IMG/VR virus record: IMGVR_UViG_3300047561_001970
Coordinates: 1-64,000 of that record
Length of the DNA: 64,000 nucleotides
Source: a virus
Lineage: Duplodnaviria; Caudoviricetes
Direction: 5' to 3' (one strand)
Each line of letters opens with the position of its first letter. Positions within the stretch are counted from its first letter, which is position 1. A program made the translations under genes and the position numbers. The notes under the pieces are model-generated. The model was not told the origin of the DNA. It did no database searches and saw only the letters and a list, made by a program, of their open reading frames with translations. This document shows positions 1 to 64,000 of this stretch, piece after piece.

Positions 1-222
1 TACTTTTATGTGAAACAACCAAACAGGTATGGTATTAATGCAATTGCATACAAATATTATTACCCTGCAGAGTTTGAGACGATTTTCCAACCAGACACAG
101 AGCTAATGTTTGAAAAAATTATTTACAGTGCTGTAGAGAGATTTTATGAGTGTGTTAGTTGGTCGCCGAGAAAACCTGGTGAAGCTACACAATGTGATCT
201 TTTTGAGTTACTTGGTACTTGA
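1..222 (+). CDS. gp43: Family B DNA polymerase, C-terminal fragment (runs off window start)
   Basis: Frame is open from base 1: YFYVKQPNRYGINAIAY...ELMFEKIIYSAVERFYECVSW resembles the T4-like gp43 C-terminus. It lies upstream of uvsX and ends in a clamp-binding-like QCDLFELL. Confidence 0.8.
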   Translation, partial: YFYVKQPNRYGINAIAYKYYYPAEFETIFQPDTELMFEKIIYSAVERFYECVSWSPRKPGEATQCDLFELLGT

Positions 223-246
223 TTTCCTCAAAAGAGCCATTATATT
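219..246 (+). promoter_or_regulatory. sigma70-like early/middle promoter
   Basis: TTGATT-N16-TATATT, 6 nt before ATG 253. Confidence 0.55.
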
Positions 247-252
247 AATCTT

Positions 253-606
253 ATGAACAATATAACAGTATTCATTAATCATGTCGGTCAAACAGTCCTA
301 GCTGAAAAGGTATCTGAAGATGCTGCTGGTCTTAGTGTAAAGAATCCAGCGGTGCTTCATGTTAGCCCTAATCAAGGCGGACAATTACAGGTTCAACTAA
401 TTCCATTATTTTTTAAGGAATTTATTGAAGAAAAATCGAGGAATGAAGGAGCAGTGTTTAATTTCTCGAAAAATAACATTGTAACGTCTGCTGTCAGGCT
501 GGATCCAAAGATTGGCGAACAGTATACGAGAATCTTTGCTGCTGCTAAACCTGTCAACGAGGGTAAAGGCAAAGACGCGCCAGTTATTAAATTGTTTGAC
601 GAATAA
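253..606 (+). CDS. Conserved T4-like hypothetical protein (possible Sm-like fold)
   Basis: 117 aa with a beta-rich pattern (VLAEKVSE...VKNPAVL...QLIP), like small proteins found near gp43/uvsX; has its own promoter. Confidence 0.65.
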   Translation: MNNITVFINHVGQTVLAEKVSEDAAGLSVKNPAVLHVSPNQGGQLQVQLIPLFFKEFIEEKSRNEGAVFNFSKNNIVTSAVRLDPKIGEQYTRIFAAAKPVNEGKGKDAPVIKLFDE

Positions 607-608
607 TA

Positions 609-1733
609 ATGAACCAAGACGAAATACTCTCTAAAGCATTTAAATCGTTAGATGCCCTCAATCCTGAGGCAACATTTCTCTCAGAGAATGCGTTATGTAA
701 TGTAGACACTTGGTATGATACTGGGTGTTATGCATTGAACGCAATCGTCTCAGGCAAACTAAAAGATGGTGGAGTGCCCAAAGGTCGTCTGGTGATCTTT
801 GCTGGTCCCTCGCAGACTGGTAAAACTCTGTTAGTTAATAAGATTCTTGGTATTGCTCAAAAGAAAGGCATTACACCTGTTATCTTTGATACAGAGTTTG
901 CCATTGATAAGAATACCACTGCAGGGGTTGGCCTGGATCCTGATAAGACCAAATATGTGCCTGTGTACACAGTAGAGAATGCGCGCAATCAGATCAGTAC
1001 ATTCCTTGATAGTATTGTGGAGCACAACCTGCAAGGTAAGTTTATTATTAGCTTGGATAGTTTGGGTAATCTTGCAAGTAGTAAGGAAGTATCTGATGCA
1101 GAGAAAGACAAGGGAGCCTCTGACATGGGCACAAGAGCAAAGGGGTTAAAGAGCTTGTTGCGTTTATTGACCTACAAAGCAGGCCGCGCTGGTGTCACTA
1201 TATTGATGACTAATCATACTTACAGTGACCCTGCTTCGTTATACCCTTCTCTAGTACAGAATCAGAGTGGTGGCAGTGGCCCATTGTACATGGCTAGCGT
1301 CATTGTACAGTTAGCCAAGAGAAATGAAAAGCAAGATGCAAATAATGAAGATGATGCAATTCTTCCAGAAGCAAAGAACTACAGTGGAGTAACATTGCGA
1401 GCGTTAACAGTGAAGAATCGTTTTGTTCCACCATTTCTGGAAGCAAGCATCCAGCTAAACTACTTAACTGGACTGGACAAGTACAGTGGCTTGCTTGAAA
1501 TGGCAGTCAATCATGGTCTCATCATTCAAACTGGTGCCACATATCAAAGACCTGACGGTACTAAGTTAGGATATGCAAAGAACTTCACCAAGGATTCAAA
1601 ATTCTATGAAGAGTTGATTCCACTTCTTGACAAAAAGCTAGAAGCTGCATACAAGTATGGCAGTACTAGTGGTGATGCAGCAGAATCTACCAAAAGTACA
1701 AAAGCTGTCAAGCTGTCAAAAGAAGACGTGTGA
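609..1733 (+). CDS. uvsX: RecA-like recombinase UvsX
   Basis: DTGCYALNAIVSG, Walker A GPSQTGKT, IISLDSLGNL, SGGSGPLYMAS, VKNRF. Confidence 0.95.
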   Translation: MNQDEILSKAFKSLDALNPEATFLSENALCNVDTWYDTGCYALNAIVSGKLKDGGVPKGRLVIFAGPSQTGKTLLVNKILGIAQKKGITPVIFDTEFAIDKNTTAGVGLDPDKTKYVPVYTVENARNQISTFLDSIVEHNLQGKFIISLDSLGNLASSKEVSDAEKDKGASDMGTRAKGLKSLLRLLTYKAGRAGVTILMTNHTYSDPASLYPSLVQNQSGGSGPLYMASVIVQLAKRNEKQDANNEDDAILPEAKNYSGVTLRALTVKNRFVPPFLEASIQLNYLTGLDKYSGLLEMAVNHGLIIQTGATYQRPDGTKLGYAKNFTKDSKFYEELIPLLDKKLEAAYKYGSTSGDAAESTKSTKAVKLSKEDV

Positions 1734-2221
1734 AGATAGGGTTTAATTGTAGTTCTTTTGACTTGTTGCATGCTGGGCATGTGACAATGTTGAGAATGGA
1801 GAAGCGGATGTGTGATCATCTGATTGCCGCCATGCAAATAGACCCCACAGTTGATAGACCTGGTATAAAGAATAGACCTGTGCAGAGTTCTTACGAACGG
1901 TTTGTACAATTACAAGCGTGTCGATATGTTGATGAAATAATTGTGTATGAAACGGAGTTTGATTTGCTGCAACTTCTTAAAACACAAACAATTCATATTC
2001 GCTTCTTAAGCGAAGAATACAAAAATCGAGATTTTACTGGGAAACAGTATTGTATTGAAAATGGCATTGAGCTTTTTTACCATAAAAGACAGCATGTCTA
2101 CTCTTCAAGTGAACTAAGAGCCCGTACAGCGAGGTTTGAAAACATAAAGGATGCCCAAGGCGCAGTTATAATTCCACAATATTCACCAGAGCTTACCAAA
2201 ATATCACATGAGCCAAAATAA
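1730..2221 (+). CDS. Cytidylyltransferase (TagD/RfaE-like, HxGH family)
   Basis: SSFDLLHAGHVTML, ERFVQLQACRYVDEIIVY, YSSSELR; GTGA overlap with the uvsX stop. Confidence 0.9.
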   Translation: MKIGFNCSSFDLLHAGHVTMLRMEKRMCDHLIAAMQIDPTVDRPGIKNRPVQSSYERFVQLQACRYVDEIIVYETEFDLLQLLKTQTIHIRFLSEEYKNRDFTGKQYCIENGIELFYHKRQHVYSSSELRARTARFENIKDAQGAVIIPQYSPELTKISHEPK

Positions 2222-2951
2222 AATTGTAATTCCAATAAGTGGTGGGATGGATAGCACAGTTTTGCTATACAAAGCGTGTGAAGAGGTAGGACCAGAAAAC
2301 GTCTTTGCAATTGCCTTTAATTATGGTCAACGCCATTTGCGTGAATTGGAATTAGCAGCATACCATGCTAATGAAAAGAAATGTGGAGCATTTAAGACAA
2401 TAGATGTGCAATTCATAAAGGATATAGCTCCAACAAGTAGTCTTACAAACAATGACATAGATACACCAGACATACGAGAGGTTGCTGGTGAGGCACAACC
2501 CAAATCATATGTACCCAACCGTAACATGATATTCTTGAGTGTTGCTTCAGCATATGCTGAAGCAGTGGGTGCGGCCAAGGTATATCATGGTGCAACAGGT
2601 GTTGATAGTTTGGCTGGCTACTGGGATGCAAGTCCAGAATTCTTACCCACAATAAACGAAGTGCTTGCACTAAACCGTGAGGTTCAAATCAAAATAGAGG
2701 CACCGTTAATAAGGATGAACAAGGCTGATATCATCAAGGAGGGTGTAAGATTGAGAGTTAAATTTAGTAAAACGTATACCTGTTATTCTGGAGAAACTGA
2801 AGCAGATATTAATTCTGCAAGCAGTGCTTTGCGTATCAAAGGCTTTGCGAATGCAGGATTCATTGATCCACAACTATACAAACAAGATTTATCTCATGTG
2901 TGGCAGAAGTATAATTGTAGAAAAATCGAATATGATGACTATAATACATAG
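2208..2951 (+). CDS. queC: QueC-family 7-cyano-7-deazaguanine synthase (atypical Zn site)
   Basis: PP-loop SGGMDS, FNYGQRH, YVPNRNMIFLS, Y-W-D-A-S-PEF, APL...KADII, TYTCY. Confidence 0.9.
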   Translation: MSQNKIVIPISGGMDSTVLLYKACEEVGPENVFAIAFNYGQRHLRELELAAYHANEKKCGAFKTIDVQFIKDIAPTSSLTNNDIDTPDIREVAGEAQPKSYVPNRNMIFLSVASAYAEAVGAAKVYHGATGVDSLAGYWDASPEFLPTINEVLALNREVQIKIEAPLIRMNKADIIKEGVRLRVKFSKTYTCYSGETEADINSASSALRIKGFANAGFIDPQLYKQDLSHVWQKYNCRKIEYDDYNT

Positions 2952-3641
2952 ATGTGCGGTATCTTTGGCGCTGTTAAGCAAGAACAATTCTTAGATCTCT
3001 ACGACTTGAACCGTAAGCGTGGTACTTTCTCCACATCCCTAGCCATTCTGACTACAGATAGCAATGTAATAGTACACCGTTGGAGCGGAACTGTGAGTGT
3101 CAAGGATGTAGATAAGGAAATTAAGAGAAGTCTGAAGGGTGCCAACATGTCTCCACTATATTTGCTGGGACACACACAAGCACCAACCTCTTCAAAGAGA
3201 AAATACTCCCGAGAGACTTCACATCCCTTCCATACAGAAAATTGGATTGTGGCACATAATGGTGTTTTGACAAATTTTGATGAAATTAAGCAACAATTTG
3301 ATCCAAAGTGGAAGAACCCTGTAGACTCGAGCACCATTCCACTTATGCTACACAAAATTCAACAAGCTGTCAATTCATATGGTCATTCAGTTGAGATAAT
3401 TTCAACTGCTCTCTCCCATCTTGAGGGTACTTTTGGTTTATGGATTATAAACACTGACTATAGAGGTGTGTATATAGCCAGGTGCGGTAGTACCTTATTT
3501 GCAAATAAAATTGATAATACCTTTAGTAGTGTAAAGTTTAAAGGGAGTGAAGCTATCGAGGAGGGTATTGTGTATGAGGTGACCCCGGAAGGACTAACCT
3601 CGGTTGCAAATTTTGATTTTAATAGCCCGTTCTTTAGTTAA
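2952..3641 (+). CDS. Class II (Ntn) glutamine amidotransferase
   Basis: N-terminal MCGIFG nucleophile, RG, LLGHTQAPT, SHPF, VAHNGVLTN, VDS; abuts queC. Confidence 0.9.
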   Translation: MCGIFGAVKQEQFLDLYDLNRKRGTFSTSLAILTTDSNVIVHRWSGTVSVKDVDKEIKRSLKGANMSPLYLLGHTQAPTSSKRKYSRETSHPFHTENWIVAHNGVLTNFDEIKQQFDPKWKNPVDSSTIPLMLHKIQQAVNSYGHSVEIISTALSHLEGTFGLWIINTDYRGVYIARCGSTLFANKIDNTFSSVKFKGSEAIEEGIVYEVTPEGLTSVANFDFNSPFFS

Positions 3642-4510
3642 CTAAAATCACCGTAATTCTTATCACCTGGTGTGCCTCTTAAGCCAAATTCTTGTTTTGC
3701 TGCTGAGTAAATGTCATCACCTTCAGGAAAATCTTCAACAGTTTCTACTTCTCCAGAACCCTCACCATCAGCTTGAGTTTTTTCAATTTGCTTTGTTTTG
3801 AGTACACCATATTCTGTTAATTTGTCCACAACTTCAAGAGATCTCATCTTAATTGCATCTTCTTTTGATAATCCTGGTGCTTCATTATACTCTTGCAACG
3901 CTGCTTTGACAACTGATAGTATTTCACGTTCAGGTACATCATCATCAGGCAAGCTGAGCACAAGAGCTCTTAAATTTTTTTCAGGAATACGCACAGACTT
4001 ATCAATCTCATATACAGTCTCTGTACTTGGCTCAGCTTTCGTAGCAGCTTTCTTTTCTTTTGCAGCCTTTACCTTTTGAGCATCCATCTTTAATCCACCT
4101 GAAGTTTTCTTGGCATTTAATAGATATATTAACACATAATTCACAGTAAACCCGGCCATAGAAGCGGGAATGCCAAACTTATCTTTAAAAATTGGTGTAA
4201 GTTCGTTGATAAACGTTTTTGGATCACCAGGAAAGTAATAAACTTCTTTGCCATCAACCATCTTCTTCTCTTTTGCATGATTCAAAACTGTATGTGCCAT
4301 ATCTGTTGCAACATCTTCTTCAGACTTACCTTGTGTTGTTGCAATCTTAGTGATGGCACCGGCACCGTATCCTTTACCTTGACCAGGCAAAGTCTTGGTT
4401 GTTACTGGTTCAACATTGATATCTCCACCCATTTCAATTGGAGCCTCAGTTAAACTCTGTTGTTTGCTAGTGATATACGATTCAAACATGAGTTTGTTAT
4501 CTAAATTCAT
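3638..4510 (-). CDS. Hypothetical late protein (candidate internal head protein)
   Basis: 290 aa, charged; TATAAATA upstream on the minus strand; N-terminus LMFESY...SLTE-A. Confidence 0.75.
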   Translation of the reverse strand: MNLDNKLMFESYITSKQQSLTEAPIEMGGDINVEPVTTKTLPGQGKGYGAGAITKIATTQGKSEEDVATDMAHTVLNHAKEKKMVDGKEVYYFPGDPKTFINELTPIFKDKFGIPASMAGFTVNYVLIYLLNAKKTSGGLKMDAQKVKAAKEKKAATKAEPSTETVYEIDKSVRIPEKNLRALVLSLPDDDVPEREILSVVKAALQEYNEAPGLSKEDAIKMRSLEVVDKLTEYGVLKTKQIEKTQADGEGSGEVETVEDFPEGDDIYSAAKQEFGLRGTPGDKNYGDFS

Positions 4511-4515
4511 AATGC

Positions 4516-4543
4516 TTGATTATTTATACCTATCTATTAATAT
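4516..4543 (+). promoter_or_regulatory. sigma70-like promoter
   Basis: TTGATT-N16-TAATAT, 5 nt before GTG 4549. Confidence 0.5.
4521..4528 (-). promoter_or_regulatory. T4-type late promoter
   Basis: TATAAATA, 10 nt before ATG 4510. Confidence 0.7.
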
Positions 4544-4548
4544 TTATT

Positions 4549-5214
4549 GTGAGTAAAATAGGTATTTTTGCTATAAGTCCGCTTGATTCTGACTGTTTGC
4601 TTGAGCGTAGCTGTAAGGATTTGAAGGATATAGATCTGCATGTATTGTATAACAACACAACTATAGGATTATCAGAATATTATAATGGTGTCATAATGAA
4701 TAATGAAAATTCTATATACGATATTATTATTCTATGCCACCATGACATAAGTCTGGAGTATTGTAATCTGCAAACACTAGAGACAGCTCTGAAGCGCTTT
4801 GACGTTGTTGGGATCGCTGGTGGTTTGAACCCAACAATAAAGGAGAAAAACTTATGGCATTGGATGATTTCAGCAGAATATTATAGAGGGTTTGCAGCTC
4901 ACCCTGTTTCAGATGAAAGTATGACCATCACAGCATTTGGACCATCACCCGCACGAGTTGCTGTGCTAGACGGTGTCTTTTTAGCTCTAAATAATAAAAA
5001 AATAAGTGGCTCCAAAGTTAGATTCGACGAACAATTCAAGTGGCACCATTATGATATTGATTTTAGCTTGACTTGCAACGCAAACCGGCTTAAACTAGGT
5101 GTGTGGCCTATACTAATTTATCATCAAAGCCCAGGTCTAAGAGATTTAAACAATAAGGAGTGGAACAAAAGCAATGAAGCCTTCATTCGAAAATGGAATA
5201 ACGAGCCCATCTAA
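4549..5214 (+). CDS. GT-A fold glycosyltransferase-like protein
   Basis: IILCHHD, DVVGIAGG, VAVLDGVFLA, FDEQFKWHHYDIDFSL; start moved to GTG 4549 on promoter spacing. Confidence 0.8.
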   Translation: MSKIGIFAISPLDSDCLLERSCKDLKDIDLHVLYNNTTIGLSEYYNGVIMNNENSIYDIIILCHHDISLEYCNLQTLETALKRFDVVGIAGGLNPTIKEKNLWHWMISAEYYRGFAAHPVSDESMTITAFGPSPARVAVLDGVFLALNNKKISGSKVRFDEQFKWHHYDIDFSLTCNANRLKLGVWPILIYHQSPGLRDLNNKEWNKSNEAFIRKWNNEPI

Positions 5215-6538
5215 GAAAGTTCTTGATCTAGATTTTTACGAGCACATTATTGCATATAATTGCTTAGTAGATCCTGTGTTCCTTTCTTCAGTAATAGATC
5301 ATTTGGATGTAAAATTCTTTAAAAATATTGATACAAAGAATATTGTACGTATTATTGTAAATTTCTTCAAAGAGCATGGTACTGTGCCGACAAATACTGA
5401 GTTAAAAGCATATTTAACTACAGATGAATTAAAAGAAAACTTTAAAAAACTTGTAACATCGTTTACTGATATAGACAAAAAGTTTAATAGAAGTGAGTTG
5501 GTGGAAAATACAGAGATTTTTCTCAAGGAGAAGGGGGTCTATAATGCATTACTTGAAGCAGCAGAAAAGCTAGACAGTAAACAGCTCAACACAGCAGAGC
5601 TTTTAGGAAAATTTGAAAAAGCTGTGGGGGTGAACTTGACCCAGAACATGGGACTGGAGTTATTTGGAGACATCGATAGATTTGTTGCAGACTTGCACAG
5701 AGAAGAGCCGTGTTTAAGGACAGGTTGGAAGTGGTTAGATAGCAAATTAGGTGGTGGATTTCTTGAGAATGGCAGGTCGCTGTACGTTTTTGCTGGTGAA
5801 ACTAATGTTGGTAAGAGTATTTTTCTTGGCAACATAGCGACAAACATTGCCATGCAGGGCAAGAACGTATTACTCATAACATTGGAAATGAGTGAAATGA
5901 TGTATGCAAGGAGATTGTCTTCGGCTATTACAAGTATTCCACTCAGTCATTTAAAAGAAGAATCAGAATCTCTCAAGCAGCAGATAAAAGACATAGCCAA
6001 AGGTAAAAAATCTAAAATTATTATAAAAGAATTTCCACCATCCACACTAACACCATTTCAACTCAAGGGGTTCATTAAGAAGTTAATGCAAAAAGGTATT
6101 AAGATTGATGTTATTGTGCTTGATTATCTTAATTTATTGCACAGTCCACTTGGTAATAATAGCTATGAACGGATTTTGTATTGTGCACAGCAAGTCCGGG
6201 CAATTAGTTATGATATCATGTGCCCAATTGTATCAGCAACACAGTTAAATCGCTCTGGGTATAATGTAGATAATCCTGGTTTGGAAACTATCTCAGAGAG
6301 TATTGGTCTGGCCACCACATCTGATGCAATCATATCCATTTGGCAAAAAGATGAAGACAAAGAACTTGGTCTTATTAATATTGGCATGTCAAAAAATCGA
6401 TTTGGTCCTAATTTCGGCAGCATTGCCCTTAAGATTGATTACAACACACTAGTAATTACAGAAGATGATACAATAAACGAGAGTGAAGAGGCCATACAGT
6501 TTACAAAAACACTAGCTTCAATGAGTGACACCCTCTAG
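5174..6538 (+). CDS. gp41: Replicative DnaB-like helicase
   Basis: Walker A AGETNVGKS, ITLEMSE, IIKEFP, VLDYLNLL, SATQLNRSG, ESIGLATTSD, KNRFG. Confidence 0.95.
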   Translation: MKPSFENGITSPSKKVLDLDFYEHIIAYNCLVDPVFLSSVIDHLDVKFFKNIDTKNIVRIIVNFFKEHGTVPTNTELKAYLTTDELKENFKKLVTSFTDIDKKFNRSELVENTEIFLKEKGVYNALLEAAEKLDSKQLNTAELLGKFEKAVGVNLTQNMGLELFGDIDRFVADLHREEPCLRTGWKWLDSKLGGGFLENGRSLYVFAGETNVGKSIFLGNIATNIAMQGKNVLLITLEMSEMMYARRLSSAITSIPLSHLKEESESLKQQIKDIAKGKKSKIIIKEFPPSTLTPFQLKGFIKKLMQKGIKIDVIVLDYLNLLHSPLGNNSYERILYCAQQVRAISYDIMCPIVSATQLNRSGYNVDNPGLETISESIGLATTSDAIISIWQKDEDKELGLINIGMSKNRFGPNFGSIALKIDYNTLVITEDDTINESEEAIQFTKTLASMSDTL

Positions 6539-6589
6539 ACTAGCTTTTGATTGAACATCTTATAAATCCCAGTAAGCAATCAATATTGT

Positions 6590-6853
6590 ATGAATTTTAG
6601 CAACTTACATCATGAGGAAGTAGACTATCTCTTTAGATGTTTCTGTAGTTATATTTGCATATGTTTTAATAAGAAGTATAACCTTGCAAATATTTTGCTT
6701 CTTTATCTTCAAGATCTTAGAGTGCAAAATCTGTTTAAAAGTATTATGGATGTTGAAGATGATGTATCAGCGGTTAGAATATTCTTAGAATTTGATCCTA
6801 CCTTGTGTAAGAGCAAATATATAATGAAATATCTTAATCACCGCAAAAAATGA
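6590..6853 (+). CDS. Hypothetical protein
   Basis: 87 aa ORF with an ATGA overlap to the next gene. Confidence 0.6.
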   Translation: MNFSNLHHEEVDYLFRCFCSYICICFNKKYNLANILLLYLQDLRVQNLFKSIMDVEDDVSAVRIFLEFDPTLCKSKYIMKYLNHRKK

Positions 6854-7488
6854 CACCTGATAAGCTAATTTACAATACATATTTAAAGATTTCTAGAACT
6901 CAGAGCGGTCTACCGTTCAGATTTAGAAAGCAATGGGAGGGTTTCGAAGAATCAATTGTATATCCACATGTATTGCGTCTTAAAAACTTCTTTACCCGCA
7001 ATAAGAATGTGGATGTAACGGAATTCTTTAATGCACCATACACAATTTACCCCGGTGAGAGTGGGTTTGATTTAAGCTTCTATTCATCACCAAAGGCCAT
7101 AAAGGTGTATACTTTAGCATTAAAGAAGAAGCTATTGCTGCCACCAGATGATAGTTATCATCTTAAAAATATTGTCAAAGGGTTAAAGTTCGTGCAACAG
7201 TTTTGTGAAGAGAGGGCAATTGAAGTTGAGAATTACCCCAACTACAGAGATGGTATACAAAATGCGTTTATCACACACCTCAAAAATCATAATATTAGCA
7301 TTTATAATTTGTTTGCGTTTAATAATTTTGAAAAACAACTAAACCTGCATGATCCCGATTTGCTTAGATTCACACTGGGAGATATTTACGACAATATTTC
7401 TGTTTTTAGAACTAAATTTCTCGGCAGCACATCTGCCAAGCAGCTGGCCATAGCTGGCTTACAAAAAATTAAAAAGAATCTTACTTGA
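6850..7488 (+). CDS. gp59: Helicase loader, gp59-like
   Basis: 212 aa directly upstream of gp32, as in T4. IYNTYLKI and AFITHLKNHNISIYNLFAFNNF resemble gp59 segments. Confidence 0.6.
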   Translation: MTPDKLIYNTYLKISRTQSGLPFRFRKQWEGFEESIVYPHVLRLKNFFTRNKNVDVTEFFNAPYTIYPGESGFDLSFYSSPKAIKVYTLALKKKLLLPPDDSYHLKNIVKGLKFVQQFCEERAIEVENYPNYRDGIQNAFITHLKNHNISIYNLFAFNNFEKQLNLHDPDLLRFTLGDIYDNISVFRTKFLGSTSAKQLAIAGLQKIKKNLT

Positions 7489-7512
7489 TTTCAAGAAATC
7501 ATCGTATATTAT
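7485..7512 (+). promoter_or_regulatory. sigma70-like promoter
   Basis: TTGATT-N16-TATTAT, 7 nt before ATG 7520. Confidence 0.55.
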
Positions 7513-7519
7513 AAAACAT

Positions 7520-8344
7520 ATGAGTACAATAACTAATTCGATGTTTGAGAGCATTAAAGGTGCTCTTGCAAAAAATAACCCCGTATCCCGTAACAAGGAT
7601 ATTTTAAAACTTGAAGTAGGCAATACTTACACTGTTCGCCTACTTCCTAACGTTGATAATCCAACAAAGACATTCTTCCATTACTATACTTTTGGTTGGA
7701 CTAGTTTTTGTACTGGTCAGTATGTGTATACAGTAAGCCCAACATCTTTTGGAGCTCGCGACCCTATTGCTGAGGTTCGTTATAAAGCTATTAAAACCGG
7801 AACAGAAGATGAGAAGGCTAAAGCTAGGGCCATCATGCGATCTGAAAAATGGCTAGTGAATGCATATGTTGTGAACGATCCTGTTAATTCCGAAAATAAT
7901 GGCAAGGTAATGATTGTGCGTTATGGTAAGCAACTGCACAAGATTATTATGGACGCCATTGAAGGTGAAGGATCAGAGGACCTGGGCGCTCGCATCTTTG
8001 ATCTCAGTGACAAGGGATGCAATCTGAAGATTAAGGTGGAGCAACAAGGAGATTATCCCACTTATGTGAGTAGTAAGTTCATGATGCCCAAAGCTGTTGA
8101 GGGGTTAGATAAAGCAAAGATTGATACCACATACAAGGGTATAATTGATCTTGAGTCAGTCTTCACTGTTAAGAGTTATGAGGAGTTAAAATCCATGCTT
8201 GATGAGCATTATTATTGCTCATCGGAGTCATCTGAAGCTGATGCTAAGCCAGTAAAAGCAAATAAATCTGAGGTTCCTGCAACTGATTCAACAGATGTTC
8301 TTGAGGATGATACTGTTAAGAAGTTGCTTGAAGGGCTTGATTAA
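7520..8344 (+). CDS. gp32: Single-stranded DNA-binding protein (Zn-free type)
   Basis: VRLLPN, WLVNAYVVNDPVNSENNGKVMIVRYGKQLHKII, YPTYVSSKF, acidic tail. Confidence 0.92.
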   Translation: MSTITNSMFESIKGALAKNNPVSRNKDILKLEVGNTYTVRLLPNVDNPTKTFFHYYTFGWTSFCTGQYVYTVSPTSFGARDPIAEVRYKAIKTGTEDEKAKARAIMRSEKWLVNAYVVNDPVNSENNGKVMIVRYGKQLHKIIMDAIEGEGSEDLGARIFDLSDKGCNLKIKVEQQGDYPTYVSSKFMMPKAVEGLDKAKIDTTYKGIIDLESVFTVKSYEELKSMLDEHYYCSSESSEADAKPVKANKSEVPATDSTDVLEDDTVKKLLEGLD

Positions 8345-8784
8345 TGTCTGACGGGCTTGTTGAGGTTGATCCAAATAGTGCAGAGGGCAAAAATGCCATC
8401 ATGGCACTACTTGGCACCACCTTAGCTGAGCTCAAGCAAATCGATCGGCAGAGTGTCGGATCTTCAAAGAACATTTCTGGTGTTAAAACGGATTTACAAA
8501 ATGTTTTCCGAATAACAACAGATCAAACAACGCCACATACCCCACCACAGCCAACAATTCAATTAAATACCATCCAGACTGTACCACAATTTGCAGCACA
8601 ACCGTTTGCAGCACAATCGCAACTGGTACCACAGGCTGTAGCGGCAGCGCCACAGCCTGCTGAAGATCCCAATCAATTAGTTTTTGATTTCAATAAGCCA
8701 ATAACACCTGATACTATTAACGATAAATTAGATCGTATCCTTAATAAGTTGGACCGTGTTATTGATTTATTTAAAACAACCTGA
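8344..8784 (+). CDS. Hypothetical protein (Q/P/A-rich linker, C-terminal coiled coil)
   Basis: 146 aa, TAATG-coupled to gp32. Confidence 0.75.
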   Translation: MSDGLVEVDPNSAEGKNAIMALLGTTLAELKQIDRQSVGSSKNISGVKTDLQNVFRITTDQTTPHTPPQPTIQLNTIQTVPQFAAQPFAAQSQLVPQAVAAAPQPAEDPNQLVFDFNKPITPDTINDKLDRILNKLDRVIDLFKTT

Positions 8785-8811
8785 TTGCTTTTCGTTTTTG
8801 TAGTATATAAT
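8785..8811 (+). promoter_or_regulatory. sigma70-like promoter
   Basis: TTGCTT-N15-TATAAT, 7 nt before GTG 8819. Confidence 0.45.
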
Positions 8812-8818
8812 AATCCTT

Positions 8819-9547
8819 GTGAATGTAAATATTCCAGATAAAAAACTCTTTATAAATGGCTTTCTTCAACCATTGAGTAAACTAAATGATAGCTGTGTGG
8901 TAACTCTGGATGGTGAGGGATTTTCAAGCTTGGTTTGTACCTCTGATACTTCAGTAATATTGCATTCGCAATACAAAGTTAATACTGATATTGATGTGCC
9001 TGTTTTTTTAAATATTTCGGATATTAAAAAGGTTATTAAAGCATTTGAATGTATTAGTACAGACAGTTTCACAATTGTTGTGGATAAGAATAATATCAAC
9101 TACAATGGTCCAGAGATACGCTTTAAGTATCACTTACTTGAGGATGGTATCATCACTGCACCCAAAGTGAATGTATCAAAAATAGCTAGTCTAAACTTCC
9201 CAATTGAGTTTACCATTCAATACAAATCACTCATTGAGCTGCTCAGAGGATCCACCTTTGCCTCAGAGAGCAACAAATTATATCTTTACTCAAAAGAGGG
9301 TAAGATTTTCGGTGATCTTACCGATCGAGCCCGGCATAATGTTGATAGTATCTCAATACCTCTCTGTGAGTACAAAGGTGAAGAATTAACAAATCTTTGC
9401 TTGAACTTTGAATTGATTAGAATAATTAGTAGTGTGAGAGTAAAGCAGTTAGAGTGTAAGATTAATCAAAAATTAGGTGTTGTCCTCTTTCAATTGATCG
9501 ATGGTCCTGTAAAAACTCGCTACATAGCGTCGTCTTTAATCAAATGA
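8819..9547 (+). CDS. gp45: Sliding clamp
   Basis: 242 aa with an alpha/beta two-domain pattern (FLNISDIKKVIKAF, RFKYHLLEDGIITAP, NFELIR, RYIASS); replication context. Confidence 0.75.
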   Translation: MNVNIPDKKLFINGFLQPLSKLNDSCVVTLDGEGFSSLVCTSDTSVILHSQYKVNTDIDVPVFLNISDIKKVIKAFECISTDSFTIVVDKNNINYNGPEIRFKYHLLEDGIITAPKVNVSKIASLNFPIEFTIQYKSLIELLRGSTFASESNKLYLYSKEGKIFGDLTDRARHNVDSISIPLCEYKGEELTNLCLNFELIRIISSVRVKQLECKINQKLGVVLFQLIDGPVKTRYIASSLIK

Positions 9548-9915
9548 GCTCAAAAAATAAAATAACAACTCCAGGTTACTTCATAAAGCGATTGCGTGAC
9601 AATGGGTTTATTGCATTAAAACTATTCAATGGGTTCGGGGAACACGACCCACGCAGATGGACTGTGCTAGTTAACCCTGGCACTACCAGCATGTTTATTA
9701 CATGCTTTCATAATAAGGAATTTATGAATGAAATAATGTTTGAGCTAAATGATGGTGGCTCAGCAGTTCCTCGCAATTTTAGTATCAAGACTGATAGCAT
9801 TGAAGTTATTATATCTTATTTGATTAGTAAAGGTGTCACAAATACACCTCAAAATTCCCCTTATTATGCTGAGCGCCCTAAATATAATAGTGGACCATCC
9901 CAAAAAGAACAATAA
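9544..9915 (+). CDS. Hypothetical protein
   Basis: 123 aa, ATGA-coupled to gp45. Confidence 0.7.
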   Translation: MSSKNKITTPGYFIKRLRDNGFIALKLFNGFGEHDPRRWTVLVNPGTTSMFITCFHNKEFMNEIMFELNDGGSAVPRNFSIKTDSIEVIISYLISKGVTNTPQNSPYYAERPKYNSGPSQKEQ

Positions 9916-10240
9916 GAAGGACCCTAAAAATATGAAGCCGATAGATCCAAATCTTCATAAGAACAAAGGTCAAGTGGAAGAATTGCTTCGTTCTGTTATG
10001 CAAGACTACATGATGCAACATGGTCAACTCAAAAGCGAAAAATCTAAGAATCTTCAGAATCTAACAAGCCTAATATCTGAGTATTTGAGTGCCTTTATTG
10101 TATTGGGGTATGATATTAATGGTGCCCCGGTCAATCTAATTCATGCAAAAAATCAAATGGATGCAGATGCTTTGTCAGCAGCAATAAATCGCTTTATTTT
10201 TCATGTGGCAAGTAACCCGGATAGTGTTGACGATAAATGA
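9890..10240 (+). CDS. Hypothetical protein
   Basis: Start uncertain: GTG 9890 lies 5 nt after CTAAATA (9878-9884); ATG 9932 is the alternative. ATGA-coupled to the next gene. Confidence 0.65.
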   Translation: MDHPKKNNKKDPKNMKPIDPNLHKNKGQVEELLRSVMQDYMMQHGQLKSEKSKNLQNLTSLISEYLSAFIVLGYDINGAPVNLIHAKNQMDADALSAAINRFIFHVASNPDSVDDK

Positions 10241-11109
10241 AGTCAATTTTATTGTTAGGGAAGGGCTACATTGGTACAAGCTTAGAGCAAGCGCTGCTAC
10301 GTAATAATGTTAAGGTAGATTCTTTTAGCAAAGACCAGCTGGATTATACATCACCAGTAATCTTGCAAAAATATTTAAAAGATCATTTAAATGAATATGA
10401 AGCTGTAATCAACTGTTCAGGTTATACTGGGTCACCAAATGTGGATGCATGTGAGAAAAATAAACAAGCATGCTGGTTTTGGAATGTCATAGTTCCAAGA
10501 AACATTGTACTATCAAGTAATGCGTTTGCTATTCCAACGATTCAAGTTAGTAGTGGCTGCATTTACAATGGGTATGAGAAAGAATTTACTGAAGATGATG
10601 AGCCTAATTTTGGTCTTTTCAATGATACCAGTAGCTTTTATAGCAAGAGTAAGCATGCATGTGAAACAATTTTTCAAAATTGTTATGGTTATATTCTACG
10701 CATCAGAATGCCTTTTGATGGCTCATTAGCATCTAAAAACTATCTCAATAAACTCCACAAATATGGCAAACTTATAAGCATGAAAAATAGCTTAACTAGT
10801 ACAAATGATTTGAATGACTTTATTTGTAAGTTCCTCTATATCTACACACAAATTCCATCAGGCCCTATTAACGTAGTTAATCCTGGAGCGTTTAATGCAG
10901 AGGAGATAACCAACCTACTGAGGAAGTATGATGTAGTAAATCCTGATTGGCAGTTCATTGATATCAAGGAACTCAATACAGTTGCGAACAGAAGCAATTG
11001 TGTGTTGAGTACAGAAAAATTACGCAGCTATAATCTAGAATTGCCAACAGCCATAACATCACTTGAGCGAGATATTTCGCTTTTTGCAAGAAATGTTCTT
11101 TCGAAATAA
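10237..11109 (+). CDS. NAD(P)-dependent NDP-sugar epimerase/reductase (RmlD / NDP-rhamnose synthase-like SDR)
   Basis: LLLGKGYIG, VINCSGYTGSPNVDACE, SSGCIY, YSKSK catalytic YxxxK, LRIRMP, RSNCVLST. Confidence 0.9.
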   Translation: MKSILLLGKGYIGTSLEQALLRNNVKVDSFSKDQLDYTSPVILQKYLKDHLNEYEAVINCSGYTGSPNVDACEKNKQACWFWNVIVPRNIVLSSNAFAIPTIQVSSGCIYNGYEKEFTEDDEPNFGLFNDTSSFYSKSKHACETIFQNCYGYILRIRMPFDGSLASKNYLNKLHKYGKLISMKNSLTSTNDLNDFICKFLYIYTQIPSGPINVVNPGAFNAEEITNLLRKYDVVNPDWQFIDIKELNTVANRSNCVLSTEKLRSYNLELPTAITSLERDISLFARNVLSK

Positions 11110-11401
11110 GTCAAAACCACGCAAGAGAGATATTTTTGCCGTTACCACAGGCGATTATATTGGCGAGTTCTTTGTATATACAGAAGAGCAGAATGAGATA
11201 TACATGTTCTTGAGTTTACCAAAAATGCATATCAGAGAAGTGCCTGTAAAAGTATTCCAGTCAAGCATAAAATCTAAGATTTTATCCCTAGTGGAGCAGC
11301 TACCTTCTGATATCTATACAGTTTGCATTGAACAATATAAAAAGATTAGGTCTCAGAAGCGTTCAACATCTGTTGATAAGGCAGTGGTAGAGAATAAATA
11401 A
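11093..11401 (+). CDS. Hypothetical protein
   Basis: About 102 aa; ATG 11093 preferred over TTG 11063. Confidence 0.65.
   Translation: MFFRNKSKPRKRDIFAVTTGDYIGEFFVYTEEQNEIYMFLSLPKMHIREVPVKVFQSSIKSKILSLVEQLPSDIYTVCIEQYKKIRSQKRSTSVDKAVVENK
11393..11400 (+). promoter_or_regulatory. T4-type late promoter
   Basis: AATAAATA, 4 nt before ATG 11405. Confidence 0.6.
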
Positions 11402-11404
11402 TGT

Positions 11405-11590
11405 ATGGATTTCGTAAGACCTTGCAAGATTGCTAGCCCCATAAGTGGCCAGCCTGTGGAACCTAGAATTATTGAACGTATCGTTGGCAATAAATTGCAT
11501 AAAGAAGCACACTGGATTGACCCTGCAAGTGGTGTCTTTATTCGCAAGGGATTAGTTAGTATTGAAGATATTAAGCCAAAAGATAATTGA
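11405..11590 (+). CDS. Small late protein, 61 aa
   Basis: Fills the intergenic space; late promoter at N4 spacing. Confidence 0.7.
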   Translation: MDFVRPCKIASPISGQPVEPRIIERIVGNKLHKEAHWIDPASGVFIRKGLVSIEDIKPKDN

Positions 11591-11614
11591 TATTATCAAT
11601 TATCCCTGTATACT
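11587..11614 (+). promoter_or_regulatory. sigma70-like promoter
   Basis: TTGATA-N16-TATACT, 6 nt before GTG 11621. Confidence 0.6.
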
Positions 11615-11620
11615 GTAGTA

Positions 11621-12661
11621 GTGCTACTGAACGAAGATTACATTGTTTCGAAATTTTACCAATACGCAGGTTACCCTAAATATAATAAGGTAACCAAGTC
11701 GTACAGTGGTGGCTGCCCTACATGCCGTGAAGGTCATTCATGGGGCAAAAAGAGACGGCTGTATTATATTATAAAAAAGAATCTGGTGTTCTGTCACAAT
11801 TGCGGATTGAGCGTGCGACCTGTCAGGTGGATTCAGACTGTGGCAAATCTTACATATGTTGAAATAATGCGTGAGAACAATCAGTTCTCTGTAACACCAG
11901 GTAATTACACCCAGGATCTAGTGCTTGATATCACAGCGCCTGTTGTTGAAAATGTTATTAGTGTACTTCCTGAAGATAGTATCAATCTCTCAGATAGTAT
12001 ACAAATACAATACCATAAAGATAATAGATATGTAAAAGCAGCACTACAGTTGCTAGTCACAAGACGTCTTGTCAATGCATGCAATAGACCTGAAACTTTC
12101 TGGATTAGTATTACAGACAAAATTCATAAAAACAGATTAATTATTCCTTTTTATGATACTGATGGCAAGATAGTACATTACCAGTCTCGTACCTTGATAG
12201 AGAATCATGCGCATCCTATGCCAAAATATCTTTCAAAGCAAAATAGTGAAAAAACTTTATTTGGTATTGATAGAGTAGATGTGAAGCGAAAAGCCATTTT
12301 CATTACAGAAGGCCCGTTAGATGCATGTTTTGTGAGAAATGGGGTAGCTGTTGCTGGTATTAATGAAGGCAGAGGATCTGTATTTACACAAAAACAAGAG
12401 AATCAATTAACACACTTCAATTTACTTAAAAAAATATGGATATTAGACAATCAGCGTGTTGATAGTGCTAGCAAAAAGAAGACTGCTTTCTTGCTCAAGC
12501 AAGGCCATCATGTATTTTTGTGGCCAAGTGAGCTGGGTAAATTAAAAGATCTTAATGATGTGTGCATCAAGCACAACATAACAGAGGTATCAGAAAAATT
12601 TATTCTTGAACACACCTACAATGGATTGAAGGGCAGTGTAATGCTTGCGCAAATAAATTAA
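11621..12661 (+). CDS. gp61: DNA primase
   Basis: Zn ribbon CPTC...CHNC, RLIIPFYD, PKYL, TOPRIM ITEGPLDA, LDN, KDLND. Confidence 0.95.
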   Translation: MLLNEDYIVSKFYQYAGYPKYNKVTKSYSGGCPTCREGHSWGKKRRLYYIIKKNLVFCHNCGLSVRPVRWIQTVANLTYVEIMRENNQFSVTPGNYTQDLVLDITAPVVENVISVLPEDSINLSDSIQIQYHKDNRYVKAALQLLVTRRLVNACNRPETFWISITDKIHKNRLIIPFYDTDGKIVHYQSRTLIENHAHPMPKYLSKQNSEKTLFGIDRVDVKRKAIFITEGPLDACFVRNGVAVAGINEGRGSVFTQKQENQLTHFNLLKKIWILDNQRVDSASKKKTAFLLKQGHHVFLWPSELGKLKDLNDVCIKHNITEVSEKFILEHTYNGLKGSVMLAQIN

Positions 12662-13077
12662 GACTCGTCGCCAGATATGAGATAGCCTTTTAACGATTCG
12701 TTAAAAGAACTTAACTCCATGGCAACCCGAGAAATTCTCTTTTTCTCACTTGTGGAAATACGCTCAAACAGAGTGTCACAGCTGCTATTAAAAAGTTGTG
12801 ATTGAACACTGGTGGGGGTGACACCATTTAAAAATTCTACAAATTCCGCCACTTTTTGAATCCATGTGCCAAGAATTTTCTTCTGTGCAGCGTTATGACC
12901 TGCTCGGGCCTGGTCAACACCTTGTGGTGCATTTGCATCAAGCGCTTTGGGATCGGTGGTTGGATCCAGTTGTTGCTGCATTGCTGCTTGCTCAGCTGCA
13001 GCAGTATCCGCTGTGACAGCGGCTTGATTTTCATCTGCTTCTAGAACGGCTAAAAACTCCTTTTGGAAAAGACTCAT
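12658..13077 (-). CDS. Hypothetical late protein (candidate internal head protein)
   Basis: 139 aa, begins MSLFQKEFLAVLE-A; late promoter at N4. Confidence 0.8.
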   Translation of the reverse strand: MSLFQKEFLAVLEADENQAAVTADTAAAEQAAMQQQLDPTTDPKALDANAPQGVDQARAGHNAAQKKILGTWIQKVAEFVEFLNGVTPTSVQSQLFNSSCDTLFERISTSEKKRISRVAMELSSFNESLKGYLISGDES

Positions 13078-13081
13078 ATTA

Positions 13082-13089
13082 TATTTATT
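13082..13089 (-). promoter_or_regulatory. T4-type late promoter
   Basis: AATAAATA, 4 nt before ATG 13077; a second CATAAATA at 13089-13096. Confidence 0.7.
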
Positions 13090-13116
13090 ATTTATGATAA
13101 TACTATTAGAGCTTTA

Positions 13117-13123
13117 TTAAATA
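13117..13123 (+). promoter_or_regulatory. T4-type late promoter (divergent partner)
   Basis: TTAAATA, 4 nt before GTG 13128. Confidence 0.6.
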
Positions 13124-13127
13124 ATAT

Positions 13128-13502
13128 GTGAGGAAAAGACCCAGCGTTTTAAGTGAAGATACAGAGAAATTATACAACAAATGGGTAAGTGGCATAGCCG
13201 CTCGTGATCTGCAACCTGAGGTCATTACGGTTGCGGATATTGTTAATAGATACAGGAATACCACAAATGCTCCAAAGAAATTACCGTTTCCTTTGGAATT
13301 TGCTTTGGATTATCTTGGGGATATTTTTATTAAATGTGCTGACTTTAGACGTCAACTGCAAAATAGTCTGGTAAACCCTGTTGTCAAGGATAATGCAGAG
13401 GGCATGAAGGCTATTAGAGAGATTAACAAAAAATTGGAAGCCATACAAGATACTATATTTTCATGTACAGAGCAGCTCAACAAAATAGTTGAAAAAGAGT
13501 AA
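13128..13502 (+). CDS. Hypothetical late protein
   Basis: 124 aa, helical. Confidence 0.75.
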   Translation: MRKRPSVLSEDTEKLYNKWVSGIAARDLQPEVITVADIVNRYRNTTNAPKKLPFPLEFALDYLGDIFIKCADFRRQLQNSLVNPVVKDNAEGMKAIREINKKLEAIQDTIFSCTEQLNKIVEKE

Positions 13503-13516
13503 GTGTCGTATATTAT
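13489..13516 (+). promoter_or_regulatory. sigma70-like promoter
   Basis: TTGAAA-N16-TATTAT, 6 nt before ATG 13523. Confidence 0.5.
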
Positions 13517-13522
13517 TAATAC

Positions 13523-13951
13523 ATGTTTACTAGGCTCTTATCGAGTTTTGGTCTTACACTTCTGGTTGGCAGTGTGCTTGCCTGGCCATTCACTTTCTTG
13601 CATGTTAATTTCTTGAGTGCATTAGGGTTTTTTGCTGCGTTGCAGTTTGTCTGTTTTTACTTCTATAGAGATTATACAGAAAAGAAGTTAGCTATTGAAG
13701 AGGAAAGGTTAATTGTGGAGCGTGAAGCTGAGTTGAGTAAGCAAGGTTCAACAGTTACATGTCCTTGTGACCGTGGTGTGAAATGCTTTGTGCCCGTCTT
13801 GCTGAATGAGCGTAATGAGTACAACTGCCCAGGTTGCAATAAAACAATCAATGTGCTTGTTAAGCTGAAGACAGTGCTGTCCACCATACCAATAACCACT
13901 GATCCTCAGGTGATTTTGCAACAAGTGGAAGATACAGGAGGGGAAGTGTAA
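13523..13951 (+). CDS. Membrane protein: 2 TM helices, coiled coil, Cys4 Zn ribbon
   Basis: Two hydrophobic N-terminal segments; EEERLIVEREAEL; CPC-x4-C...CPGC. Confidence 0.8.
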   Translation: MFTRLLSSFGLTLLVGSVLAWPFTFLHVNFLSALGFFAALQFVCFYFYRDYTEKKLAIEEERLIVEREAELSKQGSTVTCPCDRGVKCFVPVLLNERNEYNCPGCNKTINVLVKLKTVLSTIPITTDPQVILQQVEDTGGEV

Positions 13952-14340
13952 TGGAATATGTAGAAGTGCCTGCTAGTCAGATTATGCCTGTGTCTGGGTA
14001 CGATGCACCCATGAGTCTTAATAACATCAAGTCTGAGGCAAATGACTTTTTCTTCGCAAAAGGTCAAGTACCTTATAAAATATATAAAAATGCTATTGCA
14101 AGCTCCACAGGTCTCAACAAAACTACAGCAGAGTTTGTTGAAAACTTTTTCGATGTGTTGGAGTCCTCGTTGAGGCTACAGTTGAAAGAAAAGAATAATC
14201 TGGACAAGGCACTTCTCATAAAAGATGCTTTTGATGTGCTGAGAAGCACCTTCAAGCTGCTCTATAGAAGCGGCGTAGAGTTTGACACACTCACATTTTA
14301 CAGCACTCTCATTGGATTCATACTTGGCAAGATGCGCTAA
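13951..14340 (+). CDS. Hypothetical protein
   Basis: 129 aa, TAATG-coupled. Confidence 0.7.
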   Translation: MEYVEVPASQIMPVSGYDAPMSLNNIKSEANDFFFAKGQVPYKIYKNAIASSTGLNKTTAEFVENFFDVLESSLRLQLKEKNNLDKALLIKDAFDVLRSTFKLLYRSGVEFDTLTFYSTLIGFILGKMR

Positions 14341-14349
14341 ACAAAGTGC

Positions 14350-14378
14350 TTGAACAAGCATAGTATTTCTTGTATCAT
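14350..14378 (+). promoter_or_regulatory. sigma70-like promoter
   Basis: TTGAAC-N17-TATCAT, 6 nt before ATG 14385. Confidence 0.6.
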
Positions 14379-14384
14379 CTGTAA

Positions 14385-14726
14385 ATGAACGAAGAACATA
14401 TTACAGTTGTTGGAAATAAAACGCATAATCTAAAAAAAGACGAATACGCCAGATGGCTCTGTTTGATTGAGGCCATTGATGTTGTGGAGCGTAGAGCTGC
14501 AGAGATTAAAGCAGACATGATATCGGATGACTTTTGGGTTAAACCATTAGCCTTTCAGAAGTATATTGAGCAGCGTTTGGAAACCATGTTGTTGGATATT
14601 GAGCGTGAGGAGTTCAAGAAAGATATCATTGCAACATGTATTCCAAAGTTTGTCGATAAGGACGAGGTCGAGGAAGTTGAAGAAGAAGTGCCTGAAGCTG
14701 AATTGCAAGAGCTTATCAAGTCTTAA
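14385..14726 (+). CDS. Hypothetical protein (weak resemblance to late co-activator gp33)
   Basis: 113 aa with an acidic tail. LIEAI...VKPLAFQKYIEQ only loosely recalls gp33; that resemblance is inference. Confidence 0.65.
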   Translation: MNEEHITVVGNKTHNLKKDEYARWLCLIEAIDVVERRAAEIKADMISDDFWVKPLAFQKYIEQRLETMLLDIEREEFKKDIIATCIPKFVDKDEVEEVEEEVPEAELQELIKS

Positions 14727-15478
14727 TAGTATCCACCGTATTCAAGATTATTATTCTGACTCATGTCAAATACTTTGGTCTTACTGACAGTATTTGGATC
14801 ATAAGGATATGCACTTCCACGTGGTGTTAGTGTGCCTGCATTGTCAAATGCAGCACTAATTGTGCCATACTGCGTGCTGTCCTGCACTTGTGTGCTTCCT
14901 CTTTCTGGAGGAATGTTGGGTTCAAAGGAATAATCGAAACGCTTAGCTTTCAACATCCAAACATAGTGCCCCATCAACGGATTGATGGCAGAATTGTCTT
15001 CATCCACACGCTCAGTTATTTCAAAGAGCTTGCCATCACGTTCACCAGGTCTGTCACTACCATATTCTTTTAATTTAAAGACATCACCAGATTTGGGCTC
15101 TATCTCTGGTGGATATACTGCATAAAATGAACTTATATGCACATAGGCTGTTATTTGATCATCACTTTGAAATCCAAATTTGCTCAACACAAGAGCGTTT
15201 TCGGTTAACCTAACTAACATCACAAATTCTTTGGGTTCTTCAAATTTAGCCAAAGGTTGTTCACCATATATATTGTCTGCGCACAAAGTGCTGTATGTAT
15301 TCCTATAGTAGGCAATCTTTTGACCGAATAAATCTATTTGTTCTCGCCAATAATTACTAAACAATTGTCGTTCATTTTGATTATTCTCTTTATCCGTGAA
15401 TCGCAGGGTACTAGTTGTGTATTCCAGAGGGTATTTGCGTATGCAGTTAACACCAGTGTACTTGTCTACACTGTTCAT
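14723..15478 (-). CDS. gp14: Neck protein
   Basis: EQIDLFGQKIAYY, IYGEQPLAKF, LSKFGFQSDDQIT, PKSGDV, LFEIT, GHYVWMLKAKRFDYSFE. Confidence 0.85.
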   Translation of the reverse strand: MNSVDKYTGVNCIRKYPLEYTTSTLRFTDKENNQNERQLFSNYWREQIDLFGQKIAYYRNTYSTLCADNIYGEQPLAKFEEPKEFVMLVRLTENALVLSKFGFQSDDQITAYVHISSFYAVYPPEIEPKSGDVFKLKEYGSDRPGERDGKLFEITERVDEDNSAINPLMGHYVWMLKAKRFDYSFEPNIPPERGSTQVQDSTQYGTISAAFDNAGTLTPRGSAYPYDPNTVSKTKVFDMSQNNNLEYGGYY

Positions 15479-15870
15479 TGTAGGACATAACCCCGCACAT
15501 TAGGGTCAAAGCGTAGAACTTTGCCAGTGTTGCCTAAATTCTTGGATTGTTGTGCATTAAGTCGAGAGATGCCATACTTCTTACAAATTTGTTGTATTTC
15601 GTCTTCGGATAGCTTCTTGCCACTCATGTTACTCACAGCCTGTATGGCAGTATGATCCGCTTTGTGCACATCTGGAACAGTTTGAGCATGCTTTCTGAAT
15701 TTGGGATCTTTGATAACCTTTCGGTGCCGCTCTGTTGGTTTGTCTGGATTGACTTTGGGGAAGATGGCACCAGAATAATGTAGCTGCCCTATACCAGTGT
15801 TCCATGTTGTGGCAGAATTAATTAAATCCTCTTGAAGAGCCTGCAGAAACGCTTCCTTAAAGATACTCAC
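15475..15870 (-). CDS. Hypothetical late protein (candidate internal head protein)
   Basis: 131 aa, begins MSIFKEAFLQALQE-D, basic C-terminal half. Confidence 0.8.
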   Translation of the reverse strand: MSIFKEAFLQALQEDLINSATTWNTGIGQLHYSGAIFPKVNPDKPTERHRKVIKDPKFRKHAQTVPDVHKADHTAIQAVSNMSGKKLSEDEIQQICKKYGISRLNAQQSKNLGNTGKVLRFDPNVRGYVLQ

Positions 15871-15874
15871 TTAT

Positions 15875-15882
15875 TATTTATA
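15875..15882 (-). promoter_or_regulatory. T4-type late promoter
   Basis: TATAAATA, 4 nt before GTG 15870. Confidence 0.8.
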
Positions 15883-15884
15883 AT

Positions 15885-15913
15885 AAAAAAGCCGTCATAA
15901 AGACGGCTTTTTT
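15885..15913. terminator. Rho-independent terminator (bidirectional form)
   Basis: AAAAAA-GCCGTC-ATAAA-GACGGC-TTTTTT, downstream of the 15936-16817 gene. Confidence 0.85.
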
Positions 15914-15935
15914 ATTTTTTAAATGTTATTGTTGG

Positions 15936-16817
15936 TTATTTAAAAAAGTCACCAGCTTTGTAGCCAGGTGCATTAACTTTATTGGCAGTCTTGGCAGTTA
16001 ATGAGAGACCTTTTGCATCAGCAACAGGTGTCCCGCTACCATCAACTTCATTGCCAACGGTGCCAGAAGCTTTGGAGCCTTTGGCATGGCCTGTCTTTGT
16101 TCCAACTGTGGGAACGCCGCCCTTCTTCTGTAGGGATTGTCCAGCAGAGGCAGGCACCTCTTTAATATCAACACCTTCACCAGCTACCTCTGTTGGAATC
16201 TCTTCCATTTCAGCAGCAGCTTCATCATCAGCGATTTCATCATCAGCGATTTCATCATCAGCAGCTTCATCAGAACCAAGAACACTCATCAAAGCATCAT
16301 GTAGCTTTTGTGCAACATCTTTATCAAGCTTCACTGTGATGGTGTCTTCAATACCACTGCTAAGATCTAGATCCTTTGCATCGGCGGCCTCTCCTTCAGG
16401 GCCAGCTTGAATGCCGACATCGAGCTTGTCGTCACCCATTACATCTTCATATAATTTATCAAAAATTGATTTCATACTATTATTTATATTCTCTTGGTTT
16501 AATTTTTTTGTGTTATCAGAAAATTTTTGTGGCTGATAATGATTATCCTCTTTGGCCGTCTTTGGATCAATGATTTCCTTCTTAACCCCAAGTTTAGCCT
16601 CAGGACCCGAATCCTTATGTACAAAGGCATTCTTGTCAGAACCTTTGGAAGTAATCTTTTTTACGTCTATCTTCTTATCAGTGGCACAAGGAAATGTATC
16701 TAGCTTCCTAACTGCCTTCTCTTCAACCACTTCCACTTGCTCCAGTGCAGGTGTATTACGTTTTAATACTTGTTCATATACCAGGCCAATATCTTTGATT
16801 GAATTTACTCTTGTCAT
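15936..16817 (-). CDS. Acidic/low-complexity late protein (possible prohead core or internal protein)
   Basis: Start reassigned to ATG 16817 (MTRVNS), 5 nt after TATAAATA. D/E-rich ADDEI repeats; G/K-rich tail. Confidence 0.8.
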   Translation of the reverse strand: MTRVNSIKDIGLVYEQVLKRNTPALEQVEVVEEKAVRKLDTFPCATDKKIDVKKITSKGSDKNAFVHKDSGPEAKLGVKKEIIDPKTAKEDNHYQPQKFSDNTKKLNQENINNSMKSIFDKLYEDVMGDDKLDVGIQAGPEGEAADAKDLDLSSGIEDTITVKLDKDVAQKLHDALMSVLGSDEAADDEIADDEIADDEAAAEMEEIPTEVAGEGVDIKEVPASAGQSLQKKGGVPTVGTKTGHAKGSKASGTVGNEVDGSGTPVADAKGLSLTAKTANKVNAPGYKAGDFFK

Positions 16818-16822
16818 ATATC

Positions 16823-16830
16823 TATTTATA
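16823..16830 (-). promoter_or_regulatory. T4-type late promoter
   Basis: TATAAATA. Confidence 0.8.
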
Positions 16831-16833
16831 CAT

Positions 16834-16840
16834 CTAAATA
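16834..16840 (+). promoter_or_regulatory. T4-type late promoter (divergent partner)
   Basis: CTAAATA, 6 nt before terminase ATG 16847. Confidence 0.6.
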
Positions 16841-16846
16841 ACATAA

Positions 16847-18583
16847 ATGGAGAAAAAAGAAAAATATTATCTTGGTAATGATAGATTACCAACATCAGAT
16901 ACCAAACATGCATATACACCAGAAATGGTTAATGAGCTCAAAAAGTGCAAAAGAAATTTACTGCACTTTGCTGAAAATTATTTCTTTATTATTAATCTGG
17001 ATCGTGGCAAAGAGAAAATTAATTTATATTCCTGTCAGAAGAAAGTGTTGAGAACTCTGAGAGACGGCAGATTTGTTATTCTGCTGGCGTCACGACAGAT
17101 AGGCAAAACAACTCTCATGACCATATATTGCTTGTGGAATGCATGCTTTAACGAGGATCAAAGAATTTTAATTGTAGCAAATAAAGAGCAGACAGCAAAA
17201 AATATTTTTAAACGAGTTCGCATGGCATATGAAATGTTACCCAATTTTCTGAAACCAGGGGTTGTGGAGTATGGACAAACCAGCATGACACTAACAAATG
17301 GTAGTAGCATAGGAATCAGTACTACAAGCAGTGATGCAGGTAGAGGTGATAGCTGCAATTGTTTGATTCTTGATGAGCTAGCATTCATTGATAACCATAT
17401 TGTGGAAAGATTTTGGGAATCAGTATATCCTATTATTTCTAGTAGTAAGAAGAGTAAGATTTTTATTGCAAGCACGCCAAACGGGACAGATAATCTGTTC
17501 TATAAACTATATACAGGTGCCCATGCTGGTGATAACAACTGGGTTTCAGAACGTATTGACTGGTGGGAGATTCCAGGTCGTGATGAAAAGTGGAAAAATG
17601 ATACAATCAAAACTTTGGGAAGTGCAGAAGCCTTCTCACAAGAATTTGGTAATGAATTTATCCATGGTGGTGAAAGCACAGTTGATGAAGCTTTGTACAA
17701 TAGCTTGCAAAGAGAAATACGAGAGCCAGAATTTATTTTTGATGAAGGAAAATATCTTGTATGGGAAGAACCTCGTGAAGGCAGAATATACACTGTTGGT
17801 GTAGATATCAGCGAGGGAGTGGGCGAGGCTGCAAGTGTGGTACAAGTGCTGGATATCACTGATCTAACATCCATAGAGCAAGTGGCAGTGTACCACACGC
17901 GCGACACAGTGCCATTTCAGTTGACTACAAAGTTATTAGAAATTTTAAATCAATGGGGCCGCCCACCGGTGAGCATAGAGCGAAACAATTGTGGTGCTCA
18001 AGTTGTTGAACAGCTTAAGTTCACACATAGATATGAAAATATTATTTCATGGGGAGCCAAAGCTGGTGATAAGAATGAAGCAAAGCGTGTTGGTATCCTA
18101 GCCCATACTAACACCAAGTATAGAGGTGTGATGAATATGCGATATTGGGTAAATGAACTCAAAGTTGTTCGAATACGCGACATCAACACACTAAAAGAAT
18201 TAAAAAACTTCATACGATACCCCAATAACACCTGGAGTGCTCGGCCTGGCGCAGACAGTTGGGATGATCGCATAATGTCATTAATATGGGCATTAATAAG
18301 TTTAGAAAATGAAATTTGTGTAAAATACTTTGATGTTGTTTCTCTTGATGATTGTGATCGCCCACAAGTTATTAAGCCGCTGGACTATGGAATCAGAGGT
18401 GTTATAAGCCCGTTTAGTATGTATTCTAATGAAAAACTTGGTAACAGTGATCAAAATATTCTCCCTGTGGTGCTAGACAATGCAAGCGAATTGGTTAGTG
18501 ATATAGAGATCATGAAACAGCAAGGGTGGGAATTTCCTAACCAGCAATCTGATGATATAAATAACTCGTGGCAACCCCTGTAA
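16847..18583 (+). CDS. gp17: Terminase large subunit
   Basis: LASRQIGKTT, Walker B LILDELAFI, IASTPNG, FSQEF, nuclease GVDISEG, ERNNCG, DDRIMS. Confidence 0.97.
   Translation: MEKKEKYYLGNDRLPTSDTKHAYTPEMVNELKKCKRNLLHFAENYFFIINLDRGKEKINLYSCQKKVLRTLRDGRFVILLASRQIGKTTLMTIYCLWNACFNEDQRILIVANKEQTAKNIFKRVRMAYEMLPNFLKPGVVEYGQTSMTLTNGSSIGISTTSSDAGRGDSCNCLILDELAFIDNHIVERFWESVYPIISSSKKSKIFIASTPNGTDNLFYKLYTGAHAGDNNWVSERIDWWEIPGRDEKWKNDTIKTLGSAEAFSQEFGNEFIHGGESTVDEALYNSLQREIREPEFIFDEGKYLVWEEPREGRIYTVGVDISEGVGEAASVVQVLDITDLTSIEQVAVYHTRDTVPFQLTTKLLEILNQWGRPPVSIERNNCGAQVVEQLKFTHRYENIISWGAKAGDKNEAKRVGILAHTNTKYRGVMNMRYWVNELKVVRIRDINTLKELKNFIRYPNNTWSARPGADSWDDRIMSLIWALISLENEICVKYFDVVSLDDCDRPQVIKPLDYGIRGVISPFSMYSNEKLGNSDQNILPVVLDNASELVSDIEIMKQQGWEFPNQQSDDINNSWQPL
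18556..18563 (+). promoter_or_regulatory. T4-type late promoter
   Basis: TATAAATA inside the gp17 3' end, 4 nt before GTG 18568. Confidence 0.8.
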
Positions 18584-19152
18584 ATCAACAACCAGTTTTT
18601 CAGAGCCCTTTCAACAAACAGCGTAGGGATAAGTTTCTATGTGTATTGACTATACCCACCATTCTTAAAGACAAGGTTGCAGAAGTTGCAAGAAGAAACT
18701 CATCTGTAAATTTTAATACTTTACAGTTCAGTGTGTTCGGGGCTATTGCACCACCAGTTGAAATACCACCTGTATTAGTACCTTACGGTGGCCAGACGTT
18801 AAAAGTAACATCTTATGCTAGGCCTGAATTTCCTAGCTTAAAAATTAATTTTACTGTGGATAATCAATTTAATAATTACTGGGTGTTATTTAAATGGTTG
18901 GATATTTTTAACAATTCTACCACTGGCATATTTGACCCTAACAATCAGAACATAGATTCCAACACCTCAGAATATATGACAGACATATCTATATATGGCT
19001 TGGACGAATACAACAAGCAAACTGTTAGATTTGACTATATTAGAACCTTTCCTATTGGCCTTGAGGGCATAAACTATAATGATAGGGATTCTAGTGAAAT
19101 GGAATGTGGGTTTCAATTTGCATATCATCAGTTGAAAATGTCCTTGCTGTAA
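18568..19152 (+). CDS. gp3: Tail tube terminator / tail completion protein
   Basis: Tube fold; FTVDNQFNNYWVLFKWL and FDYIRTFPIGLEGINY match the gp3 pattern. Confidence 0.7.
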   Translation: MATPVNQQPVFQSPFNKQRRDKFLCVLTIPTILKDKVAEVARRNSSVNFNTLQFSVFGAIAPPVEIPPVLVPYGGQTLKVTSYARPEFPSLKINFTVDNQFNNYWVLFKWLDIFNNSTTGIFDPNNQNIDSNTSEYMTDISIYGLDEYNKQTVRFDYIRTFPIGLEGINYNDRDSSEMECGFQFAYHQLKMSLL

Positions 19153-19190
19153 AAAAGAGAAAAAATTCTGTAAAAGTTGGTCGGCAGAGG

Positions 19191-19198
19191 TATAAATA
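19191..19198 (+). promoter_or_regulatory. T4-type late promoter
   Basis: TATAAATA upstream of the sheath gene. Confidence 0.8.
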
Positions 19199-19243
19199 TA
19201 AACGATATGAGTCAACAATTTCTTGTAGAAGGTGTAAACTAAA

Positions 19244-21637
19244 ATGGCCAGAACAATTCAAAGTCCCGGAGTAGAGATCAGAGAGGTTGATCTTACGCTC
19301 CGCCCAGTTGTTAATCAAGGCACAAGCGTTTTTATTACAGGTTTCGCGGCTCAAGGGCCCATAGATGAAGTATTAGAGCCAACAAGTATAAGTGAATTTG
19401 AAGCAATTTATGGTACACCCACAAATGCTGCTGAGAGATATTTCTACCACACTGTAAAAGCAACCCTACAATCACCTGTTCAATTAAAAGTCTCAAGACT
19501 ACCGTACGGTGTGGCCAAGGGTGAAGGATTTGCTGAGTGGAGATACAGTGCTTTAGTTTATCCTGCTGCATTTATTAACACAGATGGCACATACACATCC
19601 AATGTGTCTTCAGCTGGTACATACTTCTTGGGCAAACCAACACATTTAGAATTGAACATTGAACAGTATCAAGAGATACTCAACAACAATATCAATTGGA
19701 ATAGCACCATTTTACCGCAAAGTGGTGTAAAGTACACCTATGATACACTAAACAATGCTGGTGTAATTATTTTAAATCGCTCTCAAACCACAGTTAATAA
19801 CAGATTTGAAGGATATTATGTTGCTCTAACAGACAATAACAACAACAATCCTGCAACACCTTTTGATGGTGTTCTGAGTGTTGCTGCTATTGCCAGCAAT
19901 GCAACATCAATCAACACATACATTGATGTGCCTCCAGCCAGATTAAACTTTACATTAAGCGCTTCCAAGTTTGGCGATGGTACTAGCATCAGTGAAGTAA
20001 TGGAAAATATTAGCAACTACGATCTCAGCCCTCGTGAATTTGATGATACTCTCTCGCTTGGTTTATTTAAACTGCGTCAGAGTGTATTCTCGCCCGATGT
20101 TATTGCTCTTGATTATGTGCTTGCTGAAAGCTATGCTGGATCACTTGATTGGAACAGACAAATTGCCAGTACAAACGGTGGACCGGCCATTAGCTTCTAC
20201 TTAGGTAGTCAGGTATCCAATTCACCCAATGTACGTGTACTTGTGAACCCATTCATGAGCAGTCGTTATGGTGATTCCTGGTTAGGCAATGATGGTGTTC
20301 CCAGTAAGAACGTTAGAATGCTTTCACCAGCACTTGCAACACCATTTAGTAATCCTGGATTTGTTGATACCAATACTTCATACATCACGCGTGTTGGTGC
20401 TCCGTCTGCCACAGTACTATCACTTGTGCGAGGATTTGGCACAACTAATGCATTACATCCAGTTGGAATTTTTACAAACACAGTAGTTGCTGATAAAAAC
20501 ATTGGCAATCTGCCTCAGAAGCTTGAGAGAGTATTTGAACTTGTGGAAAATCCAGATCTTTATCCCATTAATATTGCCTGTGAAGCGGGATTAGGTTCTA
20601 TCTATGTAGGCTCAATAACTGAGACTTTGGCTAATAATTTACCATTATCTGCAAATGGCCCATATGTTGATACATGGCCTGTTAATGCATTGAGTGCTTT
20701 TTATGTAACTAATTCTGAAGCCCTCAATAGTGATGGTCTTAATATTCGTGCAACCTACAACACTATTGCTAGTATCTTTGTGCAACAAGCACAAAATCAA
20801 AGAAAAGATTTCTTGGTTATTCTTGATGCACTGAGACACATTTTCGTGCAAGGTGATAACAACAAAATAATCAATACAAAGAAATTATTCGGTCCTAATG
20901 CTGGCATTGATCCAGACCCTACAGCAGCTGGTTACAGTTCCACAAACTTCAGCCAACACATCTACTGGCCGTTGCGTCATCAATTCAGTCTAATTGATTC
21001 AAGCTATGCATGCACGTATGCAACAGTTGCACAAGTAATTGATCCTGCTACAAACAGACAAGTATGGGTGCCATTCAGCGGCTTTGCAGCTGCAGCAATG
21101 GGCAATACTGATGCCAATTTTCAGCCTTGGTTTGCACCAGCAGGATTCACCAGAGGTGTTCTTCTAGGTGTCAATGACCTGGGCATATATCCTAAGATGA
21201 AGCAACGTGACCAGCTCTATAAATTTGGTTTGAATCCAGTTGCTTTCTTCCCTGTTGAAGGATTTGTAATCTTTGGTCAGAAGACACTATTGAAGAAACC
21301 CAGTGCATTTGATCGCATCAATGTGCGCAGATTGTTCCTCAATCTTGAAATAGCAACCCGGGACACAGTCAAGTTTTTCATATTTGAGCCCAACACATTG
21401 TTCACACGCACTCAAGTTGTTAACACAATCACCCCAATCTTTGAGAATGCCAAGAACACAGAAGGTGTTTATGACTATCTCATTATTTGTGATGAACGAA
21501 ACAACACACCGGATGTCATCGATAATAACGAGATGAAGGTGGACATTTATCTCAAGCCAGTACGTGCTGCAGAGTTTATTTTGGTAAGCTTCTATGCAAC
21601 TCGCACCAGTCAAAACTTCCAGGAGTTATTAGCCTAA
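19244..21637 (+). CDS. gp18: Tail sheath protein
   Basis: SPGVEIREVDLT, GFAAQGP, FEAIYGTP, PWFAPAGFTRG, FGQKTL...SAFDRINVRRLF, FEPN, IYLKPVRAAEFI. Confidence 0.97.
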   Translation: MARTIQSPGVEIREVDLTLRPVVNQGTSVFITGFAAQGPIDEVLEPTSISEFEAIYGTPTNAAERYFYHTVKATLQSPVQLKVSRLPYGVAKGEGFAEWRYSALVYPAAFINTDGTYTSNVSSAGTYFLGKPTHLELNIEQYQEILNNNINWNSTILPQSGVKYTYDTLNNAGVIILNRSQTTVNNRFEGYYVALTDNNNNNPATPFDGVLSVAAIASNATSINTYIDVPPARLNFTLSASKFGDGTSISEVMENISNYDLSPREFDDTLSLGLFKLRQSVFSPDVIALDYVLAESYAGSLDWNRQIASTNGGPAISFYLGSQVSNSPNVRVLVNPFMSSRYGDSWLGNDGVPSKNVRMLSPALATPFSNPGFVDTNTSYITRVGAPSATVLSLVRGFGTTNALHPVGIFTNTVVADKNIGNLPQKLERVFELVENPDLYPINIACEAGLGSIYVGSITETLANNLPLSANGPYVDTWPVNALSAFYVTNSEALNSDGLNIRATYNTIASIFVQQAQNQRKDFLVILDALRHIFVQGDNNKIINTKKLFGPNAGIDPDPTAAGYSSTNFSQHIYWPLRHQFSLIDSSYACTYATVAQVIDPATNRQVWVPFSGFAAAAMGNTDANFQPWFAPAGFTRGVLLGVNDLGIYPKMKQRDQLYKFGLNPVAFFPVEGFVIFGQKTLLKKPSAFDRINVRRLFLNLEIATRDTVKFFIFEPNTLFTRTQVVNTITPIFENAKNTEGVYDYLIICDERNNTPDVIDNNEMKVDIYLKPVRAAEFILVSFYATRTSQNFQELLA

Positions 21638-21650
21638 AATAAAAAAGGAG

Positions 21651-21658
21651 AATAAATA
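21651..21658 (+). promoter_or_regulatory. T4-type late promoter
   Basis: AATAAATA, 8 nt before ATG 21667; AAGGAG just upstream. Confidence 0.55.
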
Positions 21659-21666
21659 ATAATACT

Positions 21667-22212
21667 ATGCCAGCCGTCAAACAACTCATCTCGGATTTTT
21701 ATAGAGTAGCTTCTGCGCGTGATTTTCAGCGCGATATTCAATTCAGAGTATTGAGTATTGCCCCTGGTGGCACCACAACCACATTTGATGAGAATGATTT
21801 AGTTTACGCAAGATCTGCTTCACTACCTGCCAGATCAATCAACAATGTAACAACAAGTTACATGGGATTAAATTTCAATTTACCTGGTGTTGCTTCATAT
21901 CCCGATAGTGCTGCCTACTCTCTAACATTCTACAATGATGCAAAAAATAACATCAGACAAAAGTTTGAAGATTGGACACGTGATACCTTCAATGATACCA
22001 ACAGTACTGGAAACTATTTTACACCAACACAATCAAGCGTTATTGACCTTGTTCAACTTGATACTAAGATGGAGAAGGTTGCCCAGTATCAATTAATTGG
22101 TGTGAGTATCAGAGAAGTTGGCGGTATTAAATATGATTTCTCAGCTGGTAAAGGTGATATTGTTTCTTTTGACGTAAAATTAGCTTATCATTATTTCACT
22201 CGTCAGTCCTAA
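21667..22212 (+). CDS. gp19: Tail tube protein
   Basis: Follows the sheath gene; SASLPAR, YMGLNFNLPG, LTFYND...IRQKFEDW, FDVKLAYHYF. Confidence 0.85.
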   Translation: MPAVKQLISDFYRVASARDFQRDIQFRVLSIAPGGTTTTFDENDLVYARSASLPARSINNVTTSYMGLNFNLPGVASYPDSAAYSLTFYNDAKNNIRQKFEDWTRDTFNDTNSTGNYFTPTQSSVIDLVQLDTKMEKVAQYQLIGVSIREVGGIKYDFSAGKGDIVSFDVKLAYHYFTRQS

Positions 22213-22215
22213 AAT

Positions 22216-22250
22216 AACATTACTCCGATAAATATATTGGAGTAATTGTT
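22216..22250 (+). promoter_or_regulatory. RBS-sequestering hairpin containing a late promoter
   Basis: ATTACTCCGATA (22219-22230) pairs with TATTGGAGTAAT (22235-22246). GATAAATA at 22227-22234; GGAG 9 nt before ATG 22252. Confidence 0.6.
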
Positions 22251-22251
22251 G

Positions 22252-23190
22252 ATGAATAATCCGCTAACTAATGCCCTGGAAGGGTTAACCAATAATGCCA
22301 TTGGCATTGGACGAGGAACTAATCCCCTCAGTCAACCACAAATAACAAATGTACTTGGGTTCAATATCCCAGGCGTTCCATTGATTAGTACACGGGACTA
22401 CTTCTTATTACAACTACAAAGCTGGTTAACGTCAATACCTCTTCAATCGCAATGGATTGCTGTAATAGACTCTTTCCCTCGCCTTCTCAACACAAATATT
22501 ATGCAGCAATTGGAACGTGTTGACGGCTCCAAGAAAGGTTATGATATAGACCAAGCAAAAACATTGTTAACTAGCTTTCCCTTTCAAAAGGTAATTGGGT
22601 GTGTATTTGCGCAAACTGCTCAAATACCATCTGAATCTTATGCTGTTAATGATATTACTATTGGTTCCAGTGGTAAAAGTCGGGGATTCATACCTGGTAT
22701 CATGACTGAAAACAGAACAGGGTACGCAAATAATCCGCTCCGCTTAGGTTTTCTGGAAACAAATACTAGTATTGTGGATAATGTATTTCGTCCTTGGGTT
22801 ATGCTAGCCAATCATTTAGGGTTGGTGGCTTACCCAGGTGATCTGCCTGGACAGAAAGACATACGCAATGTGAAGAGCAACATAACACTGCTTTGCTACA
22901 CAAGGAGCTACCAAAACATAAGTCAAATACCAAGGAAAGTGTTTAGATTTTACAATTGTGTACCGACCATTGTTAACAACATAAATCTTAGTTACGATGA
23001 ACCTAATACTGCAACAATATATGATGTTAATTTCTCTTATACAAATTACACAGTTGAAAATAGCATGTATTTCCCGTTAGCAGATATTATCAATACAGTA
23101 AGCGGCATTACAAACGGTAACTACACACCGCAAGTATCTCCTCTGCAGGACGCTGCTTCACGAACATTGGATCTTGCAGGATTCTTCTAA
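22252..23190 (+). CDS. Baseplate tube-initiator type protein (gp54-like)
   Basis: Tube fold C-terminus (LGFLETN...VFRPW...FRFYNCVP...YDVNFSY); start ATG 22252 after GGAG. Confidence 0.65.
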   Translation: MNNPLTNALEGLTNNAIGIGRGTNPLSQPQITNVLGFNIPGVPLISTRDYFLLQLQSWLTSIPLQSQWIAVIDSFPRLLNTNIMQQLERVDGSKKGYDIDQAKTLLTSFPFQKVIGCVFAQTAQIPSESYAVNDITIGSSGKSRGFIPGIMTENRTGYANNPLRLGFLETNTSIVDNVFRPWVMLANHLGLVAYPGDLPGQKDIRNVKSNITLLCYTRSYQNISQIPRKVFRFYNCVPTIVNNINLSYDEPNTATIYDVNFSYTNYTVENSMYFPLADIINTVSGITNGNYTPQVSPLQDAASRTLDLAGFF

Positions 23191-24035
23191 TGCGCTCCTT
23201 TCACCTCAATTGCTGGGCACCAAGTTTAAAGCAATATCTTAAAATTGCTGAGTTAAAGATGTATCAATTAGAGATAATTAGTAAATACATACTTAATGAA
23301 GATGATGAAAGTTTGAATCAAACATTTAACGATATTCTTCAGGAAAATCTGGAGCAAAAAGAACTTTTTTTTAGACTAACTCGCTATGATAAATGGTTTT
23401 TATTACTATTTTTAAGAGCTTCATCTGTGTCTGGTCAATTATTTTATCGAGCCAAAAATACAGACGAAAGCACATGTGCTCTCACATTTGATCTTTTTGA
23501 TATACTTACAGATCTATCGGAACTCACAATTCCCACTATTGAAAATTTACAATTAGATGATATTGAAATTACATTTACACCTGTTAAAGATTTGTATTCA
23601 GTTAATTATCTGCATGAAAGTATCTTTAAAATTCATATTAATAATAAAGATTTTTACCCTGGTGCGTTTGACCAGAATACTAAAGAAAGATTTTTTAGTA
23701 CTATTGATAAAACAGCCATTACGGAAATATACAATCACCTTCGTAAATATGATCAAGCATTTGAGTCTGTTTATATCATTAATAACGACAAGCAGCTAAA
23801 AGATTTTTACTCAGTTAAGTTTAATCTTCTCGGAAATACATTGTTTGGATTTTTAAAATCGACTTTTATACCTCAAGCACAAGGTCTTTACAAGAAAAAA
23901 TATGCACTACTTACAAAATTAAATTTGGACAGTAATACTATCAATGGGTTGACACCTTCAGAGTGTGATATTTATCTTAACATTTTTAACACAGACAAGG
24001 AGTTCACTACTACAGATAACTCTGTAAGCCTGTAA
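23190..24035 (+). CDS. Baseplate hub assembly protein (gp26/gp51-like)
   Basis: Position; IAELKMYQ, and a C-terminal LDSNTINGLTPSECDIYLNIF helix typical of hub chaperones. Confidence 0.45.
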   Translation: MRSFHLNCWAPSLKQYLKIAELKMYQLEIISKYILNEDDESLNQTFNDILQENLEQKELFFRLTRYDKWFLLLFLRASSVSGQLFYRAKNTDESTCALTFDLFDILTDLSELTIPTIENLQLDDIEITFTPVKDLYSVNYLHESIFKIHINNKDFYPGAFDQNTKERFFSTIDKTAITEIYNHLRKYDQAFESVYIINNDKQLKDFYSVKFNLLGNTLFGFLKSTFIPQAQGLYKKKYALLTKLNLDSNTINGLTPSECDIYLNIFNTDKEFTTTDNSVSL

Positions 24036-24046
24036 GATAATTTTGT

Positions 24047-24054
24047 TATAAGTA
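24047..24054 (+). promoter_or_regulatory. Late promoter variant
   Basis: TATAAGTA, 4 nt before ATG 24059. Confidence 0.55.
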
Positions 24055-24058
24055 TATT

Positions 24059-25495
24059 ATGGACTATGATGTTAATAGCGATGCTTTAGATAAAGCACAG
24101 AACTCCTATAAAGATCTGTACGCAAAAACATATAGTGTACCCAGAGAGCAGCTCAATAATATGGGTCAAGAAGACTTGGACGCGTTAGAAAAGACACTTG
24201 CTAATCGTGCTAGCAAGGTCGCTTTTACAGATATTAAACCAGCAAATCGTCCTAAGCCCGCAACCGCAATTACAACAAAAGATGTGACTCTGCCCAAAGT
24301 AGAAGAGACAGAGCCACCTATTAGCATGAGCAGTGAAGCCTCCTCACTTGTTGCTCCTTCTCCAGAAACACAACAAATTCAACCCTCATCTTCTCCCAAC
24401 ATGGGCACGTTGCCTGTTACACAGCTGTCTAATGCAACAAACACGGATAATTCTCAAGAGATCAAGCCTCCTGTAGTGCAAAACATTACCGTGCAGCAGG
24501 AACTTCAACTGCGCAAAGAATACCCATTTTTTGACTTTGACAAATTACCACAAGATGGGGAGCAAGCAAAACGCTTTGAAATGTTTAAAAAGGACTTGAT
24601 GTCACAGTTGAGCAGCAAGCAAAATACTAATCCTAGTAATATACCTGTAATTGCTCCAAATAATGAAGCAGAGGTACCTAGTACCATAAAAACTCCTGTA
24701 GACACAAACGATATACTGAGTGTAGGTGATAAAAATACATCCATTACTGTGGATCAAGAGCGTCAGTTACGTGAAGAGTATCCATTTTTTGACTTTGATA
24801 AGTTGCCAGAAAATGTAGATGAAGCAAACACTTTACAGGCACTGAAAAAGAATCTTGTAACACAGCTGGATGAAAAGAAAGTACAACAAGCTGCTCCACT
24901 TGCTACACTGCCTGAACCTATTCTACCTGTTGAAGTTCCAGTTTCGCAAAACAATAGCATAGAACCATTACAGACTATACCTGAAACTGTAAACCCATCA
25001 CCAGTTAACAATACGCCGCCCACACCAATTGCTAAACCTACTGAAGAACCAATGTCGCCTGTTAATGAAGCAGAAAAGTACCCGGCTGCGGAAGAGAATA
25101 TAAACGAAATAATTGCCAATATAGCCAAGCAGTATCCTCAACAGAATGCCCCAGTACAAGAGCCAGCTACACCTGTAACTAGTCTTTCTGAAAGTGCATT
25201 AAAATCAATCAATGAAAATATTACAAATATGGTCAAAACAACGACAACGTCTTCTAAGGAATTAAAAGGCTCAATAGATGAGTTAAAGTCTATTGCTGGG
25301 CAGATTCTAGCCTATTTGCCTAGCATACAGCCATCAACCAATGTAGCAGTATCACAAAATGGAGAGCAACAAAAATCTCAACCAATTAATTCACGGTTAA
25401 TTGAGAGTGTTAGAGATGAGTACAGAAAACAGACTAGCAAAGGTATCATAGACATCAATAATAGTCGCACTTCATTACCAGGATTCACAATCTAA
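24059..25495 (+). CDS. Low-complexity baseplate/tape-measure-position protein with a duplicated 45-aa module
   Basis: 478 aa, P/Q/E/T-rich, two copies of QLRxEYPFFDFDKLP. Confidence 0.7.
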   Translation: MDYDVNSDALDKAQNSYKDLYAKTYSVPREQLNNMGQEDLDALEKTLANRASKVAFTDIKPANRPKPATAITTKDVTLPKVEETEPPISMSSEASSLVAPSPETQQIQPSSSPNMGTLPVTQLSNATNTDNSQEIKPPVVQNITVQQELQLRKEYPFFDFDKLPQDGEQAKRFEMFKKDLMSQLSSKQNTNPSNIPVIAPNNEAEVPSTIKTPVDTNDILSVGDKNTSITVDQERQLREEYPFFDFDKLPENVDEANTLQALKKNLVTQLDEKKVQQAAPLATLPEPILPVEVPVSQNNSIEPLQTIPETVNPSPVNNTPPTPIAKPTEEPMSPVNEAEKYPAAEENINEIIANIAKQYPQQNAPVQEPATPVTSLSESALKSINENITNMVKTTTTSSKELKGSIDELKSIAGQILAYLPSIQPSTNVAVSQNGEQQKSQPINSRLIESVRDEYRKQTSKGIIDINNSRTSLPGFTI

Positions 25496-26874
25496 TGAAT
25501 TTATCTAATACACTATATTCTTTTAAAGAACAAGAAAAGCGATTTGGCGCACCAAAAGCGGTTCCTGTGCAAGGTGGATCATCCACAGGCGGTGCAAATT
25601 GCATAGGCGACACTGCAACAGGATTTTCTCTATATGATGTTATCAATGATTTTCAATGGACAACCTCTCCTGCTGAAAGTAAAGTTGGCGTTCCCGAGAT
25701 TTTCTTAAAAGAAAAAAGATTGATTACTAATTCCTTTGTTGCACAGGCTGCCTACTATACATACGCGTTGCAAGAATCTACTGCAGATGCAACCACCTTT
25801 GTTGCAAATTTTAAGGCAAAATTTGGTACCCTCGCTGGCACAGCTCTAGATGCAGCATTAGGCGCTGCCATAACAAATCAACTTGGTGGTAGGCAAATAT
25901 CACAAGCAGTGGGCAAGGGCGCTAGTCTATCGCCACAGCTAGCTGCATATTCTAGTATTATTCAGGCAGGCACTCAGGCTGCAGGAGGGGCTGTTGGTGC
26001 AAGTATAGGTGGCGCAGGAGTTCTTAATAATCTAAGTCGACTGGCGGGGGGTGCTTTGGATATTGCGCAAACTGCTGGAGCAAACCTAAATGTTGAGAGT
26101 TTAAATAGCAAATACTTGCTACCATATGAGGGGCTATATTTAACGGAGGATACACAATTTTATTATAGATTTCCATACTTTGTTAACAACTTGAATGACA
26201 TTAGTAACAAATTTAGTAACACACCAAATCTCAATCCTGCAGAAATAGGTGGCCCAGCTGGATCATTCTATGGCTTATCTGAAGGTCTGGGAGCTGCTGC
26301 AATGACTGTAGCTGCTAATGCAAACTTAAATGCACCTGGGGTATATATAGAAAAACCAAAATTTTATAATTTTAGTGAAGATGGTGAAGCTTTAGTATTT
26401 AAATTCCCTCTTGTTAACACTGGATGGGCAACTTACACAGACGTATTACGCAATTGGCAATTGCTGTATTTACTAGCCTATCAAAATAGACCCAATCGAC
26501 GAAGCAGAGATTTAATTGATCCACCTGTAATTTATGAGGTTAGTATTCCGGGTTCTCGTTATTATCCCTACGCTTACATCGAGACTATGAAAGTTGCGTT
26601 TGTTGGGTCTGTAAGGAAGATGTTGATTGATGTTCCATATGGCACCAGCACAATAAAGATTGAATCCATCATACCAGATGCTTATGATGTGACGATAACT
26701 CTGAGAGCCTTGGTGAGAGAATCGCAGAATTTCCTGTATTCTATGCTATACGACAAATATAACATTATTTCAACTTCATCAACTAGAACTTTGCAAGAAA
26801 CACAAGATATAATTGGGGTGCCTAAAGAATTTACTGGTGTTGGTGGTGTATTTAGACAGGGAGCAGCACAATGA
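25495..26874 (+). CDS. Baseplate tail-tube cap protein (gp48-like)
   Basis: Tube-fold C-terminus (PPVIYEVSIPG...AYIETMKV...PDAYDVTITL); G/A-rich central region; precedes gp53. Confidence 0.6.
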   Translation: MNLSNTLYSFKEQEKRFGAPKAVPVQGGSSTGGANCIGDTATGFSLYDVINDFQWTTSPAESKVGVPEIFLKEKRLITNSFVAQAAYYTYALQESTADATTFVANFKAKFGTLAGTALDAALGAAITNQLGGRQISQAVGKGASLSPQLAAYSSIIQAGTQAAGGAVGASIGGAGVLNNLSRLAGGALDIAQTAGANLNVESLNSKYLLPYEGLYLTEDTQFYYRFPYFVNNLNDISNKFSNTPNLNPAEIGGPAGSFYGLSEGLGAAAMTVAANANLNAPGVYIEKPKFYNFSEDGEALVFKFPLVNTGWATYTDVLRNWQLLYLLAYQNRPNRRSRDLIDPPVIYEVSIPGSRYYPYAYIETMKVAFVGSVRKMLIDVPYGTSTIKIESIIPDAYDVTITLRALVRESQNFLYSMLYDKYNIISTSSTRTLQETQDIIGVPKEFTGVGGVFRQGAAQ

Positions 26875-27263
26875 TTGGGTTATCTGCATTGGGTAGTTTT
26901 AGGGAAGACATAGCATCTTTGGCGCAACTATCACAGAATAGCTATGAGAATATTTTTAGAATGTATCCCACAGAGGACACACAAACAAAGACATTTCTTT
27001 ATTATAATCTTCTCAATAGTATATATATACCCACACCGTTGCAGTCAGATACTTACTACACCATTACCTTGAATAGGATCATGCCATGGACTGTTATTAG
27101 TTACGATGAATACAAGACAATGAATCTGTGGTGGTTAATTGTATTGGCAAATAACATCTATAACCCCATAATGTACCCACCTGCAGGTACCCGTCTCAAT
27201 ATCATAAAGCCTAGTTTCGTCCCGGCAATTATTAACAACATCAATGTTCAATTAAAACAATAA
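26871..27263 (+). CDS. gp53: Baseplate wedge protein, LysM-like
   Basis: ISYDEYKTMNLWWLIVLANNIYNP...GTRLNIIKP. Confidence 0.85.
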   Translation: MIGLSALGSFREDIASLAQLSQNSYENIFRMYPTEDTQTKTFLYYNLLNSIYIPTPLQSDTYYTITLNRIMPWTVISYDEYKTMNLWWLIVLANNIYNPIMYPPAGTRLNIIKPSFVPAIINNINVQLKQ

Positions 27264-28807
27264 TGCACCCTGTACTACAAAATCTTGGTTTTAACTCTTT
27301 TGATGATGATATTGTAACGATATCAGATAATAAGTACCACTTCAACGTCATACTGTTGAATACTAGTGGAAATTTTGCTAAAATAAATTATTCTGCTATT
27401 GTCGATTTTAAGATGGTAGACAGAATTTCTTCTTTTTACACTAATGGTTATATTGTTTTTAATAATCAGTTAGACACTCTAGAGAGCTTTGATAGCATTG
27501 GAAGTAATACAGATGGTGAAATAAACAAATCATTTAAACCATATGCCTTTCGTGGAGATGGTAGAGATTTATTACTGGTTCAAATAGAACCATTTTTTGA
27601 TCGTGATGATATGGGCGTTCTTAATAATTCTAAAACTAAAAATCCTGATTTATCCATAAATTATCTTTTTTCGGTATACGATTCGGAAGATCTTATTTTT
27701 GAAGATAAAACCATGAAGCAAAAAAAGCTTTTTCTATATGACTACACCTATCAACTTTTAAAAGAAAAAAATTCTTATTTTAGTACAGGAAGATATAGCA
27801 AAGGTACAGGAAATGAAGAGCGTAGTATATATACAGGTGATGCAATAAAAAAGCTCTTAGAAGAAGTCTACAAAGAATACAACCTCACATTACAAATAGG
27901 AGAATGGGACCAGGGTGGTACAAAGATTTTCTACAGCAGTCCATCTCATTATAAGGCTATTGATGATTTACAATATTTGCTTGATAACCATGTGAGCGAT
28001 TCTGCCAATCAAAATTGTCCCGCTATACTAATGAAACATAATGAGGTTTGGTCGTTGACTCCAATTACAAAATTATTTACTAATGCATACTATCGTGGAA
28101 ATAATTCGTTTGGTGATTTAGGGGGCTCAGGTCTAGTAGAAAACTTTATTCTCGGAAAACAACAAACGGACAGCGGCGCAGCCAATGATCAACCTAAACG
28201 AAATCCCTCATCCCTATTTTCGTATGATTTAACTGATTATTCCTTAGTTGATAATTTTCAAATATCAAACCCTGCATCAGTTGATGTGACTAATAACCTA
28301 GTTTCTCATATGGTGCATAACTACGATGTAAACAAGAAAGTGTTCAGCATTGATATAACAGAGAATAATATCAACAAAAGTGTGGAAACATATAAGAAGA
28401 ACTTTGTTAATACCTTGAAGGGTAGCAGAGGTCTCAACCCTACATCCAACCTGCCTCTAAATCAAACAAGACTCCAGCAAAAAAATATTCTGAACAAATA
28501 CAATCCCAACCCAGACCAGATATCACGGTTAAACTCAGGTCGAAACAGATTCTTACTCTCAAGTATTTTTCTCAATACTTCTATATCATTTAGATGTCGC
28601 GGCAATGTGGTGAGAAACCCTGGCAAATTCATTACTATTTCACGTTCTGATAGCCAGACTAATAACGAATTTGATAATAAATCTTTAGGTATGTACATGG
28701 TAACTGCAATTGAGCATGTGTTTGGCACTGGCACATATTTTAACAATATAGTTGCTGTTAAAACTTACAATTTCAATAAAGGTAACAACAGTGATGCATC
28801 CATATGA
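27263..28807 (+). CDS. Baseplate hub protein (gp27/VgrG-like)
   Basis: C-terminal ISFRCRGNVVRNPGKFITI...GMYMVTAIEHVF; position after gp53. Confidence 0.7.
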   Translation: MHPVLQNLGFNSFDDDIVTISDNKYHFNVILLNTSGNFAKINYSAIVDFKMVDRISSFYTNGYIVFNNQLDTLESFDSIGSNTDGEINKSFKPYAFRGDGRDLLLVQIEPFFDRDDMGVLNNSKTKNPDLSINYLFSVYDSEDLIFEDKTMKQKKLFLYDYTYQLLKEKNSYFSTGRYSKGTGNEERSIYTGDAIKKLLEEVYKEYNLTLQIGEWDQGGTKIFYSSPSHYKAIDDLQYLLDNHVSDSANQNCPAILMKHNEVWSLTPITKLFTNAYYRGNNSFGDLGGSGLVENFILGKQQTDSGAANDQPKRNPSSLFSYDLTDYSLVDNFQISNPASVDVTNNLVSHMVHNYDVNKKVFSIDITENNINKSVETYKKNFVNTLKGSRGLNPTSNLPLNQTRLQQKNILNKYNPNPDQISRLNSGRNRFLLSSIFLNTSISFRCRGNVVRNPGKFITISRSDSQTNNEFDNKSLGMYMVTAIEHVFGTGTYFNNIVAVKTYNFNKGNNSDASI

Positions 28808-29649
28808 ACTCTAAAACTATAGACCCTCAGTTAACACAAATTAATCTCTTCTATAAGAAAGAGTTCTATAACAAAGCATCAAATTTTTTATCTACTATTA
28901 ATAGCTACTCCACTGAACTGCAGACTTCCATTGATTACAGTCTGACAAAGGTACAGAATGATGTTATTACATCACAGAGAGATTTCTTTATTAAACTAGA
29001 TAATCAAATGAAGACCATGCAACCACAATTTGCTGCAGATTGGATTTCTAAATTTAATACTGCTCTTAATGAAGTAAAAAACCAAGTAAGAGTAAAAATT
29101 AATGAAGGGACTTTCTATAAACAATTTAGCGATAGCATAGGTAGTTTGGCGCGACTAGAGAACTATTTGGATGACTCCTTGCAGCTTGTAAGTGATGTCA
29201 CAGGTAGCAAGATGATGACACCATTACGGTATGGTGCAAGTTTGACCAATAAAATGAGTCCATCGACACAACTGCTACATGCAGAACTCAGTAAGAAAAC
29301 AAATATGGTATTTCGCAAAAATATTCAAAATATACAGAGCACAGTGCAGAGTGGCAATGTTTCTCAAGGAAGCAATTTAACACCTGATACCCAGCATTTT
29401 GTTCGCATGAAAAACGCCATACCTGGGTTAAATCAAAAAATACAATCAGAATTTAAGGAACTATACAACGTTATACAGCTGTACTGCAACTACAACCCAC
29501 GTGCCGCCACTAACAACATACAATTTGTGCCCAATACTAATATTTCTGTTAATGTTGAAGGCAATACTTTGAATCAAGACCTCTTATTTAATCAACTAAA
29601 AGAAGTTACAAGCTCGGTGACGACTCGGAAAGTTCTGGGGGTTTCGTAA
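28804..29649 (+). CDS. Hypothetical helical protein
   Basis: 281 aa, ATGA-coupled. Confidence 0.7.
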   Translation: MNSKTIDPQLTQINLFYKKEFYNKASNFLSTINSYSTELQTSIDYSLTKVQNDVITSQRDFFIKLDNQMKTMQPQFAADWISKFNTALNEVKNQVRVKINEGTFYKQFSDSIGSLARLENYLDDSLQLVSDVTGSKMMTPLRYGASLTNKMSPSTQLLHAELSKKTNMVFRKNIQNIQSTVQSGNVSQGSNLTPDTQHFVRMKNAIPGLNQKIQSEFKELYNVIQLYCNYNPRAATNNIQFVPNTNISVNVEGNTLNQDLLFNQLKEVTSSVTTRKVLGVS

Positions 29650-30100
29650 TTATCGAAGCTTCTGCCTCTATCACCTTAGCATCTTCCATTATCTTCTTAA
29701 AGAGTTCGTCTCGGGTAATAAAAAGACCTACTCTGTTCTCTTCTTGCTTAATATTTTTCCTTGCCTCAATCTCCATGGTCTTAAGATCCTTGGCACTGTC
29801 ACGCTTTATCTGGGACACATGAATATCCTTGACCACAGAGAGTGCACTTGCTACTGCTTTTAGTGCATCAGATAGAGCCAGTACTTCTCTGCTTTCCGGA
29901 TTATTCATAACATACTCTTTCACCCCTTCCACAATTTCAAGCCCCTGAGTTACCAATCTACCTGTACTGTTCAATACAAATTCTTCCAATTTATCCTTGG
30001 GCAAATTAAACTCTTCATTCTTTAGGAGAGCTTTATTTTCCTTGGTATTAATGTTCAGTTCATTAATAAGATCATTGACACTGAATTCTTTTTCGTCCAC
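29606..30100 (-). CDS. gp16: Terminase small subunit-like
   Basis: Helical core GLEIVEGVKEYVMNNPESREVLALSDALKAVA and C-terminal LFITRDELFKKI follow the gp16 pattern. Start reassigned to GTG 30100, 4 nt after GATAAATA. Confidence 0.6.
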   Translation of the reverse strand: MDEKEFSVNDLINELNINTKENKALLKNEEFNLPKDKLEEFVLNSTGRLVTQGLEIVEGVKEYVMNNPESREVLALSDALKAVASALSVVKDIHVSQIKRDSAKDLKTMEIEARKNIKQEENRVGLFITRDELFKKIMEDAKVIEAEASIITKPPELSESSPSL

Positions 30101-30104
30101 ATTA

Positions 30105-30112
30105 TATTTATC
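30105..30112 (-). promoter_or_regulatory. T4-type late promoter
   Basis: GATAAATA. Confidence 0.6.
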
Positions 30113-30114
30113 CA

Positions 30115-30142
30115 TTGAATTCGATATACCATACGTTATATT
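30115..30142 (+). promoter_or_regulatory. sigma70-like promoter
   Basis: TTGAAT-N16-TATATT, 6 nt before ATG 30149. Confidence 0.55.
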
Positions 30143-30148
30143 AGGTTT

Positions 30149-30592
30149 ATGGAGCTACCCACCTATAATCCTTTCATGAAGTTCGAAAAAACACACCCAG
30201 GAGCTGTGTTACCACAGAAGAATTACCCGTCTGATTCAGGTTGGGATCTCTCAGCTGTGGAAAACACAGTCATTCCAGCCAATGGCCGAGTTGTAGTGCC
30301 AGTAGGCTTAAAATTAGCTTACATTGAACCGGGGTATTGGATAAGTGTGGAATCAAGATCAGGATTAAGTTTCAAAAGTGGTGTTCTGGCACATCCTGGT
30401 GTCATTGATCAGAACTACAGAGGGGACTTGGGAGTGCTACTGTACAATCATTGTGATCAAGCATATCAGGTTAATAGAGGTGATAGGATTGCACAGTTGG
30501 TAGTACACTTTAACATTCAAATGTCTGTTGATTGGGGTGCAGTACAGATAGCTGATCGTGGTGAAAAGGGTTTTGGCAGCAGCGGTAAATAA
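30149..30592 (+). CDS. dut: Trimeric dUTPase
   Basis: All five motifs: SGWDL, SRSGLS, GVIDQNYRG, GDRIAQL, RGEKGFGSSG. Confidence 0.97.
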   Translation: MELPTYNPFMKFEKTHPGAVLPQKNYPSDSGWDLSAVENTVIPANGRVVVPVGLKLAYIEPGYWISVESRSGLSFKSGVLAHPGVIDQNYRGDLGVLLYNHCDQAYQVNRGDRIAQLVVHFNIQMSVDWGAVQIADRGEKGFGSSGK

Positions 30593-30593
30593 T

Positions 30594-31529
30594 ATGGATG
30601 TAGATAAACTTTGGGTGGAAAAATATCGACCCAAGAACGTTGATGATATTGTGTTATCTGATAACACCAGAAAAATAGTTAATTCTTTCATACAGAACGA
30701 GGAAATTCCTAATCTAATGTTCTGTGGTCATCAAGGCATAGGTAAGACAACCACATCGAAAGTCTTGATTGCAGCTCTAGATGCAGAGCACATTTATCAA
30801 AATTGTTCTGAAGTTGGAATTGATGCAGTAAGAAATGACATAACTGGTTTCAGCAGAACAAAGAGTTTTAACGGAAAAAAGAAGATTGTGTTGCTAGATG
30901 AAGTGGATGGAATGGCTTCCATGGAAGCCCAGAGATCGCTGCGCAATGTACTGGAAGAATATGCTGCACATTGCAGGTTCATTTTAACTTGCAACTATAA
31001 ACACAGAGTCATTGGACCTTTGCAAAGCCGGTGTCAATTTATAGATATAGAACCAAGCTTGCCAGCTGTGCTCAAGAGATGTTACACTATTCTTAAGATG
31101 GAGAATATTGTTGTTGATGAAAGCAATAAGAAGAAGTTGGTGGGATTAATTCGAAAATATTTCCCTGACATACGCAAATGTATTAATGAAATGCAAAAAT
31201 ATAGTAGTACTGGCGTTTTATCAATTCCTGAATTAAACATTCAAGATGAATTTACTGATAAAATAATTACTTTAATTACTAGCAAGAAAGCTCAAGCTGT
31301 ACGAAAGTTAATCATTGAAAATGAGGCAGCATTTCAAGGTGATTATTCCCTACTAATGAAATCACTTTTTGACTCTACTTGCAATGGAAATTACTCTCTA
31401 GGAGAGCAACAAAAAAAGCTATGGCTGATTACTATTGGTGAATATATGTATAGATCAGCGTTTGTAGTTGATCAAGAAATTAACTTCTATTGTCTGGTGT
31501 TAGCTTTGTCAGATATTAATGTGTCTTAG
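30594..31529 (+). CDS. gp44: Clamp loader large subunit (RFC-like AAA+)
   Basis: LWVEKYRP, GHQGIGKTT, LLDEVD, FILTCN, SRC, PDIRKCIN; start ATG 30594. Confidence 0.95.
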   Translation: MDVDKLWVEKYRPKNVDDIVLSDNTRKIVNSFIQNEEIPNLMFCGHQGIGKTTTSKVLIAALDAEHIYQNCSEVGIDAVRNDITGFSRTKSFNGKKKIVLLDEVDGMASMEAQRSLRNVLEEYAAHCRFILTCNYKHRVIGPLQSRCQFIDIEPSLPAVLKRCYTILKMENIVVDESNKKKLVGLIRKYFPDIRKCINEMQKYSSTGVLSIPELNIQDEFTDKIITLITSKKAQAVRKLIIENEAAFQGDYSLLMKSLFDSTCNGNYSLGEQQKKLWLITIGEYMYRSAFVVDQEINFYCLVLALSDINVS

Positions 31530-32137
31530 GTGTAGCGTTTCTTGGGTAGATATCTGTGTGTGCCTGACGCAACACTTGGATTTGGAGCATCTTTAACTGG
31601 GACGCTAGGAATTTTTGTATTAAAATTATTTAATTTTCTGTCACCTTCAGAATCCTTCTTGTCACCCACATCACTAGTGAGGGTTTGACGTTGCGGAGAT
31701 AACATCAACTCTTCTTCATCCTTAATATCAACCTCTTGAGGTTTGACTATGGTGTGATTATGTCTCTTCAAGCTGTCTGGTACAGGTAATAAATTTGGAT
31801 AAACATCAATAGGTGTGAGTAGATGAGCTGGGATTGTCAGGAATTCTTTATAACAGCCGGGTGCTAGCTCTTGCACAACATCAATTAGAAATTCATCTGC
31901 TTCATTCTGTACGTCGCCTGCGTGGATCGTGGGTCTTACAGCTTTCACAGCACTAACTCTTAGGTTTAATCCGCCTTCATGGAAAGCTCTAGCCTTCTGA
32001 ACGTAATTTGGTGCTTGTTTCTTGAAGAAATCGTCTTTAAATGCATTATCTATAAATTTTACCAAATCTCCCGTTAAAAATCCACCACGTGTGTACCGTT
32101 GAATTGCGGACTCATACATCTTGACAAACTTATTCAT
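31526..32137 (-). CDS. Hypothetical late protein
   Basis: 203 aa, begins MNKFVKMYE; CATAAATA upstream. Confidence 0.8.
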   Translation of the reverse strand: MNKFVKMYESAIQRYTRGGFLTGDLVKFIDNAFKDDFFKKQAPNYVQKARAFHEGGLNLRVSAVKAVRPTIHAGDVQNEADEFLIDVVQELAPGCYKEFLTIPAHLLTPIDVYPNLLPVPDSLKRHNHTIVKPQEVDIKDEEELMLSPQRQTLTSDVGDKKDSEGDRKLNNFNTKIPSVPVKDAPNPSVASGTHRYLPKKRYT

Positions 32138-32143
32138 ATATAG

Positions 32144-32151
32144 TATTTATG
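32144..32151 (-). promoter_or_regulatory. T4-type late promoter
   Basis: CATAAATA, 6 nt before ATG 32137. Confidence 0.65.
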
Positions 32152-32174
32152 TTCTTATAGAACAATTATCCTTA

Positions 32175-32182
32175 TATAAATA
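32175..32182 (+). promoter_or_regulatory. T4-type late promoter
   Basis: TATAAATA, 5 nt before ATG 32188. Confidence 0.8.
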
Positions 32183-32187
32183 ATGCT

Positions 32188-32655
32188 ATGGCAGCAATAG
32201 TAGTCAACTCTGTAACTTCAACAGTTTCTGGCTCTCTCTATAAAGACTTGTTACTGGACGTGAAAATAGACTATACACGAAATACTCAGCTTCTCAAGCG
32301 AAGAGAAGTAAAAGACATTCAAATTTCAGAAAATATCAATGCAATAAAAAACAGTCTATTTAACCTATTTACAACTATGCCAGGACAAAAAATTCTTAAC
32401 CCAGTTTATGGTTTGAATCTTACTCAATATCTATTCGTCCAAGCCACTCGACAGCAAGGTAGAATTATAGGCGAGACCATACTCAAGGGTGTGAGCAAGT
32501 ATGAGCCTCGTGTAACCATGAGAAAGCTCAACGTTGAAGTTGATGAAGATAATAATCAATACAACATCTTTATGCTAATCGATGTGCCGACGTTAAATAT
32601 TACAGGGGTTAGCCTAAAAGGTGTTTTAGGTGACTCCGGATATTATTTTAATTAA
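32188..32655 (+). CDS. gp25: Baseplate wedge / sheath initiator
   Basis: AIKNSLFNLFTTMPGQKILNPVYGLNL...YEPRV. Confidence 0.93.
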   Translation: MAAIVVNSVTSTVSGSLYKDLLLDVKIDYTRNTQLLKRREVKDIQISENINAIKNSLFNLFTTMPGQKILNPVYGLNLTQYLFVQATRQQGRIIGETILKGVSKYEPRVTMRKLNVEVDEDNNQYNIFMLIDVPTLNITGVSLKGVLGDSGYYFN

Positions 32656-34526
32656 TGAAAACCATAACCAGCAATCAATTTGACTTGCCGTTTAATGCCT
32701 ATGCGGCGTTTGATGCTACCTCTCTAAAATCACTCATGCAGCAACGCCTCACACAGGGTGGAGTATTTACAGATCAAATTTTTGAAGGAAGCAATTTCAA
32801 TAGCGTTCTCGACATTATTGCATATAGTTACCATGTTTTGTTATTTTATCTTAACAAGACAGCAAGTGAAAGCATGTATAATCAAGCACAGTTATATGAG
32901 AACATGAATAAAATCGTTAAGGCATTGAATTACAATCCAATTGGGTTCCAAACAAGTATTCTCAATTTCAACGCTATTGCACCCTCTACGCTACCAACTG
33001 GCATATATACAATTCCTAGGTATTCATACTTCACAGTTAACGGTCTCAATTATTCCTTCACAGAGGATACATCCTTTATTAAGACAGAAACTGGAACAGA
33101 GCCATTGACACAACTTGGACAGACAGCTTTGCTCTATCAAGGATTATTCCAGGAATATCCAATATATATTGCCACTGGATCACCCTTTGAACAGTTCTCG
33201 CTTGCTGCTACAGGCCCTGATAATAATAATGAATTGGTTGACCATACAAATATTCATGTGTATGTACTTGATGAATCAGGTGTATGGACACAATGGAACC
33301 GAGTGGATAGCCTGTACCTGGAGGGGCCTACGAGTAAGAGCTTTGAATGTAGATTGAATGAAAATCAACGGTATGTTATTAAGTTTGGTAACAATGTGAG
33401 CGGTCAGCAATTGCTGCCCAATTACTTGGTTGCTGTATATTATCTCAAAAGTGATGGGGCACCAGGTCAAGTTGGTTCAGGCGTCCTGGATGGTAACACT
33501 TTGTTTATCTACAACACAACACAATTTACTAATATTTTTAATAATGTAAAAAATATTAATCAATCGTATTTAACTTCTCCGCAAGCAGCCTCACTCACGT
33601 TTTCAAATACAAACGCTTCAACAGACTTTGCACAACTTGAAACAGCAGAGAGTATGAGAAACAACGCTGCAAATACATTTAAAACACAGTACAGGCTCAT
33701 TACAACATCTGATTTCAAGCTTTTTATTAAAAACAAATATGATAATTTTATTAATGATGTTGCTGTTGTGAATAACTGGGATTATGTTGCTGATCATATG
33801 CGATATTATTATAATATTGGGTTAAAATCGCCCAATAATGATAGTAGGGTGCTATTAAACCAGGTTAATTTTTCTGATAGTTGCGATTTTAATAATATAT
33901 ACGTTTACATTGTACCCAAGCTACAAAAAACTAACAGCGTTCAAATCAATAATAACTTTCTGTCCACCGGCTTGAAGGATTACATTATTAGAGGACTTCA
34001 GAATGTGAAGATGGCCACCTCGGAGGTCGTTATGATGGACCCTGTTTACACAGCATTCGGGTTGGGTGTCGCTACAGGTACAGAAATTAACGATAAACAG
34101 CTTACACCTGATATCATAGCAGATACTAAGCTGATTGTTACAAGAAATCCGAATTCACGATTCAGTGAAAATGAGCTTCGGCGTCAAATCTTTAAAATAA
34201 TTAAAGATTATTTTGATCCACAGAATGCCACTCTAGGTCAATTGGTGAGTCTGGACCAACTAACAACAACTATCTTAGATATTGATGGCACAGTGTCTAT
34301 GTATTGTACCAGAACAGTGAATGGTGTAGAGGTTGTTAGAAATGGGTTGAGCTTTTTGGTGTTTAACCCTGTGTATAGCAACCCAGGTGAAGATATTCAA
34401 GTTATCACACAGAGTCTGCCTTTGCCCTACTTTAAGGTGCCGTACCTGTATAATGTAGATAATCTTTTAAATCAAATCAAGATTGTTACACCAGATCTAC
34501 AAGCTGCAAGTGTAAGGGAGTACTAA
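32655..34526 (+). CDS. gp6: Baseplate wedge subunit
   Basis: FTDQIFEGSNFNSVLDIIAY, AQLYEN, FGNNVSG, ETAESMRNNA...RLITTSDF. Confidence 0.9.
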   Translation: MKTITSNQFDLPFNAYAAFDATSLKSLMQQRLTQGGVFTDQIFEGSNFNSVLDIIAYSYHVLLFYLNKTASESMYNQAQLYENMNKIVKALNYNPIGFQTSILNFNAIAPSTLPTGIYTIPRYSYFTVNGLNYSFTEDTSFIKTETGTEPLTQLGQTALLYQGLFQEYPIYIATGSPFEQFSLAATGPDNNNELVDHTNIHVYVLDESGVWTQWNRVDSLYLEGPTSKSFECRLNENQRYVIKFGNNVSGQQLLPNYLVAVYYLKSDGAPGQVGSGVLDGNTLFIYNTTQFTNIFNNVKNINQSYLTSPQAASLTFSNTNASTDFAQLETAESMRNNAANTFKTQYRLITTSDFKLFIKNKYDNFINDVAVVNNWDYVADHMRYYYNIGLKSPNNDSRVLLNQVNFSDSCDFNNIYVYIVPKLQKTNSVQINNNFLSTGLKDYIIRGLQNVKMATSEVVMMDPVYTAFGLGVATGTEINDKQLTPDIIADTKLIVTRNPNSRFSENELRRQIFKIIKDYFDPQNATLGQLVSLDQLTTTILDIDGTVSMYCTRTVNGVEVVRNGLSFLVFNPVYSNPGEDIQVITQSLPLPYFKVPYLYNVDNLLNQIKIVTPDLQAASVREY

Positions 34527-34527
34527 T

Positions 34528-37500
34528 ATGTTGCCGTTGACGGCCGTGAGAATACAAATCACTACAGCTGACTCCGATGCAGTTCCATTAACGTATACAA
34601 GTTACACACTACCGAGCACCCCCTTTTACATTAAACCTATTTTATTTGATGATACCTATAATCGGTTTAATATTCTGTGGAATTTTGGGGATGGTACCAC
34701 GTATACTGGTCCTAGTGCAACTCACTTCTACAAGTACCCAGGTACATATTTAATAACTGCGGTTGTTTATGATAATCTAGGAAATGCACAAACCGCTAGC
34801 ATAACACCAGATTTGCAAGCTGCATCAGTTACTGTTCAAAATGCACTGCCTGATTTGGTTATATTTAATAACCTGCAACCAGCAGGTACTCTTGGTGTAT
34901 ATACGCTGCCTGCTGGCAAGAGAAGCGAATCACTTGAGATATGGCGCTATAATTCCTGGCAAAATGATGATCTATTAAAAAGTAACGATTATACAGTTAT
35001 GTTGTATGCAAGTGGAAGTCATAGTGACTTTATGTCTGTTTCATCTTATTATACAAATAAATGGAGCCATTTAAAGAGTTATTTTGGGTTTATAGAGACG
35101 TATACTACCCCTGAAGGTATCAGTAGCTCAAGACTTATTGATAGTACACGAACAACTAGTACTAGTGTATTTGCTGAATGGTCGGATGATTATAACGCAC
35201 TACAATTTTATAATTATAAAAAACCAGGAACTTCATTTGCAGGCACAACCGGTACATCTATAGACTATAATGTGTCGTACGTTGATCAACGACCATCATC
35301 AAATGATGAAACATTAGTATTTTTATATGCAAACTTTAATACAAGAGGATTTTTAGAGCTAGATTCTACAATTAATGATCGGCAATTTAATAATATTAAT
35401 CATCCATATGGGTATATAAACTATCCTACACAGGTAAGTTATTTAAAATCTATTTTTAACCCCGCAGAGAGCCTCGCTATTACAAGCAATGGCATATCTA
35501 CTGAAGGCACATTACAGAATATAGGTCCGCTCTCAAGCCAATTATTACATTCGTTTAGTATATATCCAGTTAAATGGTGTAATACTGATATACCTTTTGT
35601 GGTTACATTTAAAGATATAGATCAATTTACAACAAAATGTTACCCACCAATAACTGGGTTCAAGTTCGATGGAAGCGATCCAACAGATGTTAATACTGTT
35701 AGCTTGGGATTATATAGAATTGTTGAGCAAGACCCAACAGCAACTTTCACACCCCTCAGTACATATAGACTCGATGATGTTGTGTTTAGACAAAACAATA
35801 ATGTTCCTCAATACCAGCGTAGTGGTGCTTATTTTTGTGGTGTTTTAAATACACCATCACCGGCATCAACTGTGGCAATAAGTGCAGCAGTGTTGATACA
35901 AGATAGCCCTGTTATAAATGTAGCAGCTGCTTACGGGTTTGCGGGACAACCTGGCTTCAAAAATATAAAACGTTTCAGCAAGGAGCCTATCTTTACGCAT
36001 GCACACTATGAAGATCTACACTTTGATTTGACAGGCAATTATCAGACCTACTTCACAACATCCAGCTCAACCATGCCAGTTAGTATATCTCCACTCAAAA
36101 CGTATAGCAGGGGTAATATTGATAAAGTGTGGGTAGCAGATTCAGACGAAGACATAATATATGTATATACGCTGTCTGGAACAATATTAAACACATTTAA
36201 GCTCTCAGCTATTCCAACGTTTATAGATAATTTTACAGCCCCAGAATCAAGATCGTATTTAGGGGATCTCAACAGTGCGAGTCCATCAAATATTGCTATT
36301 GATAGTAAAGGCAACGCTTGGATAACTTTATATGATGCCATTTCAACAATTCGCATTAATACTAGCACAGATGTAGTTGACGCAATTGCAGTTCCATCCT
36401 ATGATAATACTGTATTAATAGACCCTACGGTGTATATTTCATCTAAAGATACATTGAGTGGATTTGCGGGTGAAAATTTAATTCTTCCTTCATGCATTGA
36501 TACTGATACAGCTGATAATGTGTGGGTAGGTTATAGTCATCCAGTTAAAAGCTTTTTAATCAAATATAGTAGTTCAGGAAAACAACTCAGTGCTATTGAT
36601 CTTGAAGCTCCTCTTTCAATACAAGAGATTATTGTAGATAAGAACAACTATTTAATTGCTTTTGCTAAGAATTTAAATGAAAACGACCCTTATGCTTTTG
36701 CAAATTATGATAGTATATACAAGTGGGATTCTGATTTAAATCTAGTACCAGGTTACCCACTACAATTCAATAGCATTGGCAATATTACCATAGACTTGTA
36801 TCAAAATATCTGGGTACATCATGCATTCTCTAAACTCTCCCGTATCAATCCTGTAACTAATGATGTGCAAGAATATTTCATTGGTAGCTCTAATTTTGAC
36901 TCCCGATATTACCAAGGTATAGACGGCGTGGCTGCTGATAATGAAGGGTATGTCTGGATTCTCCATAACTATGAGGGAAAGATTTACTTTTTTCCTCAAA
37001 ATACTACTGCCCAACCTTCACTTTCATCATTATATAATTTAAATTTACCAGACATTCAGCGAACTGCCCCTGATGGAATGCAGGCCTTTTATAGTGTATT
37101 TGGGGATTGGACAGGTATTCGTTGGATCAACAAATACGTTTCTGCAATAAATCCACTTCCAAGAATCATACGGGGCAAGAGCAATCTTTTCAATATAATA
37201 CAAGATACTCCTATTATTAATAAAATAAATGAAAATTTTGATCAAGCTGCAAGCTATAAGAGCTATATTCTGCAGGAATCTCTGTTTGATAAGAATATAT
37301 TGTTGGACGATTTTATTGGACAAATAGTTGGTGATTACAATAGTCCACCAGAGGTTCTAGGCAAGACTATTTACGAGAGGATAGCTAATTTTAATGCAAA
37401 CACATCTGACCCAGAGACATGCACAACAGAATCTTTAAAGAGCTTAGCTCAACAGTATGGGCTGCAGTATTATGATTTCACCTCAGGTTACCCCTCCAAA

Positions 37501-38232
37501 TTAAGACGAAGTGTAGATCTGCTCAGTATAAATCACTCGAAATTATTTGGCAGCACAAATCAATACAATCAGAATTTCGGGCTAAGTACTTTTCGCTATG
37601 ATCTAGGGAGTAATCTTGGCGGAGAGATATCAATTGATACAGGCACATTCATTGTGGGCCAGCCTGTTGTGGCTTTTGAGAAATTTAGTGAAAAATACAA
37701 ACTCATAAGCAATACTATAATACCAGAGACAAACGGAGTACCTGTTGTGGTGGGCCAGCAATACCCATTGAGTGGTGTAAATTATTACTGGGGATGGGGA
37801 TTAGTTACTGGAAATAGGGCACAATCGGGCATAGATATTACACCGTACTATATGTTTTATCAATACAACCCCCATGCTGCCAGCAATGTGGTTGACAATG
37901 TGATTGATTTCAATAATCCGCTCACTACTATTTTGCCAACACAGAACAATTACCAGGATTGGAAGAAATTTGGCGGAACCATGGAGGCAATACTTGGTCG
38001 TGCCTTATATGAGGGGTTAGAACTTTTCAAGGCACCAATAAAGATCAATATCCCGATTCCACCAACACCCACCCCTTCACCTGCAGATGTACTACAATAC
38101 CTGCTTCAACTCTTAAGTTATAACTCGCAAAGCTTAACCTATGGGGCTTCTGCCTATATACCGGCAACAGCATTAACGTACATGCAGGAACTTTTAAAGT
38201 ATAGAACACAGGATTTAACTTATGGAGCATAA
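34528..38232 (+). CDS. Large baseplate wedge protein (gp7-like position) with PKD domain and beta-propeller
   Basis: PKD WNFGDGTTYTGPSATHFYKYPGTY; propeller repeats IAIDSKGNAW, IDTDTADNVW, ITIDLYQNIW, VAADNEGYVW; follows gp6. Confidence 0.7.
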   Translation: MLPLTAVRIQITTADSDAVPLTYTSYTLPSTPFYIKPILFDDTYNRFNILWNFGDGTTYTGPSATHFYKYPGTYLITAVVYDNLGNAQTASITPDLQAASVTVQNALPDLVIFNNLQPAGTLGVYTLPAGKRSESLEIWRYNSWQNDDLLKSNDYTVMLYASGSHSDFMSVSSYYTNKWSHLKSYFGFIETYTTPEGISSSRLIDSTRTTSTSVFAEWSDDYNALQFYNYKKPGTSFAGTTGTSIDYNVSYVDQRPSSNDETLVFLYANFNTRGFLELDSTINDRQFNNINHPYGYINYPTQVSYLKSIFNPAESLAITSNGISTEGTLQNIGPLSSQLLHSFSIYPVKWCNTDIPFVVTFKDIDQFTTKCYPPITGFKFDGSDPTDVNTVSLGLYRIVEQDPTATFTPLSTYRLDDVVFRQNNNVPQYQRSGAYFCGVLNTPSPASTVAISAAVLIQDSPVINVAAAYGFAGQPGFKNIKRFSKEPIFTHAHYEDLHFDLTGNYQTYFTTSSSTMPVSISPLKTYSRGNIDKVWVADSDEDIIYVYTLSGTILNTFKLSAIPTFIDNFTAPESRSYLGDLNSASPSNIAIDSKGNAWITLYDAISTIRINTSTDVVDAIAVPSYDNTVLIDPTVYISSKDTLSGFAGENLILPSCIDTDTADNVWVGYSHPVKSFLIKYSSSGKQLSAIDLEAPLSIQEIIVDKNNYLIAFAKNLNENDPYAFANYDSIYKWDSDLNLVPGYPLQFNSIGNITIDLYQNIWVHHAFSKLSRINPVTNDVQEYFIGSSNFDSRYYQGIDGVAADNEGYVWILHNYEGKIYFFPQNTTAQPSLSSLYNLNLPDIQRTAPDGMQAFYSVFGDWTGIRWINKYVSAINPLPRIIRGKSNLFNIIQDTPIINKINENFDQAASYKSYILQESLFDKNILLDDFIGQIVGDYNSPPEVLGKTIYERIANFNANTSDPETCTTESLKSLAQQYGLQYYDFTSGYPSKLRRSVDLLSINHSKLFGSTNQYNQNFGLSTFRYDLGSNLGGEISIDTGTFIVGQPVVAFEKFSEKYKLISNTIIPETNGVPVVVGQQYPLSGVNYYWGWGLVTGNRAQSGIDITPYYMFYQYNPHAASNVVDNVIDFNNPLTTILPTQNNYQDWKKFGGTMEAILGRALYEGLELFKAPIKINIPIPPTPTPSPADVLQYLLQLLSYNSQSLTYGASAYIPATALTYMQELLKYRTQDLTYGA

Positions 38233-38235
38233 TAA

Positions 38236-41200
38236 ATGAGTACAAATGCATTTAAATATAGCATTCTAGATGAATCCCAAGAACCTCTAGATTATTACGC
38301 ACCAGTTACATTCTTGGAATGGTTTAATCAACAAAACCTAATTAACTTCGATATCAATGTAACTTTTCAAAGCTATAAAAATTATATTTTAGAATGGAGT
38401 GCATATAAGGGTAAGAATAATACTGAAGCACAAAATATTATTCGAGATTCCTATATACAGATCTTACGAGAAATTGTTATAAACTTTAGCACAGAAGAAG
38501 AAAAACGCTTTATTAATAATGCTAATTTCTCTGATCCACTCGATCTTGATGTAATCTTACCTTTCTTTATTCAAAAAATAAAGAGTATTTGTTTATTTTA
38601 TGCAAATACAAGAGAAGAGATAAAAACAGCGCCTATTCAACACAATTTACGTGGCAGCAATCTAGGTGTTGAGAATCTTATCAAAAAGCTAATTTTTGAT
38701 GCCGCAAGAACTAATCAAATCGATTATACTCAATACACCTGCAGCTTTCCTCCTGTATCAGCCATCGCAAGAGGTCTTAGTGTGTATGTCGAAGAGTTAT
38801 ATGATACAACAGACACATATTATAACATTAGCCCGTTAAGCGCAACTGGAATTTTTGAGCAATATAGTTCAAGTAGACAGTCATTAAGTACAGCTAATAT
38901 AAATTCTATTTACCCCAATCTGTATATAAGCTTTAAAAATGCAATTATAGATGCTATCAAACAATATCCTTTCTTCCTAAGAACGCTTGGCACAAATAAT
39001 TTTACAATTAACCCCATTCTATCAGGCGATGAATTGTACTATTTAAAAAATAGAGATTTTATTTCCTACTTAAGTGGTGGCACAGAAGAATTAAAATTGA
39101 ACGTGTTGAAAATGCTAGCACCAAAGTATGTAGGCACAGATTTTTACTATCTCAGCACTGGTAATACTACTACAGATATAGTAAGTGGTATACTGTTCAC
39201 AACAAGATCCACAACAAGCTCACCTACATTAAATTTTCTTAATAAGCAGTATCCTACCACAGCCTCTGTACCTAATTTAAATTCACTATATACTCAATAT
39301 CAGTTAGGAAGATTTTTCTTACCCCAATATACAGGCTTACTCATACATAACACTCCAGAAAAAACTTTTGATATTGATACTACCAGAATAACACCCAACA
39401 CAATTTATGCTTTTCCTGACCCAGCAGTAGTAGGCAACGTATCATACAACAGTAATACCGATACAACACATGTACCGTTAGCATACACTATAAATGTGGA
39501 GTGGAATAAAATCAATAGATCAAATCAATTTGCATTTGGTGATGTTTTATCCAACAGTTATAATCAACTATACTATGGGTACCAAAGCCAGGCACAGGAT
39601 TTGCAGAAAGATATCTCTGGTATGTCCAAGGCTGTGGACAATATTCAGTTTTGGACTGGTGATAGACAAGGAACATGGGCTAATCCAGATATTTGGACTG
39701 GTTTGGATCAGTTTGATAGTCTGCCTCTACAAGAAAGACAAAACTCTTTATTAACTGGTTCTCTCACCCCCACATATTGGGGTAGTGACATATTTGGCAA
39801 TGAGTATGGTGTTCTTAAGAACATATTTCCATTGCGAGCTCTTTCAGCCATAGACTATGATGATACAAGCATAATGCCTGGCAGTAATACAGTAATACTA
39901 TCAAGTCAATCCATATCGTTGAAAAGTACTTACGATAGAAAATATACGATACCGGGAATATTTTATTTTCGTGGTATAGACTCCCTAGTTGCGCCTGCTA
40001 GTGCTGCATTGAGTGCAATATTCATTAAGTATCCAGAGCAAGTTAGAGAAGAGATGTCTAGTGCAGTGCTTTATTTTAACATGTATTATGATACATTTGT
40101 TCTAGAAACCGCTAATTATGTTATAATAGACTCATTGTCTTATAATTTTGATACAAGTAAGATTATTACCAACAACACAACTGGGTTCTACATACCAAAG
40201 TACTTTACAAATAGTAAGCTCGAGCGGTTTGCAGGTGAATGGTACTCAGAAAGAGAGAATACATTATATGTAGCATTCTTAAATTTATTACCTTATCTGT
40301 CAGGTTCAAACTATAAAGTATTATACCCTTCCATATACAAAACACCACTCACAAATATTAATGTGGAGAAAATATACCCCTCGACAATTACTTCAAATTT
40401 TTCAATTAACTCATACTCATTGAGTGCAGGGTTTGCTGAACCACCGCAGATTAATATAGTGGAAGTAGATGGTGTAAGTTTTACTAAGTCAGAAAAGAAA
40501 AGCTTATTTAACTTTACGTACTTAGCTAAAAACCTCAATGGTATGCCTTTGTTTGTTAATGAGCAGCTTAAAGATGGTGATTGGGATCGATTTCTCGAGA
40601 CATTTAACCCCCGAATGTTCAGACCATATTATTTTGTATATGATAACAATTACTATAACCCATCAATGCCTTATCTTGTTAAGTATGTCGGGGCAGTTGG
40701 CGGCACAATGGGTGGTCAATCCTTAAAATCTGGCTATCTTGATGTTGGGTTTAAAGGTGAACCCAAAGAATTAACATATTTGTTTGCTGATGGCATTAAA
40801 CCAGTGCAGATTAATAATATTGGAACTTACATAGTACAATTTGATTGGGAATCTTATAATGAAGTGACTGTGTTTGTAGGTTGCTCAGGGTTCCTTATCA
40901 AGAATATTGGCAAGAATTTAATCTTCAACAGCAATGCCTTGGATGCTGTGGTACTAGATACCTATGGAGAGACAATAAGTGAAGCTATTGCGTTTTCTAC
41001 CACATACGCCACTGTGACTAGCCTATCTGTTATTTCATATTACCCTGCATTAACTGCGTTAGCAACTATTCTGTCCATTAATACAATCAGTGGACAGCAG
41101 CTTGATTCGCTTCCAGGTCAACCCAACTATGGACTTATTCCTAGTCTTTATGGCGATTATAATAAATGGGTAATATCTACCTTGCCAAACTTAACTTTAG

Positions 41201-43032
41201 AGACTTTCAACGCAACTATTCAAACATATTCATATATGCTAACAGTTACAGCTGTGTCAGGTGATACCTTTGCAGGGATTGTAGACCCACCATTCACATC
41301 ATTGGATTATACTCTTTCAGCGGCAATATATCTTTATCCATATGCAGATTACAAAAATTTTACTGCTCCTATTAATTGTGATATCATACGTCCAACTTAC
41401 CCTGATCCAAGTGTTCTTAAATTTGTATTTAATTCACCTGTGTCAGCTGTTGAAAGTGTGCCCTTTTGTAGCAATCCTCAAAGTATATATAGAGATGTAT
41501 ATATTACTAAAACAGGATCTGGTAGTGGTGTAGTAATAACAGATCCATATTGTATAGATTGTGGAAATATTTGCTTCAACCAATTTCCTTATAGTAGCAC
41601 TGTCTCCATTATAGCCTCTGCTGATACTGTTAGCGAATTTGGCGGTTGGGTTGGTGGACCATGTGATGGGTCGATATTTGCTGATTGTTCATTTAACATT
41701 ACAACTAATCAAATCATAACAGCTGTGTTTAATGCTATTCCGTTTTATACTATTGGAGCATATTCACTGGGATATTATGTAACTCCAGATTACCTTATTA
41801 ACGTGGGCAGAGTAACATCAACTGATGGTATCATAAGCACACCTACTGCTTTCTCTCATTCTTATAGACGCAATACTAATGTATCCTTATCATGCCAACC
41901 TGCAATATCAGGATGGTGGTTCATAGGTTGGGATGGCGGTCCCTGTGCAGGTATATCCGATAGATATATTTGCTCGTTTTCTGTAACAGAGCCGAATAGT
42001 GTGTCTGCGTTTTATGTACGGTATTATGATTACAATGTAACTGTGAATACAGTTACAACAGCAAGCGATCTAATAGATTATGGTCGTGTTATTTCAAGAA
42101 CTAACTTTGATAATACATATAATATCAATTGTTCGGGAAGAACAATTGGAGGACAAACTGGCACCTGTACGTATCCATTCACAGGCACAGGACAAATCAA
42201 TGGAATCGGCACGTCAGTGACGCTGAGTGCCATACCTGCAAGAGGTTATCAATTCAAAAGATGGACAAATGCCCCATCATATGCAACTACCAACGAAGAT
42301 GCTACATCATTTGTTATAGCCTCTGATGTTTCTTTATCTGCAATATTTGATATTGGATTTTACACCTTGTCCATTATCTTTAGCGGTGGTGGCATTGGTT
42401 ATGTGAAGAACGATAACCTGGGCATATATGCTCAAGCTGGTAATCCTAATTTTGCCACTCAGTACAACATACTAAGTGGCACAGTTTTAACATTGTATGC
42501 CTCTGCATTTGCCGGTAATAGTATAATGGGATTATCGAGCAGAAATACAGTATTAGGGTTTGGCATTAGTGCCATACCTATTACAATGAACACAGATGTT
42601 ACCATGGTGGCAATATTCAGCGCCGGCTACTTCTACACATTACAAATACAAAGATTTGGTACTAATTGCGGGGTAATATCTAGTGTGCCAGTTAAGATCA
42701 ACTGCGGACCAGCCAGTGGCCCTGTTTGCACAGGGGTATTTGCAGCAGGTACACTTGCCTCTGTACAGGCCACTCTTACCAATACATGCCAGGTCAGTGC
42801 TTACTTTGGTGATAGCGTCATATACCCATATGCTGCAGGTGCAGGTATTACATTTACACCGTCAATTACTGCAGAACTAATTGAAACTCAGACTCTTCTG
42901 CTTGGAGATGCTAGCTTGAGCTTAGACACCACAGGTGCGCCATATGCCTCCAGTGGTAGTATAAGAATATCTAACGGAGAAGTACGCATACCAATAACTA
43001 CAAATAGAGTTATTTCCGCGTATCTTTATTAA
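38236..43032 (+). CDS. Giant tail/baseplate protein with C-terminal InlB-B-repeat-like Ig domains
   Basis: 1598 aa. About five Cys-containing repeats (GSGSGVVIT...V-x-L-x-A...F-x-GW-x-GGPC...C-x-F...TAVF) in the C-terminal third. Confidence 0.75.
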   Translation: MSTNAFKYSILDESQEPLDYYAPVTFLEWFNQQNLINFDINVTFQSYKNYILEWSAYKGKNNTEAQNIIRDSYIQILREIVINFSTEEEKRFINNANFSDPLDLDVILPFFIQKIKSICLFYANTREEIKTAPIQHNLRGSNLGVENLIKKLIFDAARTNQIDYTQYTCSFPPVSAIARGLSVYVEELYDTTDTYYNISPLSATGIFEQYSSSRQSLSTANINSIYPNLYISFKNAIIDAIKQYPFFLRTLGTNNFTINPILSGDELYYLKNRDFISYLSGGTEELKLNVLKMLAPKYVGTDFYYLSTGNTTTDIVSGILFTTRSTTSSPTLNFLNKQYPTTASVPNLNSLYTQYQLGRFFLPQYTGLLIHNTPEKTFDIDTTRITPNTIYAFPDPAVVGNVSYNSNTDTTHVPLAYTINVEWNKINRSNQFAFGDVLSNSYNQLYYGYQSQAQDLQKDISGMSKAVDNIQFWTGDRQGTWANPDIWTGLDQFDSLPLQERQNSLLTGSLTPTYWGSDIFGNEYGVLKNIFPLRALSAIDYDDTSIMPGSNTVILSSQSISLKSTYDRKYTIPGIFYFRGIDSLVAPASAALSAIFIKYPEQVREEMSSAVLYFNMYYDTFVLETANYVIIDSLSYNFDTSKIITNNTTGFYIPKYFTNSKLERFAGEWYSERENTLYVAFLNLLPYLSGSNYKVLYPSIYKTPLTNINVEKIYPSTITSNFSINSYSLSAGFAEPPQINIVEVDGVSFTKSEKKSLFNFTYLAKNLNGMPLFVNEQLKDGDWDRFLETFNPRMFRPYYFVYDNNYYNPSMPYLVKYVGAVGGTMGGQSLKSGYLDVGFKGEPKELTYLFADGIKPVQINNIGTYIVQFDWESYNEVTVFVGCSGFLIKNIGKNLIFNSNALDAVVLDTYGETISEAIAFSTTYATVTSLSVISYYPALTALATILSINTISGQQLDSLPGQPNYGLIPSLYGDYNKWVISTLPNLTLETFNATIQTYSYMLTVTAVSGDTFAGIVDPPFTSLDYTLSAAIYLYPYADYKNFTAPINCDIIRPTYPDPSVLKFVFNSPVSAVESVPFCSNPQSIYRDVYITKTGSGSGVVITDPYCIDCGNICFNQFPYSSTVSIIASADTVSEFGGWVGGPCDGSIFADCSFNITTNQIITAVFNAIPFYTIGAYSLGYYVTPDYLINVGRVTSTDGIISTPTAFSHSYRRNTNVSLSCQPAISGWWFIGWDGGPCAGISDRYICSFSVTEPNSVSAFYVRYYDYNVTVNTVTTASDLIDYGRVISRTNFDNTYNINCSGRTIGGQTGTCTYPFTGTGQINGIGTSVTLSAIPARGYQFKRWTNAPSYATTNEDATSFVIASDVSLSAIFDIGFYTLSIIFSGGGIGYVKNDNLGIYAQAGNPNFATQYNILSGTVLTLYASAFAGNSIMGLSSRNTVLGFGISAIPITMNTDVTMVAIFSAGYFYTLQIQRFGTNCGVISSVPVKINCGPASGPVCTGVFAAGTLASVQATLTNTCQVSAYFGDSVIYPYAAGAGITFTPSITAELIETQTLLLGDASLSLDTTGAPYASSGSIRISNGEVRIPITTNRVISAYLY

Positions 43033-43035
43033 TGA

Positions 43036-43042
43036 TTAAATA
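43036..43042 (+). promoter_or_regulatory. T4-type late promoter
   Basis: TTAAATA, 4 nt before ATG 43047. Confidence 0.65.
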
Positions 43043-43046
43043 ATAT

Positions 43047-45008
43047 ATGAATACCCCAGAAACTGATAAAAATATAGCGATTTATAATAATCAGCCTCTG
43101 GATAGTTTTTCTGATACTATTATTTCCTTCGAATATGCAAGATACAACCCACAACAGTCACCAACTGGTGGATTCGCTGTGGTTTTTTTTGATAGCATCA
43201 TAGATATGCCTCGGGACGGGGGACCGGGACAAAGTCTTGGATACACATCTTCAAGCAGATCATCTGATTCTTGCAGGTTAAACGGTTATAGCGGAATACA
43301 AGGCGCAATTCTGGGTATTGGTTTTGATTCTTCAGGTAGATTTGCACTTGCCACAGACATGGTTGATGGTATAGCCCTATCTGCCCTCAAACCACAACCT
43401 AGCATCATTGTACGCGATGGCATTCAAAACAATTTTAATCTTCTCTATAATTTAGCAGATTCTAAAAATATTGTTGATGTGCCTGGTCTTGAGACTTTTA
43501 CCATTGATCAACAAGTAAGTGCCGTGGATGATGACAATTACAGATCTGTTCGTGTAATTGTCAGCAAGCAATTTGAAGATGTGAGAGTCCAGCTTAAACA
43601 GAATCCTAGAGAAAAAGATTTTATTGATGTCTTAAGAATTACTAGACCAAGTATGAAAAGAAAGACGTTCAAGGTGGCATTAACAAACACGACTGACGAT
43701 AACACAACAAAATTCTTGATAAGAAATTTTAATATTGCAGGATTCCCGGGAGTCGAGCGGCCATTAGATCTCATATCATCTTGTGATCAGATAATAGAGC
43801 TAGACAATCACAGTCCTTCAAGCAAGCTTGGCATGGGTCAAGAATTTATTGCAGTACCTGTGGGTCGAAAGCTGGAAAACTTTACAACAGATTTAAATAG
43901 CTACAGACTTCAGAATACCATATATACAGGCGCTGGTATTACTCTGCTGGGACAAGATGACACAACAATTGTTGGTAGGCTCAATGGCACAAGTAATGCT
44001 GTGTTACTAGAATACCTGGGGCAAAAGCTTGTTAGAGTCAATACCATACCTACTCCAGATAACTCAACACCTGTGTCTGCAGATATTGATGGAAATACAT
44101 TGGTAATATGCACACAAGCTGATGAAGATCTTGGTACAGTTGGTGGTATTTTTATCTATACCTACATTGAGACTAGTGATAATCCAACAATTATTGGCAC
44201 CTGGGGGCTATATCAAACCATACTCCCATCCTTTGTGCTATCTGGCACAGGTTTAGGCATAAGTACTCAACTCTACGGTGACAATTTAATAGTTGGAAAT
44301 TCAAATCAATATGTGCATGCGTTTCAGCGTGATCCAACAAGCACTTGGGGGTATTTACAAACTATTGTCTCGCCAGTATCTGGTGTAAGTCGATTTGGGT
44401 ACACCACAAGTCTTTATGGCAGAGATTTAATGATAGGTGCTTCAGTTGCTCAAAAACCATCATTTTCCAATGTAGGTCAAGGCGAAGTGTATCATTATTA
44501 TCTCTCTACAACCACAAATAATTGGAATAAAATCATGGGATTGGGTGAGTTTTATGCTATTAATAGTGTGGCAGGAAATTTTGGTACAGATATTTGCCTC
44601 AATAACAATGTATGCGTGGTGGGTGCACCTGGAGAGGCTTACCTGGCTCCTGATGATACATATGAAGCAGTTAATGTGGGGCGGGTATATGTATTTCGAA
44701 AATCTGATGACGGTATTTTTACTCAAGCAACTACTATTGCACCAGCTTCTAGTTTTAGGGAAAAATATATGTTTTTTGGACAATCCGTTAATGCATACGG
44801 TAGCTTCATTTCTGTAGTTGCCCCATATACTCAGAAGTATACCAAATCGTATCTATGCGTTTATAACACAGACTGCTTATTTAACGCACCACCAGCTCAT
44901 TTGACAATTCCTGACTGCGCCATATCTATTATAGATCAGAGTGGATATGTTATTGACCTGGAAAACAACACATATATGCTTAATTTAAGCTGCTTACTTA
45001 GCCCATGA
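43047..45008 (+). CDS. Tail protein: legume-lectin-like domain plus FG-GAP-like propeller
   Basis: GGFAVVFFD...GGPGQSLGY...LGIGFD (L-type lectin); FGYTTSL, FGTDICL...VVGAPG...GRVYVF, FGQSV repeats. Confidence 0.75.
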   Translation: MNTPETDKNIAIYNNQPLDSFSDTIISFEYARYNPQQSPTGGFAVVFFDSIIDMPRDGGPGQSLGYTSSSRSSDSCRLNGYSGIQGAILGIGFDSSGRFALATDMVDGIALSALKPQPSIIVRDGIQNNFNLLYNLADSKNIVDVPGLETFTIDQQVSAVDDDNYRSVRVIVSKQFEDVRVQLKQNPREKDFIDVLRITRPSMKRKTFKVALTNTTDDNTTKFLIRNFNIAGFPGVERPLDLISSCDQIIELDNHSPSSKLGMGQEFIAVPVGRKLENFTTDLNSYRLQNTIYTGAGITLLGQDDTTIVGRLNGTSNAVLLEYLGQKLVRVNTIPTPDNSTPVSADIDGNTLVICTQADEDLGTVGGIFIYTYIETSDNPTIIGTWGLYQTILPSFVLSGTGLGISTQLYGDNLIVGNSNQYVHAFQRDPTSTWGYLQTIVSPVSGVSRFGYTTSLYGRDLMIGASVAQKPSFSNVGQGEVYHYYLSTTTNNWNKIMGLGEFYAINSVAGNFGTDICLNNNVCVVGAPGEAYLAPDDTYEAVNVGRVYVFRKSDDGIFTQATTIAPASSFREKYMFFGQSVNAYGSFISVVAPYTQKYTKSYLCVYNTDCLFNAPPAHLTIPDCAISIIDQSGYVIDLENNTYMLNLSCLLSP

Positions 45009-45979
45009 ATACCGAAGCTAACATATACATAACGTCGGCGTCAATATCTGCTCTGGGATACTGTAATTATCTAGATCATTATATTTTTAAAGATCCAATA
45101 AGTGGTGTAAATATTTTTTATCCATTAACTGCCTATGGTGGTCCATTATCTGCATCCGGTGGTGTTACTTTTGACAGCGTCACATCTGGTGGCCCAATGT
45201 ATGATGTATGCTTCCAGGACTACTGCTATAAAACTTACCAGGTTGGTACATTTAAATTATTTTGCAATACTACAGTTAATTTCAGATTAAGCGGCATCGA
45301 TGAAACTGATTCCCGTGTTATTAAAGTAATATACAATTTTGGTGATGGTAGTGACATGTATGAAGTTGATCTTTCAACAATTAATGGGGTAGTGTATTCT
45401 CCAATTAATACAGTTGTTAGCAGGACCTATTACCCAACAAACACACTGGTTACAACATACACACCAACAATAAGTGTCATACGAAATGATTGCTGTATTA
45501 ATACATATACCCTAACATTGAGCACATTCCGGTGTGGTATTTTAGATATATATGAGGATGTTGTGTTGCTTAATGCGCAACAGACTGCTGGGTTTGATAT
45601 AATTCTTACATTAGAGAAGAAGAATGATAGGCAGATCTTTAAAAACGCACTCAATATTAATGATCTTGAATTTGTTGTACCAGCATTATCTACACTGCCT
45701 AATTTAGTGGAACCAGTACCACCCACGCGAAACAAACCACGCGTAGATGCGCTAGTTCCAAAGCAATTCGATCAACCTGTGCAAGAGAACCCAGTAATAG
45801 CTCCAGAAATAGGATACAATTATATTGAAGGTGAGGGCATTGACCTGGTGCCAAATTATATTCAATTAGTTCCATCTGAAGATCTAATACCGTTAAATGA
45901 TATTACATCAGGAGTAACTATCAGTGGAGATGGTCCACCATACTTTGCTGCTGAAGGCATTGATATTCGGTATACCTAA
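45005..45979 (+). CDS. Structural protein with PKD-like domain
   Basis: YNFGDGS; shared C-terminal GxGI...PY motif. Confidence 0.7.
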   Translation: MNTEANIYITSASISALGYCNYLDHYIFKDPISGVNIFYPLTAYGGPLSASGGVTFDSVTSGGPMYDVCFQDYCYKTYQVGTFKLFCNTTVNFRLSGIDETDSRVIKVIYNFGDGSDMYEVDLSTINGVVYSPINTVVSRTYYPTNTLVTTYTPTISVIRNDCCINTYTLTLSTFRCGILDIYEDVVLLNAQQTAGFDIILTLEKKNDRQIFKNALNINDLEFVVPALSTLPNLVEPVPPTRNKPRVDALVPKQFDQPVQENPVIAPEIGYNYIEGEGIDLVPNYIQLVPSEDLIPLNDITSGVTISGDGPPYFAAEGIDIRYT

Positions 45980-45985
45980 TAACTG

Positions 45986-45993
45986 GATAAATA
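45986..45993 (+). promoter_or_regulatory. T4-type late promoter
   Basis: GATAAATA, 4 nt before ATG 45998. Confidence 0.7.
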
Positions 45994-45997
45994 ATAT

Positions 45998-48900
45998 ATG
46001 CTCACCAGTTTTGTAACACCAAGTAATTATAAAGGATTGAGTGCATCCTATATATATGATAATCAAATAGATTTCACTAATAAGAGTATAGGCATCGATG
46101 GTAATCTATCTACTTTTTTTTCTCCTATTTTCTTAGAAACACATGACTTTAATAACAACAATTATAGCTTTCTACATTTGACAAAGCCTTTGAATTTAGC
46201 TTCAATTACAGATTTTAAGACGCCAGAGAAACTCAATAATGTGTTATTTGGTACCATATACAACCCTGTTAACGGTGTAAACAGGTATTTAAATCTTACA
46301 AACATACCCACAGTTACACCTACAGGGTTGTCACAACTATCCTACACACAATCCATGGTTGTGACGCTATCCGGTATTGTAAACAATTGTATTTTTGAAA
46401 TAGATATGGTTAGCCCATACTCTGCTACTATATCTCACCTTACAACTAGAAACCATCTTTACTACTTGTCGTTTAACCCCAGCTCATTAAGTTTAGATTT
46501 TCTGGTGTTGAGTGCGTTTAGCGCCTCTAACGATTATACAAGAAAGTTTGTGTACACTTTTGATAAAGACACAGGACAACTTACTCTGCAGGTAAGAATC
46601 AGAGGATTTGCATACTATGTTATATATGATGATAACAATCAAAAATTATCTCTATCCAGTACAAGCGATATTGCATTTAATAGTGCAAAAAAAGTCTTTT
46701 ATGTGGATTTTTTTGATGTGCCTACTGCCCCAGAGATTACTAATGATTGGGGTACATATAAAACTGGATTTAATCAAAATAATTTAAATATAAATGTTGC
46801 AGATAGTTTTTTTGGTATAGATAATAACTTCTTAATACATAGTGAGTATGAAAATCTTCAAGGATCTACATTAAAAACTAATATCCTAACCTTAAAGAAT
46901 CAACTTAATATAAAGAATCAGCAAGGCAGAGGCAATGTGTTTATTAATGAAAATTCAACTTTTTACAGAAATTATAATACCATTTTTTCAGGAAGACGAC
47001 AGGAGCAAGGATATGAAAAACTTCACTTCCAGTATGATTGTTATTCAACACCGCTTATCTTTAATCAAGGCAAAACAACATGGTTTCATACACCACAAAA
47101 TATGTATCCTTATAAAAGACTTAATATTAAATCATCAAAATTAGTGGAGGCAGGTGCAGTTGCAGGTAACCACCCATTAAAAAGTGATAAAGTTTTTAAA
47201 AAGCAAGCCAATTACAAGTATACAAGTAATCAAGGTGATGCTACAGGCGAGCAAACTGGTCAATGGCTCTGCAGCTGGCTTTCTGGTGGTAATGATAAAA
47301 ATGTAAGGCCTGTGTGGGTGGATAGATACTACACACCAACAAAAAATACAGCATTTCAAGCGTTATGTGCTATTGATGGCAATGTAACTTATATTACATC
47401 TTTTGATGGGTATAATTTAAAGACTGGTATTGTTGATACACCATCAAGTTTAACTCTAGAACCAGGATGCTGGTATGCTTACTCTCGCTTTGGAAAAATC
47501 GATGCTATCAATAATATTAATAGTATATCAAAGACGTTGAAACAGAAAAATTTCACATATTACTCAATATGGAATGGAACTAATGTTGATCCTGATATAG
47601 ATGACAATCTTACTTCATACACTTTTGATGGTCGTCGCTATAGTTACTTTGATGTTAACAATATTGCGTTAGATACTAATACGTTTACAATGACGTTATG
47701 GGCAAATAGTTCTGACTGGACTAAGCCTCTTGGTTATGAAATTTTTGGTAATTATAATGACTATGGTCTTGGAATTTTCAACTACTCTCAAGTGACCCCG
47801 TTGCTATTTTACGGTCAAAATGGCGCTCTTGCCGCGTATAATGCTGACCTGGATCTAGTGGATACATATGATACTGCTCTATCCACTTTTGGCAATATTG
47901 ATTTTGTTCTTCGTCGTGATGCTCTTAACTCCTTTCACGTTATTACTGATAAAATGCAGGTCGTAGAATATGATATACGTGAAACTATTATTGATGCAAC
48001 CCCTGCCCTTTCAAGCTCCAGGTATTCTATAATACATGCTTCCAATGATGAAGCTCGTGGCTATGTTTTATATTCTGATAAGAGTCTAAGCGCAATAGAT
48101 TTAACATCAAATCTTGTGTACCCGACATCTGCAGATCTAATTATAGGCAAACCTATTGACGCGCTGCAGGTGTCCAGGTTGTTGGATGGTAGAATTATTT
48201 TAGTAGACGGTACAAACAGTGTTGTTAGAAGTGATGGTTTGTTCTTCCTTAGTTCAGGCATTATATGCAAGTACAACACAACAACAAGCCAGCTCTGCAC
48301 AGTTGCTGGTACCAGAGGTACCTTTTCGTTTTTTAATATAGATAGAGATAATAACCTATGGGCTGGGGATAGTAATTTTATAGCAGTCTACGGCCCATAT
48401 CAAAATCTTACCTTCACTACTACACTCACGACAGCTTCAGCTTTTTCTACAAAACCTATTTACATACAAAACCTCACTTTTATAGAAAATTTTTATAACG
48501 GTGAACTGGAGAAGTCGGTACTGGTGACAGCGAGCGGTTCAGATATTACTAAAGCAGTAGGGTTAAAGCTAGACTATAACGGCAACGTGATAGATACTAG
48601 TTTTATTAACGTCAACGGCAATTATAACCCAAAATTTGAGCCCTGTAATCATAATTTTAATTATTCTTATTTGAAGTACCGGTATGGTACAGGAGTCTTA
48701 ACGTTTAAGACTAGATTATACAATCAATTCAACACAGAAGATATAACAATTCCTTCTATAACTGTTGAAGGTCGTGATTTAGATAGCGGCTACCATCACT
48801 TTGCTATTGCTCTAAACCCTCCTGCAGGTACATTAAAGCTTTATCTAGATGGAGAATTATATGGTACATCGTTATTTGAACCAAACAAATATAATTTTAC

Positions 48901-49411
48901 ACCTCTCTTGACAGATAGAATATTTGCTGGTGCAACTCCTTATTACAATGGCTTACTCTTGAGCGATTATCTTGATAGAGCAAAAAACATAAAAACAAGC
49001 TACTACGTAAAAGATTTTGAAATACAGAATTTTTACTTATATAATAAAGAGCTTGATTATTTTGATATTGGTATGCATTATAAAGAGCGTGTTGTACCTG
49101 GTGATCTGACGTTCGACATGCCTTCAGGTCGACGTAATTTCTTCGATGTAGCATCTCGCTATTTCAAGCAAGGTGTTCCTGGAGCTAAGAGTACTCTTTA
49201 TAATATCTTTATAAATGACAACGTACTCGATAGCACTTGCCGTGATAGATTGAATGTTGCTATTATCAATAAAATAAAAGATATAACACCTGCATACTCA
49301 AGGCTTAATGATCTTAAATGGATAACAACACTTCCAAGTCAAAGTGCAACATATTTACAGCCATATTTTCCAGGTAACACACTAACTAATGCAGGGAGAC
49401 GAAATGAATAG
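45998..49411 (+). CDS. Large tail protein with LamG/ConA-like domain and inserted propeller
   Basis: FTMTLWA ... HHFAIAL...LYLDGE...IQNFYLYNKEL (LamG); intervening propeller-like repeats. Confidence 0.7.
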   Translation: MLTSFVTPSNYKGLSASYIYDNQIDFTNKSIGIDGNLSTFFSPIFLETHDFNNNNYSFLHLTKPLNLASITDFKTPEKLNNVLFGTIYNPVNGVNRYLNLTNIPTVTPTGLSQLSYTQSMVVTLSGIVNNCIFEIDMVSPYSATISHLTTRNHLYYLSFNPSSLSLDFLVLSAFSASNDYTRKFVYTFDKDTGQLTLQVRIRGFAYYVIYDDNNQKLSLSSTSDIAFNSAKKVFYVDFFDVPTAPEITNDWGTYKTGFNQNNLNINVADSFFGIDNNFLIHSEYENLQGSTLKTNILTLKNQLNIKNQQGRGNVFINENSTFYRNYNTIFSGRRQEQGYEKLHFQYDCYSTPLIFNQGKTTWFHTPQNMYPYKRLNIKSSKLVEAGAVAGNHPLKSDKVFKKQANYKYTSNQGDATGEQTGQWLCSWLSGGNDKNVRPVWVDRYYTPTKNTAFQALCAIDGNVTYITSFDGYNLKTGIVDTPSSLTLEPGCWYAYSRFGKIDAINNINSISKTLKQKNFTYYSIWNGTNVDPDIDDNLTSYTFDGRRYSYFDVNNIALDTNTFTMTLWANSSDWTKPLGYEIFGNYNDYGLGIFNYSQVTPLLFYGQNGALAAYNADLDLVDTYDTALSTFGNIDFVLRRDALNSFHVITDKMQVVEYDIRETIIDATPALSSSRYSIIHASNDEARGYVLYSDKSLSAIDLTSNLVYPTSADLIIGKPIDALQVSRLLDGRIILVDGTNSVVRSDGLFFLSSGIICKYNTTTSQLCTVAGTRGTFSFFNIDRDNNLWAGDSNFIAVYGPYQNLTFTTTLTTASAFSTKPIYIQNLTFIENFYNGELEKSVLVTASGSDITKAVGLKLDYNGNVIDTSFINVNGNYNPKFEPCNHNFNYSYLKYRYGTGVLTFKTRLYNQFNTEDITIPSITVEGRDLDSGYHHFAIALNPPAGTLKLYLDGELYGTSLFEPNKYNFTPLLTDRIFAGATPYYNGLLLSDYLDRAKNIKTSYYVKDFEIQNFYLYNKELDYFDIGMHYKERVVPGDLTFDMPSGRRNFFDVASRYFKQGVPGAKSTLYNIFINDNVLDSTCRDRLNVAIINKIKDITPAYSRLNDLKWITTLPSQSATYLQPYFPGNTLTNAGRRNE

Positions 49412-51221
49412 CATTACAAATGAATTTGCAAAATATGGCTTGGCGTTTGATCGTTCGGTTGATGATGTTATTAGCTTACCGTTTACCTATGAACAGATAG
49501 AGCTTCAACCAAATGAATTGGCTGTAGCAAACACTTTAAACATTAAGCTTGAGAAATTATATTTTAATCTCTTATACCTTTACAAGTTATGTAATGTGGC
49601 AGGGTATAGTATACCAAGAATTTATTCTGGTTGGTTTGGACTTACTGGTACTAACGCCATGAGAACTTCTGCTTTTGAGTTTAAATTATTCTCACCTGCG
49701 GTATCTCTATCTAGCGCTGTGAGTTTTGTCAGTGGTGGAAATAGGTACGCTTCTGTTAATGACAGTGTTTTAGCTTTGTCCTATATTGCACCTACATTTA
49801 ATTCCCCTATACTAATTACTGCTAGCCCTACCACTCTATCAATCCTGCCTTTTTACGGTCAATATTCTAACCCTGTATTTGTGGACGGCAGTTCTTTTGT
49901 AGTTACACAGCGTAACATAGATCCACTCTCTGGTAGTCTTCAATTTAATAATATTACCGGTATAGCTATAGATGCAGCTGAGGATATTCTCTTTGTAGCT
50001 GATCAAAATCTCAATAATATTTACACTTACGATATAAGTGATACAATTTTTAGACAAACACAAAAATTTTATTTAACGAATTACATTGGTGGTAAAGGAT
50101 CATCAATTGATCATACCAAATTTAACTCTTTAAATAAAATCGCCTATACTGGAGAAATTCTATTTGCAGAAGATACTGGTAATAAATGTATCAAGGCATA
50201 TGATAAGAATTTAAATTGGCTCAATACCACAGTACTAAGAACCCTTTTTGAGAGTGCAGGTCAATTCAATACAATGACATATAATAGCCGCGATAATCAG
50301 CTATTTGCCTGCAATAACAAAGCGTTATATGTGATGAATATAACTTCAGATTATACTGTTTTATCTGCAGTATCTTATGATTTTTCAGGTATCGTCCTAG
50401 GCAGCGACAGGATTATTGATTTGAAGTTCGCTAGTTATGATTCACGAATTTTTTATATACTGACAGCAAACGGTAGCATGATTAAGAAGTGGACAACTAA
50501 GCCAAATTCCACAATTGGTATATCTAATCAATCTGGAACCAGCAAATGGCTTACAACTGTTCCAAACCTATCAACAGATCAGATTCTTTGGTACGCTAAT
50601 ACTGCTATGCTATCAAGCGGTAGAATTCTGCTGTATGAGGATGGCTTGAATCTTCTATCTCTGCAACGAGATGAAGATTTTTCCATTTATACATTAGAAG
50701 ATATTTCTATTAATAAAAATGAATACAATCAAGCATGGGTATATAATAAAGCGTTCAAAAAGCTTCTGTATAACACTATATTATTAAATAGCAATACAGG
50801 TTATAGATTTTTTGAAGGAAAAACCACTACCGGCCTTACAACCTATGTTTCCAAGCAGTATAATACATTTTTTCTAACAGATACTGTTCTGGATGTTAAT
50901 ACGTTTGCAAACGTTTGCATAAATGAAAATTTTCAAGGAGCCACAATCAATAGAAGTCTGCAAAGAATATATGACTATCAAGCCCAAATTCTCTCTTCAA
51001 TCATTAATCAGGGTAACGTTGCAGCAAATTTACTACCGAAATCAGTCACTAGTAATAATATTATGTTTGACTTTACAATATATTACCAAGGTGATGGTAT
51101 AAAAATAAATCCATCAGTGTTTAAGGCTTATAGTAATACTGATGGTTTTGTTAATAATAGCGGCATATCAATCTCTAATCTTGCACCTTATACCAGTGGG
51201 TCGGGCATAATTATTATATAA
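49404..51221 (+). CDS. NHL-like beta-propeller structural protein
   Basis: ITGIAID...LFVADQNLNNI, LFAEDTGNKCIKAYD; ATG 49404 follows GGAG. Confidence 0.7.
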   Translation: MNSITNEFAKYGLAFDRSVDDVISLPFTYEQIELQPNELAVANTLNIKLEKLYFNLLYLYKLCNVAGYSIPRIYSGWFGLTGTNAMRTSAFEFKLFSPAVSLSSAVSFVSGGNRYASVNDSVLALSYIAPTFNSPILITASPTTLSILPFYGQYSNPVFVDGSSFVVTQRNIDPLSGSLQFNNITGIAIDAAEDILFVADQNLNNIYTYDISDTIFRQTQKFYLTNYIGGKGSSIDHTKFNSLNKIAYTGEILFAEDTGNKCIKAYDKNLNWLNTTVLRTLFESAGQFNTMTYNSRDNQLFACNNKALYVMNITSDYTVLSAVSYDFSGIVLGSDRIIDLKFASYDSRIFYILTANGSMIKKWTTKPNSTIGISNQSGTSKWLTTVPNLSTDQILWYANTAMLSSGRILLYEDGLNLLSLQRDEDFSIYTLEDISINKNEYNQAWVYNKAFKKLLYNTILLNSNTGYRFFEGKTTTGLTTYVSKQYNTFFLTDTVLDVNTFANVCINENFQGATINRSLQRIYDYQAQILSSIINQGNVAANLLPKSVTSNNIMFDFTIYYQGDGIKINPSVFKAYSNTDGFVNNSGISISNLAPYTSGSGIIII

Positions 51222-51227
51222 GGCTTT

Positions 51228-51983
51228 ATGGCAGGAACATTCAAATTTCATAGTAAGCTGCACCGTGCAAGTCACCACAGCTCTCCATCCATAACTATAC
51301 CTGATTCTAACACTGATCCCATTGCTTCACAACAACTACCATTCAACGGTATTTTTTATACTATATTAACAGATAATGCTGGTTCCTTCAGTATACCCAC
51401 CAATAGTTTTGAATGGTGGTCCACATACAGTACTGTGAATACTCTTTCTGGCAATTGGGCAAATACCCGCTCCATGTACACAACAATCAACACACTCTCC
51501 AACAATTGGAATAGCGCTTATGTGGCTTCCACGGTGTTCCGGGCAAATAGTGCAGAGTACGAATCTGTTTATACCACTGTTAGTGCATTTAGTGCACAAT
51601 GGAATTTTCCAGGTGTCATGTACCTGGGTGTTGCACAAGAATATACTGCTTCCAAGACATTTAGTGGCACAAATCTGGCCAATAACGATTCCCCTCTCAC
51701 GCTATCTTGGGATTTGGATACAAATCAATGCACTTTTTTGACTATGACAAACAGCTTTGTTGTATCAAATCCTCTCAACATGAAAAAAGGTGGCACATAC
51801 GTTTTAACATGCTTACAGACCAGTGTAGGTGGCAATGACGCCATTTTTGATACATCGTACCGTTTTAATGATACGCCACTTCAATCTGGTATAATAGATT
51901 TGACACCAAACCGTAGAACCGTCATAACTTTTGTCAGTGATGGAGTCTTAATGTATGGAGATGTAACCAAATACCTTGAATGA
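51228..51983 (+). CDS. Tail fibre-like protein (short paralog)
   Basis: His-rich N-terminus FHSKLHRASHHS; Y-T-T-V-x-x-L-S-x-x-W repeats; WDL...GGTYVL C-terminal domain. Confidence 0.7.
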   Translation: MAGTFKFHSKLHRASHHSSPSITIPDSNTDPIASQQLPFNGIFYTILTDNAGSFSIPTNSFEWWSTYSTVNTLSGNWANTRSMYTTINTLSNNWNSAYVASTVFRANSAEYESVYTTVSAFSAQWNFPGVMYLGVAQEYTASKTFSGTNLANNDSPLTLSWDLDTNQCTFLTMTNSFVVSNPLNMKKGGTYVLTCLQTSVGGNDAIFDTSYRFNDTPLQSGIIDLTPNRRTVITFVSDGVLMYGDVTKYLE

Positions 51984-54900
51984 GCAATACAACATTTCAC
52001 AACAAATTTCACAGTACCAATCATCACTCGGTATCAACATACGGTTATATCGACAGTGGTATTGACCCCATAGCAGGCATAGATGATCCTTTCATAGGAA
52101 CTTTCTATAATGTAATTCCCTCCTATGTACCTGCCATATCATCAAATAGTAAATTATGGCAATCAACCTTTACCACCTTGTGTGGTAACAGTGCAGATTA
52201 TTTTTTGTTTCGAACAACGTATAGCACAGTAACAGCTCTAAGCTCCAACTGGCAGAATGGTGCAAGTTTTGCCTCCACCTACAGCCAGGTGTCATCTAAC
52301 TATGAAAACACTTACACCATCACAAATACATATAGTGCCAATTGGCCATTCTTAGACACAACATATCGATTGACCTTGCCACAACAGGCCACACAGGCAC
52401 ATACTTTCAAAGGCACCACATTGGCACCTCAAATAATCTCAGCAACATTTTATGGAGATTTTATGAACGGTGACACAACATCCAACATACTCACTGGCAA
52501 TGTTTTTAATTATGTTCGAAATTCCTCTGCAAGTTTTGTAGATAGAGATGGTCAAATAAGATTTGTTGGGGAAAATGTGGCTCGCTCCAATTATGAATAC
52601 AACAATGCACGTGGTGCATGGCAGTGTGAAGGTGCACTGTTGGAGCGGTCCAATACAAATGTTGTGCCATATGGTGCAGATATTGTGAATTGGGATGTGC
52701 TGCCAAACAACGGAATGAATTGGGTGTCCAGGACTATAGATGCTAACAACTGGACCAGTGTCATTCAAGGGTTAACAGGAGGCACAACACCAGTGTATGT
52801 TGCATGCAGTAGTGGTGGCACAGCTGCAAGATTGGCCACATCACAAGATGGCATCAACTGGACTACCCAAACATCAACAAATAACTATAACTGGGGTGGT
52901 GTTGCGTTTGGTGCAAATGTATTTGCAATTGTTGGTAGCACTGGTGGTGGCAATCGAATAATAACATCAAACACTGGCTCCAATTGGGTTGGACGTGCAG
53001 CACCTGAACAAGCTTCTTGGACATCTGTGGCCTATGGTGGTGGTATTTTTGTTGCAGTGGCTGATGCTATTGCAGTTGGTGGCACAACATTATGTCAAGT
53101 CATGCGATCTGATACTGGTGTCACATGGGTGTCAGCTGCAGCTGCAGAAGGTAATGCATGGACATCTGTGGCCTATGGCAATGGTATTTTTGTTGCTGTG
53201 GCTTCCAGTGGTGCGAATCCTGTGATGGTGTCCAGCAATCAAGGTGCAACTTGGACTGCATACCCATTGCCTCAGAGCAATGTCTGGCGTTCAGTAACCT
53301 ATGGCAATGGTATTTTTGTTGCTGTTGCTTCCACTGGCACCAACCGGGTGATAATTTCATCTGATGGTGTGAATTGGAGCACAAGTGATGCCATAGAGCC
53401 AAACAGCTGGTATTCAGTAACCTATGGCAATGGTATTTTTGTTGCTGTTGCCCAAGATGGTGCAACACGCACCATGTACTCCCGCAATGGCAAAATTTGG
53501 CGTGGCTACCCAGCAGCTGCTGCACTTGGATGGCGAGCTGTCACATGTGGGCAGGATGGATTGTTTGTTGCACTTTCAAAAGATGGTGCACCCCGTGCCA
53601 TGACAACATACTTCACTGAAACATCACTTGCTGTTGATGGTGCCTCCCCTGCTTACAATTTACCCAGTACCGTTATCACCCCCATCACATCCAACACAGT
53701 ATACTCCTACACAATGCCCATCAATGCAAGCACCAATTACATCCTGTCATTGTATGTGAAACTTGGCACTCTGCCTGCAGCAGACTATGGCATAAAAATT
53801 GTGGACAGTGCATCCCTTGTTACATTGTCCAGTTACACAAACATATTATCGTCATTTTCATATGCGTTTCCTCAAACACAGTGGTATCGAATTGCTGTGC
53901 CTTACTTTTCAGCCACCAACACTTCCATTCGCGTGGCTCCTGCATACAAGTTCAAGAATTTTAACACTGAAAAAACTGTGTATGTGTGGGGTGCACAATT
54001 GGAAAGGAATCTAGATGTTCCCAATATCGCCCCGTCATCTTATATACCCACCATTGGCCCCTCATACCACACAAGAGACACTGAATATGGTTATCTGTCT
54101 GGTGATTTTCTTAGTAATACTGAAGGAACATTTTTATTTGAGACCAGATTAATTCCCAACACAACAGCGGCGTCGGCAAGTGGATTTTCTTTGTACAGAT
54201 TCACTAATGTCGATGCAAGCAACGCTGCATCATTGAGATACAAGAGTGATTACACTGTGAATGCCAGGGGCATGATTAACAATTCAACAGCGCTTGGGTA
54301 TGACATCAATTCACCCAACAACAGGATTGATTATCCTCGTGCTGTTGCACTGAGTTATACTGTTAACAAAGTTACATTGGCAGATTCAGGTAACATTGTG
54401 GCAACTGATATTGTGTCCTTGGTACCAGGCAATTTGAGCAGTGGGTTCATTGCAGCGTCAGCTGCAGGTGGTCAGGATGGGTTCACTGGTTATATCAGAC
54501 GCATTGGTTATTATCCTAGGAGACTATCAAACAATGTGCTGAAGTTTTTGACGCTCTCTGCACAAGAATACATCAATGTGAATCAGATTGAATTGTACAA
54601 TTGGGATCTGTCTGCCAATCAAGTTGCCTTTATTAATCTATCAGCAAATGCTTTTGTAACAAATGTTGCACCAGCGGAAACAAAGGACAAAGGTGGGGAA
54701 TATGCTTTGGTGGTACAGCAAGACAGTACTGGTGGTCGTACACTTGTATTTGATACAGATTATGTCTTTTCATCCAAAGTATATGAATTATCAAGTAACA
54801 CCACATCCATCATTGCACCATCCTCTCTGAGCGTAACTGTGATTCGATTCACAAGCAACAGTGACAAGTTGTTTGGTAAACCTACCAAATATTATTACAA

Positions 54901-55057
54901 TTTAAATGCAGGTTATACATATTTCGATGGGCCTGGCATAAACTTGGTTCCAGCACCAGCTGGTGCAAACACAGGAGATGCAATAACACCTGCAGGTGGG
55001 TTAACTGTTGGCGGAAGTGTGCCTTATTCTGATGGAGATGGAATAACTATTATATGA
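51980..55057 (+). CDS. Tail fibre-like protein (long paralog) with propeller repeats, CBM-like and LamG-like inserts
   Basis: Same N- and C-terminal domains as the preceding gene; internal W-x-SV-x-YGNG-x-FVAVA repeats. Confidence 0.75.
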   Translation: MSNTTFHNKFHSTNHHSVSTYGYIDSGIDPIAGIDDPFIGTFYNVIPSYVPAISSNSKLWQSTFTTLCGNSADYFLFRTTYSTVTALSSNWQNGASFASTYSQVSSNYENTYTITNTYSANWPFLDTTYRLTLPQQATQAHTFKGTTLAPQIISATFYGDFMNGDTTSNILTGNVFNYVRNSSASFVDRDGQIRFVGENVARSNYEYNNARGAWQCEGALLERSNTNVVPYGADIVNWDVLPNNGMNWVSRTIDANNWTSVIQGLTGGTTPVYVACSSGGTAARLATSQDGINWTTQTSTNNYNWGGVAFGANVFAIVGSTGGGNRIITSNTGSNWVGRAAPEQASWTSVAYGGGIFVAVADAIAVGGTTLCQVMRSDTGVTWVSAAAAEGNAWTSVAYGNGIFVAVASSGANPVMVSSNQGATWTAYPLPQSNVWRSVTYGNGIFVAVASTGTNRVIISSDGVNWSTSDAIEPNSWYSVTYGNGIFVAVAQDGATRTMYSRNGKIWRGYPAAAALGWRAVTCGQDGLFVALSKDGAPRAMTTYFTETSLAVDGASPAYNLPSTVITPITSNTVYSYTMPINASTNYILSLYVKLGTLPAADYGIKIVDSASLVTLSSYTNILSSFSYAFPQTQWYRIAVPYFSATNTSIRVAPAYKFKNFNTEKTVYVWGAQLERNLDVPNIAPSSYIPTIGPSYHTRDTEYGYLSGDFLSNTEGTFLFETRLIPNTTAASASGFSLYRFTNVDASNAASLRYKSDYTVNARGMINNSTALGYDINSPNNRIDYPRAVALSYTVNKVTLADSGNIVATDIVSLVPGNLSSGFIAASAAGGQDGFTGYIRRIGYYPRRLSNNVLKFLTLSAQEYINVNQIELYNWDLSANQVAFINLSANAFVTNVAPAETKDKGGEYALVVQQDSTGGRTLVFDTDYVFSSKVYELSSNTTSIIAPSSLSVTVIRFTSNSDKLFGKPTKYYYNLNAGYTYFDGPGINLVPAPAGANTGDAITPAGGLTVGGSVPYSDGDGITII
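53018..53451 (+). repeat. Four near-identical in-frame propeller-blade repeats
   Basis: Units start at 53018, 53159, 53285 and 53408 (spacings 141, 126, 123). Shared core cctatgg(c/t)(aa/gg)tggtatttttgttgc. Confidence 0.85.
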
Positions 55058-56046
55058 TGATTTGCAGTGATGTGGAGCCGGTGAGTTCTTTCTATAGTAC
55101 CAACCTGCAATCCAAGATTCAAAGCTATGAACGGCTTGGACAACGCATTTGCCGTGCATTGGGTGCGCCACTCATAAACATAGAGATTCATGCAGATCAA
55201 TTGAATGAGTTCATCAGCATGGCAAGTGAGATGTTCACCAAATTTGCAGGATACACACAAGAATATTTGGTGTTTGATAGCAAGCTGTATGAAGAGCTCA
55301 AAGGTCTGCGATTGGATGTGTTGTTTAGTTTGACCAAAGACTTTAACTTCAGAGCTCAATTCAAAGATGTTTCTCCAGAGATTAAATCCATGTACACAAT
55401 TGGTAAGATGGTCATTGGTGACCCAGCAGATCCATATCTATACCAGGTGGTGGATCAAAATCGTCCCAAAGAATTAGAATTGTTGAACAGTTATGATTAC
55501 TTGCTGGATGATTACCGCCGTGTCATTGATGTCACAGAATTTGAAGAAGGCAGTAGCAATGGCATAAACACTTTGTTCACCATTGAGCAAACATTGGCAC
55601 AGCAAACTTATTTCAGCTATGCTTTGGGCAACTATGGGTTTGATTTGATCAGTTGGAATGTTTTGAAGAATTGGTTGGATACTCGTGAAAAAGTTTTAGC
55701 TCTGAGACGGGATTTTCACTTTGACAGTCGCACACAATACATGCAATTGTATCCACCACCTCGCAACACACATTTTTATGGCATTGTCACAGCATATGTG
55801 GAACGCCCGCTGGTGGATATCATTAAGGAGCCATGGGTGTATCAATATGCTCTGGCCCTTACAAAGATAGCCATTGGATCTGTGCGTGGAAAATACCAGA
55901 ACACTCAATTGTTTGGTGGAGGGTCCATCAATTATAATGATATGTTGAACAATGGGCGAGAGGAAAAAGCTGATTTAGAAAAGAAATTATATGAGCGTGC
56001 AGCAGGATTTGGTGATGCACCTCCACCTGAATTCTTTGTCGGATGA
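55054..56046 (+). CDS. gp13: Neck protein
   Basis: RALGAPLINIEIHADQL, WVYQYALALTKIAIGSVRGKY...LFGGGSINYNDM. Confidence 0.9.
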   Translation: MMICSDVEPVSSFYSTNLQSKIQSYERLGQRICRALGAPLINIEIHADQLNEFISMASEMFTKFAGYTQEYLVFDSKLYEELKGLRLDVLFSLTKDFNFRAQFKDVSPEIKSMYTIGKMVIGDPADPYLYQVVDQNRPKELELLNSYDYLLDDYRRVIDVTEFEEGSSNGINTLFTIEQTLAQQTYFSYALGNYGFDLISWNVLKNWLDTREKVLALRRDFHFDSRTQYMQLYPPPRNTHFYGIVTAYVERPLVDIIKEPWVYQYALALTKIAIGSVRGKYQNTQLFGGGSINYNDMLNNGREEKADLEKKLYERAAGFGDAPPPEFFVG

Positions 56047-56498
56047 AGTTTACACCAAAAAATAACAAGTACATACAGGGCATTTTTAAGCCCACGCATG
56101 CACAAAAATACAAAGGACATGATTTGCCACGCTATCTTAGCAGCTGGGAATTAAAATTGTTTCGCTGGTGTGATAATAATCCTAATGTGATTGAGTGGGG
56201 GAGTGAAAGCATTGTTATTCCATATGAAAGTCCCATAGATCACAAAATGCATCGTTATATTGTTGACGCAATAATAAAATTAAAAACAGCTGGTGGCATA
56301 AAGAAATTTCTGGTGGAAGTCAAACCACACAAACAAACTGTAAAGCCTGAAGAAACACCTGGTAAGCATAAAAAAACTCTTTTATATGAACAGTTAACGT
56401 ACATACAGAATCAGGCCAAATGGCAAGCTGCAAAAAAATGGTGCACAGAGAGAGGATACGAATTTACTATTTTAACAGAAAAAGAGTTGAGAAAATAG
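56043..56498 (+). CDS. gp4: Head completion nuclease
   Basis: YLSSWELKLFRWCDNNPNVIEWGSESIVIPY, RYIVD, LVEVKP, KWQAAKKWC...FTILTEKEL. Confidence 0.9.
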   Translation: MKFTPKNNKYIQGIFKPTHAQKYKGHDLPRYLSSWELKLFRWCDNNPNVIEWGSESIVIPYESPIDHKMHRYIVDAIIKLKTAGGIKKFLVEVKPHKQTVKPEETPGKHKKTLLYEQLTYIQNQAKWQAAKKWCTERGYEFTILTEKELRK

Positions 56499-56509
56499 AG
56501 TAAACCATT

Positions 56510-56517
56510 AATAAATA
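56510..56517 (+). promoter_or_regulatory. T4-type late promoter
   Basis: AATAAATA, 4 nt before ATG 56522. Confidence 0.75.
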
Positions 56518-56521
56518 ACAT

Positions 56522-57196
56522 ATGGCTTTAAGACTATTAGTTGAAACACCTGCTCCTGAAGATCAATACGAATACGTGGTTGAAGAGAAGAATGGTAGCC
56601 AATCAAGCACCATGTACATCAAAGGCCCTTACATGCAGTGTGAAGAAGTTAATAAGAATAAAAGAGTTTATGATTCAGGGGAAATGGATCGCGAAGTCAA
56701 TCGTTATATTCATGAAATGATCAAAACAAACAGAAGCATGGGTGAATTGAACCATCCAACTGCTGCTGAAGTCAATCTGGAGCGTGCCTGCCATTTGGTA
56801 ACAGAAATGAATCGCTCTGGTAATGTGTATTATGGTAAGTCCAAAGTACTAACCACCCCCATGGGTCAAATTGTTCGCAGTTTGATCAATGATGGTGTGC
56901 GTGTTGGTGTAAGTTCTCGTGCTCTAGGATCATTGCAAGAGATGGGCAATGGTGTTAACCGGGTGAAAGATTTTCGTCTTGTGGCTGTGGATTGTGTTGC
57001 AGATCCAAGCTTTCCAAAAGCATTTGTAAATGGCATTCTGGAATCCAAACAGTTTGTTGCAACTGGTGATGGTCATTTTGAAGAATATTATGATTCTTTC
57101 AGTGACAAGTTGCGCAACTTGCCAAGAAAAGATGTGGAAGGTTATCTCAAAGAACAGATTGTGGAGTTCTTTTCGAAGATTAGCAAAGTTCTATGA
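56522..57196 (+). CDS. gp21: Prohead core protease
   Basis: IKGPYMQ...NKNKRVY, GELNHP, VNLERACH, GVSSRALGSL, DCVADPS...AFVNGILE. Confidence 0.96.
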   Translation: MALRLLVETPAPEDQYEYVVEEKNGSQSSTMYIKGPYMQCEEVNKNKRVYDSGEMDREVNRYIHEMIKTNRSMGELNHPTAAEVNLERACHLVTEMNRSGNVYYGKSKVLTTPMGQIVRSLINDGVRVGVSSRALGSLQEMGNGVNRVKDFRLVAVDCVADPSFPKAFVNGILESKQFVATGDGHFEEYYDSFSDKLRNLPRKDVEGYLKEQIVEFFSKISKVL

Positions 57197-57594
57197 ACCA
57201 ACCAATTGAAGAAATTGCCCCAATAATTGCAGGTGCACTTGCAGGTGCAGCTGCTGAAGAGCTGGGTGCAGGTCTTGCTGGTAGATTGATTGCCACCACC
57301 CTTGCAAAAACAGCTGCAGACAAAATGTCTGCACAATCTGAAGATGAATCAGAGGAGTGCGAGTGTGGTGAAAATGAAGAATGCGGATGCAAGAAAGTTG
57401 TCCAAAACCCAGCAGATTATATGCCTGCTGGGAATAAATATAATACAGTTATGAAAGAGCGCACACATATTGCACAACTTTTAAAGAATTTAAACGAAAA
57501 AAATTACGCCGAGGCCCATAAATATTTAAAGAAGATTATGGAGTCCAAATTACAAAACCGTATTGCCTCTGTGAAAGGTGTGAAATTATTCTAA
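57193..57594 (+). CDS. Prohead core protein (gp67/gp68-like C-terminal 47 aa) with N-terminal extension
   Basis: Lies between gp21 and gp22; EKNYAEAHKYLKKIMESKLQNRI; internal AATAAATA 57433-57440 precedes in-frame ATG 57451. Confidence 0.6.
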   Translation: MNQPIEEIAPIIAGALAGAAAEELGAGLAGRLIATTLAKTAADKMSAQSEDESEECECGENEECGCKKVVQNPADYMPAGNKYNTVMKERTHIAQLLKNLNEKNYAEAHKYLKKIMESKLQNRIASVKGVKLF

Positions 57595-57598
57595 TTTT

Positions 57599-58474
57599 AT
57601 GAGTACAAAAACTATCAAATCCATCCTAAAAGAAGCAACCCAAGATCTCCTGTCTGAAGAAGTTCTTAATGACATAGAAGCAGTATTCAATGCCAAGGTA
57701 AACGAGAAGGTTGAACTGCATGTTACCAAAGCACTCACAGAACAAGATGAAGATTATAGCAAGAAACTAGAACATCTTTTGGATGCTGTGGATGCTGATC
57801 ACACTCTCAAATTGCAAAAAGTTGTTGAAGCTCTTGATGCAACCCATGCAGACAAACTCAAAGCCATTGTAGAGAAGTACACCAATGTTATCCGTGCTGA
57901 AGCCAAGAGCTTCAAGACAGAGACCATCAACAATGTTAGCACATATCTAGAAACTTATCTGGATGAAACCATCCCCACTGAAGAAATTCAAACGGCCGTC
58001 AAGAACAAACGTGCTCTTGAAATACTTGGACAGTTAAGAACAATTTTGGGCGTTGATGCTGCCCTTGCGAAAGAAAGTATTCGCAACGCCGTCGTTGACG
58101 GAAAGAATCAACTAAATGAAGCTTCCACGAAGCTTGAAGCCGTTACAAAAGAGCTAGCAGCTGCCAAAGCGCAACTGGCTGCTCGTGATGCAGAACTTAC
58201 TCTCGAAAAGAAGACAGTAGGTCTCACATCACGTAAGCGTGATTATGTTAACAAAGTAATGCATGGTAAAAATGCCACGTTCATTACTGAGAACATTGAT
58301 TATGCTTTGAGCTTGTTTGACAAGACAGAAAAAGAACGGCTTCACAACATCAAGGAAGAGGCTGTAACTGAAGCCGCTGCCTCACAAGTTGATCGCCCTG
58401 TAGAAGAGGGTGTTCAAACTGTTGAGGAAAGCGCTCAAGTCAATCCTTACCTTGCTGAATTATCCAAATACTAA
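57599..58474 (+). CDS. gp22: Prohead core scaffolding protein
   Basis: Coiled coil, IEAVFNAKV, ETINNVSTYLETYLDE; directly upstream of the MCP gene. Confidence 0.88.
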   Translation: MSTKTIKSILKEATQDLLSEEVLNDIEAVFNAKVNEKVELHVTKALTEQDEDYSKKLEHLLDAVDADHTLKLQKVVEALDATHADKLKAIVEKYTNVIRAEAKSFKTETINNVSTYLETYLDETIPTEEIQTAVKNKRALEILGQLRTILGVDAALAKESIRNAVVDGKNQLNEASTKLEAVTKELAAAKAQLAARDAELTLEKKTVGLTSRKRDYVNKVMHGKNATFITENIDYALSLFDKTEKERLHNIKEEAVTEAAASQVDRPVEEGVQTVEESAQVNPYLAELSKY

Positions 58475-58556
58475 TTTTGGTTGAGGCAATTGCCTGAATA
58501 ATGTTGTAGAATTTACATATTCTACAGGTCGAAAATTAAGGAGAACAAAATCTATT
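58475..58556 (+). promoter_or_regulatory. Structured 5' leader of the major capsid gene
   Basis: Palindrome AGGCAATTGCCT (58484-58495); hairpin TGTAGAAT/ATTCTACA (58505-58526); SD AAGGAG 58538-58543. Confidence 0.55.
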
Positions 58557-60029
58557 ATGAAATCAATCAGACCGACAACGGCCTATATTGATGAGTCTCG
58601 CGCCAAAGCGTTGCTCGAAAAGTGGAAGCCAGTTTTGGATTACACTTCAGACAACGTCAGGCCCATTGAAGACGATCACACTCGCTTAAATACAGCTATG
58701 CTCTTGGAAAACCAAGAGTCCTGGTGTATTGGCGAAGCGAACGTTGCCGGTGGAACAGGCTCGGTATTCGGTGGTTCATACAGTGGTACAGGTGGAATGG
58801 GTGGCCAAGGCGGTGCTTTTGGCAACGCGTCCCCCCAAGGCGACTGGTATGCAACTGGCGATTCCCGCTTGCCCAAGATACTCATCCCAATGATTCGTAG
58901 AACGTTCCCCGAGCTAATCACCAATGAAATTGTAGGCGTACAGCCCATGGGCGGACCAGTAGGTCTTGCCTTTGCTTTACGTTATAAGTATTCCGCTAAC
59001 CAGCTAGGTAATGATGGCGTCGACGGTTCCGGCACAAATGCCGGTGCCGCTCTCGGCAGCCCTCAATCCGCCGCTGCAGGCAAAGAACTTGGCTACCAGT
59101 ATCTCGATACCCGTTACACGGGCACATCGAGCTCTAAACTCTCCGGTGGCGATGCCTTGGCAGCCTCTCTCTTCCCCTCAATCGGGGCAGATCAGGGCGT
59201 TGCTCAGGTCCTCGCTAACTTCGAATTGACGGGTAAAATCCCTCAGATCGAAGTTTCGTTTGAAAAAACGGCCGTCGAAGCTGGTACTCGTAGACTTGCT
59301 GCACGCTGGTCTGTGGAACTCGAACAGGATCTTAAGAACATGAATGGCATCGATATCGATACCGAACTCACCAACGCTATGTCGTATGAGTTGCAGGCCG
59401 AAATCGATCGCGAAATGATTGTTCGTATGATCCAAGTTTCGCTGAATGCTGGAGCCGGTACAGGTTATTCTGTATGGTCCCCCGCTTCCGCGGATGGTCG
59501 CTGGTTAGTAGAGCGCAATCGCGACTTCTACCAACGTTTGATCATCGAGGCTAACAGAATCGCAGTTCGTAACCGTCGTGGTGCTGCCAACTTTATAGTT
59601 GCAACACCTCGCGTTTGCGCGATTCTCGAGATGCTTCCTGAGTTTCAATGGGTGCCCGTCCAAGGCAATGTCAACACTCAACCTGTTGGCGTAGCCAAGG
59701 TAGGCAACCTAGGTGGTCGTTTCAACGTATACCGTGATACACGCACAGAAGCCCAATATGAGGGTGGATTGCGTGGTACGCGCGTAGAGTACGCCCTATT
59801 GGGCTACAAAGGACCAGAGTTTTATGACACTGGTATCATCTACTGCCCGTACATCCCGGTTATGGTACAACGTACAATTGGCCCCAATGACTTCAGCCCC
59901 CGTGTTGGTCTTCTGACCCGCTACGGTGTTGTTGATAACATCTTTGGCGCTAACTTGTATTATCATACCATCTTGTTGAGCGGTCTCGGTCAAGCGTTCA
60001 CGCCCGGTACACAATCTGTGTACTTCTAA
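58557..60029 (+). CDS. gp23: Major capsid protein
   Basis: LLEKWKPVL, LIPMIRRTFPELITNEIVGVQPMGGPVGLAFALRY, RRLAARWSVELEQDL, YCPYIP, F-S-PRVGLLTRYG. Confidence 0.98.
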   Translation: MKSIRPTTAYIDESRAKALLEKWKPVLDYTSDNVRPIEDDHTRLNTAMLLENQESWCIGEANVAGGTGSVFGGSYSGTGGMGGQGGAFGNASPQGDWYATGDSRLPKILIPMIRRTFPELITNEIVGVQPMGGPVGLAFALRYKYSANQLGNDGVDGSGTNAGAALGSPQSAAAGKELGYQYLDTRYTGTSSSKLSGGDALAASLFPSIGADQGVAQVLANFELTGKIPQIEVSFEKTAVEAGTRRLAARWSVELEQDLKNMNGIDIDTELTNAMSYELQAEIDREMIVRMIQVSLNAGAGTGYSVWSPASADGRWLVERNRDFYQRLIIEANRIAVRNRRGAANFIVATPRVCAILEMLPEFQWVPVQGNVNTQPVGVAKVGNLGGRFNVYRDTRTEAQYEGGLRGTRVEYALLGYKGPEFYDTGIIYCPYIPVMVQRTIGPNDFSPRVGLLTRYGVVDNIFGANLYYHTILLSGLGQAFTPGTQSVYF

Positions 60030-60071
60030 GCCGAACTCAACGGTAGTACTAAATTTCCAGTATGTCCTGGT

Positions 60072-60101
60072 AAAAAAAGAGGCCTTCGGGCCTCTTTTTT
60101 T
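60072..60101 (+). terminator. Rho-independent terminator with C(UUCG)G tetraloop
   Basis: AAAAAAAGAGGCC-TTCG-GGCCTCTTTTTTT after the gp23 stop. Confidence 0.95.
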
Positions 60102-60121
60102 GTTTAAAGGTATGCATAAAA

Positions 60122-60129
60122 TATAAATA
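60122..60129 (+). promoter_or_regulatory. T4-type late promoter
   Basis: TATAAATA, 4 nt before ATG 60134. Confidence 0.85.
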
Positions 60130-60133
60130 ACAT

Positions 60134-61219
60134 ATGGCCATAGTACCACTTTCTGACTTAAAAACTTCATTCTCATCTGGCCACATTCCAAGCTCCAATG
60201 ATTTTGCAAACTTAATTGACACCACCAGCGCTCTACCCTCAGGTGGTATCATTGGTTCAGTATACACAACAAACTTGACGCTAGTGCAAGGCGCGACCGG
60301 GATCCCCGTGATTATAGGTGGTAATACCTATTATCTGCCTGTGTTCACCACAGTCACTGCACCTTCACCAAACCAAACAGCATACACCACCACAGTGAGA
60401 CAAACATATCCAAATGCAATGCTGGCAGAAACTGTGGGTGCAAGATGTGCCACAGTCATACAGAGTCTGTGTGGTTATGCACCAGGTGATGTGATTGCAG
60501 CAGCTTGCATATGCTCAGATGATAAAAATGCTCCCATTTTCCCCAACAACACATTTGGTCAATACCCCACATCTTTGCAACAATTTTCTGGGCCATTCTT
60601 CGCAGGTGGCATTGGTGGTTATCCTTTCCCAGGCATTGTGGGGCTGTTTGCATGGATGAGCCATGTGACCACACCTGGTGCATTGTTCATATATGTGCAC
60701 CCACACATTGGCATCACTCAGAGTGGTCAGGTGGGGTTCATGAAGCGCCGAGGTCAACAAGGCAATCTGGATCGAACATGTGGTGCTGTGAATGCAGCAC
60801 AAGCCAGAATTGTGGGTACACTGAGTGCAACAGCACCTGTATTCCCAAGTGCAGAATTTACTGTTAATGATTTTCAACAATATACTCTGGTGAATGCACT
60901 GTATTCCAACAAAACCACACGCAATGCACTCACAGCAGCTGCACCAGTGCAAGGTGGCACATATGCCCAGAGAATGAAGATAGCTACTGATGCTATTCTG
61001 GTTGCAGCATTGAGTGCAGTGGAAACAATTTTGCCCATATCTTATGGTGCCTTCTTCCAGGGTGAAAACACAGTGGATGTGTTTGTGCATGCAGGCACAT
61101 TCATCAATGTGGATGATGGTTACAGTGCTTACATAGACACCATTGCATTCAAGAAATACAATCCAGTCACACAGACATTCACCACCCTCACCAATGCTTT
61201 CACAGCAGCTTTTGTTTGA
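60134..61219 (+). CDS. LCIB/LCIC-family beta-carbonic anhydrase with structural-type N-terminal module
   Basis: CSDD, GPFFAGGIGGYPFPGIVG...SHV, LFIYVHPHIGI, RRGQ, TCGA: the LCIB-family signature with Cys/His/Cys Zn ligands and Asp/Arg. Confidence 0.85.
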   Translation: MAIVPLSDLKTSFSSGHIPSSNDFANLIDTTSALPSGGIIGSVYTTNLTLVQGATGIPVIIGGNTYYLPVFTTVTAPSPNQTAYTTTVRQTYPNAMLAETVGARCATVIQSLCGYAPGDVIAAACICSDDKNAPIFPNNTFGQYPTSLQQFSGPFFAGGIGGYPFPGIVGLFAWMSHVTTPGALFIYVHPHIGITQSGQVGFMKRRGQQGNLDRTCGAVNAAQARIVGTLSATAPVFPSAEFTVNDFQQYTLVNALYSNKTTRNALTAAAPVQGGTYAQRMKIATDAILVAALSAVETILPISYGAFFQGENTVDVFVHAGTFINVDDGYSAYIDTIAFKKYNPVTQTFTTLTNAFTAAFV

Positions 61220-61480
61220 TACAGTTCAAACAAATAAACTTATTTAATGCTTCACCCTCGCACCGTATACGGCGCAGCATTTTGCACCTGATGTCACCAC
61301 CAGGATTGGACTATATCTTCACATGTTTGTGCTGCTTGTTCGTGCTGGTTATTAAGGATTCCTGTTCCTCCAGTAGTCTCTACACCTTCCAGAGAAGCGT
61401 CTCTGGCTTGGCTCGGGATTGTCTCCACAGGAGAGTTTCCCCGAATTAAAGCAGTAGGGGCCATTGTTTCAAAGATCTGA
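61210..61480 (-). ncRNA. Group I ribozyme (intron core P3-P9 with P7.1 insertion), free-standing
   Basis: P AAUUCGGGGAAAC, Q CAAUCCCGAGCCAAGC, R GAAGGUGUAGAGACUA, S GUGAAGAUAUAGUCCA. P3 CUGCUU/AAGCAG, P7 GACUA/UAGUC with bulged A, P8 and P9 with GUGA loop all pair. Confidence 0.9.
61211..61234. terminator. Hairpin between convergent transcripts (possible weak terminator)
   Basis: TTTGTTTGA-TACAGT-TCAAACAAA, 9 bp, overlaps the CA stop codon; no strong U-tract on either side. Confidence 0.45.
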
Positions 61481-61483
61481 TAA

Positions 61484-61491
61484 TATTTATA
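61484..61491 (-). promoter_or_regulatory. T4-type late promoter preceding the ribozyme
   Basis: TATAAATA overlapping the stop of the upstream gene; no credible CDS follows. Confidence 0.7.
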
Positions 61492-62509
61492 CATAAACAT
61501 ACAAAGAATGTAAGTACCCTAAACCTAATCCGTCACCAGACACATGCACAGGTCCTGCACTCTTATATCTACCATGGTACTTAGCTGGTTTAAAATATTG
61601 TCCATCAGGGTATGTTACTGGATTAAAAGTCCAGCGATAAGCAGGCATAATGCTTGCATCTTGCAGTTTGTTGCTGTTGGTTTCAAAGGTTTCTGCCCCC
61701 CACATTATTCCTGTTCCTGAAGCTGGAATAGTAAAAAACCCTACTTGCCATTTATTAATGGCCATGTTGAACAATATGGTACCATCAAATGCCAGTACCC
61801 CACCTGTACTAGTTAACTGATATACTGGACCAAAATTATTACCATTGGCATCTGTATAGGAATCAGCTTTTTTAAAATATTCACCTTCAAATGTGCCACC
61901 ATCAGGCCCACCAGTTGTTAAGAAACCTTCTTGTGTAACAGTTTGTCTTCCTTGTTGTGGTCTCAATTGCCTGGATCCCCACATGCACCAGCTTATGATC
62001 AACCTAGCAGAACATGTCAAAGGCCGTGTAGAGCCTGTGCGATTTTTAATCCAAGCAGTTAAACTGGATTTGAATGCTGCACTGTTGTATTTGCTGTCAT
62101 TGATAATTTTTGTGAATTTAAAATTAGGGTATGAATAAAAAAGAGCTGCATCTGGCACATCTCTTATTCTTTTGATATTGTATGCTTGATGTCCGCTCAT
62201 AACATAATCTGTTGATGCATTAGCTGCCGATAAAGAAAAGCTGTGCATGGTTATGTATCTTTGAACCAGTCCTACTTTGCCACTTGTGGAGTATTTGGCA
62301 TCTAAATCACTATTTGCCTCACCACCATATCCATCATGTATCACATAACTATTGTTATAATATTCACTAATTTTTCCGCTATCTCTTGCTTGACCATCAT
62401 ATGTTATGAGAAGTGGTCGGCTTCGAGGGTAATTTTGAGGAGTACTCACACCATCTACTACCGAAATGGAAGTCTTCACAAACTGACTGGGCTGAGTTGC
62501 AATCATCAT
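61487..62509 (-). CDS. Hypothetical structural/fibre-associated protein
   Basis: 340 aa from ATG 62509 (ATGA overlap with the upstream gene); G/S/T/aromatic-rich. Confidence 0.75.
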   Translation of the reverse strand: MMIATQPSQFVKTSISVVDGVSTPQNYPRSRPLLITYDGQARDSGKISEYYNNSYVIHDGYGGEANSDLDAKYSTSGKVGLVQRYITMHSFSLSAANASTDYVMSGHQAYNIKRIRDVPDAALFYSYPNFKFTKIINDSKYNSAAFKSSLTAWIKNRTGSTRPLTCSARLIISWCMWGSRQLRPQQGRQTVTQEGFLTTGGPDGGTFEGEYFKKADSYTDANGNNFGPVYQLTSTGGVLAFDGTILFNMAINKWQVGFFTIPASGTGIMWGAETFETNSNKLQDASIMPAYRWTFNPVTYPDGQYFKPAKYHGRYKSAGPVHVSGDGLGLGYLHSLYVYV

Positions 62510-63351
62510 ATGTACCGTCCTATGAGATAAACTTTCAAACCCACACCAGGCATGGTACTGCCCACTTGTGTCACATTGATGCACATTCTGTCATTCTCTA
62601 CACATGCATAGCTAACTGCTGTATCAGCTACTACTGCCCCTGCAGTCATGGTCACTGTGCCTGCAGTGTTGTTGTTGGTTTGAGAGCTCAAAGAGAATAT
62701 GAGACTGGATCCAGTAGCAGCAGTATTCAGACCACCTTTGATTTTGGTCAGAGTGAAGCTTTGAGGCACAGTGAAAATTATTTTGGCATCACCTGTGGTG
62801 ATGTTGGCTTGTTCATCACTGGCTGCAAAAGCTAAGCTGGTCAATGACCAGGCAGCACTGTTGGTATTTGTAGTAGTGTATGTGCTGTTCCATGCATTGC
62901 TGTTGCCCCCAAGTGCAGTGATAATATTATTGGTACTCAAGACACCTGATACAGTAGTATTGCCAGATATGGCCACCTTGGCAGTGCTGTCAATTGTTCT
63001 TCCTATGGCAATTCTGGTACCAGATACAATGAAAGTGCTGGTATTGTAGGCACCAGCTACAACTGTGTCTGTGTCCAATACCTCCAATATGGGCAATCCG
63101 GTAATATCATTAACAGACATTAAGGATCCAGTCAGGGCATCAGAAACAGAAAACAATCTGCCCTGTGCACCATCCACGGTGAATCTATTCAATGCTGTTA
63201 GTGCTGTGGTATAGCTTGTAATGTTTAACCCACCACCATTATCGTAATTTAAACGAACAGCGCTGTTTAATGCAGCTACTGTAGAGGCTCCCGCTGCATT
63301 TCTATCAAAGAATATGGCGCCAGAAACAGGTACAACTAACACATTAGGCAT
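62506..63351 (-). CDS. Fibre-like structural protein
   Basis: DGAQGRLFSVSD...SVNDITGLPILEV module; NSNAWNSTYTTTNTNSAAW repeat shared with 51228/51980; C-terminal beta-sandwich. Confidence 0.75.
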   Translation of the reverse strand: MPNVLVVPVSGAIFFDRNAAGASTVAALNSAVRLNYDNGGGLNITSYTTALTALNRFTVDGAQGRLFSVSDALTGSLMSVNDITGLPILEVLDTDTVVAGAYNTSTFIVSGTRIAIGRTIDSTAKVAISGNTTVSGVLSTNNIITALGGNSNAWNSTYTTTNTNSAAWSLTSLAFAASDEQANITTGDAKIIFTVPQSFTLTKIKGGLNTAATGSSLIFSLSSQTNNNTAGTVTMTAGAVVADTAVSYACVENDRMCINVTQVGSTMPGVGLKVYLIGRYI

Positions 63352-63357
63352 ACATTA

Positions 63358-63365
63358 TATTTATA
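63358..63365 (-). promoter_or_regulatory. T4-type late promoter
   Basis: TATAAATA, 6 nt before ATG 63351. Confidence 0.75.
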
Positions 63366-64000
63366 GGAAAAACCTGCTCTTTGTAGCGTTATAGTTCTGC
63401 AGGATTTCTGTTTGGGATAATGCTCGGTTGTATATGGTTACATTATGCAAATTTGAGTTTGTATCAGAGGGTCTCCCTTGTGCGTTTCCTATTGTCAACG
63501 TATCAGAATTAGTCAAATTACCTAAAGTGAAACTATTATTTGTAACAGATGATATGAGCTGCCCATTTCTATATTGTCTTAATGTATTGTTTAAGCCATT
63601 ATTAGATCTTTCGGCTACAAAGCTATAAAAACAAATAGAACTCAATATGTGTATTTGTGTAGAAGAGGTTATTAGATTTGGAGTAATATCATAGTAAAAT
63701 CCTGTGCTGTATCTAAAAGTAAATCCATTAAGTGAACCGGGGCTGGTTGTTGTACCTCTTTTAGTTAGATAACCACCATAGGTAGCTTCAATATTGAATA
63801 TGTTACATATTAAATTTATACTAAAAGAACTTGTTCCAAAATTTCCTAAAGTATTGTTTGAGCATTGTATTGAACTGCCATTGAGATTTATACTTCCACC
63901 GTATTCGTTTAAAAATGTAAAACTTCCAAGATTGAAATCATTGTTATTATTACTTAAATCTCTCCAAACACTTCCACTTCTTGGATAACTCTTATTATTA
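63361..64000 (-). CDS. LamG/concanavalin A-like domain protein, C-terminal part (runs off window end)
   Basis: Frame is open from 63999: NNKSYPRSGSVWRDLS...QYRNGQL...VTIYNRALSQTEILQNYNATKSRFFL. Confidence 0.85.
   Translation of the reverse strand, partial: NNKSYPRSGSVWRDLSNNNNDFNLGSFTFLNEYGGSINLNGSSIQCSNNTLGNFGTSSFSINLICNIFNIEATYGGYLTKRGTTTSPGSLNGFTFRYSTGFYYDITPNLITSSTQIHILSSICFYSFVAERSNNGLNNTLRQYRNGQLISSVTNNSFTLGNLTNSDTLTIGNAQGRPSDTNSNLHNVTIYNRALSQTEILQNYNATKSRFFL

Follow-up and report, generated by a model that had tools for sequence, protein, structure and literature searches.

Why would a T4-like phage keep a gene for a carbonic anhydrase immediately downstream of its major capsid gene, and would the product act inside the infected cell or be carried on the particle? 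The question is raised by an ORF of 361 aa (P0001; 60134..61219, plus strand, on which all features below lie) in the window, a stretch of 64,000 nucleotides (positions 1 to 64,000 of IMG/VR record IMGVR_UViG_3300047561_001970) from an uncultured T4-like freshwater phage. Carbonic anhydrases of the LCIB type are familiar from the CO2-concentrating mechanisms of algae and diatoms; the original prediction had taken the ORF for a late-expressed enzyme of this type, possibly displayed on the virion behind an N-terminal anchor. The ORF was resolved by ORF call, Pfam and PDB sequence matches into anchor, linker and LCIB-type enzyme.

Pfam family PF18599 (LCIB_C_CA) was matched by residues 111–275 at 85.5 bits (cut-off 25; E 4.2e-24), and two solved LCIB-family structures were matched by sequence: 6kfs at 1.6e-15 and PtLCIB4 (5b5y) at 3e-13. 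The enzyme domain (residues 81–361; 60374..61216) was predicted at pLDDT ~90; Foldseek gave TMt 0.84 to 6kfs and 0.78 to 5b5y (prob 1.00), all eight matches at E ≤ 0.001 being LCIB-family chains, with the classical β-carbonic anhydrases ranking after them. By sequence and predicted model the product is a member of the LCIB (theta / beta-fold) family with the LCIB-type β-CA fold and a complete catalytic set, in agreement with the original prediction.

Zinc ligands were assigned by HMMER alignment with PtLCIB4 (C46, H102, C126), the numbering, reportedly that of Jin et al. 2016, agreeing with the mutant names of PDB entries; residue roles were based on PDB entry names, the review PMC5876011 and background knowledge of the family. 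The three predicted ligand codons (Cys 60512, His 60704, Cys 60779) proved exact: C127, the first ligand, stands in C127-S128-D129 (60512..60520; aligned to PtLCIB4 C46-S47-D48, D129 being the catalytic Asp); H191, the second, at 60704..60706 (H102); and C216, the third, at 60779..60781 (C126). The predicted Arg of R-x-GQ is R205 of R-R-G-Q (60746..60748; active-site Arg, paired in the alignment with the leading Arg of 'RRGRE' in PtLCIB4), and H177 (60662..60664) corresponds, by counting along the 5b60 and 5b5z alignments, to His88 of PtLCIB4, which PDB 5b5z carries in mutated form; this His and the equivalent Arg194/193 are named as important in the LCIB family (review PMC5876011). Every residue mappable to the active PtLCIB4 is retained (C127/H191/C216, S128, D129, H177, R205). 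Among 121 phage-clade representatives (36–95% identity), C127, D129, H177, H191, R205 and C216 are invariant (121/121); position 128 is S in 113 and A in 8. Ser128 is the residue of active PtLCIB4, as opposed to the Arg of its S47R mutant, which is reportedly inactive. The dN/dS of the enzyme domain is 0.064 (strong purifying selection), which suggests that the phages need the chemistry of the enzyme.

This constancy bears on two readings in which CO2 hydration is not the function. A carbonic anhydrase fold reused as a purely structural domain, as the original prediction had allowed, is disfavoured by the invariant catalytic residues and the low dN/dS. A zinc-stabilised binding or structural fibre tip, e.g., a receptor-binding domain, is unlikely: invariance of H177, D129 and R205 together with the zinc ligands is not required for pure binding, receptor-binding tips usually evolve fast, unlike this domain, and Ser128 is kept where the reportedly inactive mutant carries Arg. 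It would be in keeping with the place of the domain, which stands where the variable tip sits in a handle-plus-tip architecture, with the long branch of the phage clade, and with Chlamydomonas LCIB/LCIC (CrLCIB/LCIC), which show no in vitro activity despite an intact site (review PMC5876011).

A β-CA-fold enzyme with a shifted substrate, e.g., one hydrolysing carbonyl sulfide or CS2, is given very little probability, the known active-site positions showing no change that points to a new substrate. COS and CS2 hydrolases of β-CA fold are established, the stem of the phage clade is long, and the clade has its own invariant motifs outside the classical site, such as GTFIN-x-DDG at residues 321–329.

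The phage-only LCIB branch comprises 164 IMG/VR contigs and 166 protein clusters; no paper describing the branch, or LCIB-type enzymes in phages at all, was found in the literature. A tblastn search with the full-length protein among 50,697 records of cultured phages gave no match at E 1e-3, and on that search the LCIB family is absent from the cultured phages of the collection. In a tree with 30 phage-borne sequences the phage proteins formed one long-branched clade of their own (stem 1.03 substitutions per site), nested in no host group and apart from the cellular Bacteroidota homologues; this separation hints that the role has changed and that the gene is more than a plain copy. The nearest cellular relatives found belong to Bacteroidota (27–41% identity); they are of ~245 aa and have neither extension nor signal peptide. 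The host was probably a freshwater member of the Bacteroidota; a cyanobacterial host whose CO2-concentrating mechanism would be made to collapse was considered and set aside, since the handle family described below and the nearest cellular homologues both point to Bacteroidota.

These relatives bring in the main rival reading: a soluble auxiliary enzyme taken from the host lineage and active inside the infected cell, where it would supply bicarbonate for carboxylations (carbamoyl-phosphate, purine, fatty-acid, anaplerotic) or buffer the cytoplasm, the N-terminal module being an oligomerisation or regulatory add-on. It is regarded as a serious contender, although decidedly on the doubtful side. 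The closest homologues from cells are short proteins of the cytoplasm and belong to the likely host phylum, as is expected of an auxiliary gene, though the phage sequences form their own clade, the long stem of which speaks against this reading; the strict conservation of the catalytic residues would suit it; and viral carbonic anhydrases of other classes are known as auxiliary genes (bioRxiv 10.64898/2026.01.21.700432). The N-terminal extension is nearly absent in 22 of the 121 phage-clade members, so the enzyme would be useful to phages without a handle. Set against this, at least four other phage LCIB sub-clades carry different N-terminal extensions, each common to the N-termini of neighbouring non-LCIB genes; that fusions to handles peculiar to a lineage, and common to its fibre genes, arose repeatedly and independently suggests that the enzyme is part of the particle. 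The N-terminus of the P0118-type relative found no match among cultured phages.

In the present protein, residues 1–32 (60134..60229) form a predicted two-helix anchor (helices 6–14 and 21–32, pLDDT 73–83) with the motif L9-K10-x2-F13-x2-G16-x2-P19-x4-F24-x2-L27-I28-D29, the nine named residues being invariant or near-invariant columns in an alignment of 81 motif-bearing proteins. Residues 33–80 (60230..60373) comprise a low-confidence loop, a β-hairpin (57–61 / 64–68, '...YYLPVF') and a T/P-rich linker, as judged from predicted secondary structure and from the hairpin and LPVF of gp46 of phage lotta8-1. The T/P-rich linker proposed originally is present at residues ~71–90, although in the model residues 81–91 are already part of the enzyme domain, in its first helix.

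The conserved positions of the motif recur at the extreme N-terminus of over 100 proteins from phages and prophages of Bacteroidota. Of 109 non-LCIB profile matches, 106 have it inside their first ~40 residues (residues ~6–31 by the listed N-termini), and the C-terminal parts behind it (138–910 aa) are unrelated. Most members are unannotated; some end in Peptidase_S74, Collar or Phage_tail_C domains, and motif-bearing genes lie within the tail module in lotta8-1, in FPSV-S1 and at locus L143. The family was detected only with a four-sequence profile that included the lotta8 row, so that the E-values for FETGD-type proteins are partly circular. Links independent of the profile are a BLASTP match (E 1e-8) between the handle and the start of gp46 (635 aa) of Flavobacterium phage lotta8-1, encoded in the tail module; a weak match of the N-terminus to phrog_22781 (E 0.0024); and a 145-aa family with ~66–69% identity to residues 1–32. 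Residues 1–78 as a single-sequence query gave no match among proteins of 633–2000 aa, and an ESM Atlas search with residues 1–80 gave scores ≤ 0.78, which were disregarded. The dN/dS of the handle is 0.24 (purifying selection), as it is for residues 33–80; within the handle the anchor has the highest value, 0.37, and its motif is degenerate here (FSSGHIPS vs family consensus FETGDKPT).

By sequence homology, then, the module is a relative of the tail-fibre-type handles of Bacteroidota phages, and an extension of this kind, rather than a generic tag, argues against a merely soluble enzyme. The original prediction had likened it to the anchors of fibre or decoration proteins: the fibre part stands (motif columns of the 81-protein alignment, tail-fibre domains), and the decoration part does not, no Hoc (Ig-like) or Soc similarity having been found in Pfam and PHROG. 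If the enzyme is displayed, tail or baseplate is a likelier site than the capsid, because the proteins related to the anchor are of the tail-fibre type, with places in the tail module in Flavobacterium myophages, and Hoc/Soc-type similarity was not found. An N-terminal capsid-targeting signal like those of T4 internal proteins was also considered and discarded: such signals are much shorter than the module, and the homology of the module is to the N-termini of fibres. No second handle-bearing gene and no docking partner was found in the 85-kb contig.

Three copies of residues 1–80 were modelled together: ipSAE was 0.50 vs 0.01 for the best control, a value obtained with three copies and a custom alignment and so outside the calibration, in which 20 of 30 proteins with structures solved as one-chain pairs, and 1 of 23 with structures solved as single chains, attained 0.50. 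The partner chains had pLDDT ≥ 54, the runs shared ≥ 40% of contacts, and the inter-chain contacts map to the conserved motif residues of the anchor; the handle is accordingly predicted as trimeric by this model. With the handle-family alignment residues 1–32 improved and the enzyme domain became worse (mean pLDDT 53), and that run was used for the handle only. β-CA and LCIB enzymes function as dimers (review PMC5876011; also established knowledge), so the symmetries of a trimeric handle and a dimeric enzyme would need reconciling, e.g., in a hexamer.

The upstream neighbour is the T4-type major capsid protein gp23 (58557..60029; PF07068 Gp23, E 2.7e-89; ~35% identity to cyanophage capsid proteins). 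It is followed by a 14-bp hairpin (A7GAGGCC / GGCCUCU7; 60071..60102) with A and T runs on either side, which makes an intrinsic terminator, probably working in both directions (dG −21.1 kcal/mol, z −4.57; none of 200 shuffles equally stable by RNA fold). A simple terminator scan returned no site at the hairpin, which direct folding shows; the scan is believed to have missed it because pairing between the A and T runs lengthens the stem. The octamer TATAAATA stands at 60122..60129, 4 nt before the ATG, and bears out the claim that the gene has a signal of its own behind the gp23 terminator. The start signal ATAAATAACAT-ATG is identical to that of the prohead protease gene. The octamer, exact or with one mismatch, is found 4–6 nt upstream of the start codon of several genes, among them the prohead protease, tail tube and gp25-like genes, and 45 nt upstream of the sheath gene; baseplate and fibre-like genes are likewise preceded by close variants. 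Its placement just ahead of start codons is non-random; enrichment in the window as a whole was considered and dropped (10 observed vs 7.3 expected, not significant). The late character claimed for the signal agrees with this sharing of one start-proximal octamer with structural (late) genes, and the LCIB gene would be transcribed along with them. For the soluble enzyme the layout has two sides: a terminator upstream together with an own start-proximal signal is moron-like, as would suit an auxiliary gene, whereas the signal is that of the structural genes and would come late for nucleotide supply.

The position of the gene varies within the clade. It follows gp23 in all seven closest loci; in the 79%-identity group it lies, in the sole annotated locus (L023), 15 nt behind the portal gene; in a 69%-identity relative it is found beside a LamG fibre-like gene and lysis genes; in a crAss-like phage relative, in the capsid-side module; and at locus L079 the order is gp23, phoH, a 69-aa handle ORF, LCIB, then fibre genes. 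In a jumbo-phage relative (L003) it stands among small genes without a recorded Pfam family, which favours the soluble enzyme. In T4-like phages auxiliary genes are also scattered among structural genes, so position alone proves little. The capsid-decoration position of the original prediction thus holds for the closest relatives and fails elsewhere, and a Hoc/Soc-type decoration protein was rejected on this ground as well as for want of similarity. Across the homologues surveyed, the catalytic residues are kept throughout, and the anchor gives way in some of them to other handles or to almost nothing.

The reading preferred here, with slightly less than even confidence, is a competent LCIB carbonic anhydrase, late-read and mounted on the virion by a trimeric fibre-type handle, at the tail or baseplate rather than at the capsid; attachment to the virion, taken by itself, is plausible at about even chances. 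The gene would encode a catalytically competent zinc carbonic anhydrase of a phage-specific LCIB branch, its enzyme domain (residues 81–361) being fused to an N-terminal module of ~80 residues made of two helices and a β-hairpin; the handle would trimerise and hold the enzyme on the particle; and, as a best guess, a CO2/bicarbonate-converting or carboxylate-binding domain would be offered to the host surface as the phage adsorbs. Diffusion would wipe out any local gradient of pH or CO2 that one enzyme molecule could set up, which makes a role in surface chemistry difficult to envisage. In general form, and just as tentatively, freshwater Bacteroidota phages may carry a working carbonic anhydrase outside the particle at the tip of a trimeric handle, several lineages having arrived at this independently with different handles.

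Should display prove true, the enzyme on these virions would have a dissolved gas as its substrate instead of a cell-envelope polymer, and would be the first virion-displayed enzyme of inorganic-carbon chemistry; some step of adsorption, of host recognition or in the stability of the particle would then have to depend on CO2/bicarbonate, and a new question would arise on CO2, bicarbonate or pH in adsorption or particle survival in lakes. Should it prove false, the branch would be a widespread, undescribed auxiliary gene of phages infecting abundant freshwater heterotrophs, and would bear on how infection reshapes bicarbonate-dependent biosynthesis.

Compared with known systems, the protein shares with PtLCIB4 of Phaeodactylum tricornutum (5b5y) and with 6kfs the fold (TM 0.78–0.84), the Cys-His-Cys zinc site, C-S-D, the His88-equivalent and R-R-G; identity is ~20%, and it differs by being phage-encoded in a separate long-branched clade, by its 80-residue fibre-type N-terminal module and by having no link to a CO2-concentrating mechanism. 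The Bacteroidota LCIB proteins (Flectobacillus rivi, Flavobacterium caeni, Chryseobacterium, Chitinophagaceae; L089–L128) have a similar C-S/C-D-D and PHIG core; they are of ~245 aa, begin directly at the enzyme domain and stand on separate tree branches. With Flavobacterium phage vB_FspM_lotta8-1 gp46 (635 aa) and the 'LKxFFETGDKPTxxQFxDLIDS' family the first ~70 residues are homologous, LPVF hairpin included, whereas the C-terminal parts of that family are fibre-like or unknown, with no central-metabolism enzyme among those scanned; gp46's label 'Structural protein' in the lotta8 record was assigned from similarity and not from proteomics. Viral auxiliary carbonic anhydrases are likewise virus-encoded, with conserved active-site residues, and come from freshwater viromes; they belong, however, to the alpha, beta and gamma classes and are interpreted as soluble metabolic genes, LCIB-type enzymes and fibre-handle fusions being unmentioned in the reports (bioRxiv 10.64898/2026.01.21.700432). 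An architectural parallel is offered by virion-associated phage enzymes, from which the protein differs in substrate: a carbonic anhydrase has no obvious envelope substrate, and theirs are envelope polymers. In these enzymes (tailspike depolymerases, esterases, tail lysins) an N-terminal virion-docking module is followed by a C-terminal enzyme, the order found here.

The ORF at 60134–61219 (+, 361 aa) is well supported, from sequence comparison, as an LCIB-family member with a complete catalytic set, maintained by strong selection across a large phage-only clade. Residues 111–275 matched Pfam LCIB_C_CA (85.5 bits; threshold 25), in agreement with the family membership originally predicted, and solved LCIB-family structures were matched by sequence (6kfs, 1.6e-15; 5b5y, the Phaeodactylum tricornutum enzyme PtLCIB4, 3e-13). 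The enzyme domain (residues 81–361) was modelled by AlphaFold2 from 30 homologues with pLDDT ~90; all eight Foldseek matches at E ≤ 0.001 were LCIB-family chains (6kfs, TMt 0.84; 5b5y, TMt 0.78), followed in the list by classical beta-carbonic anhydrases, and the LCIB-type fold was likewise confirmed. Residue equivalence with PtLCIB4 was obtained by counting positions along the HMMER alignments, the PtLCIB4 numbering being checked against the mutant names of two PDB entries ('S47R' and 'H88A'): C127, S128, D129, H177, H191 and C216 correspond to C46, S47, D48, H88, H102 and C126, and R205 to the first Arg of RRG. The codons proposed for the Zn ligands (60512, 60704, 60779) were exact. Inactivity of Chlamydomonas LCIB/LCIC has been explained by disorder of the His and Arg equivalents (PMC5876011).

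Relatives numbered 166 in the metagenome protein database (E ≤ 1e-3), and 164 IMG/VR viral contigs encoded one; none was found in 50,697 records of cultured phages. When the 121 best representatives of the clusters (36–95% identity) were aligned, C127, D129, H177, H191, R205 and C216 were kept in 121 of 121; dN/dS of the enzyme domain was 0.064 (21 close gene copies). Maximum-likelihood analysis of 86 sequences placed the 30 phage-borne ones in a single clade (SH-aLRT 99) on a long stem (1.03 substitutions per site), phage context being checked for the window, six relatives and the IMG/VR loci and the remaining sequences being called 'phage' by similarity only. The clade includes T4-like phages, a 172-kb phage, a 216-kb phage with two tandem copies, and a crAss-like phage in which the gene lies ~2.7 kb downstream of the capsid gene. 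The tandem genes (L003:8001–9969; 368 and 285 aa) are adjacent, the N-terminal extension is confined to the first, and the pair recalls the LCIB/LCIC pairing of algae. Among 185,579 species genomes, scanned with peptide patterns from the phage alignment and hence with a bias to look-alikes, the nearest cellular homologues were almost all from Bacteroidota and Balneolota; they were 27–41% identical, ~245 aa long, and began directly at the enzyme domain, without a signal peptide. The absence of any extension from them counts in favour of display on the particle.

The N-terminal module (residues 1–80, hereafter the handle) is well supported as being of the fibre type. Residues 5–71 aligned with residues 4–64 of gp46 of Flavobacterium phage lotta8-1 (635 aa, encoded behind the baseplate genes of a small myophage) over both the helical motif and the '...LPVF' hairpin that comes after it (tblastn E 0.01, whole collection; pairwise E 1e-8). 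A profile made from three LCIB N-termini and that of lotta8-1 gp46 found 158 proteins of 138–2000 aa. The listed N-termini of 109 non-LCIB matches were inspected: 106 carried 'LKxFFETGDKPTxxQFxDLIDS' at residues ~6–31, and the other three (P0336, P0360, P0368) had FETGDKPT directly after a signal-peptide-like leader, so the module may also serve exported cellular proteins. The C-terminal parts were mutually unrelated; those recognisable were tail-fibre parts (Peptidase_S74, Phage Tail Collar, Phage_tail_C). Named sources of the matches were Flavobacteriia, and the motif-bearing cultured phages all infect Flavobacterium, save one crAss-like gut phage. From this range and the nearest cellular homologues, a freshwater bacterium of the Bacteroidota is the probable host. 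In an 81-sequence alignment, L9, K10, F13, G16, P19, F24, L27, I28 and D29 were conserved, the same columns as in the motif first written as LKxxFxxGxxPxxxxFxxLID. The closest N-terminus, that of a 145-aa phage protein family ('MAIVPISTLKTKFESGDRPT..DLIDTTS'), bridges the degenerate copy in the LCIB gene to the consensus. This degeneracy counts against display on the particle, as does the failure to find a docking partner; no other ORF of the 85-kb contig carried the motif. With dN/dS of 0.24, the handle is functional, though faster-evolving than the enzyme.

In the model built with the family alignment, residues 6–14 and 21–32 formed two helices (pLDDT 73–83), followed by a hairpin (57–68). 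Three copies of residues 1–80 gave ipSAE 0.50 (runs 0.37, 0.50, 0.57; best control 0.01). This score is attained by 20 of 30 proteins with solved structures of same-chain pairs, and by 1 of 23 with single-chain structures; three copies and a custom alignment lie outside the calibration. Partner pLDDT was 54 or higher, agreement between runs was 40% of contacts or more, and the confident contacts involved conserved motif residues and the hairpin. The modelling supports a trimeric handle, and the predicted trimer speaks for display; its clash with a dimeric enzyme family speaks against, although a trimer of dimers would reconcile the two. LCIB/LCIC are reportedly hexameric.

N-terminal extensions in the clade span 0 to 134 residues (median 53; almost none in 22 of 121 members), and each was compared with the DNA around other LCIB loci. 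In at least four further sub-clades the LCIB proteins have their own, different extension, common to the N-termini of neighbouring non-LCIB genes (loci L026, L028, L029/L030, the L051–L086 group and the L079/L084/L087 group; 45–74% identity over 27–70 residues). L079 comes from another T4-like phage; there gp23 is followed by a PhoH-like gene, a 69-aa ORF, LCIB and repeat-rich fibre genes, in that order. The 69-aa ORF is the handle alone, and LCIB bears the same handle. Independent fusions to lineage-specific, neighbour-shared handles make the strongest comparative case for the enzyme being part of an assembly of several proteins. The handle-plus-cargo architecture and its independent recurrence with other handles favour display, against which stand the bare-domain members of the clade.

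The gene lies in a T4-like structural region, preceded by a neck or gp13-like gene, a small TnsA-like ORF, prohead protease gp21, scaffold and major capsid protein gp23 (58557–60029; Pfam Gp23, E 2.7e-89; only ~35% identical to capsid proteins of cultured phages); tail sheath, tube and baseplate-wedge genes are also within the window, the first 64 kb of a contig of 85,099 bp. Close relatives came from freshwater-lake metagenomes. The 151-aa ORF between the neck and prohead protease genes (56043–56498, +) matched PHROG 'head closure' (phrog_218, E 5e-52); since the counterpart in L001, a 91% identical relative, matched Pfam Tn7_TnsA-like_N, the ORF could be read either as a neck protein or as an endonuclease fold. 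A 1,025-aa tail protein (51980–55057, +; phrog_5939) with about eight repeats 'W.SV.YGNGIFVAVA' and a Pfam EPTP repeat match (E 7e-9) has the look of a baseplate or fibre protein with an internal beta-propeller.

LCIB follows gp23 in 7 of the 7 closest loci; in L023, the one annotated locus of the 79%-identity group, it starts 15 nt 3' of a T4-like portal gene, and in a 69%-identity relative it adjoins a LamG/PKD protein and a holin-CHAP lysis cassette. The gene therefore tracks structural/late regions, not the capsid gene itself, and these structural-module positions count for display. In L001 an extra 123-aa ORF (L001:9551–9922; N/T/S/A-rich, without the handle motif) lies between gp23 and LCIB, marking the junction as a site of gene gain and loss. 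Convergent on LCIB are two proteins without family match, two LamG (Laminin_G_3) proteins (63361–64074 and 64059–65330) and, downstream of these, a 2,168-aa ORF (genome 65332–71838, minus strand; L144:4336–10839) without Pfam match. Part of the latter is 74% identical to a 1,195-aa protein of the unrelated 172-kb phage locus L002 (tblastn segment L002:10979–12712), on which an LCIB gene is also present. A complete match to the group I catalytic intron (Rfam RF00028; 61287–61505, minus strand; 62.5 bits, gathering 50, E 6e-15) lies between the stop codon of LCIB and the 3' end of the gene 61487–62584 that converges on it; no gene is obviously interrupted by it.

As predicted, the gene has its own signal after a gp23 terminator: a hairpin of 14 bp, flanked by runs of A and T, lies 3' of gp23 (dG −21.1 kcal/mol, z −4.6), and the octamer TATAAATA ends 4 nt upstream of the LCIB ATG. 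The octamer was not enriched overall (10 observed, 7.3 expected); its placement, rather than its frequency, is the telling feature. Examples of the form nATAAATA lie at 18556–18563, 32175–32182, 60122–60129 and 63358–63365 (−) of the window and at 56507–56521 of the genome. The octamer stands 4–6 nt ahead of the start codons of the tail tube gene (18568), the gp25-like gene (32188), an ORF starting at 15870 (minus) and ORF 62506–63351 (minus; no family match, fibre-like by composition and LamG neighbours only), and 45 nt ahead of the sheath gene; one-mismatch octamers are found before the gene at 45998 and before the prohead protease gene, the 'ATAAATAACAT-ATG' of the latter being the very one that LCIB has. 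The LCIB start signal is therefore common to structural genes, which favours display and makes late expression a reasonable inference. In front of many structural-gene ATGs nATAAATA lies at 4–6 nt, mostly without an intervening Shine-Dalgarno sequence. If it were a T4-type late promoter, late mRNAs would have little or no leader, an unusual state for T4-like phages; alternatively, it may be an A-rich context for translation start in the style of Bacteroidota.

That the enzyme is active and mounted on the particle was given somewhat less than an even chance; it counts against display that a lone surface enzyme could, on physical grounds, hardly alter local CO2 or pH. A soluble auxiliary enzyme was rated a substantial minority possibility, and a binding tip without catalysis or an enzyme with shifted substrate, taken jointly, rather improbable. 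Should the enzyme be displayed, the relatives of its handle point to the tail or baseplate, and not to the capsid decoration originally proposed.

A full-text literature search for LCIB together with phage returned nothing relevant; neither an LCIB clade confined to phages nor the joining of its members to fibre handles appears to have been described. A preprint on the virome of a freshwater sponge (bioRxiv 10.64898/2026.01.21.700432) reports viral carbonic anhydrases, of the alpha, beta and gamma classes, as auxiliary genes; the known relatives in kind are phage-encoded carbonic anhydrases and virion-docked enzymes.

What the first reader, a model, noticed from the sequence alone, without database searches (positions are those of the whole stretch)
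61210..61491. Free-standing group I ribozyme with its own phage late promoter and no interrupted gene or homing endonuclease
Seen: on the minus strand, the gap between two convergent genes holds a complete group I catalytic core. P3 is 61454-61449 with 61337-61332. P4 is UUCGGGG/UCCCGAG, P5 is minimal, and P6a is CCAGAGA/UCUCUGG. P7 has G61380-C61308, bulged A61379 and the G61378-C61309 guanosine site. A P7.1 insertion (CUGG...CCAG), P8 (CACA/UGUG), J8/7 AAGAUA and P9 (CCUGGUG-GUGA-CAUCAGG, GNRA loop) are all present. A perfect TATAAATA lies only about 30 nt before P3, and there is no recognisable P2. The 3' flank is just antisense to the carbonic anhydrase gene. Established: the P/Q/R/S strings closely match my recollection of the Azoarcus and cyanobacterial tRNA introns, and P7.1 plus the UG-GUGA-CA P9 recall phage IA2 introns such as td. 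Known phage group I introns interrupt essential genes. Inference: this RNA is transcribed late as an independent ribozyme. It could act on its own flanks or in trans through the guide GCCCCU (61461-61456), targeting ...GGGU sites, like an engineered 5'-exon-less ribozyme.
Basis: partly seen in the sequence, partly recalled or inferred. Interest (0 to 1): 0.92.

Follow-up and report, generated by a model that had tools for sequence, protein, structure and literature searches.

The report
Guide-first group I ribozyme, not intron
A T4-like freshwater phage carries a complete, well-conserved group I ribozyme just after the stop codon of a structural gene, with its cut-site helix behind the catalytic core, so it probably cuts its own transcript instead of splicing a gene.

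Summary
Rfam RF00028 matches 61287-61505(-) at 62.5 bits. The "no interrupted gene" reading also holds. The upstream 340-aa gene has a real C-terminus and stop codon, conserved as protein down to about 25% identity. All nine homologues carry the ribozyme 13-25 nt after that stop.

No 5' exon partner exists upstream. The guide GCCCCU (61461-61456) instead pairs with a conserved GGGU (61257-61254) in the ribozyme's own 3' domain. This helix keeps an invariant internal G.U wobble while both flanking pairs covary across at least six phage lineages.

In relatives the predicted cut lies 2-18 nt before the AUG of a large virion or tail-fibre gene that has no Shine-Dalgarno sequence. In this window that gene has been replaced from its ATG onward, so this copy is an orphan.

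An invariant ATAAATA motif, this phage's apparent late promoter, precedes the ribozyme.

The most likely mechanism is guanosine-dependent self-cleavage at U61254|G61253. Back-splicing into a 24-nt circle is not excluded. Nothing has been tested experimentally.

This scan has flagged the same layout in other genomes. I found no published description.

The parts
61487..62509 (-). Upstream gene A (340 aa, no Pfam or PHROG family). The real C-terminus is ...GLGLGYLHSLYVYV* and the stop TAA is at 61489-61487.
   Evidence: ORF lists. Homologues and alignment A1. Synonymous variation in the last codons. No family hit.
61484..61491 (-). TATAAATA, a T4-type late-promoter-like motif that overlaps gene A's stop codon.
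   Evidence: ATAAATA is invariant in 10/10 copies and non-coding in L090. NATAAATA lies 4-6 nt before at least 10 ORF starts in this window. Function is inferred.
61471..61478 (-). Leader motif AGAUCUUU (AGUUCUUU in relatives). It starts 6 nt after the promoter motif, near the predicted transcript 5' end. Its role is unexplained.
   Evidence: Conserved in 9/10 copies of alignment A3 and in L102, L107, L109 and L113. Deleted in L006.
61456..61462 (-). Guide (IGS-like) strand GGCCCCU, one base 5' of P3. G61461 makes the wobble pair.
   Evidence: The signature GCCCNU-A-P3-N-AAUUCGG occurs in 21 unique cores.
61287..61454 (-). Catalytic core: P3, P4, P5, P6/P6a, P7 (G-binding site), P7.1, P8, J8/7 and P9 (GUGA loop).
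   Evidence: Rfam RF00028, 62.5 bits. Covariation on A3.
61246..61281 (-). P9.1 domain. It comprises the closing helix (61281-61276 with 61251-61246), the inner hairpin (61275-61260) and the single-stranded substrate strand.
   Evidence: Both helices covary. The same architecture occurs in other lineages.
61253..61259 (-). Substrate strand GAGGGU|G, which pairs with the guide. The predicted scissile bond lies between U61254 and G61253.
   Evidence: The GGGU-N-A site is present in 21 of 22 3' domains. The internal G.U is invariant and the flanking pairs covary. The minimum-energy fold forms this helix unprompted.
61234..61245 (-). Remnant of the leader of the lost downstream gene. Homology to L002, L007 and L092 ends exactly where their ATG stands (ATG there, ATT here).
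   Evidence: Alignments A2 and A3.
60134..61219 (+). Convergent 361-aa ORF with an LCIB-type beta-carbonic-anhydrase domain. It occupies the place of the tail-fibre gene found in relatives and is not part of the ribozyme.
   Evidence: Pfam PF18599, E = 4.2e-24. Context comparison.

Best explanation
This is a group I ribozyme in a 'guide-first' (P1-permuted) layout, not an intron.

Predicted transcript. The RNA probably starts a few bases after TATAAATA, near 61478, or continues from gene A's message. It carries the guide GCCCCU directly before P3, then an intact P3-P9 core, then a P9.1 domain that presents GGGU.

Predicted reaction. The guide and GGGU form a P1-type helix whose G.U wobble (G61461.U61254) marks the reactive bond. 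A free guanosine nucleotide bound in P7 attacks after U61254. This leaves the ribozyme, with any upstream message, ending in ...GGGU-OH, and puts the G on the 5' end of the downstream RNA.

Consequence in relatives. That downstream RNA is the message of a large virion or tail-fibre gene. Its AUG lies 2-18 nt beyond the cut and has no Shine-Dalgarno sequence. The ribozyme would therefore create a short-leader or near-leaderless message.

This window. The downstream gene has been replaced from its ATG onward, so this copy is an orphan. It would merely trim its own tail.

Shown: the core, the helix and its covariation, and the gene contexts.
Inferred: the cleavage chemistry, the promoter use and the effect on translation.
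For: Core.
- RF00028 scores 62.5 bits.
- 21 compensatory pairs, with 0 of 500 shuffles reaching the observed values.
- 69 of 70 modelled pairs are standard in the window copy.
- The ribozyme is 85-91% identical to copies whose adjacent gene A DNA is only 57-77% identical.

Not an intron.
- Gene A's C-terminus is under protein-level selection up to its stop.
- 9 of 9 gene-A homologues carry the ribozyme 13-25 nt after the stop.
- Downstream genes have their own ATG. The S-PM2 homologue of the family-2 gene starts with the same 'MA' behind an ordinary 57-nt spacer with no ribozyme.

P1 helix.
- Across 21 unique cores, GCCC:GGGU including the G.U wobble is invariant.
- The pair on one side (idx 49:248) is standard in 14/21 with 4 pair types, shuffle P = 0.006.
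- The pair on the other side of the wobble (idx 44:253) is standard in 17/21 with G:C, C:G, U:A and G.U, shuffle P = 0.012.
- The Flavobacterium-phage-type copies L129 and L135 have GUCCU:AGGAU and GUCCA:UGGAU, a compensatory change inside the core of the helix (read by eye).
- GGGU-N-A occurs in 21 of 22 3' domains whose sequence is otherwise unrelated.
- RNAfold forms the helix in the minimum-energy structure.
- L006's 12-nt leader deletion leaves no other G that could serve as a guide.

Context.
- The cut site lies 2-3 nt before the AUG in six family-2 loci, 7-12 nt in three more and 18 nt in family 1. None has a Shine-Dalgarno sequence.
- NATAAATA lies 4-6 nt before many ORF starts in this phage, which suggests leaderless late messages.
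Against: - No RNA or biochemical data exist.
- In the window copy both pairs flanking the GCCC:GGGU core are mismatched (C:A and G:G), so this P1 is the weakest in the family.
- The window, L004, L084, L113 and the Flavobacterium phage copies have no downstream same-strand gene. For them, cleavage has no obvious beneficiary.
- The linkage to gene A (9/9) is tighter than the linkage to any downstream gene.
- The four core pairs never vary among the 21 cores scored by script, so they cannot show covariation there.
- The sequences are phylogenetically related, so the shuffle P values are optimistic.
- No natural group I ribozyme is known in which P1 is tethered through the 3' end.
- In family 2, GGGU could alternatively be read as a sequestered ribosome-binding element.
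Confidence: 0.55

Rival explanations
1. Naturally circularly permuted group I intron that completes both steps. After the cut at U61254, the freed U-OH attacks behind an omega-G lying between P9 and the substrate strand (candidate G61278 in AAAUG|C). This would close the 24-nt stretch 61277-61254 into a small RNA circle and cut the transcript twice.
For: - The splice-site order is that of a permuted intron: the 5'-splice-site-like GGGU lies 3' of the core.
- Every lineage has an A-rich linker ending in G a few bases after P9 (AAAUG, AACAUG, GAAAAG, AUUAUG). This resembles the P9-ACAACACG|exon ends of canonical tRNA-Leu relatives in the same data set.
- Engineered constructs show that group I cores tolerate unusual placement relative to their splice sites and then make circles (PMC11417360).
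- One coral mitochondrial group I intron back-splices (PMC6545197, cited).
- Other notes of this scan reached this reading on other genomes. That is not independent evidence.
Against: - The candidate G is base-paired inside the closing helix in every lineage.
- I found no covarying P9.0.
- There is no P10. Where guide position idx 44 changes to U or C, the base after the candidate G does not follow (read by eye).
- The would-be circle has no conserved sequence beyond GGGU. Its hairpin only covaries and its loops differ. A circle would therefore be a by-product rather than the point.
Confidence: 0.22
2. Ordinary cis-splicing intron whose exons were missed. One version uses the GGGU at 61518-61515 in gene A as the 5' splice site, swapping the protein's last residues. 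Another fuses gene A to a downstream exon.
For: - The ORF runs up to the Rfam match, and Rfam aligns a first hairpin at 61501-61481.
- The window alone has a GGGU 57 nt upstream of the guide.
- Another first-reader note proposed this model.
Against: - The upstream GGGU exists only in the window. The other copies read GGA-TAC, GGA-TAT or GCT-TAC at that place.
- The Rfam 'P1' hairpin has no G in its 3' strand, and synonymous changes break it without compensation in L004 and L009.
- The C-terminal motif that would be spliced away is conserved as protein in homologues of about 25% identity.
- Downstream genes have their own ATG, and L006 has an in-frame stop before it.
- PHROG and Pfam find no single family spanning the upstream and downstream ORFs.
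Confidence: 0.04
3. The window copy is a functionless relic, or a selfish passenger left behind when the tail-fibre gene was swapped out. It is still intact only because the event is recent. Whatever the family does, this copy does nothing.
For: - Homology to the L002 type ends exactly at the lost gene's ATG.
- The P1 flanking pairs are both mismatched here.
- There is no beneficiary gene downstream.
Against: - 69 of 70 modelled pairs are intact.
- The window has a private compensatory pair in the P9.1 inner hairpin, G:C where relatives have U:A.
- At least three other lineages (L004, L084/L113 and the Flavobacterium phage type, the last followed by a terminator-like hairpin) keep intact ribozymes without a downstream gene.
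- The promoter motif is retained.
Confidence: 0.12
4. The guide:GGGU helix is only a structural pseudoknot (P13-like), or in family 2 a translational operator. The RNA would then act without self-cleavage, for example as a 3'-end stabiliser of gene A's message, or on a substrate in trans.
For: - The ribozyme is tightly linked to the 3' end of gene A (9/9) and sits 13-25 nt from stop codons in all families.
- The start codon abuts or overlaps the closing helix in family 2.
Against: - A purely structural helix has no reason to keep an internal G.U wobble in all 21 cores scored, and by eye in L129 and L135, while both neighbouring pairs change identity.
- The G-binding site, J8/7 and J6/7 are all kept.
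- GGGU lies 18 nt from the AUG in family 1, and some lineages have no gene downstream, so it is not generally a ribosome-binding site.
Confidence: 0.07

Closest known systems
Canonical phage and bacterial group I introns (T4 td/nrdB/nrdD; tRNA-Leu(UAA) introns; Rfam RF00028)
   Same: - The P3-P9 core, the G-binding P7 with its bulged A, J8/7 AAGAUAUAGUCC and the GNRA-capped P9 are the same.
- The P7-P7.1 sequence is shared exactly with tRNA-Leu and ribonucleotide-reductase introns in viral contigs.
- By my recollection, the GGGU/GCC-type P1 resembles that of T4 td.
   Different: - The strand carrying the reactive U lies 3' of the core instead of 5' of the guide.
- No gene is interrupted, no exons are rejoined and there is no homing endonuclease.
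- The guide abuts P3 with no P2.
Lariat-capping ribozyme (GIR1) of twin-ribozyme introns (Nielsen 2005; Meyer 2014, PMC4040574, cited)
   Same: It is a group I-derived ribozyme that sits in the leader of a protein-coding message, performs a single cleavage-type reaction and defines that message's 5' end.
   Different: - GIR1 has a remodelled core and makes a 2',5' lariat by branching.
- It is eukaryotic and nested inside an intron.
- Here the core is fully canonical and the expected chemistry is exogenous-G attack.
- Rfam gives no GIR1 hit.
c-di-GMP-controlled group I ribozyme in a Clostridioides difficile 5' UTR (Lee et al. 2010, from my own knowledge)
   Same: It is a bacterial group I ribozyme lying in a 5' leader rather than in a coding region. 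The choice of GTP attack site near the start codon decides whether the message can be translated.
   Different: - That RNA still splices conventionally, with P1 upstream, and is gated by a riboswitch.
- No riboswitch is present here, and the layout is permuted.
Permuted or back-splicing introns: engineered PIE and cis-circularisation constructs (PMC11417360), the coral ND5-717 group I intron (PMC6545197), natural circularly permuted group II introns (PMC8637638)
   Same: The 5'-splice-site-like element lies downstream of the ribozyme's 3' end, which is the order that gives circles in those systems.
   Different: - Here the permutation point is the P1 loop, so the whole core is contiguous.
- A working 3' splice site is not demonstrated.
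- The putative circle is tiny and not conserved in sequence.
Engineered 5'-exon-less trans-cleaving ribozymes (Tetrahymena L-21 ScaI type, from my own knowledge)
   Same: The RNA begins at or just before the guide sequence and recognises a short ...GGGU-type substrate by base pairing with a G.U wobble.
   Different: Here the form is natural, and the substrate is tethered in cis to the ribozyme's own 3' domain.

Membership tests
Group I intron (RF00028) | Catalytic core P3-P9 with the G-binding site in P7 and conserved J6/7 and J8/7 | tested here: met
   62.5 bits over the full model. 95.8% paired, 21 compensatory pairs, 0 of 500 shuffles.
Group I intron (RF00028) | P1 helix with a U.G wobble at the reactive phosphate, formed with an internal guide sequence | tested here: met
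   The GCCC:GGGU helix has an invariant internal G.U and covarying flanks. The substrate strand is, however, 3' of the core.
Group I intron (RF00028) | The 5' strand of P1 is the end of an upstream exon, contiguous with the guide through the P1 loop | tested here: not met
   No conserved complement lies within 200 nt upstream. The window's upstream GGGU is private. The L006 leader deletion and the broken Rfam 'P1' hairpin point the same way.
Group I intron (RF00028) | Interrupts a gene whose exons are rejoined into one product | tested here: not met
   Gene A has a conserved protein C-terminus and stop. Downstream genes have their own ATG. No family spans both ORFs.
Group I intron (RF00028) | Omega-G and a 3' splice site positioned by P9.0/P10 | tested here: inconclusive
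   A G always follows an A-rich linker after P9, but it is paired in the closing helix. No P9.0 or P10 covariation was seen.
Group I intron (RF00028) | Guanosine-dependent self-processing activity | not testable with these tools
   No RNA run holds the stretch. Biochemistry is needed.
Circularly permuted / back-splicing intron | The 5' splice site lies downstream of the 3' splice site on one transcript, giving a circular product | tested here: inconclusive
   The 5'-site-like GGGU lies 3' of the core. The 3' site is unproven and the circle is untestable here.
Lariat-capping ribozyme (GIR1) | Remodelled core with a DP2-DP2.1-P10 junction, recognisable by its Rfam model | tested here: not met
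   Only RF00028 is found at E<=1 in 61100-61650.
Riboswitch-gated allosteric group I ribozyme | A c-di-GMP (or other) aptamer adjacent to the ribozyme | tested here: not met
   No riboswitch family is found at E<=1.
T4-type late promoter | A TATAAATA motif at about -10 of a late transcript start | tested here: inconclusive
   The motif is present and invariant in relatives. NATAAATA precedes at least 10 ORF starts by 4-6 nt. The total count in the window is not above chance (10 against 7.3). No transcript data exist.

The most novel reading that the evidence does not exclude
Phages of several lineages use a rearranged group I ribozyme as a built-in RNA-processing enzyme. It uses cellular GTP to cut a late transcript just ahead of a virion or tail-fibre gene. 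The product is a G-tagged, possibly 5'-triphosphorylated, short-leader or leaderless message that can be translated without a Shine-Dalgarno sequence. This would be a natural, non-intron job for the group I fold in bacteria and phages.
Probability: 0.35. Interest if true: 0.88.

Novelty: new variant of a known kind. Interest (0 to 1): 0.8.

Why it matters
Group I ribozymes are textbook selfish introns. Natural cases in which the fold does another job are very few: the lariat-capping ribozyme and the c-di-GMP-gated leader ribozyme.

This is a conserved, multi-lineage phage family in which the whole core precedes its own cut site, placed between late structural genes. It would show three things.
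- The fold has been domesticated as a cis-acting RNA-processing or expression device.
- The 'guide-first' arrangement used in engineered ribozymes has a natural counterpart.
- There is a concrete route to test how Shine-Dalgarno-less virion genes are expressed.

A cultured system exists. Flavobacterium phage vB_FspM_immuto carries a member scoring 76.9 bits.

The window copy adds two facts. The element keeps its own late-promoter motif, and it persists when the downstream gene is swapped out.

Tried and rejected
- Gene A by tblastn against cultured phages and by a viral-contig scan: no relatives.
- Pfam and PHROGs on gene A and on the upstream genes of other families: nothing.
- AlphaFold2 of gene A with a 6-sequence alignment: mean pLDDT 42, unusable, so no fold search was run.
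- Public runs: no RNA holder listed. Only DNA contigs were found, one of which is probably the source sample.
- Rfam's first hairpin (61501-61481) as P1 or P2: rejected. It has no G in the guide strand and is broken by synonymous changes in L004 and L009.
- P1 with the upstream gene: rejected.
- P9.0 and P10 for a 3' splice site: looked for by eye across lineages, no consistent pairing found.
- Pairing partners for the conserved leader AG(U/A)UCUUU (the J7.1/3 GAAC, the P5 3' strand, the CAAAA after P9): none consistent. Left unexplained.
- Terminator scan around the element: none found.
- The exact 18-mer TACTGCTTTAATTCGGGG in viral contigs: 0 hits. In metagenomes it gave 12 loci, of which only L084 is a close relative.
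- Literature: five full-text searches on intergenic, permuted, self-cleaving or guide-first group I ribozymes in phages found no description of this layout.
- My automatic site picker chose a fortuitous second GGGU for the window and, in one run, for L139. I corrected both by homology.
- The Flavobacterium-type copies L129 and L135 escaped my regular expressions. I read them by eye.
Full report
**1. What is there**

On the minus strand, Rfam's group I intron model matches 61287-61505 over its full length. The score is 62.5 bits against a gathering score of 50, E = 1.8e-13. No other RNA family reaches E<=1 in 61100-61650. It is the only such element in the 85-kb IMG/VR virus record that holds the window.

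The phage is T4-like:
- A Gp23 major capsid gene lies at 58557-60026(+).
- A 361-aa ORF with an LCIB-type carbonic-anhydrase domain follows at 60134-61219(+).

**2. Is it an intron?**

The minus-strand ORF 62509-61487 (340 aa, no Pfam or PHROG family) ends in the TAA inside the TATAAATA. That looked like an exon reading into an intron, so I collected homologues.

- Five close homologues (45-69% identity) all end in ...GLGLGYLHSLYVYV*.
- Two distant homologues from an exhaustive profile search end in ...ILHSIYIYR* and ...YLHSIYLYK*.
- In the last 14 codons there are 10 synonymous and 4 non-synonymous codon variants, mostly at third positions.

The C-terminus and the stop codon are therefore real protein features, not intron read-through.

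Every homologue's contig carries the ribozyme at the same place:
- RF00028 scores 55-68 bits in L002-L009.
- It is present in L092 and, up to the contig ends, in L090 and L091. L113 is a complete relative of L091.

Downstream context varies:
- In L002, L007, L006 and L092 the element is followed 18 nt later by the ATG of a large tail-fibre gene (1162 aa in L002, with Peptidase_S74 and tail-fibre PHROGs).
- L006 has an in-frame stop 12 nt before that ATG, which rules out a spliced fusion.
- The window, L004, L084 and L113 have no downstream same-strand gene.
- In the window, homology to L002 stops exactly at the ATG: AAGTTTAT then TTG instead of GAG.

**3. Structure**

I aligned 10 copies (A3) and scored a manual structure.
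- 95.8% of cells are standard pairs.
- 21 pairs change on both sides.
- 0 of 500 shuffles reach any measure, and slid controls give about 40% paired.
- P6a, P7.1, P8, P9 and two helices 3' of P9 covary. The last two are a closing helix (AAUGCY/RGCAUU) and an inner hairpin.

The ribozyme is 85-91% identical between loci whose gene A DNA is only 57-77% identical. The hairpin that Rfam aligns as P1 (61501-61481) has no G in its guide strand. It is also broken by uncompensated synonymous changes in L004 and L009.

**4. Where is P1?**

L006 has a 12-nt leader deletion. It leaves only the Gs of UGGCCCC, one base before P3, to act as a guide. Nothing complementary is conserved upstream. The window's GGGU at 61518-61515 is a private Gly-codon choice.

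Instead, a single-stranded (A/G)GGGU sits between the inner hairpin and the 3' strand of the closing helix. In the window this is 61259-61253.

To test the pairing beyond one family, I scanned viral, genomic and metagenomic contigs with invariant core motifs.
- 21 unique cores share the signature GCCCNU-A-P3-N-AAUUCGG.
- 21 of 22 with enough 3' sequence have GGGU-N-A in otherwise unrelated 3' domains.

Pair by pair:

| Pair | Result |
|---|---|
| Four core pairs, including the G.U | Invariant |
| Idx 49:248 | Standard in 14/21 (U:A 6, C:G 4, G:C 2, G.U 2); shuffle P = 0.006 |
| Idx 44:253, just beyond the wobble | Standard in 17/21 (G:C 12, U:A 2, C:G 1, G.U 2); shuffle P = 0.012 |

Further support:
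- The Flavobacterium-phage-type copies carry GUCCU:AGGAU and GUCCA:UGGAU, a compensatory change inside the core (read by eye). That copy scores 76.9 bits in Rfam.
- RNAfold places the helix in the window's minimum-energy structure without being told. The overall z-score is only -1.9.

An internal G.U that never changes while both neighbouring pairs covary is the signature of a group I reactive P1. It is not what a structural stem looks like. So the cut-site strand lies behind the core, as if the intron were opened in the P1 loop.

**5. Context in other lineages**

A second family (L093, L110, L122, L123, L127, L137-L139, L142) has a different arrangement.
- The ribozyme sits 13-21 nt after the stop of a different upstream gene, which ends ...RGGxTALE*.
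- It sits directly before a 900-1100-aa virion structural gene (phrog_5838).
- The AUG lies 2-3 nt after GGGU| in six loci and 7-12 nt after it in three.
- The AUG abuts or overlaps the closing helix, and there is no Shine-Dalgarno sequence.

The homologous gene in cyanophage S-PM2 starts with the same 'MA'. It is preceded by an ordinary 57-nt spacer carrying GATAAATA and GAGG, and no ribozyme. The downstream ORF is therefore an independent cistron, and the ribozyme stands where a normal leader would be. One contig carries two such units (L123 and L127).

**6. Promoter**

- ATAAATA is invariant in all 10 family-1 copies.
- In L090 it follows a TAG stop, so it is not kept by coding.
- TATAAATA is not over-represented in the window as a whole (10 against 7.3 expected).
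- However, NATAAATA lies 4-6 nt before the ATG of at least 10 substantial ORFs, including both neighbours of this locus.

This fits T4-type late promoters (established knowledge) that drive leaderless messages (inference). By the same spacing, the ribozyme RNA would start near 61478, at a conserved AG(A/U)UCUUU motif whose role I could not explain.

**7. Mechanism and rivals**

Best reading (0.55): guanosine attack after U61254.
- It separates the ribozyme, with any gene A message, from the downstream RNA.
- In relatives it creates a short-leader virion-gene message.
- The window copy is an orphan with the weakest P1 of the family (C:A and G:G flanks), but it is otherwise intact.

Rivals:
- A second step that closes 61277-61254 into a 24-nt circle is possible (0.22). 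The candidate omega-G is always paired, I found no P9.0 or P10 covariation, and the circle has no conserved sequence.
- A conventional intron is very unlikely (0.04).
- Relic status of this copy (0.12) and a purely structural helix (0.07) remain open.

No RNA data exist for this sequence.

**8. Known or new**

Five literature searches found no description of this layout. The nearest precedents are:
- the lariat-capping ribozyme;
- one back-splicing coral intron;
- circularly permuted group II introns;
- engineered circularisation constructs.

Other notes of this scan report the same guide-first layout before virion genes in other genomes. Those are unchecked AI notes. I reached the reading from this window's own homologues before seeing them.

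Noticed in passing
window, e.g. 60122-60136(+), 63365-63349(-), 45986-46000(+), 56510-56524(+), 32175-32190(+), 16830-16815(-): NATAAATA is followed by the ATG of a substantial ORF after only 4-6 nt, with no Shine-Dalgarno sequence, at 10 or more genes. This suggests the phage's late messages are leaderless or nearly so.
   Followed up: partly
window 60134-61219(+): A 361-aa ORF with an LCIB-type beta-carbonic-anhydrase domain (PF18599, E = 4e-24) has TATAAATA 4 nt before its ATG. It sits where relatives have a tail-fibre gene on the other strand, which looks like a module swap next to the capsid gene.
   Followed up: partly
window 61471-61478(-); also L004, L084, L090, L091, L102, L107, L109, L113: The motif AG(U/A)UCUUU is conserved and begins 6 nt after the ATAAATA motif. 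It is absent only in L006. No consistent pairing partner was found.
   Followed up: partly
L084:1200-1270: About 150 nt after its ribozyme, L084 carries a second copy of a ribozyme 3' end. It matches the CAATTTGGGTCAACTTTTTAAATAAACAG stretch at the end of the L113 ribozyme. This points to nested or replaced elements at one site.
   Followed up: no
L123 and L127 (both from IMGVR_UViG_3300007214_000017): One phage contig carries two guide-first ribozymes, each in front of a paralogous 900-1100-aa virion structural gene.
   Followed up: partly
L011:2386-2700 (Flavobacterium phage vB_FspM_immuto_2-6A, MW353175.1): A cultured phage carries a member of this class (RF00028, 76.9 bits), followed by a terminator-like hairpin. 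The record annotates a 44-aa 'hypothetical protein' inside it, which is probably spurious.
   Followed up: partly
window 61515-61518(-) and about 61180-61190(-): Two further GGGU sites are private to the window. One is a Gly-Tyr codon pair in gene A. The other is antisense to the carbonic-anhydrase ORF. Either could serve as a fortuitous alternative substrate for the guide.
   Followed up: no
G000 contig 65.6-69.0 kb (L152, L153), beyond the window: A 2196-aa ORF upstream in the same operon shares 31% identity with residues 346-1020 of the tail-fibre gene that follows the ribozyme in L002.
   Followed up: no
L096-L099, L112, L119, L136, L140, L150 and L104, L108, L111, L128, L148: Canonical relatives with the identical P7-P7.1 sequence interrupt tRNA-Leu genes and ribonucleotide-reductase-like genes in viral contigs and MAGs. 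They are useful outgroups for working out how the guide-first layout arose.
   Followed up: no

What the first reader, a model, noticed from the sequence alone, without database searches (positions are those of the whole stretch)
61222..61480. Flanks fit a naturally circularly permuted group I intron that would release a 24-nt RNA circle
Seen (minus strand): after P9, AU (61306-61305) can pair as P9.0 with AU before G61278, giving a 3' splice site AAAAUG/CUG; td ends AUAAUG/CUA, from memory. The next 24 nt (61277-61254, CUGCGCCG-UAUA-CGGUGCGAGGGU) contain a 6-bp hairpin and end in GGGU. That GGGU pairs with the upstream guide GCCC with a U-G wobble at U61254, so a 5' splice site lies downstream of the 3' splice site. 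The 5' leader AAAC-AAUG (61469-61462) pairs exactly with downstream CAUU and GUUU, which are separated by a self-contained AAAUA-AGUU-UAUUU hairpin. This closes the two RNA ends. Established: this order (3' intron half, exon, 5' intron half) is the engineered PIE circularisation design, and natural permuted group II introns making RNA circles are known. I know of no described natural permuted group I case in phage. Inference: a late-expressed circle-making ribozyme. Caveats: P1 has only 4 bp plus a 4-nt bulge, P10 is weak, and AAUGCU/AGCAUU could instead be a P9.1-type helix.
Basis: inference. Interest (0 to 1): 0.85.

Follow-up and report, generated by a model that had tools for sequence, protein, structure and literature searches.

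The report
Back-to-front group I ribozyme in phage
A T4-like phage carries a complete self-splicing-type (group I) RNA enzyme that interrupts no gene and has its cutting site behind it instead of in front, so it should cut its own transcript and probably release a 24-base RNA ring; I found no published natural case of this layout in phages.

Summary
A group I core (Rfam RF00028, 62.5 bits) lies on the minus strand just after the stop codon of a conserved 340-aa gene. The guide GCCC (61461-61458) has no conserved GGGU partner upstream. A GGGU (61257-61254) lies 24 nt after a G at the usual terminal-G position (61278).

I found the same layout in at least 34 distinct ribozymes from about nine uncultured-phage lineages. 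The U-G wobble is kept in 29 of 29 aligned members. The next pair occurs as C-G, U-A and G-C with no breaks.

A T4-type late promoter box (TATAAATA, 61491-61484) is exact in all five close homologues. The RNA therefore probably starts about 18 nt before the guide and has no upstream exon.

- The claimed pairing of the two RNA ends is no better than chance.
- AAUGCU/AGCAUU is a real, covarying helix.

Most likely this is a natural "ribozyme-first" permuted group I ribozyme. It would cut after U61254, and the 24-nt circle is a probable second-step product. No RNA data could be obtained, so catalysis is inferred.

Earlier notes from this scan describe the same layout on other DNA.

The parts
61487..62509 (-). 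Conserved 340-aa gene of unknown function. It ends ...GLGLGYLHSLYVYV* with stop codon UAA at 61489-61487, and the ribozyme follows it.
   Evidence: All six family members end in YLHSLYVYV*. The only changes in the last nine codons are synonymous, so the tail is translated and is not intron sequence. No Pfam or PHROG match.
61484..61491 (-). T4-type late promoter box TATAAATA overlapping the stop codon. The predicted transcript start is near 61479.
   Evidence: Exact in 5 of 5 close homologues, and also in L030, L024 and L165. At most one mismatch in 23 of 31 permuted members against 9 of 40 other introns of the subfamily. Elsewhere in the window the same box lies 4-6 nt before start codons, for example 60122-60129 before 60134 and 63358-63365 before 63351. 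The transcript start itself is inferred.
61287..61505 (-). Group I catalytic core as matched by Rfam RF00028. The model's 'P1/P2' part (61505-61470) is a forced fit onto the stop-codon and promoter region and has no U-G splice site.
   Evidence: 62.5 bits against a gathering score of 50, E = 1.8e-13. The insertion between P7 and P3' (P7.1/P7.2) is typical of subgroup IA.
61458..61461 (-). Internal guide sequence G-CCC. The wobble G is 61461. A 3-nt linker (CUA) joins it to P3, and there is no P2.
   Evidence: The wobble G lies exactly 13 nt before J3/4 in 18 GCCC and 5 GGCC members, and also in the canonical relative L074.
61449..61454 (-). P3 5' strand CUGCUU, which pairs with AAGCAG at 61337-61332.
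   Evidence: 99.4% of cells paired, and 4 of 6 pairs show compensatory changes across 29 sequences.
61309..61313 (-). P7 3' strand UAGUC, which pairs with GACUA at 61378-61374 and forms the G-binding helix.
   Evidence: Both strands are invariant in all 29 aligned members.
61287..61304 (-). P9 hairpin CCUGGUG-GUGA-CAUCAGG.
   Evidence: It closely resembles T4 td P9, CUGCAUG-GUGA-CAUGCAG.
61278..61278 (-). Candidate terminal G (omega G). The 3' splice site would be AAAAUG|CUG.
   Evidence: It lies 9 nt after P9, as in canonical relatives. The context matches td AUAAUG|CUA. Its use in catalysis is inferred.
61276..61281 (-). 5' strand AAUGCU of the closing helix. It contains the terminal G and pairs with AGCAUU at 61251-61246.
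   Evidence: 100% paired, with the inner pair C-G in three sequences and U-A in two. An equivalent helix of different sequence is present in the other lineages.
61254..61277 (-). 24-nt segment between the two splice-site-like positions. It holds a hairpin (61275-61270 with 61265-61260, loop UAUA) and is the predicted circle.
   Evidence: 5 of 6 hairpin pairs carry compensatory changes. The sequence is otherwise not conserved.
61254..61257 (-). GGGU, the P1 substrate strand. The predicted cleavage is after U61254.
   Evidence: the U-G wobble is kept in 29 of 29 sequences, and the next pair is C-G in 23, G-C in 4 and U-A in 2. Its position is conserved.
61246..61251 (-). 3' strand AGCAUU of the closing helix, 2 nt after the predicted cleavage site.

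Best explanation
This is a natural "ribozyme-first", circularly permuted group I ribozyme. It belongs to the phage IA type that lacks P2 and is not an intron in any gene.

Transcription from a T4-type late promoter that overlaps the upstream stop codon starts about 18 nt before the guide sequence, so the RNA has no 5' exon. The guide GCCC (61461-61458) instead pairs with GGGU (61257-61254). That GGGU sits in an internal loop of a hairpin domain downstream of the core.

Step 1 (inferred): free guanosine or GTP attacks after U61254. This detaches the downstream RNA with the G added to its 5' end. In the homologues that downstream RNA is the tail-fibre message, which starts about 20 nt further on.

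Step 2 (inferred, less certain): detachment frees the strand that held G61278 in the closing helix. G61278 then enters the G-binding site, and the 3'-OH of U61254 attacks after G61278. This releases the 24-nt segment as a circle with junction ...GAGGGU-CUGCG and a roughly 200-nt free ribozyme.

The likely biological purpose is self-removal from, or end-definition of, late transcripts in a phage whose late promoters normally abut start codons. The circle may be only a by-product.

Shown: the core, the layout, its conservation and the covariation. Inferred: the transcript start and all the chemistry.
For: - Core: group I core above Rfam's cut-off here, in four homologous loci and in five other lineages. 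P7 and J8/7 are invariant in 29 members. The ribozyme is 85-90% identical between homologues whose adjacent gene is only 60-76% identical at the DNA level.
- No conventional 5' splice site: the only nearby upstream GGGU (61520-61517) is absent from all homologues. The nearest upstream GGGU there lies 272-1078 nt before the guide. The last nine codons show only synonymous changes, so they are coding.
- Downstream GGGU: it lies at a fixed position in 10 relatives.
- P1 counts on 29 sequences: G-U 29/29; next pair C-G 23, G-C 4, U-A 2, none broken; third pair C-G 29/29.
- Guide position: the guide G sits at a fixed 13 nt from J3/4, exactly as in the canonical relative L074, which has an ordinary local P1 hairpin.
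- Second type of permutation: L019 and L024 carry an intact GGGU-loop-GCCC hairpin after the core, plus a 16-27 bp covarying helix that joins tail and leader.
- Late promoter box: conserved.
- Splice-site contexts copy T4 td.
- An engineered Tetrahymena construct with the same order circularises at about 80% (PMC10415121).
Against: - There are no RNA data of any kind.
- P1 is only 4 bp, and no P10 is evident.
- The terminal G is base-paired in the closing helix in the ground state.
- The 24-nt segment is conserved in fold but not in sequence, and its length ranges from 22 to about 125 nt between lineages. This argues against a sequence-specific role for the circle.
- The ends of the P1 alignment were partly chosen by complementarity, so the P1 counts are not fully independent.
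- An alternative pairing of GGGU with AUGC around G61278 is also compatible with the data.
- In this window no gene follows the ribozyme on its strand, so the purpose of cutting here is unclear.
Confidence: 0.5

Rival explanations
1. Cleavage-only processing ribozyme. The layout and the P1 pairing are the same, but only the first step happens (guanosine attack, or hydrolysis, after U61254). The ribozyme cuts itself off the downstream RNA or defines an RNA end. G61278 serves only as part of the closing helix, and no circle forms.
For: In lineages c and g the cut site lies 3-40 nt before the start codon of a virion structural gene (L040 downstream gene = phrog_5838). In this phage, late boxes normally lie 4-6 nt before start codons. 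One cut would therefore restore a short leader with no ligation. The segment between the sites varies in sequence and length. P10 is absent, and the terminal G is paired.
Against: A G in a td-like AAUG|CU context is kept at the canonical distance after P9 in all members. The helix places both sites within a few nucleotides of each other. Once step 1 leaves a 3'-OH bound in P1, step 2 is the expected chemistry, and it works in the engineered analogue.
Confidence: 0.28
2. Catalytically silent structured RNA. GCCC/GGGU is a tertiary pseudoknot that stabilises a former intron, which now serves as a 3'-end protector or 5'-leader structure. No cleavage occurs.
For: P1 is short. GGGU lies in an internal loop, as a peripheral contact would. 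The element sits at an operon end here, in L005 and in Flavobacterium phage immuto, where a terminator-like hairpin follows it.
Against: The whole catalytic core (P7, J8/7, J6/7, P3-P8) is invariant or covarying across distant lineages. The terminal pair is always a U-G wobble (29/29), which is the hallmark of a splice site rather than of a structural helix. A purely structural pair should also appear as U-A or C-G.
Confidence: 0.12
3. Conventional intron at the 3' end of the 340-aa gene. The 5' splice site is the upstream GGGU (61520-61517) and the 3' splice site is G61278, giving a protein that ends ...GLGLG-SAPYTVRG*.
For: That GGGU matches the guide, and the join is in frame with a stop at 61253-61251.
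Against: The upstream GGGU is absent in every homologue, which have GGA or GCU codons there. The tail YLHSLYVYV* that this splice would remove is invariant, with synonymous changes only. The downstream reading frame is not conserved as protein: it meets a stop after 2 codons in L005 and has an unrelated sequence in L007. Transcripts from the late box would lack this exon.
Confidence: 0.03

Closest known systems
T4 td intron (subgroup IA2) and the canonical P2-less relative L074 found here
   Same: Same core family. The same guide/substrate pair is used: td has GGGU with GCCU, and L074 has GGGU with GCCC at the identical 13-nt distance from J3/4. P9 is similar, and so is the 3' splice-site context AUAAUG|CU.
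   Different: In td and L074 the GGGU strand lies upstream in a 5' exon, and splicing rejoins a coding sequence. Here it lies 24 nt downstream of the terminal G, no gene is interrupted, and there is no homing endonuclease.
Engineered ribozyme-first circularisation construct (Tetrahymena; Cui et al. 2023, PMC10415121) and permuted intron-exon (PIE) constructs
   Same: Identical order: guide, core, terminal G, RNA to be circularised ending in U, then a 3' tail. The described chemistry is also the same: guanosine attack at the downstream 5' splice site, followed by back-attack on the 3' splice site.
   Different: Those constructs are man-made and use a 9-nt P1, a designed P10 and a 45-nt antisense arm. 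The natural RNA has a 4-bp P1, no evident P10 and no significant end-to-end pairing in this lineage. It has instead a helix that joins the two splice-site regions.
[quoted passage not shown] 2021, PMC8637638)
   Same: They are natural permuted self-splicing ribozymes that stand alone, interrupt no ORF and release RNA circles.
   Different: They belong to a different ribozyme class with different chemistry (branching), and they occur in bacteria rather than phages.
Back-splicing giant group I intron of mushroom-coral mitochondria (Chi et al. 2019, as cited in PMC8637638)
   Same: It is a natural group I RNA in which a 5' splice site lies downstream of the 3' splice site on the precursor.
   Different: There the permutation comes from transcription around a circular genome, and its purpose is to join real coding exons. 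Here a compact ribozyme flanks a 24-nt non-coding segment.
Lariat-capping (GIR1) ribozyme
   Same: It is a group I-derived ribozyme that sits ahead of a gene and processes the 5' end of that message rather than splicing.
   Different: GIR1 lacks P1, has a rearranged junction and forms a 3-nt lariat. This RNA keeps the guide, the U-G wobble and the terminal G, and it gives no Rfam match other than RF00028.

Membership tests
Group I catalytic RNA (Rfam RF00028) | Conserved core helices P3-P9 with the P3/P7 pseudoknot. | tested here: met
   62.5 bits against a cut-off of 50. P3 is 99% paired, with compensatory changes in 4 of 6 pairs.
Group I catalytic RNA (Rfam RF00028) | G-binding helix P7 and the J8/7 strand are intact. 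| tested here: met
   GACUA/UAGUC and the J8/7 motif are invariant in 29 members. This was tested at the sequence level only.
Group I catalytic RNA (Rfam RF00028) | P1 substrate helix with a U-G wobble at the cleavage site. | tested here: met
   GCCC/GGGU. The wobble is kept in 29 of 29 sequences, and the neighbouring pair covaries. The substrate strand lies downstream of the core.
Group I intron in the strict sense (a spliced intervening sequence) | The 5' splice site lies upstream of the core, and two exons are rejoined into a functional gene. | tested here: not met
   There is no conserved upstream GGGU. The upstream ORF ends at its own conserved stop codon, and the downstream frame is not conserved.
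Group I intron in the strict sense (a spliced intervening sequence) | Self-splicing activity. | not testable with these tools
Permuted intron-exon / ribozyme-first circularising RNA | The 3' splice site precedes the 5' splice site on one transcript, with a short RNA between them. | tested here: met
   G61278 precedes U61254 by 24 nt. This order is conserved in at least 34 ribozymes.
Permuted intron-exon / ribozyme-first circularising RNA | Complementary arms that bring the RNA ends together. | tested here: not met
   The leader-tail duplex in the window is no better than shuffled controls (z = +0.96). Such arms are convincing only in lineage f (L019, L024).
Permuted intron-exon / ribozyme-first circularising RNA | Formation of a circular product. 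| not testable with these tools
   No RNA data were available.
Lariat-capping ribozyme (GIR1) | No P1; a rearranged three-way junction; a match to its own covariance model. | tested here: not met
   The only Rfam match at the gathering score is RF00028, and a guide and a wobble pair are present.

The most novel reading that the evidence does not exclude
Phages of many lineages encode a family of natural ribozyme-first group I RNAs. These are transcribed from their own late promoters, make small circular RNAs in infected cells, and at the same time add a guanosine or GTP to the 5' end of the released late message. Under this reading the circle or the new 5' end has a function of its own, such as message stability, leaderless translation or evasion of host RNA surveillance, and is not merely a by-product.
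Probability: 0.3. Interest if true: 0.92.

Novelty: new variant of a known kind. Interest (0 to 1): 0.85.

Why it matters
- Group I ribozymes have been studied for forty years almost entirely as introns. A widespread natural form that splices nothing would be a new biological use of this ribozyme: it carries its substrate behind the core and sits between late promoters and structural genes.
- It would be the group I counterpart of the permuted group II introns described in 2021.
- It would show that the permuted intron-exon or ribozyme-first trick used to make therapeutic circular RNA already exists in nature. The natural versions are compact (about 220 nt), lack P2 and could be mined as new circularisation scaffolds.
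- It makes a concrete question testable: do phages use ribozymes to set the ends of late messages in genomes where promoters abut start codons?

Tried and rejected
No expression evidence could be obtained.
- Metagenome scan: a 15-base core pattern returned 120 chance matches and no ribozyme.
- Protein-based search of viral contigs found no relatives of the 340-aa gene.
- Two automatic detectors for the guide/target/helix layout were positive in 19% and 62% of shuffled controls. A third picked spurious long G-U-rich pairings. I dropped all three. Instead I used a fixed-position rule for the guide and curated alignments.
- Leader-tail pairing was tested by duplex energy against shuffled tails in 25 members. 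It is not significant in the window or in most lineages.
- A sigma-70 promoter I thought I saw ahead of lineage g (L095) was not found by the promoter scan. I make no such claim.
- No intrinsic terminator follows the ribozyme in the window.
- The Rfam model's own P1/P2 assignment (61505-61470) was rejected. That hairpin has G-U in the wrong orientation, overlaps the stop codon and the late box, and is weakened by a synonymous change in L005.
Later scripts took their motifs from the files.

Full report
**What is there.** Rfam finds one family in the window, a group I core at 61505-61287 on the minus strand (62.5 bits, cut-off 50). It begins at the end of an ORF whose product, 340 aa counted from the MMIATQ start, ends ...GLGLGYLHSLYVYV*. 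The ORF has no Pfam or PHROG family. The surroundings are a T4-like structural region:
- a gp23 major capsid gene at 58557-60029;
- virion-structural and tail-fibre-like ORFs upstream on the minus strand;
- a convergent plus-strand gene ending at 61219.

The record is an 85-kb virus contig, about 40% complete.

**Checking the stated features.**
- Guide: G61461-CCC.
- P3: CUGCUU (61454-61449) with AAGCAG (61337-61332).
- P7: GACUA with UAGUC.
- P9: 61304-61287.
- G61278 sits in AAAAUG|CUG, nine bases after P9.
- The 24-nt stretch 61277-61254 has a 6-bp hairpin and ends in GGGU.

Both splice-site-like contexts here therefore copy those of td.

**Is it an ordinary intron?** No.
- Five homologues of the protein exist, and all end in the same nine residues. 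Each of the four loci tested carries a group I core directly after the stop codon.
- Within those last nine codons the only differences are synonymous (UAC/UAU, UUA/CUG, UUG/CUG, GUU/GUA). The tail is therefore under protein-level selection and is not intron sequence.
- The one upstream GGGU that could serve the guide (61520-61517) is absent from every homologue. Their nearest upstream GGGU lies 272 to 1078 nt before the guide.
- The reading frame after G61278 is not conserved as protein.

**The downstream partner.** In all ten close relatives GGGU lies 130-134 nt after a fixed core anchor. An exact-pattern scan of viral contigs with a 21-base core motif gave 50 loci, and a shorter motif gave more, 145 distinct ribozymes in all. 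Some are ordinary tRNA or nrdD-type introns. At least 34 share the layout seen here, in about nine lineages.

In these ribozymes the guide's wobble G lies exactly 13 nt before J3/4 (14 nt in lineage d). This is the same position as in L074, a canonical relative with a normal local P1 hairpin, GGGU|GG-AGUU-CC-GCCC.
- Of 18 ribozymes with GCCC at that position, 17 have no local upstream partner and do have GGGU downstream.
- Five with GGCC there have GGCU downstream. In four of them it lies at +132/133.
- The two Flavobacterium-phage-type members have GUCC with GGAU.
- Lineage d has GCCU with AGGU in three of five members.

Counts on an alignment of 29 sequences running from guide to target:

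| P1 pair | Result |
|---|---|
| Wobble pair | G-U in 29/29 |
| Second pair | C-G 23, G-C 4, U-A 2, none broken |
| Third pair | C-G 29/29 |
| Fourth pair | C-G 25, U-A 2, unpaired 2 |

The ends of this alignment were partly chosen by complementarity, so the counts lean towards the pairing. The independent support is threefold: the position is conserved within lineages, the wobble is invariant, and the guide sits at a fixed site.

**A second kind of permutation.** L019 and L024 have no guide before P3. They carry an intact GGGU-loop-GCCC hairpin after the core. It is followed by a 16-27 bp helix between the 3' tail and the 5' leader, and this helix differs between the two loci while staying complementary. 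This is the arrangement expected if the break lies in the P2 loop rather than the P1 loop. It is separate evidence that these RNAs place the 5' splice site behind the terminal G.

**The 3' domain.** Among the five close homologues the hairpin inside the 24-nt segment has compensatory changes in 5 of 6 pairs.
- It contains G61278 and ends 2 nt after the predicted cut. The two sites are thus held together, with GGGU in an 8-nt internal loop.
- Equivalent helices of unrelated sequence occur in the other lineages.
- The same variable base also covaries with a base just before GGGU. RNAalifold prefers a pairing of AUGC with GGGU, so alternative conformations are possible.

**Own promoter.** I followed a lead from another first-stage note on this stretch. 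The T4 late-promoter motif TATAAATA lies at 61491-61484 and overlaps the stop codon.
- It is exact in all five homologues and in L030, L024 and L165.
- It has at most one mismatch in 23 of 31 permuted members against 9 of 40 other introns of the subfamily.
- The motif is not over-represented in the window as a whole: 10 copies against 7.3 expected.
- Some copies lie 4-6 nt before start codons. The two I checked are 60122-60129 before 60134 and 63358-63365 before 63351.

The ribozyme RNA would thus begin near 61479, about 18 nt before the guide (in L007 only a few nt before it). A transcript like this has no 5' exon at all. In L001, L003 and L007 a tail-fibre gene (Peptidase_S74) starts about 20 nt after the cut site. 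In lineage c a full-length virion structural gene starts 3-12 nt after it. In the window, in L005 and in phage immuto no gene follows on that strand.

**Selection.** Between homologues the ribozyme is 85-90% identical, whereas the adjacent gene is only 60-76% identical. P7 and J8/7 are invariant across all lineages.

**Mechanism.** The most economical reading is as follows.
1. The guide binds the downstream GGGU.
2. Guanosine attacks after U61254.
3. The downstream RNA leaves with the strand that had locked G61278.
4. G61278 docks, and U61254 attacks it. This gives a 24-nt circle and a free ribozyme.

An engineered Tetrahymena construct of the same order does exactly this at about 80% efficiency (PMC10415121). 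My estimates are:
- the permuted pairing is real: about 0.85;
- step 1 occurs: about 0.8;
- a circle forms: about 0.5.

The segment is conserved only in fold, so the circle may have no role of its own.

**Literature.** Five completed searches of the paper library found no natural permuted group I ribozyme in phages or bacteria. The nearest cases in print are:
- natural permuted group II introns (PMC8637638);
- a coral mitochondrial back-splicing group I intron cited in that paper;
- engineered constructs.

Earlier notes from this scan describe the same layout on other DNA. I treated them as leads only.

Noticed in passing
window 60134-61219 (+): This 361-aa protein matches the LCIB/LCIC beta-carbonic-anhydrase family (PF18599, E = 4e-24, residues 111-275). 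It is encoded next to the major capsid gene, with a TATAAATA late box 4 nt before its start codon. A carbonic-anhydrase-like gene is unusual in a T4-like phage.
   Followed up: partly
L019:6042-6273 (-) and L024 about 8800-9150 (+): These two ribozymes are permuted at a different point. An intact GGGU-loop-GCCC hairpin lies after the core. A 16-27 bp helix between the 3' tail and the 5' leader covaries between the two loci, as if the P2 loop had been opened.
   Followed up: partly
L009:1386-1641 (+) (Flavobacterium phage vB_FspM_immuto_2-6A, MW353175.1): A cultured phage carries an unannotated member of this family (RF00028, 76.9 bits). It overlaps a 44-aa 'hypothetical protein' call (immuto26A_226), which is probably spurious. 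Its guide and target are GUCC/GGAU. A terminator-like hairpin with a U-run follows at about 1684-1713. This would be a convenient system for experiments.
   Followed up: partly
L095, L138, L152, L165 (lineage g): These ribozymes have the guide GGCC and the target GGCU, with a conserved segment of about 105-125 nt in between. Each sits 4-40 nt ahead of a gene for a lysine-rich protein (MPKKTNKKK...-like).
   Followed up: no
window 61281-61276, 61258-61254 and 61251-61246 (-): The base after C61277 (U here, C in three homologues) covaries with two different partners, A61258 and A61251. The GGGU region may therefore switch between pairing with the 3'-splice-site region and lying free for the guide.
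   Followed up: partly
window 61517-61520 (-): A window-specific GGGU in the coding tail matches the guide. A splice from here to the base after G61278 would be in frame. It is absent from all homologues, so it is probably a coincidence, but it could compete for the guide on read-through transcripts.
   Followed up: yes
window, 10 sites listed: Several TATAAATA boxes lie 4-6 nt before start codons. This suggests leaderless or near-leaderless late messages in this phage. I checked only two of the ten against ORF starts.
   Followed up: partly
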